64,000 nucleotides of DNA, from positions 37,758,001 to 37,822,000 of the forward strand of contig NC_083288.1 of the NCBI RefSeq assembly GCF_963506605.1, in the 5' to 3' direction. This stretch comes from Zootoca vivipara. Its lineage: Eukaryota. Of the stretch, positions 1 through 64,000 are shown piece by piece. The notes beneath the pieces were generated by a model. The model was not told the DNA's origin. It saw nothing but the letters and a program-made list of their open reading frames with translations, and did not search any database. The first letter of the stretch is position 1. Every line of letters starts with the position of its first letter. Made by a program: the position numbers and the translations under genes.

Positions 1-677
1 TTCATCTTCCACGGACACAATTTCTCGCGTTGCAACAAAGCTGTCAGTCTTTAAGTTTCCACCGGACTCTTTCATCTTCTTTGCTACGGGGGTTGGTTGG
101 GAATCCTTTTTGGAACAAGCTCCCATTAAAATAATCTTCACCATCATCTTGGCATTTTCCATAGTACAGATGGGTGTTTTGACTTTCATTTCCCGTCAGC
201 ATAAAATAAAATACTTGGAGACTTCGTTTGCTTTTACCTAGCAGAAACCGCAACATTTCCCTGCCACGGGATGATTTCCAAGTCAAATTGTTTTTCTCCC
301 GCCACCGAACCTTTGAAGCTGTAGAATTTCCACCCACCCATCAATAACAGCTGCAGGAAAGCGATGTATGTTACAGCTAGTAGGAGAATTATGACTCAGA
401 ATCAAGTTTTCGGGTTTGGATTTCGGGTTTTGGATCAATGAAATGTGGGGCCTACAACTGCAGGCCATTTTCCTGTTCCCAAATCCTATTTAAAAGTCAA
501 TTTCATTTTAGCTAGTTTGTGGGGGGTGGGGGAATGCAGGTTTACCACTCAAACGACCTTCCTTTCTTTGCATTCATCAAAACTGTGGTTTACTAAAAAT
601 ATATAATAAAACATAAAAAGTATTGATAAAAGAAGTTTAAAACACGTATTGATCAAAAAGCAACATGGAACTTCTGC

Positions 678-1285
678 AGTGAGAGATTTTACTTTCTTGG
701 GTTCCATGATCACTGCAAACGGTTACAGCAGTCATGAAATTAAAAGACGCCTGCTTCTTGGGAGAAAAGCAATGACAAACCTAGAAAGCATCTTAAAAAG
801 CAGAGACATCACCTTGCCGACAAAGGTCCATATAGTTAAAGCTATGGTTTTCCCAGTAGTGATGTATGGAAGTGAGAGCTGGACCATAAAGAAGGCTGAT
901 CGCTGAAGAATTGATGCTTTTGAATTATGGTGCTGGAGGAGACTCTTGGGAGTCCCATGGACTGCAAGAAGATCAAACCTATCCATCCTTAAGGAAATCA
1001 GCCCTGAGTGCTCACTGGAAGGACAGATCCTGAAGCTGAAGCTCCAATACTTTGGCCACCTCATGAGAAGAGAAGACTCCCTGGAAAAGACCCTGATGCT
1101 GGGAAAGATTGAGGGCACTAGGAGAAGGGGACGACAGAGGATGAGATGGTTGGACAGTGTTCTCAAAGCTACGAACATGAGTTTGACCAAACTACGGGAG
1201 GCAATGGAAGACAGGGGTGCCTGGCATGCTATTGTCCATGGGGCCACAAAGAGTTGGACACGACTAAATGACTAAACAACAACAA
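678..1285 (+). mobile_element. 5'-truncated BovB (RTE) LINE
   Basis: RT C-terminal ORFs (EIKRRLLLGRKAMTNL..., LKLQYFGHLMRREDSLEKTLMLGKIEG), (aac)n tail, TSD caacatggaacttctgc at 661-677 and 1286-1302; in-frame stop present. Confidence 0.93.
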
Positions 1286-1607
1286 CAACATGGAACTTCT
1301 GCGTGTCTGATTAGGCTTGCCTAAACCAAAATGTTTTAAGGCTAGGGCTGCCATATGCCTGGATTTTCCCAGACATTAACAGGATTTCAAAGAAGGAATT
1401 GGACGTCGGGGGGGGGGAATTTCTGAAAGGCGGCACTTTGTCCTGGATCTTAGGCAAGTCAAGTTTTTGTAAACAACTTTTAGGGTGTCCTGGTTTTTAA
1501 AATATTTAAGCAGGCACTGGAAAGAGCGGAACGAGCATTATGCAGCATGTGTAACAATGCCAGTTGTACAGGTTGAAGCAATTGAGTGGGCATATATGGG
1601 GTTAGGG

Positions 1608-1743
1608 CAGGCATCCCCAAACTTCGGCCCTCCAGATGTTTTGGACTACAATACCCATCACCCCTGACCACTGGTCCTGTTAGCTAGGGATCATGGGAGT
1701 TGTAGGCCAAAACATCTGGAGGGCCACAGTTTGGGGATGCCTG
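1608..1743. mobile_element. hAT-type MITE (~135 bp, palindromic)
   Basis: TIRs caggcatccccaaact...agtttggggatgcctg; 8-bp TSD ggttaggg. Confidence 0.88.
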
Positions 1744-2213
1744 GGTTAGGGGGTCCTGCAACTAAACTGGTCCCAAGCTGTTAAGGGCTTTGTATACAAC
1801 CAGTGCAAATCTCTGAGCAGAGGCGTTCTATGCAGGCATATGCAATCTCACTACCTGCCAGCAATGGTGCTACACCGAAGAAAAGGACACCAAGAACTCT
1901 GACCAGAAATTTCAATGTTAGGAATAAATCCTGCTCGCGAGTTACAGTCAAATAAGGTATGTATTCTGGTAAGACTAGCAGTCTTGAACAGAACAAATGA
2001 ATACAAACAAGAAATTAGCTTCAAGTTCACTAGAGTATATGTATCTTGAAATAAATGTTACAACTTAGAATTCACGGTAGTGTGTGTAAATAATAGGACA
2101 TTACAGTGTAAAGACACAAAAGATATCAACTAATAATATCCGTAAATATCAGTCCGATTCCAAAAGGGTCATTTTACGTAGAGCCGGAATGCCGAGTTGA
2201 TTCAGTAAAAGAA

Positions 2214-2259
2214 CCCAGGACAGGGCCCTGTTTCGATGTGGACGTCTTCGTCAGCTAAT
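2214..2259 (-). ncRNA. Minimal type I hammerhead ribozyme motif (Penelope-like-element type)
   Basis: The minus strand reads ttag-CTGACGA-agacgtccacatc-GAA-acagggccctgt-C-ctgg: conserved CUGANGA and GAAA cores, GUC cleavage triplet, palindromic helix III, and helix I ttag/ctgg. Confidence 0.75.
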
Positions 2260-3289
2260 TTATGAGGTCGTGTTGATTTGTGAAATAGAATTCTATGTTT
2301 TTTCAAATATCGTGTTTGAGTTTGTGGAGATCAGCACACAGAAACGCATAGAAATATTCAAATACACGCTGATCTCCACAAACTCAAGACATGATATTTG
2401 AAAAACATCTGGAGGGCTGAGTTTGCCTATGCCTGTGCTACAGCATTCTCCACTGTGCAGCTTAGAATCATAGAATTGGAAGGGACCCCTGAGGGTCATC
2501 TAGTCCAACCCCCTGGAATCTCAACTAAAGGATCCGTGACAGATGGCCATCCAGACTCTGCTTAAAATCAGGATCAAGTGCAAGGGAAGCCCCACACAGA
2601 GTGCATTGTAGTAACCCAATCACCTGAATTGCTTATCATCGTATGTACATACATAACAATTTCACATGCTAACATCTGCCTGTCACACAAGATTGGATCC
2701 ATGGGCCCACCTTCAGAACACACTCCCCACGTACTCCAGTCTGAAGTGCCCCCCCCAAAAAAAACACTATCCTTGTCCATCATTTCCCCAGAGATAGAGG
2801 TACTCTGCCTTAAACACCTTTATAGCAGCCATACGGTAAATCCAACAGGTGCAGATGCCCTGCTGGAGAAACAGTGATTAGAAGGAGAATCAGTTCTGAC
2901 ATTGAGAACAGGAACAGCAGGCTACTGCTGCTCTCTGGTGGGCAAAGTGAGTTATAGCAGCAACAGAGCTGTCCTTCCTTTACTGCTTGCGTCTTCCCAG
3001 AATAGCATTAATTATTGGACAGCGCCATGTCCACACTATTTGTTGCATTTAAAACGTTTTTTTTTAAAAAAAAAACAATTTAATTTTTTTGAGTCAACTG
3101 CTTGCTCACTTTACTGAATATGCATTCATGTACCTGTTGAAGACATAACAATCCCAACCGTGACAACAGCTGGCTCTGCTGCAGTACTCCATATTTGAAG
3201 GATGCCCATCTCTCCTGTGGCTGGACTGCACTTCTCCAGTTTGGGAGGAGCTAAAGGGGGAAATAGCCTCTCCTTCCTCCTAGCCCACT

Positions 3290-3639
3290 GGACCCAGGTG
3301 GCGCTGTGGGTTAAACCACTGAGCCTAGGGCTTGCTGATCAGAAGGTCGGCGGTTCAAATCCGTGTGACGGGGTGAGCTCCCATTGCTTGGTCCCAGCTC
3401 CTGCCAACCTAGCAGTTCGAAAGCACGTCAAAATGCAAGTAGATAAATAGGAACCGCTACAGCGGGAAGGTAAACGGCGTTTCCGTGCGCTGCTCTGGTT
3501 TGCCAGAAGCGGCTTTGTCATGCTGGCCACATGACCTGGAAGTTATACGCCGGCTCCCTCGGCCAATAATGCGAGATGAGCGCGCAACCCCAGAGTCGGT
3601 CACGACTGGACCTAATGGTCAGGGGTCCCTTTACCTTTA
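3290..3639 (+). mobile_element. Sauria SINE
   Basis: ggtggcgctgtgggttaaacc head, (acctttt)n-type tail, TSD cctcctagcccac. Confidence 0.9.
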
Positions 3640-6602
3640 CCTCCTAGCCCACCAGCTGAAGTCCGATGATGTCTGACAGTGTGGAGCAGAATCTTAACTG
3701 TTACATCCCTGGCAAGCTGTTATTAGGTCTGTGGTTCAAACCTGCTTACAACCCAATCCGTATTCACTAAAAACAACATACCCTTATATTCAGGCGGTGT
3801 ATATGTTGCAATTACAGAACAGTAAAAAAAAAAAAAAAGCTGCAGAATTATATTGGCCACGGCATTCAGCTCCCTTCCTTTTCATTCTACCCACCCACCC
3901 AACGACCAGGTTTCTTGTGTTTCTAAAGATACGTTTAATCCTGTGTGGGTGGTGAATCCCAGCAACGCAAACAGTTGATGCATAAAATTTATTGCAGTCA
4001 GGGGAAAAGGTTCGGTGCTCCTCCTTGCCCTGCCCTGTTCCAAGCGTCACCAGCAAAACAAATGAAGCAAAACAAAGATAAACCATGCACGTTTGCATAA
4101 TTTTATTCAGGTTGCAGAATCCACCTTTGTGTCGTTGCGGAATTTTCGTCACTTTGGAGCAGAATTATTATCGTTTCTTTTTAAATCATCACAGAAGGGC
4201 ACACAGATCTGACTACGCCTTTTGTAATCACGGAAGACCATGCACATACAAGCCAAGTACTGTAGCACCCAGCCATTAACTGAAGCATAAAATGGGAGAA
4301 GACCCTTTGCTCAGGGGTTGAGCAGAGACTTCAGCAGACAAACGGTCCCCGGTATCTCCAGCTTTAAAAATGGACCTAAGGAAGCCGGGCTGGAAAGGAC
4401 CATACAGACCAGCCACTGCCATTTAGTGTTGGTAGATGGAAACACAGAAGCTCAAAATGCTACTATTTTGTGCCTTAGCACAGACCAGAGGTGGAGAACC
4501 TGTTGCCTTCCAGATGATGCTGTACTCCAGCTCCCATCAGCGCCAGCCAGCATGGCAAAAGGCTACAATGATGAGAACTGTAGTCTCACAACATCTGGAA
4601 GGCCATGGGCTCCCCACTTCTGCCATAGCCTAGCCCCTCGGCACCCATACAAGACACTACCTCCTAGTCGCACATGCACACTGGGCACCCACAATGTTGG
4701 GTGGAACCCGACACACCCGCATTGAACACTGCGGGGCTCATTTCTGAATAAACACGTGAATTGCAGTGGGGCACCACCGATGGTCTCTCCCTCCTATCTT
4801 TTATGATACATATCCCTAAGATAAATATTAGCATTTCCATCTAACTTCATTTCTAATGAACTTTCCACCCTGTTAATAAAAAAAATAAATGAATCTCAGA
4901 GGGGTTCCATTTGGGCTTTTTTCTTGGGGTGGGGGTCATTAAAAGGGAGTTCCACTTGTGGGGGAAAACTCCTTTTGACTAAACTGGGAGCAGATACCCA
5001 GCACAATACAGTCCTTTATATATATCTTTTTTTTCCTCCAAAGAAATTTTTAAAACTCTTGCCCAGGAAGAATTTTCTTTCCCCACCCCATCTCCAATAT
5101 CCTGACCCAGACGAGTCCCTCCCCAAACAGCAGTTTCTTTTAAAGGCAATAAAGAAAATATGCCAGCCATCAGCCCCATTCATTTCCTCCACAAATCAGC
5201 CTGAGAGGAACAGAAAGTGGAGAAACTAAGAGGAGGTGACGTTTTGCCCCTGTGTGGGAAGAGTTTAGTTTTTCTTGTTTGTTTAAACATCATGCAAACT
5301 AGCTATATTTACACTTTCCTTCCTTTCTTTCACTCATTGCCCTTAATAGTTTAGACCAGGAACTAGCGGCCCTCCGTATGTTGATGGACTACAACTCCCA
5401 TCATCCCTGACAGCTATGTCCCCCGGGGCTGTGGGGAGCTGGACTCCAGCAACATCTGGAAGGCCACAGGTTCTCCATTGCTGGCACGGATCTTGCTTCC
5501 TCAGTTGGACCAGCCGCTCACACAAAATGGCCGCCAGGTGTCATTTAACGACTGACCCCTCTTCACAGGGAATTCTGAGAACTGTAGCTCTTCGAAGGGC
5601 ACAGGGGTTTCCAAACAGCCCTCGGCACCCTTCACAAACTGCAGCTCCCAGAATCCTTTGGGGGAAGCCATGACTGTTTAAAGCGGTATCAGAGTACTTT
5701 AAATGTATGGTGTGTATGTGACCTCAGAATAGAGGGGACAATGATGCGAGGACAGAAATGCCAGGCGGTCCTCCTCCAAAAATGCTTCGATGAGGGCAGA
5801 AATACTCTCATTCGCCCAGAGACCTGGGCCTCAAAACTCTTTTTAGTAACTTTGGGGGGGGGGGGAACAGCCCAAACCATCTCACATTGACAATAGGGAG
5901 GATAAAAGGGTGGGTAACTAACCCCCAAAAGTTTCTTGGAGGGACAGCAGAATAAATGTAACAGAAAAATAAACAAACCTTCTCAAATGTTTTCCCAATT
6001 TTTCAAAAGATAGTTTTGACTATCACCGCCCCCGCCCCCCTCACCAAGCTCATGGTGTCCAAGAACAGAAGACCCTGGTACATTTGACAGGCTCCTGCTG
6101 GGAACAAAGTAAGGCCTAAAGCCCCGAGTTCAAGTTCAGAGGACAATGGCCAGCTTCCATGTCTGTCCCTTCTCTGTTGGGGTCTCCTTAACATCCGGTA
6201 AACAAAACTGGCTCAAGGATGAATTTCAGGCTTTGAAATGGGAGTCTCACACAGGCTAAATATAAAGTTTCAGGTGTTACGTAATTCAGTCAGGGACTGA
6301 ATTCAGATCGCTGAAACTTTAAGATGAGAATCAGAAGTCTGAAATTAGAAAATTAACCAGGGCATGACGGCAAAGATTAGTGATGCTCAGTGAACGAGAC
6401 AAGAATCTACGAGGTTTGCTCCCTTGGGGAAATCCCAGAAACAGCACAAAGACCATTTTAGATTTTAGAGAAGGAGATGGAAATTGAAGTTGCGGGACCA
6501 TCAGTTTGCAAAGGGTGGTTCTGTCAGCACCATTAGAGGTTCAAAATCCGTTTCCTGTTTGCGTGAAGGCCAGGCCTCAGAGTCAGGATGCAGAAGGCTA
6601 TA

Positions 6603-7224
6603 CAGTGGTACCTCGGTTTATGAACACAATTGGTTCCGGAAGTCTGTTCATAAACTGAAGCGTTCATAAACTGAAGCGAACTTTCCCATTGAAAGTAATG
6701 GAAAGTGGATTAATCCGTTCCAGACGGTCCGCGGAGTAACCGTTCATAAACTGAAGCGAACTTTTCCATTGAAAGTAATGGAAAGTGGATTAATCCGTTC
6801 CAGACGGGTCCGTGAAGTACTTAAACTGAAGCGTTCATAAACTGAAACATGGGTGTAATTGGTTCCGGAAGTCTGTTCATAAACTGAAGCGTTCATAAAC
6901 TGAAGCGAACTTTCCCATTAAAAGTAATGGAAAGTGAATTAATCCGTTCCAGATGGGTCCGCGGTGTTCATAAACTGAAAATTCATAAACCGAGGTGTTC
7001 ATAAACCGAGGTTCCACTGTACAGTGGTACCTCGGGTTACAGACGCTTCAGATTACAGACTCCGCTAACCCAGAAATAGCACCTCGGGTTAAGAACTTTG
7101 CTTCAGGATGAGAACAGAAATCGCGCGGCGGCAGCGGGAGGCCCTATTACCTCAGGTTAAGAACAGTTTCAGATTAAGAACGGACCTCCGGAACAAATTA
7201 TGTTCTTAACCTGAGGTACCACTG
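6603..7224. mobile_element. Two adjacent Tc1/mariner (Tigger/pogo-like) MITEs, 6603-7019 and 7022-7224, sharing one TA
   Basis: TA|cagtggtacctcgg...ccgaggttccactg|TA|cagtggtacctcgg...gaggtaccactg|TA; the first has internal tandem repeats. Confidence 0.87.
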
Positions 7225-7431
7225 TACTCAGGGACAGATTGAAGGGGCAAAATTTGAGATGAAAGGTCAGGATCAGGGCACAGCCCAAGTCCACTGGTCT
7301 GTATTCTTAGAAAGGGATCTCCTGTTTAGATGTAGGAAACTGAGAGCAAGCAAGGAAGGCCCGTTGGTGCTCAGAGAAGGCCAAAAATGGGGGGAGGGCT
7401 TCCTGCTTCCCCCCTCCCCTTCCTCACAGGG

Positions 7432-10400
7432 TCAGGGAGCAAGGTGAGTACGCTGGTGTTTGGAGAAAGCGGAACTCCACCGGAACGACTTCCCGCAGGC
7501 GCCGCAGACATACGGGCGGGTGCCGGCGTGCTGGTGCTGGTGCTCAGCTAGGTTGCCGCGCTGCCGGAAGCTCTTGCCGCAGACGGGGCAGCGGTACGGC
7601 CTCTCGGCTGTATGAACTCGCCGGTGCTTGACCAGGTGCGAGTTCTGGGTGAAAGATTTGCCGCAGGAGGTGCAGGCGTAGGGCCTCTCGCCGGTGTGCG
7701 TCCGCTGGTGCTGGATGAGGTTGGAGCTCTGCCGGAAGCCCTTGCCGCACTCGGTGCACCGGAAAGGGCGGGCGCCCGTGTGCGTGGCCTGGTGCTTGGC
7801 TAGGTAGGAGCCCAGGGCGAAAGCCTTGCCACAGATCGCGCAGCAGTGCGCCTTGCCCGGGGCGTGCGTGCGGCGGTGCTCCGCCAAGTTGGAGCTTTGG
7901 CTAAAGATTTTGCCGCAGTCGGGGCACTTGAACGGCTTCTCGCCGGTGTGCGTCACCTGGTGCCGCAGGAGCTTCGAGCTCTGCGCAAAGCCCTTGCCGC
8001 AATCGGGGCATTTGTAGGGGCGCTCCGCCGGGTGGCAGCTGCGGCAGTGCTCGGTGAGTCGGCAGCGCCACACGAAGGTCTCGCCACACTGAGGACACCG
8101 GGCCGGAGGGTCGCGTTGGTGTTGCCGCAGCCCCGAAAGCAACACGAAGCCCTTGCCGCACGCTGGGCACCGGAAAGGCCTCTCCTCGCCCAAGTGGCGA
8201 CGCTGGTGCCTCCCCAGCTTGCCACTGTCTGGAAAACGTTCACCGCACGTCGGGCAGCGGTAGGCATCGTCGTCTGACATGTGGGTGCGCTCGTGCGCCG
8301 CCAGCGTGGCAAATAGCGCAAAGGACTTGCCGCACACGGCGCAGGAGTACAGCTTGTCTAAGGCAGCCTCAGTTGTGTGGCTCAGCTGGTGAATCACAAG
8401 CTCCGAGTCACTAGGAAACGTTTCGCCACACTGGTGGCAGTAGTGGGATCTTCCATCCGCCCCATGGCTCACTTTATGCTCCAGGAGATCACTACTGTCC
8501 AGGAAGCAAGTGCTGCAGATGCTACATTTATAAGGCTTCTCTTCTGCCTCCTCATCTCCTTTGCCAGCATGACTTGCTTGGTGAAGGACCAACTCATCAC
8601 GATCAAGGAAGGTTTTCCCACACGGGGGGCAGGGAAACGATTCCACTTCCAGGTGGATTCTCTGGTGTGCGGCCAAAGCAGTGGCCTCGGCAAAGTGGGC
8701 CCCACACTCTGGACACTCAAAGGGATTCTCCTTCCCATTGCGGGTGCTCTGGGGCTCCTCCAAGCCAGAGCTATCGGGGAAGTTCTCTCCTCCTTGGTGG
8801 CAGAAGTGGGATAACTCTCCAAGGTGTAGTCTCTGATGTATCTGGAGGGCAGAGTTTTCAGAGAAGCAAGCATGACAGTCAGGGCATTTGTGTGGCTTCT
8901 CCTCCACACTGTGACTTGCCACGTGGGTGCCTAGTTCTGACTGGTCAGGGATGGTTTCTCCACACTGATGGCAGCCATGAGCAACTTCACTCAGATGGAT
9001 TCTTTGGTGCTGAGTCAGCTCAGAACTCTGCCTGAAGCCTTCCCCACATTCAGAACACATAAAGCTTTTCTCTTCTTCTTCTTCCTCCTCCTCCCCCTCC
9101 TCCTCTGCACGGTCATTTTGCTGCCCACCTGCATCTGAGCCCTCAAGCGAAGCTTCTTCATTTTGCTGCCTGCCCCAATCTGCGGCTGGCAGCGGAGTAG
9201 AGCAGGGCACTTCTGCAGTGACATTCCCCCAGCCGCTGCCGTTGGCGCGATGGTTGCGCATGTGCTTGGCCAGGTCAGAGCTGACGCCGAAGCAGCGGCC
9301 GCACTCCCTGCACAGGTAGGGCTTTTCGCCGGTGTGGGTCCGCCGGTGCGTGACAAGGGTGGACTTGCGCCCGAACCGCTTCCCGCAGTCGGGGCAAGCG
9401 TGGGGGCGCTCGCCCGAGTGCGTGCGCAAGTGGTGCGCCAGGGTGGAGCTCTGTGAGAAACGGGCCCCACACTGGTGGCACCGGAAAGGCTTCTCCCCCG
9501 TGTGTACCCGCTGGTGCTCCGCGAGCGTAGAGCCCCGGGCGAAGCGCTTCCCGCACTCGCCGCAGGCATGGGGGCGGCGCCCGCCGTGCGCCTTGAGGTG
9601 CTCCGCCAGCGAGGAGCTCCAGCTGAAGCCGCGGCCGCATTCGGGGCACCGGAAAGGGCGCTCCCCGGTGTGGATCCTCTGGTGCTTAACCAGGTTTGAG
9701 CTCTGGGCAAAGCCCTTGCCACACTCCGAGCAGTGGAACGGCCGGGGGTCTGCGGCGACAGAGGCCTTTGCGTCTTTCTCTCCTGATGCTGCTTGGCCCC
9801 AGTCCCAGCTCTCCAGGAAAGTCGAGGCCCCTTGCTCCTCAGCACCCTCCACCACTTCCTCCTCTTCCTCACTTGGTGTGTCAGAGCCTGGCGGGAGAAA
9901 GGAAGATCGTGAAGAAATGCGGCGCTGGATCAGGCCTATTGTCACAGGACATGTAGGCAAGTGAGGCTACAGGGAACCAGGCAGAGGGCCTTCTCGGTAG
10001 TGGAGCCCTCCCTGTGGAACACCCTCCCTTCAGATGTCAAGGAAATAAACAACTATCTGATTTTTAGAAGACACCTGAAGGCAGCCCTGTTTAGGGAAGT
10101 TTTTAATGTTTGATGTTTTATCGTGTTTTTAATACTCTGTTGGGAGCCACCCAGAGTGTATAAATAAATTGTTGTTGTTGTTATCACACAGTTCGAAGTT
10201 GGAGTTAATTCTTTATTAGCAAACAGCGACCCTCACAGACTTGGCTGAGTGTCACGTCTAATGGGGATAGCAACTCATCTCCCACCCTGTGGGAGGGGTT
10301 TTGTCTCCATGGAGCATTTGCTGAGACTGAAGATCACTGCCTCCCCGTAGCTTCCTAGGTCCCCTCCTCTCCCGGTCTTTCTTTCTAGCAATCAGAAACT

Positions 10401-11810
10401 GTGCCTGCCTGCAGCCAGCCTCTCCTCCCCACCTTTCATGCCTCGTCTGGTTCTGGGAAACCAGTGAACAGCTGCATATTCCTGCACTGGAGGGGATTTT
10501 GGACTAGGCAATCCTCAGGGTTCCTTCTGACTCTACAGCTTTATGGTTCTATGAAAACCAAGCATAGAACAAAATCATCATAGGAAACAGGTATGAAATA
10601 GCAAAGCAGGAGACAAAGAGGGGGGCAGAGGTTGGTTAGGGCTGAGAGAAACAGAAAAGTAACACCTGCCCCACACATCTAAAGCGCATGGATTCACCCA
10701 AAGAATCCTGGGAACTACAGTTTACCCCCTCCACCCTTAACAAACTACAACTTGCGGGATCCTTTGGGGGAAGCCAAGTGCTTTAAATGTATGGGGTGGA
10801 TGTGGCCAAAGACCAACCAGCCCAAGGTCACCCCCGTGAGCGTCATGGCCATGTGGGGATGTTGAGCTTGATTCCCCCAAAGTCCTAACCGCTAGACAGC
10901 ATTGCCCCCTCCGTGCAAGCAAGCCATTGCTCCTTACCTGCTTGGACCACTGTCAGCTCCTGCCTCTCTCCCGGCTCTGGCAGCTGCATCTCCTCCCCGT
11001 GCTCCATCCAGGGAAAATATGGTTTGACAACTACGAACCTAAAGGACAAGCCATTTAGACAGGGCAACCTTACAGAACCTTCGTCACACAAATCTCACAT
11101 GCCCATTAAAAATAAAGAAAAATCCAAGGGTTGGGGTGGCCCAAAAGTCCTTTAGTTTTTTTCACAGTGGATGTTCACACTGAAATATGGGTTCCCTGAG
11201 CCAGTGAATCAAAGACCTACATTGACCAGAAGAACACTTGTCATTTTCTCCCAAGTGACTCTCCTTTCTGTATTGCACAAATGATGCCTAGATCAATCAC
11301 CCCAAACATTGTGATGGGCAGGCGAGGCCTTAGTGGTTGTGTCACCACCGGGCACTGCCTGGTTGACGGTGGGCCCATGACAGGGCCTTTTCGGTGGTGG
11401 CCCCGTGTTTGTGGAATGAGGTGAGGTGCCCAGGGAATTGGGAGAAGCCAATGTTCCTTGGGCACACAGTTCTGCGACCACCACCACCTGCCAAGGCCAG
11501 AGTTCTTGCAAAAGTGCCACATCGAAGTCTCAAGCGCCACATACCAGAGCATATGCAACCCTGGGACTGTTAAGTGTCACACAGCCTGGTCTTGCACGTT
11601 TCCCCAGAAGAAAGACCCAGCTGAGTTCACTCACTCCCAGGTAAATGGGCATAGAATTGAGCAGCCCTCATTGGGTTTATAAAGGTAAGGAAAGGAAAAG
11701 GAGAAAGAAAGTGGATTGTACTTTGGGACACTGGAATCATCTTCCTCCAGAGGAAAGGGTCCACTGTTTTCAGCATCTACTGGGAAGCCTGGGTAGGGTA
11801 CCGATTCCAT
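7432..11810 (-). CDS. Multi-C2H2 zinc-finger protein (~881 aa, ~25 fingers, 2 degenerate); exons 11810-11722, 11038-10938, 9887-7432
   Basis: The 842-aa ORF has repeated CxxC-x12-HxxxH fingers and TGEKP/TGERP linkers. The acceptor cttcctttctcccgccag precedes 9887. Two upstream exons join in consistent phase (2, then 1) with GT/AG sites, and the middle one is KRAB-B-like (KPYFPWMEHGEEMQLP). The upstream exons are less certain than the last exon because the 11722 donor (gtacaa) is weak. Confidence 0.88.
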
Positions 11811-12339
11811 CTGCATGGGAGAGAAGAGAGTGTCAGTAGATGGGGACAAAGCTGGACTGTAGAAGCAGCACCCCTCTCTCCCTCTCTGACACTTACACAC
11901 ACAGGGATGAGAGAGGGAAAGGCAAGCCAGCAGGCAGGCATTTCGCACCCACGCCATAACTTTAAAGCAGCCTTATACCACTGTTAAAAGTCATGGCTTC
12001 TCCCACAAAGAATCCTGGGAATTGTAGCTTGGCATAAAGACGAATCAGAGCTCGCCTTTCAGGGTTGTTGTGAGAATGGCGCATGATGTATGCAGAGGGT
12101 AAGATAAAACAATGTAAATCACACCTAGAAAAAAAGTATCCAAGTCAGACTCTTTGTCACTCGTGCACCATACCTTTAAACTACTCTATGCATCACTCTT
12201 TTTTGGGCTCCCACACACCCCAAAAAAAGAATCATGGGAACTGTAGTTTGTCAAGGCTGCTGGCCTCGCAGAACTACATGTCCCAGCACCCTCGACAAAC
12301 TACAGTTCCCAGGATTTTCCAAGGTGGTATTGGAGTGTT

Positions 12340-13400
12340 CTGAATGTATGGCGTGACTCCGGGGGAAATCTTGTGGCGGAACCGAAGCTGGGAAGGAAAA
12401 CTGAGCCTGCTTCGGTTTACGGTGCCACGCGCATGCCCCAGGGACACGCACATCCCGCAGGTCCGCTCGGGGCCTAAAGGGAGCGACCCCCTCTCTGCAA
12501 AGGATCGCGCTTGGGAAGGGTCGGGTCATCGGGGCCACATCCTTACACCATCCTCTTTGCACCTCGGAACCGCAGGTCCTTCCCTATAGGAATCTCGAGG
12601 TCTCCGTAGCCTCCTTTTACCTCCCAAGTTCTTGCTTTTCGCTGGGCTCTCTCATCTCCGCATGTCAGGGCAGAGGGAGCGCGCTGCTCTCCATAAACCC
12701 AACATCACCCAGCCCCGGACAGAGCGCACAAGCGCAGCAGCTTCGGGGGCGCCTTCCGCGAGGGCCCCCTTTCCCGATCCCCGGGCCTGTAAACCTTAGC
12801 CTCGTTGCCAGCCCCCCCCCTTTGCCAGGATCTTTGTCCCTTCTCCCGCCCCCGGGACAGCGTACGGCCTGGCCTTTTCCAAGGTCCCTTGGTATTGTGC
12901 GCAGCTGGGTGCCTTCCGGCGAAGGCTCCCCCTTTCCTCCCCAGCCCCTCACCCGCGCTGCGCTGCCACCCCTTACCGTCTCCATAGCCCCCCTGCACGG
13001 CTCGCAGCACGCGAGGGGTTAAGCCCGGCAGACAATGCACCACCACCAGGCCCAGCTCCGCCTCCTCCTGCCCGCCTGGCCCTCCCGCTTGGCTCCGCTC
13101 CCCCCTTCCCTTCTCCGGCGCACCAGGAGCACTAGGAACCAGACTGGAGATCTCTTGCGTGTGCAGCCTTCCGACCTCCCTCCCCCCCCCACATCTCCCA
13201 CCAGGCAGGGACAAGAGCTGATGGGGGGGGCGGTTGTCAGGGGTGGAATCACACTCCCCGCCCTAATCCCCATGGCAAAAGCCGAAGGGCTCCGTGGATG
13301 AGTCGTGGCGGGCGCGCGGAGACAGCGCGCGTTGTAGTAAAATGACCTTGGGTAATTCATTTCTTCACCCACGCACGCGTTGTTAGCCAGCCAGCCTGGC
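12340..13400. promoter_or_regulatory. CpG island / promoter and probable 5'UTR exon of the zinc-finger gene (possibly shared with TBRG1)
   Basis: Visibly GC- and CpG-rich; minus-strand donor gag|gtaaaa near 12620; lies between divergent genes. Confidence 0.6.
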
Positions 13401-14007
13401 TGGATCAGATTATGTCCGTAGGGCAGAAATACTGTTTCATTAGTCCCACGAGAATAGAGGACAACGGGGGGGGGGGGAAGGAAACCTACTTGGCATTCCC
13501 CAGTGGGGAAAGGGTTAGAAAAATAGATTGCCCCCAAGACACTGTGTATTAGGAAAGGAGTGTCAATTGCTTAATAGGCAATGACTTAATAGGCGCCACC
13601 CCAAATATGCTTTCTTATGCTTTCAGTGACAGGAATGACATAGTGCCCCCAGAGCATGTGAAGTCAAGGCGAAATTGTCTTTGAACTCGTGCAGAGGCCC
13701 TAAGTAAGCAATCTTTTAAAAATTTAATTCCGGAATTTACTGCCACACGATGTTCCGGGGGGGGGGGGGGAGACTAGCTTAGGTGGTTTACACGCACTCA
13801 GAAGTCTCACGGTCCACTTTACCTATCTAATACTGGATGTCATTGTCAAATATCAGATACCATCAGATGTCGCTGAAATTCAGTGTTAGGATGTAGAAAA
13901 GAATATTAGGCCTAACATATTTGGCACGAAATTTTGCAGGAGGGGATTTTGAGGTGGATTTGTGCGGCCATTTCCGCCTAGCTCTGGTGACATTTAACAT
14001 GAAACAA

Positions 14008-14360
14008 GCTGGAGGAGACTCTTGAGAGTCCCATGGACTGCTAGAAGATCAAACCTATCCATTCTTAAGGAAATCAGCCCTGAGTGCTCCCTGGAAGGAC
14101 AGATCGTGAAGCTGAGGCTCCAATACTTTGGCCACCTCATGAGAAGAGAAGAATCCTTGGAAAAGACCCTGATGTTGGGAAAGATTGAGGGCACTAGGAG
14201 AAGGGGACGACAGAGGACAAGATGGTTGGACAGTGTTCTCGAAGCTACGAACATGAGTTTGACCAAACTGCGGGAGGCAGTGCAAGACAGGAGTGCCTGG
14301 CGTGCTATGGTCCATGGGGTCACGAAGAGTCGGACACGACTAAACGACTAAACAACAACA
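14008..14360 (+). mobile_element. BovB LINE 3' fragment
   Basis: Same BovB 3' sequence with (aac)n tail. Confidence 0.92.
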
Positions 14361-16532
14361 AAGCTTTGTTAGCATATTGCACACCTCATAAGAAAAAAAA
14401 ATGGAAAAGTGAGTCAGGCCATTGGTCCATCTCGCTCAATACTGTCAACATTGATTGCGGCGATTGGGCCTCCCGGCAGTACCTGAGATGCAATTACTTG
14501 AACCTGGTACCGCCCCCCCCCTTGGTAAATAAGACTCCCCACTTCCTTCTCAGCCGGAATTCTGGCTTCCATCCCTAACCGCTTCCTAGAATCCAGTTGC
14601 AGATTTTGTCTCCTGGCGGGGCTCCTGTGCTATTTAACAGCTGTAGGGCTATATGACTTTTCTCCGGCCTAGAGAGACAGCGATGCAGCAGTGCAGGGCT
14701 GGCTCTGAGCCGGACGCAACCAAGAGGGCTTTTTGCATTGTGACCAGCATCGTTCAGGACCTTTCAGTCCACATTCTGACATTATTACCCCTCGGCGTCG
14801 CTGATGCCCCGCCCGAAGCAAAAGGTTAACGACCCTTCCTCGCCCCCCCCCCGCCCTTCCCATATTGGAAACCAGGCTGTCCTTTTGTCCAGGGAGGAAA
14901 GGGTTACGCAGGCGGGGCACAGGGAAGCTTCCGGTCCCCGCCAGAGCTTCCGGGAGAGCAAAGGGAGCAGCAGCAGCAGCAGCAGCAGCAACATTGGGGT
15001 GAGAAGCTGGGGGCTGCAAATGAAAGAGGGGAATGGGGGGGGATCCCGTGGCTGAGCATCGATTGTTTGCAGGCAGTTGCATTATTTGCAGCCGCTTCCT
15101 TGGCAAAAGCGTTTGTTAAGCATATGTTAGCAGCGACGCCCAAATTCAGCATAAATTGCAACTCGGGTCCTGCTTTAGGCTTGCATCTGGTTGACCGCTG
15201 TGAGAGCAGAGGTGGTAGGGTAACTTAAGTTTTGCTCAGGAGTAGGCCTGTTGAAATGAACGGGCCCTAGCTTCGTCATGCCCATTAATTTCACTGGGTC
15301 TGCCTTGAGTAAAACTTACACGACAGATCCACACCATACGTTTAAAGCATGCGGCATCTCCAAAGGACCCCGGGAATTGTAGTTTTTACCCTTGCAAATC
15401 TGCAGTTCACAGCACCCTTAGCAAAGCATAACTCTGGGGATTCTTAGGGGTGGGAGCCATGAGCTGTAAACGAGTGTTGCATGTGTTTTACATGCACTGT
15501 ATGGCGTGTGTATAGGACGAATACCTAGACTAGATGGGCCATTGGCCTGGTCTGTCGTGATCCTACTGCCAGTACATTTCACTGCGTCACCCTGAGTCCT
15601 TTTTGTTGTTACCACCCTTCATCTGAGGATCACAGGGCGGTATGGTCTAATATGGGACAGGGATGTGGGAAAACACATATCCACACTATATATCAGGATT
15701 GGGGAACCTGTGGCTCTCCAGATATTGCACTCCAGTTCCCTTCAGCCTACAGCCAGTGTGATCAATGGCCAGAGATTATGGTTACAATTCAGCAACCTCT
15801 GGAGGTTCCCCATTCTTGCTATACATAATTTTATAAACTGCTATCAAAGCTCTCTAAACTCTTTGGCTATGGCTTCCTCATTCCATTGCCATTCCGGAGA
15901 GGAGCTTTGCTATGTATTCCTAGTTTTTTGGAGGTTGTTTATAATATTTTCTGTTACTCTAGTTTACCCCACTGTTACAGAACTGCCTGCCCTTTGTTTG
16001 ATGCTTTTAATATCTAAAAATAAGAAACTGGCCAGGAAGTCATGCCTTTCAAAATCCCGTTTTTTACCGCTGCTGGAGGGAAATGGTAGCAAAATGGGAT
16101 TGATTAAAAACTATGTTGGAATGGAAAACTCATGCAATTTCCTTGTAGGAGATTCTTTGAGCAGATGCTGCTAAGAACCCACAGCGAGCCTTCAGCATCA
16201 TGTGCAGGTGACGGTCCATTTGTGTGTGGGGAGGGGGGAGAGAGATCCTATGTACTTTTGAGCATAATTTCAGGCACCCCTGAAGGTACAAAAACATTGT
16301 GCGTGGGTTTAGGGAAAGCAGTACACCCAAGGTGAATACTGTTCCTCTGAATGTGTATCTGAGCCTTTTTAGCATTATGAAATATGGTTACTCACGCTGA
16401 TCCTGAGAGATAATATTGAGTGGAAATGTCTGTATGTTGTTTGTGTGTGTGTGTGTATTGCAATTGCCTCTTGCATCTTTTCTCCTCCCCAGCTTTTGTC
16501 TGCTCAAGCAAGCCCTGCCCGCTCCCTTTGCC

Positions 16533-17555
16533 ATGAAGAAAACCCTACGCAAAAACCAAGGCGAGCGTTACCGCCTGAAATTCCGGCGCCTGCGCCGTGC
16601 GGCCAAACTGCTGGTTTACGAGAACGCAGCTCTGTGCGACGAGATTGCCAGGCTCGAGGCAAAATACCTGCGTGTCCGTGAAGAGCGCCGGTTCCTGCTC
16701 GCTCGCCTACTGCAAGCGCAAGCCCTGGCGGAAGACGAGCCTCCTTTGCCGGCCACCGCTTCAGCTTCACAGCCCTCGCCGGATGAGCCGGCTGCCCGCA
16801 AGCCCCGCCGAGAACGCAAAGGCAAAGAGAATGGCCGGGCCTCCAAGCGCAGGGTGGCCCCCGAGCTTGGTGTCCGCCGGCTGGTTCCGCCACTTCCCTT
16901 GGATCCTTCCGGCCGGCCGGTTTTACCCATTGCGTTGGGTCCGCTGACTGTCTACAGCTTGGGGGAAATTGTTTCCGACCGCCCAGGCTTCCACACGGAG
17001 ACGGCCATCTATCCCGTCGGCTACTGCAGCACCAGGATCTTCGCCAGCACCCGCAGACCAGTCCACCGCTGCCTCTACACCTGCCAGATCAAGGACGGTG
17101 GCGGCGGGCCACACTTTGAGATTGCCCCCGAGGACGAGCCGGGCTGCGTGGTCGCTGGCTCCACTCCCGACGCCTGCCACGCCCAGCTTCTCGAGGCTGT
17201 GGGAGCAGCGCAACTCGAGCCGGCAGGGGCCGAGTTCTTTGGCCTCTCCCACCCGGCCATTCAGCACCTCATCCAGAGCTGCCCAGGAGCTCGCAAGTGC
17301 AGCGGGTACCGCTGGCTGCGCTTTGAGGTGTGCCGCCAAGCGGATGGCCCCCCTCCTGAGGGGTTGCCCTTGGGAAACCCTGGGACTGACTATGAGGCTT
17401 TCCAAAGCCAAGGCCTGGCGGGACCTGTGGGCCTGGACTTCCCCACCGCCACCCCTTCCCCACCGAGCGGCAATGGATATGCAGAACTTTTTCTGCCCTG
17501 TGGTCCCTCAGGAGGCTCCCCCATCCCCCAAAGCCCAGAGAGTGACACGGACTGA
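16533..17555 (+). CDS. TBRG1: TBRG1 (transforming growth factor beta regulator 1 / NIAM) homologue, 340 aa, single coding exon, FYRN/FYRC domains
   Basis: MKKTLRKNQGERYRLKFRRLRRAAKLLVYENAALCDEIARLE...LDPSGRPVLPIALGPLTVYSLGEIVSDRPGFH..AIYPVGYCSTRIFAS..CLYTCQIKDGG..FFGLSHPAIQHLIQSCPGARKC matches my recollection of TBRG1. gccATG is at 16533, a polypyrimidine/AG acceptor ends at 16492 (5'UTR intron) and AATAAA is at 18109-18114. Confidence 0.92.
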   Translation: MKKTLRKNQGERYRLKFRRLRRAAKLLVYENAALCDEIARLEAKYLRVREERRFLLARLLQAQALAEDEPPLPATASASQPSPDEPAARKPRRERKGKENGRASKRRVAPELGVRRLVPPLPLDPSGRPVLPIALGPLTVYSLGEIVSDRPGFHTETAIYPVGYCSTRIFASTRRPVHRCLYTCQIKDGGGGPHFEIAPEDEPGCVVAGSTPDACHAQLLEAVGAAQLEPAGAEFFGLSHPAIQHLIQSCPGARKCSGYRWLRFEVCRQADGPPPEGLPLGNPGTDYEAFQSQGLAGPVGLDFPTATPSPPSGNGYAELFLPCGPSGGSPIPQSPESDTD

Positions 17556-18407
17556 ATTGGGCCAGAAGCCACAGGCCAGAGCCGTCCATTATTGCACCCG
17601 AGTTTTCTAGTAGCTGCAACTGCGTAGATGTCATAAACTGCTAGTTCTATACAAAGGGTCTGCTTTGAAACTGGTGTTGTCTCTCTTATTCTTCATGGGC
17701 ATCAGTTTGCATGGAGACACCCTAACAGGGGTAGCCAGTGTGGTGCCCTGCAGATGCAGTTGGACTACAGCTCCCATCAGCCAGAGCTAGTATGGCCAAT
17801 GATCAGGGATGATGGGAATTGCAGTCTTAACAGCACCCGGAGGGTGCTGTGTTGGCTATTTCTCCCCTGGAGTAGCCATGTATTTACATTCTCACACACT
17901 ATTGAAACAAGTACTTCAAATGATTGCTTGTCAATTTTCTTCTTTCGGTGTTTCTACTTTAATGAAAATCACTCTCACTAATGGTTGGGGGTTTCTCTGG
18001 GTTGAGCCAGAGCAGAATTAGGGCAATATTGGCTGAATCATGTGGGCACACTTAACTCTCCACAAAGAGACATTTGCATCGGAGGACTCATCAGTGAAAC
18101 CTGTTTGTAATAAAGCTTTTGAAAATTTTCCTCTGCCTGCAGGAATCTTTGAGATCAGGTATGTGAGAACACAGTTCCATTAAAGGATTCTCTCTTGTGG
18201 ACTTCTCGGTCTCCACAATCTCCCAGGTTTTGGCATAGCTGCCAAGTTTTCCCTTTTCTCACGAGGAAGCCTATTCAGCATAAGGGAAAATCCCTTTAAA
18301 AAAGGGATAACTTGGCAGCTATGGGTTTTGGTCAGCTTTTGGTAATAGTTGGGAGGCCTGGATTTTTTCAGGGTAGGAAGCAGTGGGTAGTCTCTTAATG
18401 GTACATA

Positions 18408-18754
18408 AAGGTAAAGGGACCCCTGACCATTAGGTCCAGTCGTGACCGACTCTGGGGTTGTGCGCTCATCTCGCATTATTGGCCGAGGGAGCCGGCGTAT
18501 AGCTTCCAGGTCATGTGGCCAGCATGACAAAGCCGCTTCTGGCAAACCAGAGCAGCACATGGAAACGCTGTTTACCTTCCCGCTGTAGCGGTTCCTATTT
18601 ATCTACTTGCATTTTGACGTGCTTTCAAACTGCTAGGTTGGCAGGAGCTGGGACCAAGCAACGGGAGCTCACCCCGTCACAGGGATTCGAACCGCCGACC
18701 TTCTGATCAGCAAGCCCTAGGCTCAGTGGTTTAACCACAGCGCCACCTGGGTCC
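18408..18754 (-). mobile_element. Sauria SINE
   Basis: Full-length reverse copy with TSD cttaatggtacata. Confidence 0.9.
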
Positions 18755-19950
18755 CTTAATGGTACATACTATATAACAAAAACCAGTTTCAGACTAAAAT
18801 GGCGGATACAGCTTCTGCCAAAAAAAAACCCACTGCCATCCTGAACCAGAGCACATTGATGCAGAAATATGTTCCCACTCTTTGTAGTAAGTTATTCTTT
18901 GTAGTTTTGCAGGTGTACTGGGAATTCTGTAGATTCTTCACAAAATGACAGTGTATAGCATAGAGCTATCGTGTAAAAGCCACAGTACATAAACATGCAG
19001 AGACTGAAAGGACAGGTACTTGGAAAGAGACGAAGGAGTTAATTTTCACATAGTGAGGCGCTGGTAGACGTCCAGTGAATTCCACACTCTCACATACACC
19101 CAATGCAGGCACAGGGAGATGCTTAAAATGCAGGTATCCACCTGTTAATATCACACATTCGTATGCACAGCCACCAAACAAATACCAAAATGGCAGCAGC
19201 CTCATGTGCAGAGAGTAACCCACACCTGCTCTCACATGCAGCTACAAAGGCAGGTAGGTGTTCAATTTACATACATCAACAAGGGAACACTCGGCATTCA
19301 TACACAAATAGTTTTGAAGACACATGTACTAGCTGCCAACATACTCCCAAACACTCGCTCTCTAGCATGAAGGAAGTGTAGAGAGAGTGCATTCAGGCAC
19401 AAGGCAGAAGTTTCCCTTGGCTAGCTCTCAACTCTTATGGGGATCCCTCCTCTGGACACATAATGAGAAAACAAGCTTGACCCAGTATTTGTGGGAGCCT
19501 CCATTGGTGGGGTAATGGCCAATCCTCTTACTCATTTCCTGTCAAAACTCCTTAGTCCCACTTCTACTCTATGCAACAGAACCAGAAGGCTACAGCAAAC
19601 ACAAAACTTTAATTAGCTTTCTCCAAACGGCAGGCAACACTTGGGATAAAGACATGAACCGTGGCTTGTTGAACACACCATTTTCTGCCTCTTTACAACA
19701 AATGTCTTCCAAGGCAAAATACATGTGAGCTTTCAGGCTGCTTCCACCACACTTAAAAACATGACACCTGCTTTCAGCCTCGTTCTGCTTTGCAGCCTTC
19801 CTCTCTTACAAAATGGACAATGTTATCAAAGGTTTTTGCCCTTGCAGGGCTATTGAGCAACCACACACCTCCAAACAATGCCTGAGAAAACAAAAGTCCC
19901 ATTTGGGCATTGAGTCAAGTGAGGGGTAGTGAGGCATCCAGTAACTATGC

Positions 19951-20085
19951 CAGGCATCCCTAAACTGCAGCCCTCCAGATTTTTGGCCTACAACTCCCAT
20001 GATCCCTAGCTAACAGGACCAGTGGTCAGGGATGATGGGAATTGTAGTCCAAAACATCTGGAGGGCAGAAGTTTGGGGATGCCTG
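19951..20085. mobile_element. hAT-type MITE
   Basis: Same TIRs; TSD aactatgc. Confidence 0.88.
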
Positions 20086-20592
20086 AACTATGCCATTGCT
20101 GGCTCATGAATAACCTCAATTCATTGGCCTTTCCTGGGTCATCCATAAGACTAAAAGTCCATGGACCTTGCTTCAGTCCTGGAACTCCAGAGAACGTTGC
20201 GGCTTCAAGAAGGAGGCCTTTGTAGTGAACACTCCTTGGATTTTTCCAGCAGAAGAAGTGTGCAAAGCAGGGCCAAAATCCAACCTTGCCAGAGTGCTCA
20301 CTTGACATCCACAGCTGCTCGAGGGCCCATTAGATTTGCTCACAGTGTGGGCCTGCCTTCAGGCAAGGTACCATTAACTACGAGAGAAAAGTCCAGCAGG
20401 GGAGACGAGTGGAAGCCTCCGCAGCACAGTAACCCTCATTCCTGGCTGCCACCCTTAACAGCTCAGAAAAAGCACCTCAGATTTGACCTTGCAGCAAAGT
20501 TTCTGACATGGTGCACATCACGCCACAGCTTATAACAGTCTTCTGCCGCTCCCACTGACGCCGAGAGAGGTTCTCCAGGGAGGCTCACCAAT

Positions 20593-21409
20593 CTATGCAA
20601 TATTGTCGTACACGCGGACGACATCCAGGTTGTTCCGCAGAGCCTCCAGCAGCTGCAACGCCTGACCCATCTGCTCGTCCGATAACTGGGCGCTGAAGGT
20701 CGGGATGAACTCAAAGCCGGCAGAGACAGTACAGAGGCCCAGCGAGTTGAGCTTTTCACGGACCTGGTGCAATGTTGGCACAGCGCAAACGAACTGGGCA
20801 GAAGGGAGCAAAAGAAGAAAGGCATTCAGCCACAAACGCTTTGCAGACTTGAACACGGTAGTGCAGCTGCATCAGAAACCTGCCTCTCACCTTCAGAAGC
20901 ATCTTCTCGTTCTCATCCTCCTCCTCTTGGACGTCTTCCGCTCCAGCCTCAATAGCCAGCTCTAGGGCCTGGTCCAAGGTGACGGTGCTGCCGGACCGGT
21001 TCTCGCTGCTCACCGCGACGACGCCCTTCTTCACAAAGCTATGTTGAGCCCCGTCAACAAGTTGTCCCCTGCAGGGAACACAAAGTGGGGGGCAGCAATC
21101 CGCCCGCCCCAGCACAGACATTAAGTGATAGTGAACCACAAGATCTAAGACTATAATAAGACGTTCTAAACTAGAAGCAGTGTGGGAATACAGTTTGCTG
21201 AGAGGCTGCATATAGAACTAATGCCTGACGTGCAGGCCGCAGTCTTGTATCATTATTTAACCATGTTCTTTCCAGAGAAATCAGGTTCCTACAGTCCCAC
21301 CTCCAACTTACTAGAGTACATTCCTCTCCTCCCAGAGAGAAACTGAAAAAAACCTCAACCAAAACACCCCTTATTGCAGGCTTCCCCAACCCAGAGACTT
21401 CAAAGTACT

Positions 21410-21459
<50 letters not shown>

Positions 21460-24400
21460 TTATTATTTATACCCCGCCCATCTGGCCGGGTTCCCCCAGC
21501 CACTCTGGGCGGCTTCCAACAAAATACTAAAATATAGAAATCCATCAAACATTAAAAGCTTCCCTAAATAGGGCTGCCTTGAGATGCCTTTGGACTACAA
21601 CTCCCATAAGCCCCCGTCAAAGCAGTCATGCTCGCTGGCAGCAGATGGTAGCTGGAGTACAAAATGTCTCAAGGGCATCAGGTTGGGCAAGGCTGGCATT
21701 TTGACACACACTGAACGCCAAAAGCCCCAGTCAATACAGCCAAAGGTCACAGGTGGGAGTTGTGGTCCAACAACAGTAGGAGAGCCATGGCTTCCCCTTC
21801 CTTGCTGCAGCCCAATAGGCAGCTGGAAAAACCACATCCTCTGGCCATGTTTGGGTTCTTTTAAAATAAAAATAATAATAATTATTTATAATAATTAGCG
21901 GCTTCCAACAGAATATTAAAAGCACAATAAAAAAAAATCAAAATTTTCCCTAAACAGGGCTGCCTTCAGATGTCTTCTAAAAGTCAGATAGTTGTTTATT
22001 TCCTTGACATCTGGTGGGAGGGCGTTCCACAGGGCAGACGCCACTACCAAGAAGGTGCTCTGCCTGGTTCCCTGTAGCTTCACATCTCGCAGTGAAGGAA
22101 CTGCCAGAAGGCCCTTGGAGCTGGACCTCAGTGTTCGGGCCAAATGATGGGGGTGGAGACACTCCTTCAGGTATACTGGGTCGAGGCTGTTTAGAGCTTT
22201 AAAGGTCAGCACCAACACTTTGAACTGTGCTCGGAAACGTACTGGGAGCCAATGTAGTTCAACGGCCACTCCCAGTCACCAGTCTAGCTGCCACATTCTG
22301 GATTAGTTGCAGTTTCCGGGTCACCTTCAAAGGTAGCCACACGTAGAGCGCATTGCAGTAGTCCAAGCGGGAGATAAGGAGAAGAAGAAGAGAAGAGTTT
22401 GGATTTGATATCCCGCTTTATCACTACCCGAAGGAGTCTCAAAGCGGCTAACAATCTCCTTTCCCCTCCTCCCCCACAACAGACACTCTGTGAGGTGGGT
22501 GGGGCTGAGAGACTTCAGAGAAGTGTGACTAGCCCAAGGTCACCCAGCAGCTGCATGTGGAGGAGCGGAGACGCAAACCCGGTTCCCCAGATTACGAGTC
22601 TGCCGCTCTTAACCACTACACCACACTGATAACCAGAGCATGCAACACTCCAGCAAGACAGTCTGCAGGCAGGTAGAGTCTCAGCCTGCGTACCAGATGG
22701 AGCTGGTAAACAGCAGCCCTGGATACAGAAACTTCCTCACATGTTCCCCATCATGTAGAGATGGGGTGGGGAGAGCAAGGATGTGCTGTCCCCACCACCT
22801 CTGTCCTGCCCCTGATATCCCAACCCCATGGCCCTCCAAGCACTGGGGTTGAATGTTTGCAGCTGCAACACTGAAATGCATGGGGAGTCTGCCTGAGTAG
22901 AAGAGCCATTGGAGGTTGAGCCCCAACAAGTAAGAGGGTGGGACAGTGAGGAACATGGAGGAGAAGGAGCAGCCAACATCTGCTGCCCACCATCGCCGTA
23001 TGATGGGGAATGCTTGAACTTCTCCAGTCCGAAGGGAATCCAGAAAAGCCACACTGTGACCATCGGGAAGCAAATAATCCAGAACCCTCTCCTCCAACCC
23101 AGTAAGACCCTCTCAAGCACTGCAAGCCAGGGGTGGCCCCCACCCCCAGCTGACCACTTAACCCCCATACTAACCCGTGTTTGTTCAGAAGATGCCGGAT
23201 ATCATTAGAGGACCTTTTCGCACTGTCCGTCAGTATCTCAATTAGTAGGGTGCAACCACCAGGGCCTCGCACCCCATACAGCAAGTAGGACGATTTGATT
23301 TTTTCCTACCGAAAAAGAAAAGTTGAAAAGAACAGTAAGTTGCGTCTTGAGGGACAGACACACACATACACACAGATGATGGGAGTTGTAGATCAGCGCC
23401 ATGTGGAGAGTCAAAAGGTATTCCACTACTACTACTACTAATTTAAGTTGTGGGCAAGGGCAGTTTGGGTACACAAAGGATGGTGAGTGACACAGACCAA
23501 CCAACCCCTTTCCAACCACTACCATTTCCTTGTTACCCCGCCAGACACACACACACACACACAACTTTCTCACAACTTTCTCCGCTCTCACAAAAGAGGT
23601 GGCAGAATCCGCATCTGCACCCTGGCTCCAAACAGCTCAGAAACGTACCGCGCAGGTGAGTGCTGCTTCGATGGAGGCCTTGGGCATGCTCTTGCTGCGG
23701 CACTGCTCAATAATATTGGCGAGATTCGTGTTCAGTTCCGGGTTGGGTCCACCATCTGGCAAAGACAATGCAGGAAGACAGCAGATTACCCTTAAACAAA
23801 TGGTTTATCATAAAAAGTTATCTCGCTTCGTAGAATGATGGGAACACAAGAGGGTCTTTGTCCTGAAGCGTTTACAATCGAAAATTCAGCGTAAGGAAGA
23901 AACACCATGGACAGAATACCGTAATTGCCACACACAGGAAGAACAAGGGTGTAGTTTGAGTGCCTCGCTTGTAGTCTATAAATCCTTTAATGTGCCAACA
24001 TGAATAGAAGATGTTAATATTGCAGCTGTTGTATAAGGCAGTGTTTCCCAACCAGTGCACCTCCAGATGTTTTGGGACTACAACTCCCATCATTCCTGAC
24101 CACTGGTCTTGCTAGCTAGGGATGATGGGAGTTGTAGTCCCAAAACATCTGGAGGCACACTGGTTGGGAAACACTGGTATAAGGGATTATTATTTTGACT
24201 GGAAAGTAATTGAAATCAGTAAGATTTTGGAATGCACAAATAAAGAAAATCATCAAACCATCAAATCTAGTACGCGGGCGGCCACCTAAATTATATAATT
24301 CAGTATTTGAATGATTGGTATTAGTAATGGTATTATAATTTGCTGTTGTTATAATGAGGCTATTATTGGACTGTAGTTGAAATTTTTTAAATATCGGGGT

Positions 24401-24888
24401 GGGGGGGGAGAAAAAGAAAACTCAGCATAAGGGAGGGGAATGTAGCCTACTGCATTCTGTATAAATCTTGGGAGCTAGGGAACAGGAACTGCGGGGATGG
24501 CCACTGACCAGATTGGCTGCTCCAAGTATGTGGGCAAAGCTGGGTTTCACCCTGCTTGCCAGAGACCGGTGGCACACTTGCCACGCAGCAAGCGGAAACA
24601 TGGGAGCCTAGCTGTGTGCTAGGAATCTCCAGTTCCATTGCAGAATAGCAAGAGAAATCCTGCCGCTGTACCTCTTACAGCCAGTCGGATCAACATGGAA
24701 AGTTTCTGGAAGAGACGGGCCCGAGCTTCGTCCTTCGGACCCTTAATATTTTTGACCTTGGACCATTTGTTGTGTCCGGCGAAGGCAGCGCAGGAGGTGT
24801 GGACAGCGCGATGCGGGTGGTCCAGTAACATCAGAAGGTGTGGCCGGAAGAGGACCCGCATCCTCAGGAGACTGGAGCCTACAGACAT
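20593..24888 (-). CDS. TACO1: TACO1, translational activator of cytochrome c oxidase 1 (YebC/PmpR family), 277 aa; exons 24888-24672, 23755-23649, 23305-23175, 21068-20891, 20793-20593
   Basis: Motifs [64 protein letters not shown] and DVVRVYDNI. The N-terminus is Arg-rich and presequence-like. All five exons have GT-AG borders and sum to 834 nt in frame. Confidence 0.95.
21411..21458. repeat. (AAT)n microsatellite (LINE tail-derived)
   Basis: ~16 AAT units read directly. Confidence 0.95.
21880..22710 (-). mobile_element. L2-clade LINE 3' fragment, split by a SINE
   Basis: [23 protein letters not shown]...[11 protein letters not shown]...[10 protein letters not shown] is the L2 ORF2 end. 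Related fragments lie at ~9950-10160 (+), ~21460-21585 and ~32580-32940 (-). Confidence 0.8.
22378..22628 (-). mobile_element. Squam3-like tRNA-derived SINE inserted in the L2 fragment
   Basis: tRNA-like head (gtgtggtgtagtggttaagagc on -), purine-repeat tail on +, short gataa duplication at both ends. Confidence 0.65.
24039..24176. mobile_element. hAT-type MITE (cagtgttt TIR variant)
   Basis: Near-perfect palindrome; TSD gtataagg. Confidence 0.88.
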
Positions 24889-26494
24889 GGCTTGGATGGG
24901 ACGGAAGAGGTTCTGTCTTGATGTTCAATCTTGGAAACAAATAGGAAATAAAATGACCGTTGTGATATGGAAATGCAGAGCACTGGAAATGCAGTTTTGA
25001 AAATGGCTCATTTTGAGGATGGAAAATAAGAATCCTACAAAAAACACACACCCCACAATCCATCAATATAATCCACTGGAACATTGCTGAATTGCTACGG
25101 TAAATTCTGAAACCCACTCAAAAGCCATGAAATAAATGGGAACTGGTTCCTAAGGTTCCTAAGGATCTCCCCTTACACGACAAGGAGACGAATGCAGAGT
25201 TCACCGGCTCCCAACAGAACTCAGCAAACACACCTTGTGTAAAAAAAAAAAGAGTGCTGGTTTATAACTTTCTCATATTGAGTGTTTTTAGCTTTCCTTT
25301 CCCCACTATTCATGCTTAATTTTCCTCCAGATTGTTCAGCATTGGAGAAAACATTCACAGAACTCCGCAGCGAAAAGTGGCCAGTACAGAAGGTTAAACG
25401 TGTTAAGGTTACGAGCCTCTTGAAAAGGGCAGACACAAAAATCACACGCATCCATCTTTTATCGGGAATAATCGACGATCTCTGGTTCTACACTCGCAAA
25501 CACAAAATGTAGATTGCAATTAATTTAATTCATAAGCATTTGCACCGAAAGACAGAAGGAAGAGTGGGATCTACGCTTGATTGTGACTAGTCTAGACTCT
25601 AGTGTGTCAGAAGAACTAATCTGCGATTCACTGCTAATGAACCCAGGAGTTCTGGCTGCCATCATGTACTACAGTATACAGTATTTTACCCATGAAAGCC
25701 CCCCACCATTTCCTCTTCCACGCGAGGGTCCCAACTTACAGAGGAATAGCTGCAGCAGCGTCATGGAACTCCCCGGCATTCTTCCTGCAATAGCTCCGCC
25801 CACAGAGAGGCGGTACCTGATATTAACTCTTTCCTCTCGAGCCCCTTGGTGGGCAAACGATTCCTGGACTTGATGACCCTCATGGTCCCTTCCAACTACG
25901 ATTCTATCCTCCCTCAGCCGTGCCTTTATCAGATATTTATTTTTAAATTAGACACATGCAAGGTCTAAAGGTGTGGATAATAATCTCATGTCTAGTTTGG
26001 CCTCAAAGCACTTGGAAGTCTGGAAAAACCGAATGGATTAAGTGTATGTATGTGTATGTATATATATATATATGAAGTGCAAAACAGAAATAAACTGTCG
26101 GATGCATCCAACGGATTAAGCACCTTTTTGGAGTGTTTCAGCAGTGTCCATTACTGGCAAGTATCATTTCTTAAATGGGCTGGAATGTGAAAGTTGTTTG
26201 GGACAACCAGTACACATTGTCAGGGGTTCGGGTGACAAGAAGCCCACGAGGGAGAAATGCTATTCAGTTGACATTTAAAGACAAACCGAGGTAATTTGCA
26301 CTTTCCAAAATGATACGTGAACCAAAACACAGCCATCCTTCAAAATTTGGACTTCTCTGCAGTACATTTATCCAGCCAGGTGTCTGTACAGAAATGCATA
26401 AACTAGGGTAAACTGTGAGTAAAAATGCATAGAAGTGTGAAAACGACATCCTGTACAAAAAATGCATTCCAGATTCCAGAAGTATACACTATGC

Positions 26495-27040
26495 AGAAGT
26501 ATGGTGTCCAGATCAAGTGAAGAAGTAGTACCACTCTATTCTGACTTGGTCAGACCTCACCTGGAATACTGTGTCCAATTCTGGGCACCACAATTTAAGA
26601 TGGATATTGACAAGCTGGAAAGTGTGCAGAGGAGGGCAACCAAGGTGATCAAGGGTCTGGAAACTAAGCCTAATGAGCAGTGGTGTCCAAAAATTTTTCA
26701 AAGAGGGACAGATTTGATGAAGTGAAGGGCCTTGAGGGCCGACCAAAGTTGTTAACCTTTTTTTAGGATTGAAGTTGTTGAGAGTAGGACTCGAACCAAT
26801 GGCTTCAAGTTGCAAAAAAGGAGATTGCGACTAAACATTCAGAAAAGCTTTCTGACAATAAGAGCTGTTTGACAGTGGAACGGACTCATAGGAGAGTTGG
26901 TGGACTCTCCTTCCTTGGAGGTTTTTAAACAGAAATTGGATGGCCATCTGTCATGGATGCTTTAGCTGAGATCCCTGCACTGCAGGGGGTGCACTTGATG
27001 ACCCTCGGAGACCCGTCCAACTCTAAGATTCCACGATTCC
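26495..27040 (+). mobile_element. CR1 LINE 3' fragment (interrupted near 26680-26780)
   Basis: [43 protein letters not shown] is the typical CR1 ORF2 C-terminus, followed by CR1 3'UTR. Confidence 0.88.
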
Positions 27041-27149
27041 ATTTGCAAATATTGCTTTACAAAAACGTGCAGGTGAGGCAAGATTGCACATAGGAACGTT
27101 ATTAGGAAAATTTCACCCTAAGAATGCTGATGGGTTTTCATAAAGACTT

Positions 27150-27700
27150 TAAAACAAACAAAGCTGCATGTGGAAATGTGAAGAGCTGAACTTCAGGCCG
27201 GAAAACGAGAAACTGAGAGTACCCAAAACAGACACGATTCGCCCATCCTTAGCCAAGTCAACTTCAGCACAGAAGCTGCTAGCCGTATGCGGAAATACTC
27301 GAAGGGTTAAAAAATCAAAAACAAAGCCCCTGAGCCTAGAGAGGCTCCGAGAGACCCGAAGAAGGGGATGCAAAATGCTACGGCACTTTCCCGTTCCGCC
27401 CAAAGTGGAGAAGGAACTGAAAGTGGCTTTTGGTCCCCCTCGCGCGCCGCCCCGCCCCCCCGCCCCTGTTAGAGCAGCAGCAGCAGCAGCAAAGCCAGAG
27501 AGGCTGCGCAGTGCGAGCCTCCAGATGTGGGTGGAGAGAAGCTGCCAGGAGGGACGCAAAAGGTAGGAAGAGAATCATTTCCTCCCTCCGAGGGCCACGT
27601 GGTCCCCCTTCTGCTCCGGAGTTTTCTGCTCCCTGGTTCGGGCGGGGGGCGAGGAGGGGACCGTGGGGGTTGGGATCACACCTGGACTAGGGCTACCTGC
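27150..27700. promoter_or_regulatory. CpG island, probable bidirectional promoter for TACO1 (-) and the SCAN-ZF gene (+)
   Basis: CpG-rich with GC boxes (gccccgccc). A plus-strand donor aag|gtagga at ~27562 can pair with the acceptor at 29190. A small minus-strand UTR exon candidate lies at 25233-25205. Confidence 0.6.
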
Positions 27701-29279
27701 TTGCCCTTGCAAATGCACACATGACACACTCTCTTCCTTGCTGTCTTTGGAAGGCTGCTGAAAGATGACCTGACACGCGTTTGTACACTCCCTTTTCGTA
27801 GATCCAGCCTGGACTGTATATCATTCTACAGTACTGTATAGATATATATGCTCGCGTGCACACACAGAGAGCGAGAGAGAGCGCAGAATGAGGTGGGATC
27901 ATTTCCTGGCATGGTCCATCGAGATTTCGCTGTACTACGAAGGACCGGTCGGTGGAGTGTGCCCTTTTTTAAACTTGCACGTTGAGTCAAGGGCACCACC
28001 TGCTCCCTGCAGATCAAGAAATTGAAGCATCTTAGTTTTTTGTTTTTTTAGCCTAGCTCACTCTGTCTCGGTTGTACTAGTGTTTTTTTTTTTTTACTGT
28101 AGGAAGTTTCTGAGGCAGCAATGCCTTGGCCCACGGGGGTGGGAGGTGGACCTATCACCAGGCTGGCCACTGTGGGAACAGGATGCAGACTAGATGGGAC
28201 ATTGGCCTGATCCAGCAAGGGCCTTCTTGTGTTCTTATCCTATTCCAGCTCCTCTCAGAACAGCTCCCTAACATTGTACTGTATACATTTTGTCGGATCT
28301 GACTTTTCTTTCTTTTCTGTAGAAGTGTTTATCCATTTTCACTTCTTTTTTCATTTTCTTGTTCCCTACCACTATAGAATTTTGCATGTTTATCGGTTTA
28401 TAGATAATAAAAATAAATAAATCAGCAAACAGCCCTTCCACCCAGCTGCATTGAAAGCGAAAGATAAAATACAGTAGTTAGGCCCACTTCATCAGTCTTG
28501 AGTCTGTGACCAAGTGCAACTTGGTAGTAGATATTATTTATTGCATTTATATCCCGCCATTTTCTCCAAAGAGCTGTAGATGGTCGCATACATGGTTCTT
28601 CCCTTCCTCAATTTCCATGACAACCCTGTGAGGTGGGTTAGGCTGAGAGGCACTGACTGGCTCAAGGTCACCTCACCCAGTGAGGTTTATGACCGAGTGA
28701 GAGGATTTGAACCCTGGCCTCTGAAGTCCTAGTCAGACACTCCAGCTACTACACCACACTGGACTAAGCACTTAAATGCATAAAGCATTTTTCTATATGG
28801 CTTCCATCTCATTTAAATGCTCTTATCAAGTAACAGTGCATGGATAGTGGTTGTGTCTGCACCAGATGCCAAGATGGCTGACCACCATATATAATAACTA
28901 GCAGGTGTTGTTGGAAGGGCAAACATGGTTATCAACTTGTATTTTACTTTATCTGAGGGATCTTGTGGTATTGTCAGCCATGCCAGGGATTGTGGTTCCC
29001 CCCCCCTTCCTTGTGCACCTGGGGACAGGAATATTAGATGGGGTGAGAATAAAAATGGAACAATTTTCAGATGATCGGTCCTGGGCTAAGAGTGTTCCAC
29101 TTTTCATGACAGGACAATGCCTTCGCTGCCTCACCACAGATTATTCTAACCGCAGGCCAAGTCAAGAGATTGAGAGGCCTTTCTCCTCAGCGTGAGAAAC
29201 TGAAACCAAGAGAAAGCAGCCGCTGCAGCAGCAGTCTCTTGAGAAGCAAAGTGGCCAAACTTCAACGCCCACTCCCAAA

Positions 29280-32200
29280 ATGGCGGCTCCCCAAGGAGAA
29301 ATGGCAGACCTGGGACTCCCATTGCCGGTTCGAGTCAAAATGGAGGCCCAGAGCCAAGCAGCGAGCGCTTCACCAGAAGGAAATGGGAAATTCTCCAGCG
29401 TAAGCCCCGGTGGCGCTGCTGAGGAGCTAGCGAGAGGAGCGTCTGTGCCCAGGGTGAAGCAGGAGCTGGCAGAGGAGCAGCCTCAGAGCTGGGATTGCCA
29501 ATGGCAGCGGCTGTTGGAGGTGGTGCCCACTCCAGTGGCGTCCTCAGTGCGGGACAACCCACAGTTGCCTCCTCTGTCCCAGGGGGGCAGCACCGAGGCC
29601 TACCTGGCCACCTTTGAGCGAGTGGCCGATGCTTCTCAGTGGCCTAGAGAGGAGTGGGTAACTCGACTTGTGCCCGTCCTCAGTGGCCAAGCCCAGCAGG
29701 CCTATTTTGGTTTGGATGCGAAAGACAAGGGTGACTATGGGAAGGTGAAGGTGGCCATTTTGAGGCTGGACAGCTACATGGCCACAGAGGCCCATCGCCA
29801 AGGCTTTCGGCACTTCTGTTACCAGGACACCGAGGGGCCACGAGGAACGTGCCAGCAGCTCCAGGAGCTTTGCCACCGTTGGCTGAGGCCTGAGAGCCAG
29901 ACCAAGGAGCAGATCTTGGACCTGCTGATCCTGGAGCAGTTCCTTGTCATCCTGCCGCAGGAAATGCAAGACTGGATCAGGGAACGTGGGCCTGAGACCT
30001 GCGACCGGGCCGTGGCTCTGGCTGAGGAGTTTTTGCAGGAGCAGCAGGAGACTGAGAGATGGGCCCAACAGGTAAGGGATGTAATCTTCCCTGGTCTTTT
30101 CTGGGGGTGCTGAGAAGGTCTCATGGGTTTGCAAACAGGAAATTGAATTCTGCCTAGCAGGAAGGGTGGGGATATTTCACTAAGGGGCTAATCAGCCTTT
30201 CATAGTCCAAGAACAGTGTGAAAAATAGGCACGAGGGTGCATGTCATCTTGAGAATTGCCCTGGAAGATTCCATATTTCCCTGAATACAGTGGAACCTCG
30301 GTTGTCGAACGTAATCCGTTCTGGAAGACCGTTTGACTTCCAAAACGTTTGAGAACCGAGGCGCAATGAGCTGTCAGCAAAATCCATTGAAAAAATGGGT
30401 AAATGCGCCACAGGAGCCGTTTGACTTCCGAGGTGCGTTCGAAAACGGAAGCATTCACTTCTGGGTTGTTGGCATTCGAAAGCTGAAACGTTCGACTTCC
30501 GAAGCATTTGACAACCGAGGTTCCACTGTATATGTACTTTTAAAAAAATACCTACAAAGTAACGAGTAACAGCAGATATTGAATTTTTTGCCTCTAAAAG
30601 CAGCGTAGATTGTGTGTGTGTTGGATGCACAGGAGACCAATTATAAATCCGCTGTAGCCCCATGTGGCCAACACAAAGTGGGCTGTGGTTTCATCTAAAA
30701 GTGGGAAGGTTATGCCTCACCACAGAATTGGGGGGGGGGGTGGAGCTTGTCAACAAACTCTGTCCATATACTAGCTGTGGTGATTGCATCACACACTGCC
30801 AGCCTCTTGAGGCACAGCGACTGCAGGTCTTTTCTGGTTTCATTCCCGACAAGGCTGCCGCTCCACTTTCCCTCGTCCAGTGTTTCTGCTCTGATCGAGA
30901 AAGCTCTGTGTATTCTGTATGCACCCTGGCTGCTTGTTGTTTAGTCGTTTAGTCGTGTCCGACTCTTCGTGACCCCATGGACCATAGCACGCCAGGCACT
31001 CCTGTCTTGCACTGCCTCCCGCAGTTTGGTCAAACTCATGTTCGTAGCTTCGAGAACACTGTCCAACCATCTGGTCCTCTGTCGTCCCCTTCTCCTAGTG
31101 CCCTCCATCTTTCCCAACATCAGGGTCTTTTCCAAGGATTCTTCTCTTCTCAAGAGGTGGCCAAAGTATTGGAGCCTCAGCTTCACGATCTGTCCTTCCA
31201 GGGAGCACTCAGGGCTGATTTCCTTAAGGATGGATAGGTTTGATCTTCTTGCAGTCCATGGGACTCTCAAGAGTCTCCTCCAGCACCATAATTCAAAAGC
31301 ATCAATTCTTCGGTGCACCCTGGCTACTAGCACTTATTTATTCACATCCTTCAGATGATATTATTGTTATTATATATCCTGCCTTTCTCCCGAAACCGTA
31401 CATGGTGGTCACCGCCAACATTTGTATGGGAAATCTCACCACTTGGGCACAGGGAGTCTTGACCACGCTTTCTTTTTTCTTCTGGCGAAACATTTCACTT
31501 CAAACCCATGCAATTGAAACTTATCTTTGTGCACCCATAATGGCTAGAAACCTGACTTTGTTAAATACAGAAGCTGAGCTTCTATGGGCGCCACTCGGCA
31601 TCCGTTTCCGCGCAAGCTAAATTCAACCATTTCCCGTTCTGTTCCTTTCAGATAACGGTGCCGATTGAGATGGTTATTGTAAACTCCCCCATTGTAGACC
31701 TGTCGGACTCGACACAGAGACATCTTCGCAGGGAAGCCAAACCAGCTGACGAGGATAACAGCTTGCAAGGTAATTGCAGCAGGGAAGTGCCTCGGAAGGA
31801 TGGCTTTTCCACTTTTGTAGGATTAGGTTTCTGCAATACAGCGCCCTTTAACAAACTGCAGTTCCCAGGAGCTCTGCTTGGCTCTCCTTTCTCAGGACTG
31901 AGGCTGAGATCGCCAGCATGCAGAGCATGGCATGTTGGTGCCTCTACCCCAAACGCCCCTCTCTCTTTTCTCCCAACAGAAAGCTACTTTGCAAGCAGAG
32001 CTGTGGCCAAGGAGCTGCACCAGCCCGCGGTGGAGGAGCCGGGAAGGAGAGCTCCGGGGGGATTCGGGGAGGCTGTTTTCCCAAGAGGCGACCCTAGAAG
32101 GCCGCACGGGAGCGAGCGCGGTGTGGGGATGCAGCAGAAGGGGGGCTGCCTCTCGGTCCGGGTCATCAAGGACAGGGGGCTCAGAGGGGTCCTCGCCGAC

Positions 32201-32461
32201 CCAGAAGCGAAGCGCCACCTGTGCAAGGAGTGCGGGAAAAGGTTCCGCAAGAGGTGGGACCTCATTCGGCACGAGAGGATCCACACGGGCGAGAAGCCCT
32301 ACCAGTGCCCAGAATGCGGGAACAGCTTCAACAGGAACACGACCCTCACGAAGCACCTCCTCGTTCACTCAGGGGAGAAGCCCCACCAGTGCGCTTACTG
32401 CGGGAAGAGATTCACACGGAGGTCGCACGTCGTGAACCACCAGAGGCGTCATTCGTGGTAG
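29280..32461 (+). CDS. SCAN-domain C2H2 zinc-finger protein with extended Gag/capsid-like region (~463 aa, 3 fingers); exons 29280-30071, 31652-31769, 31980-32461
   Basis: SCAN motif EAHRQGFRHFCYQDTEGPRGTCQQLQELCHRWLRPESQTKEQILDLLILEQFLVILPQEMQDWIRERGPETCDRAVALAEEF, then donor cag|gtaagg at 30071. The downstream exons are in phase (0, then 1) and end in three fingers with TGEKP/SGEKP linkers; total 1392 nt. Confidence 0.9.
30288..30528. mobile_element. Tigger/pogo-like MITE
   Basis: TA|cagtggaacctcggttgtc...gacaaccgaggttccactg|TA. Confidence 0.87.
30935..31313 (-). mobile_element. BovB LINE 3' fragment in intron of the SCAN-ZF gene
   Basis: BovB 3' end; TSD tgcaccctggct(g/a)ct at 30920-30934 and 31314-31328; near-identical to the 14008 copy. 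Confidence 0.93.
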
Positions 32462-33347
32462 GAGCTGCCTTCCGTTCCTCTTGTGGGGGTGGGGGTGGCC
32501 CACCTTTAGGTGGATGTGTGCCAGTAGAAAGGAAGCATTATTATTATTATTATTATTAGTAGTAGTAGATTGCAGGGCAGTTCACAACATAAAAGCACAA
32601 TATAAAAAACACAAAATACGTAATAAAACTAACAACAGCCTAATAATCCCACCCACCCACAATGCCAAAGGCATTGATGTCAATCAGCCAAAGAGTTGGT
32701 GGAAGAGGAATGTTTTTGCCTGGCACCTAAAGGTGTATAATAAAGGCACTAGCCGAACCTCTCTGGTGAGAGCATTGCACAAACAGGGAGCCACTGCAGA
32801 AAAGGCCCGTTCTTGTGTTGCCACCCTCCGGACTTTCATGGAGGAGACACACGAAAAAGGGCCACAGAAGATGATTTCAGGGTCCTAGTAGGATCATATG
32901 GAGAGAGGCAGTGCTTGAGGTATTGCAGTCCTGAGCCGCATGAAGAGGGTGGGCTGAGAAACCTGTTTTGACTGTTGGTTGTTAGGAGAGACCCCTGTTC
33001 CCCTCACAGAGCTGCAATCCCCAGAGTGGTGTAACAGTCGCTTCCTCTTCCCAGGGAGTGTTGGGAATTGTAGCCCCATGAGACGAGTAGGCCTTATCTA
33101 ACAACTCTCAGAAAACCCTTTTAAAAACTACAGTTCCCAGGTTTCTTTTGGGCAAGCCATGTTACTTTATTGGCATGATACTGCTATCAATTGATGGTGC
33201 AGATGGGGCCTATGTTCAGCTGTGTGTATGTGCTTGTTTACATGTGGGCGAACATTCCGGCAAGCCACCCCTCCCTTTGTATTCTGAAGTGGTAGAACCC
33301 AGGAGCGTCGGTTCCACACTTTCTGCGTTCAAACTCAGCCTGAATTA

Positions 33348-33447
33348 GGGATAGCTCAGTCGGTAGAGCATGAGGCTCTTAATCTCAGGGTTGTGGGTTC
33401 GGATCCCACGTTGGGCAAAAGATTCCTGCATTGCAGGGATTTGACCC
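33348..33447 (+). mobile_element. tRNA-Lys(CTT)-derived SINE with CR1-like tail
   Basis: A box tagctcagtcggtagagc, anticodon arm ctcttaat and B box ggttcggatccc, then aagattcctgcattgcaggg; no closed acceptor stem. Confidence 0.8.
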
Positions 33448-33458
33448 TTGTGGTTACA

Positions 33459-33665
33459 GTTGCCAGACTCAATAGAGGACAGGACTTCTGTGCCTTTAAT
33501 TGCCCTGCTCTCTTTTGAGTCTGGAAACCTTAAAGAGAAACCAGCAGACCCTTTGCTTGGAAATTAAACAAAGGGTCTGCTGGTTTCTCTTTAAGGTTTC
33601 CAGACTCAAAAGAGAGCAGGGCAACTAAAGGCACAGAAGTCCTGTCCTCTATTGAGTCTGGCAAC
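33459..33665. repeat. Near-perfect 97-bp inverted repeat (foldback MITE)
   Basis: Arms 33459-33555 and 33569-33665 are reverse complements with one mismatch; 13-nt spacer; the tggcaacccta end is shared with other elements in the window. Confidence 0.9.
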
Positions 33666-34834
33666 CCTAGCCCAAGGTCATCCAGGGAGCTTCATGGCTG
33701 AGTGGGGATTTGAACCCTGGTCTCTCAGGTTTTAGTCAGACACCAACCGCCACACTGCATTGGCTGTCATTATGGACCAAATTGACAAGAAATGAATTTT
33801 TGGTTTCTTACGATAACACACCACCTCATTTTGTTGCAGCCAAGGAAGGTCTTGACGAAGTCCCCGCTGTCTCCTGTTGGTGCGACAGATTTGAGCAGAG
33901 AGCAAGGGAATTTACTCCTGTATCCAGAGGCGAAGAGGCTGCAGCCGAGTGTTTGCGCTGGGAGGCTCGGAAGGCAGGCTATGCTGTTGGCAGAGGGGTG
34001 GCTTCTAGAGCATTTGTTGCTTGTGTGCATCTCGAATCTGATGATCAATGGATGTCTGAGGGCAAGCAGCTTCCAGGGGGTGGGGAGGGGTGGGGGAGAA
34101 GGGTCTGTACTATCCGTTCTGTCATTTGGCGAAGTCGTGAAACTGTGGGAGCATCTTAAGAGAAAGGAAAACTATCCATTGTCATTGGATCCAGAAAGGC
34201 AGCCCTGGGTCAGGTTTCATCTATTTATTTAACGTTATCATGGGATTACTTGCTGGAGCTGAAGGTAGAATATGTATCGGGACATGGGCAGGATTCTGAG
34301 CGCAAACCAGCAGATGCCACTGGGAGGACTGCAAATTTTGAGCGTCTCACTCAACGTTTTTGTATCCAAGCAAGCTTTGCCAAGTCAGGAGTACACTTTC
34401 AGCACTTTGCTGTACCCATGCCTGAAACTGACTGTTCACATTGTGGCAACAGGCTGAAGCTGGAAGGTACAGAAGGGAAGAGTTTCCCATGTGTATCTGG
34501 GTGGCCACTGTGAGAACAGGATGCTAGGTGAGAGATTGGCCACTGGCCTGATTTAGTAGGCGCTTGTTTTGTTCTTAAGCATTTAAAAGGCAACCCCAAC
34601 AAGCAGGAGCATGTTGGGCTCGCAAAAGTGATGCCTGCAATGGAGCCCAGGGGGAAATAGGGTACAGCCTAACTCATGTAAAACTCCAAGCCTTGAGCTG
34701 GAAATAGGATTGCCAACTGACCAAGAAAAGCACTGGCCAAATGTGCTCTTGTGCCTTTATTAGTTGCTCTAGGTGCATAAAATCAACCAGCTTCTCAGCA
34801 TGGGGATAACACTACCAGTTGTGAATATCTACAC

Positions 34835-34971
34835 CAGTGTTTCTCAACCAGTGTGCCTCCAGATGTTTTGGGACTACAACTCCCATCATCCTAGCTAGCA
34901 AGACCAGTGGTCAGGAATGATGGGAGTCGTAGTCCCAAAACATCTGGAGGCACACTGGTTGAGAAACACTG
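34835..34971. mobile_element. hAT-type MITE (cagtgttt TIR variant)
   Basis: Near-perfect palindrome; TSD atctacac. Confidence 0.88.
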
Positions 34972-36910
34972 ATCTACACATCTTGAGGCTGTTAAAGGCT
35001 TACAAGTGCAGCGGCTGGTCGAAAATTTGGCAGCCCAGATTGGAAAGGGAGGGCTGGATAGGGAAATAAGAAATGTCCCAGCCTCCCATTCTGGGCAATG
35101 GCTCTTGTTGCTGAACGCTTTGCAGGGTCCTGCCGTGATTCCTTGGCACGGCTTACTACTTATGCAGGATAGTGATTGTGCCCCTACAGGTTGAGTAATG
35201 CACGGTGTAACTGGCTTGGCTGTCGGTGGTGTATTTTAACTTTTAACTCTTTAGAAATGGAAAATCAATGGCGCTTCTGTTTATTTAATAATTTATTTCC
35301 CAGTTTCCCAAAATGTGGTACAAAAACCACTTACAAAAAAAAAATTCAAACATTGAAAAACCAAGACATCGGTTCTAATAAAACCTGGCAACAGTTGCTG
35401 TTGTTCCCTAAGCAGGATGCCTCTTGCTATTCAAGGCTCTCATAGTCCTGTTCTATCAATGGTTGCAATTCCTAAAAGAGCAGAGCAGAAGCACACAGGG
35501 TTTTTTTAAAAAACGTGTTGTTTATGTGTTGGGGGGGGGGAGAGAAACTGAGCTTTCCTCTAAGTGCAATATTGGATCTTGTTTAAAATAGCACAAAATA
35601 GACGCAGGCGTAAGCATTTGCAGATCTGTTCATGTGGTCATTATGGGTAATTAAGGGTTTTTAAGTTTGTTGGGGGGCTCATTTATATATGCTCTTGGGC
35701 TTTATTTTAGCCTCTTTGGGCTTTATTTTAGCCTCTTTAAGATCTAGAACTCTGATTATGCTGGGAGAAGATCACATTTTAATGGAGGATCTACTTGTTC
35801 TGAAAACACAAAGCCCATGACTTAGCGCAGATGTGCAAACATGTTGATGTCCAGACCAAAGCCACAGATTTCCTCCCTGGTCATGCCAACTGCTGGGGCT
35901 AAGCCATGGTTTGGCTTAGCATTAACATGTGAACTGGGCCTCTATAAAGCAGCTTTCAAGAATTAGTAAACATACCCTCGACATACTTTAACAGTGAGAA
36001 GTCTCTGGCTGAACTTTTCATTTCATTCACTTAGCGGCTTTAGGTGTGCCACTATTCACTGAGTCCTCTCCTTTGCAATATAGGGATAATATTAGCCTAA
36101 GGGGCGGAATTGTAAGTGCTTTGAACAGAGGAAAAAAATCATGCAAATATGAAGTACAACTATTGCCTCAAGAACCTACTGTATTTTTTGTATGGTCAAG
36201 AAACATGCCATTTCCTTGTTCAGTATGAGCACCCAGTGCAATAGGCATGATATCAAATTGTCCTAATTTTGACCACATTCCAGGGCACTAGTTGGGAGCC
36301 TGCTGTTGGACTCCATTGGCCATCAGCCCCAGCCAGCATGGCCAAAGCGCAGAGATGATGGGAGCTGTATTCCAGCAACACGTGAAAGGCCACAGGTTCC
36401 CCTCCACTACTCTTTTTCGGGTGCTTTCTCTTGTTGATCTGGCCCCGATTTGCTCTGCTCTGTCCTTTCAATGTTTTGAATGCCAGTGGCACAATTCCCA
36501 CCATTGTCCCAATGCACTGGAACATCCACCCTCTGTGGTTCCCAGCCAGAAAATCCTGGAGGACGAGAGCTTTCCATTCATCTTGCAAGTCTTGATTTCT
36601 CCCACCCCTGCTTTTCTTATTTCATAGACATCCTGCTGAATCCTTCAGTCCTTTTATTTAATCATTTCACTTAAGAGAATTAATTATTTCACTTGTTAGT
36701 CGCATGATTCTGGGGCTGGAAGCTTAAAAGAGCCCAGATCCAGCCGGGGAAGAAGCAAACACAGGAGCTGATCCAGGGAAGAGGAAGAGAGCATGCTGGG
36801 ATTTTCGGAAGGGTCACACAAAGTGTTGGAATTCCTGGGCACTCTTCCGCTGCCCAAGAGGATGAAAGGTCAGCCATGGACAGCTTTTGCAAAAGCACAG
36901 GACTCCTCCT

Positions 36911-63809: not shown

Positions 63810-64000
63810 AAAGGTAAAGGTACCCCTGACCATTAGGTCCAGTTGTGGACGACTGTGGGGTTGCGGCACTCATCTCACTTTATTGGCCGAGGGAGCCGGC
63901 GTACAGCTTCCGGGTCATGTGGCCAGCATGACTAAGCCGCTTCTGGCAAACCAGAGCAGCGCACGGAAACGCCGTTTACCTTCCCGCCGGAGCAGTACCG
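63810..64000 (-). mobile_element. Sauria SINE (3' part; runs off the window)
   Basis: aaaggtaaaggtacccctgaccattaggtcc... matches the other copies. Confidence 0.86.

Follow-up and report, generated by a model that had tools for sequence, protein, structure and literature searches.

The window analysed here, a stretch of 64,000 nucleotides from Zootoca vivipara, carries on its plus strand a gene of four coding exons, with AG/GT ends throughout, that encodes 467 amino acids and matches exactly the annotated Z. vivipara protein P0004, to which NCBI gives the name of a zinc finger and SCAN protein of this species. The features of the gene and of its putative promoter are as follows.

27330..27700, no strand: GC-rich patch that may hold the promoter and a non-coding first exon; arranged head to head against minus-strand TACO1
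29280..30071, plus strand: coding exon 1 (aa 1-264), with a variable N-terminus, capsid N-lobe and SCAN in a single frame; phase-0 GT donor at its end
29334..29345, plus strand: putative SUMO-type motif (aa 19-22), at the same place in 13 of 13 orthologues
29454..29465, plus strand: second putative SUMO-type motif (aa 59-62), in 13 of 13 orthologues
29481..29525, plus strand: tryptophan-bearing helix (aa 68-82), conserved and preceding a proline-rich linker; low model confidence
29565..29783, plus strand: N-terminal lobe of the capsid (aa 96-168), modelled as four helices; its homologue is the corresponding part of Gmr1-type Gag
29787..30050, plus strand: SCAN domain, i.e., capsid C-terminal lobe (aa 170-257); Pfam PF02023, E = 9.9e-39
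31652..31769, plus strand: coding exon 2, a linker that opens with a conserved hydrophobic stretch; AG/GT ends, junction conserved in orthologues
31980..32457, plus strand: coding exon 3, a linker and three C2H2 fingers starting at 32222, 32306 and 32390
33840..33855, plus strand: coding exon 4, the last five residues and the stop codon

Exon 1 was open from the ATG at 29280 to the GT donor after 30071. The peptide that the initial annotation had placed directly upstream of SCAN, in the same intact exon, was recovered exactly and in frame at 29589-29771 (residues 104-164), although it comprises 61 residues rather than about 65. The three C2H2 fingers of the proposed host gene were likewise confirmed, but the short fourth coding exon at 33840-33855 had been overlooked; the joint to this exon alone makes the gene model identical to P0004. 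Because of this identity, splicing of the model rests on the annotation and on junctions conserved across species, not on reads. A same-phase GT donor shortly 3' of SCAN was picked at 30 of 30 family loci, some of these donors probably being misplaced. A search of the gene product for a CCHC knuckle found none.

The consensus of SUMO-type motifs is hydrophobic-K-x-E. Both putative motifs in exon 1 were kept in all 13 orthologues although the N-terminus around them is variable, and of 30 family exons, 17 had a motif like that at residues 59-62, where 1.4 would be expected. The tryptophan-bearing helix showed 67-87% identity among 12 orthologues, with a pLDDT of about 50. At the start of exon 2 (31652-31680, plus strand), where turtle relatives have a SUMO-type motif, the conserved hydrophobic stretch could, from its pattern, be a SUMO-interacting motif.

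The GC-rich patch at 27330-27700 had a G-C content of 0.63 and an observed/expected CpG ratio of 0.57 (0.44 for the window), with a candidate donor near 27563; TACO1 domains lay at 22754-24924 on the minus strand. An island scan (GC 0.55, o/e 0.65) did not call this patch as a CpG island, and the description of the gene as CpG-island-driven is therefore unproven. Elsewhere in the window, an unbroken frame of 382 codons (16407-17555, plus strand) encodes INO80E, FYRN and FYRC domains; it is presumably TBRG1-like and possibly an intronless copy. A separate zinc-finger gene with 23 C2H2 fingers in one exon occupies 7432-9966 on the minus strand.

Element remains were sought around the gene. Among 88 frames of at least 80 amino acids in 22001-42000, Pfam recognised just four, those of SCAN, of the fingers and of two parts of TACO1. 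Comparison of element pol proteins and four LTRs with the window plus 10 kb on each side (84 kb) gave no match, which bears out the statement that no LTR, pol or integrase lies nearby. A single element Gag frame found the capsid exon itself; its tail also matched a short interspersed repeat. A direct-repeat search across 20000-42000 returned short dispersed repeats only. The locus thus lacks the LTRs and pol by which a Gmr1-type insertion is recognised. That the gene is a remnant insertion or a pseudogene was ruled out by the absence of pol and LTRs nearby, together with the conservation and purifying selection described below.

The SCAN domain was readily identified: the ZNF24 SCAN structure matched it (E = 8.4e-27), and solved SCAN domains were 42-53% identical to it. 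The segment upstream had no significant match in Pfam, nor did it find anything significant when searched alone against PDB sequences. Modelled alone, from a 26-row alignment of host copies, this segment formed four helices (pLDDT 86.5). When the model was compared with 48,161 solved chains, the best 29 rows were all capsid lobes, including the PEG10 C-lobe (Z = 9.1, rmsd 1.8, 70 aligned), the N-lobe region of rat Arc (Z = 8.8, rmsd 2.1, 67 aligned), the dArc1 N-lobe (Z = 7.8) and the Ty3 N-domain (Z = 6.0); the first unrelated chain followed at Z = 5.7. Arc N-lobe peptide complexes were among these fold matches. Foldseek gave no hit at E ≤ 0.001 for the N-lobe (best 0.1), and its E-values for capsids were also weak with the two-domain model. 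Since Foldseek was weak, and Z values of this size are common for helical bundles according to the comparison tool, the weight of the fold evidence lies in the uniform list of capsids. Feature matches in the ESM Atlas reached 0.94 (DUF7041 and unnamed clusters) and serve as a lead only.

The two-domain model, comprising N-lobe and SCAN, had a pLDDT of 79.6. Its residues 37-191 followed rat Arc through its two lobes (147 aligned, Z = 10.2, rmsd 4.2); it also aligned to dArc1 and PNMA2, and its best 36 rows were all capsid or SCAN chains. The predicted structure therefore agrees with the earlier suggestion of a near-complete capsid with N- and C-terminal domains. Since N-lobes and C-lobes both resemble it, fold alone cannot separate an inherited N-lobe from a duplication made in the host.

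The origin of the N-lobe was settled by sequence, since a profile built from host copies only matches element Gag, collinear with SCAN. Initial protein searches, and the best 150 of 3906 profile representatives, contained host genes only and no Gag-pol; a search among viral contigs found no relative. A first integrase search led to chromovirus-type elements, and their Gag was without a match. The chromodomain-bearing Ty3/Gypsy family (L045-L050) occupies at least 150 places in the genome, and in many of its copies the pol frame is open over about 1380 codons.

Elements of the other kind were located through a genome search for an integrase C-terminal family, from which nine loci were taken. 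The host-only N-lobe profile matched the Gag frame in six of the nine, with E-values between 2e-9 and 5e-4 for this small set; in a seventh, a fragment was picked up by the two-domain profile as well, and the remaining two gave nothing. Scores on the six Gmr1-type Gags were 17-33 bits, against no more than 9.5 for 100 shuffles of each, and about 0 bits on three of three chromovirus-type Gags. In pairwise comparison, the gene and an element Gag shared 32% identity over 63 N-lobe residues, and the alignment continued through SCAN without a large gap; over the whole capsid, host and present Gag were about 22% identical. Four elements were scanned: each had a SCAN match within Gag and integrase before reverse transcriptase, an order which we take to be diagnostic of Gmr1-like elements and on which that label rests. 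Weak knuckle matches were found behind SCAN in three of the four Gags. The N-lobe segment is, as the initial annotation held, a true capsid N-lobe of Gmr1-type Gag origin. It is not a chance resemblance, given the shuffled scores and the 44 of 150 genome candidates that match, and a host-made duplication of SCAN as the source of the segment was ruled out by its collinearity with the same part of element Gag.

The LTR pairs of all six elements examined (L051-L056) were 98.6-100% identical, and related capsid sequence was found at 150 or more places in the Z. vivipara genome, from which it follows that the Gmr1-type donor lineage is young in this genome. One element (L052) sits within a cluster of extended-SCAN genes on contig C2.

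The architecture itself is not new. The 'extended SCAN' (ESCAN), in which a full-length Gmr1-like capsid is joined to fingers or KRAB, is described from Anolis in the accessible text of PMC3406341, citing Emerson and Thomas 2011; PMC4592553, in the parts available, similarly describes ESCAN zinc-finger genes of lizards and credits the same work. The present gene combines SCAN, a collinear Gmr1-like N-lobe and C2H2 fingers in a host gene without element structure, and it belongs to this reptile class, known here through the citing reviews. As the class was described in 2011, the architecture will not surprise a specialist. According to the available portion of PMC8321522, the capsid was captured before the tetrapods arose, and the reptile and mammal expansions were independent; its supplementary figure S2 may include this gene.

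Nor is the arrangement rare. The N-lobe alone occurred in at least 44 copies in the Z. vivipara genome, none with a stop, and 77 of 150 scored matches to a query of N-lobe plus SCAN started within its first 20 residues; these genome counts are lower bounds. Most of the latter matches cluster on contig C2. This large extended-SCAN cluster, at about 6-11 Mb (L003-L030), has open frames under purifying selection, and it offers more promise than the present gene for detecting an arms race with the elements. Ten stretches of 10 kb around family members were inspected: eight held finger-bearing frames together with the SCAN exon, and a ninth adjoins a stretch with fingers just downstream. At E = 0.001, the N-lobe profile recovered 3906 cluster representatives, of which the best 150 included 86 with at least one finger and, by simple patterns, no knuckle, protease or reverse-transcriptase motif. 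All 120 matches listed for a turtle N-lobe query bore reptile names (squamates, turtles, alligator), and the N-lobe was present in an ostrich protein as well.

Several other arrangements were observed in passing. At about 4.79-5.06 Mb on contig C2 (L038:6201-7952) there is a tandem array of open frames of about 570-585 codons; the frame examined encodes a BED finger and SCAN without the N-lobe, with C2H2 fingers downstream. One SCAN zinc-finger protein of 857 amino acids (P0033) has the second half of the capsid N-lobe tandemly repeated about eight times. In other squamates, extended SCAN is annotated as fused to Tigger-type transposase, Myb/SANT-like and MULE domains (P0038, P0200, P0250, P0251, P0194); these fusions to non-finger domains suggest repeated reuse of the capsid exon.

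Orthologues of this copy were identified by a quick tree and by the fingerprint of the fingers. P0004, twelve squamate proteins and two outgroups were aligned from a set of 21, in which a fused cobra model, four sequences from turtles and an unnamed protein were passed over; the squamates comprised geckos, a skink, a cordylid, a tegu, an amphisbaenian, snakes, anguimorphs and an agamid. Identity to P0004 among the twelve was 82-93% for the N-lobe and 88-94% for SCAN. It was 94-99% for the fingers in 11 of 12, the remaining isoform being cut short; the N-terminus (40-64%) and the linker (50-84%) were less conserved. Of 12 complete proteins, 11 share identical base-contacting finger residues, and the fingerprint occurred in no non-squamate protein fetched. 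The quick tree, built from 62 capsid regions, placed the 13 orthologues on one branch (SH-aLRT 100), apart from a 25-row group with most of the genome's copies, and no turtle, crocodilian or bird partner of this branch was found among those sampled. The gene thus appears to be a single, deeply conserved orthologous group across squamates, whose age is roughly 200 million years. Such a group was not found in print, nor was any work on this orthologue or on how ESCAN proteins assemble, in literature that lay outside most subscription journals.

Selection among paralogues agreed with this conservation. For 30 genome copies, the median pairwise dN/dS was 0.26 in the N-lobe (426 of 435 pairs usable, the pairs not being independent), 0.29 in SCAN and 0.53-0.58 in the flanking parts. 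Protein-level conservation among the orthologues and dN/dS among the paralogues both indicate purifying selection. These values also bear on the notion that the N-lobe is a structural passenger in reptiles, which packs against SCAN and stabilises it without contacts of its own. Mammalian SCAN proteins do work without this lobe (the profile matched none of four, a small sample), about half of the scored SCAN matches in the genome (73 of 150) have no recognisable N-lobe, and some family copies are degraded (L018, L027). Against this, the N-lobe is predicted to fold alone with high confidence, it evolves among paralogues under constraint like that on SCAN, and its columns are as often invariant across the 13 orthologues (40 of 67, or 60%, against 55 of 88 for SCAN). 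The equal conservation of both lobes weakens the passenger explanation, which is improbable.

The proposal that best accommodates these data is of a reptile ESCAN host gene, with both Gmr1-type capsid lobes and three fingers, that probably acts as a nuclear transcription factor, dimerising through SCAN and binding a fixed motif in host DNA, with the N-lobe as a second surface for protein contact; as a whole it is judged more likely than not. It starts from what was observed directly for this gene: its anatomy, the Gag origin of its N-lobe, the absence of element remains and its strong conservation. SCAN domains form homodimers and selective heterodimers, and those solved are described as dimers (PMC5509000, in its available text). 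The protein, presumably nuclear, would dimerise in the same way, and the dimer would bring two three-finger arrays to bear on a fixed host motif. The two SUMO-type motifs may tune its activity, and the N-lobe may choose partners or bind peptides, much as the Arc N-lobe does. The 82-93% identity of the N-lobe, the near-invariant fingers and the two retained SUMO-type motifs fit a dimeric factor with a fixed target better than a fast-evolving anti-transposon factor. Two observations count against the proposal: the 40 invariant N-lobe columns would fit any conserved interface, lattice contact included, and the two-domain model retains intact the two lobes that a capsid requires.

Two intact lobes would allow the domain to assemble beyond dimers, either into rings or a lattice that display many finger arrays and cluster DNA sites, or into closed shells like those of Arc and PNMA2. 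The span of both Arc lobes by the model, its alignment to dArc1 and PNMA2, and conservation of the N-lobe equal to that of SCAN are in favour of such assembly. It is nonetheless unlikely: a shared fold shows no function, the fold scores are common for helical bundles, the product has no RNA-binding knuckle, present Gag is distant, and the solved SCAN domains are dimers.

A further explanation holds that the protein restrains Gmr1-type retrotransposons, by spoiling Gag shells in the manner of RTL8 on PEG10 or by binding element DNA with its fingers. The setting is suitable, with young elements of homologous capsid at many places in the same genome, and the available text of PMC11684626 supplies the precedent of RTL8 against PEG10. 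PMC4592553, as far as its accessible text extends, relays a speculation on capsid-targeting and a predicted binding of lizard proteins to Gmr1-like elements, and states that experimental evidence is lacking for the anti-retrotransposon role. The fingers and N-lobe of this gene are nearly frozen across squamates, as compared at the protein level, a pattern that does not resemble an arms race, even if a target derived from tRNA would likewise stay constant. Rapid or positively selected evolution is typical, if not universal, for capsid-derived restriction factors. A crude motif from the finger code matched once in six elements, against about 4.6 expected, in a test of low power, and no match fell at the primer-binding site of the six, a weak test also. 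Host and element capsids have, moreover, diverged to about 22% identity, and this gene is a less fitting candidate for the idea than the expanded copies of the cluster. There is accordingly little likelihood that restriction is its role.

The dimeric transcription factor is the preferred reading, and the gene is a clean test case for the ancestral role of SCAN: the available text of PMC4592553 states that the function of SCAN, too, lacks experimental evidence. With a small, conserved, whole-capsid factor and young Gmr1-type elements in one genome, ancestral SCAN assembly or contact with Gag can be asked about directly. A bolder and unlikely conjecture is that this large reptile family of transcription factors has an intact two-lobe capsid with a lasting capacity to form rings or lattices, or to join in assembly with Gag from the Gmr1-type elements active in the same genome; mammalian SCAN dimers would then be a cut-down remnant and the squamate-wide gene the best-preserved test case.

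Like the Gag of Gmr1-type Metaviridae elements (L051-L056), it has a collinear N-lobe and SCAN-like C-lobe; unlike these elements, which have LTRs, a weak knuckle match, protease, integrase, reverse transcriptase and RNase H, it has none of these and contains introns. It shares a predicted two-lobe capsid fold with Arc, dArc1, PNMA2 and PEG10, which are separate domestications according to the accessible part of PMC8321522. Those four have been shown to assemble, whereas the capsid described here is known from sequence and model and is fused to C2H2 fingers. RTL8, Fv1 and Drt2 resemble it as capsid parts kept by a host beside related Gag in the genome; it differs in having C2H2 fingers, in the great distance between host and element capsids and in that its binding of Gag is putative. 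SCAN is missing from a recent survey of capsid genes that hosts have domesticated, as far as its available text goes (PMC10516033), and related literature, in the parts accessible, adds little (PMC3670739, PMC3424704, PMC3257199, PMC13709654, PMC13232152, bioRxiv 2026.02.07.704552). As in the mammalian SCAN factors (ZNF24, ZNF174, PEG3, MZF1, ZSCAN10), SCAN stands at an exon end with the fingers in a later exon; the four mammalian factors tested lack the N-lobe that this gene has, and there was no sign of orthology to the mammalian genes that lend it its database names. The closest likeness is to the ESCAN genes of lizards, host genes in which a full-length Gmr1-type capsid, N-lobe and SCAN together, is joined to C2H2 fingers. 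Compared with those described in the available text of PMC3406341 and PMC4592553, this gene has no KRAB, bears only three fingers and is not a copy from an expanding cluster.
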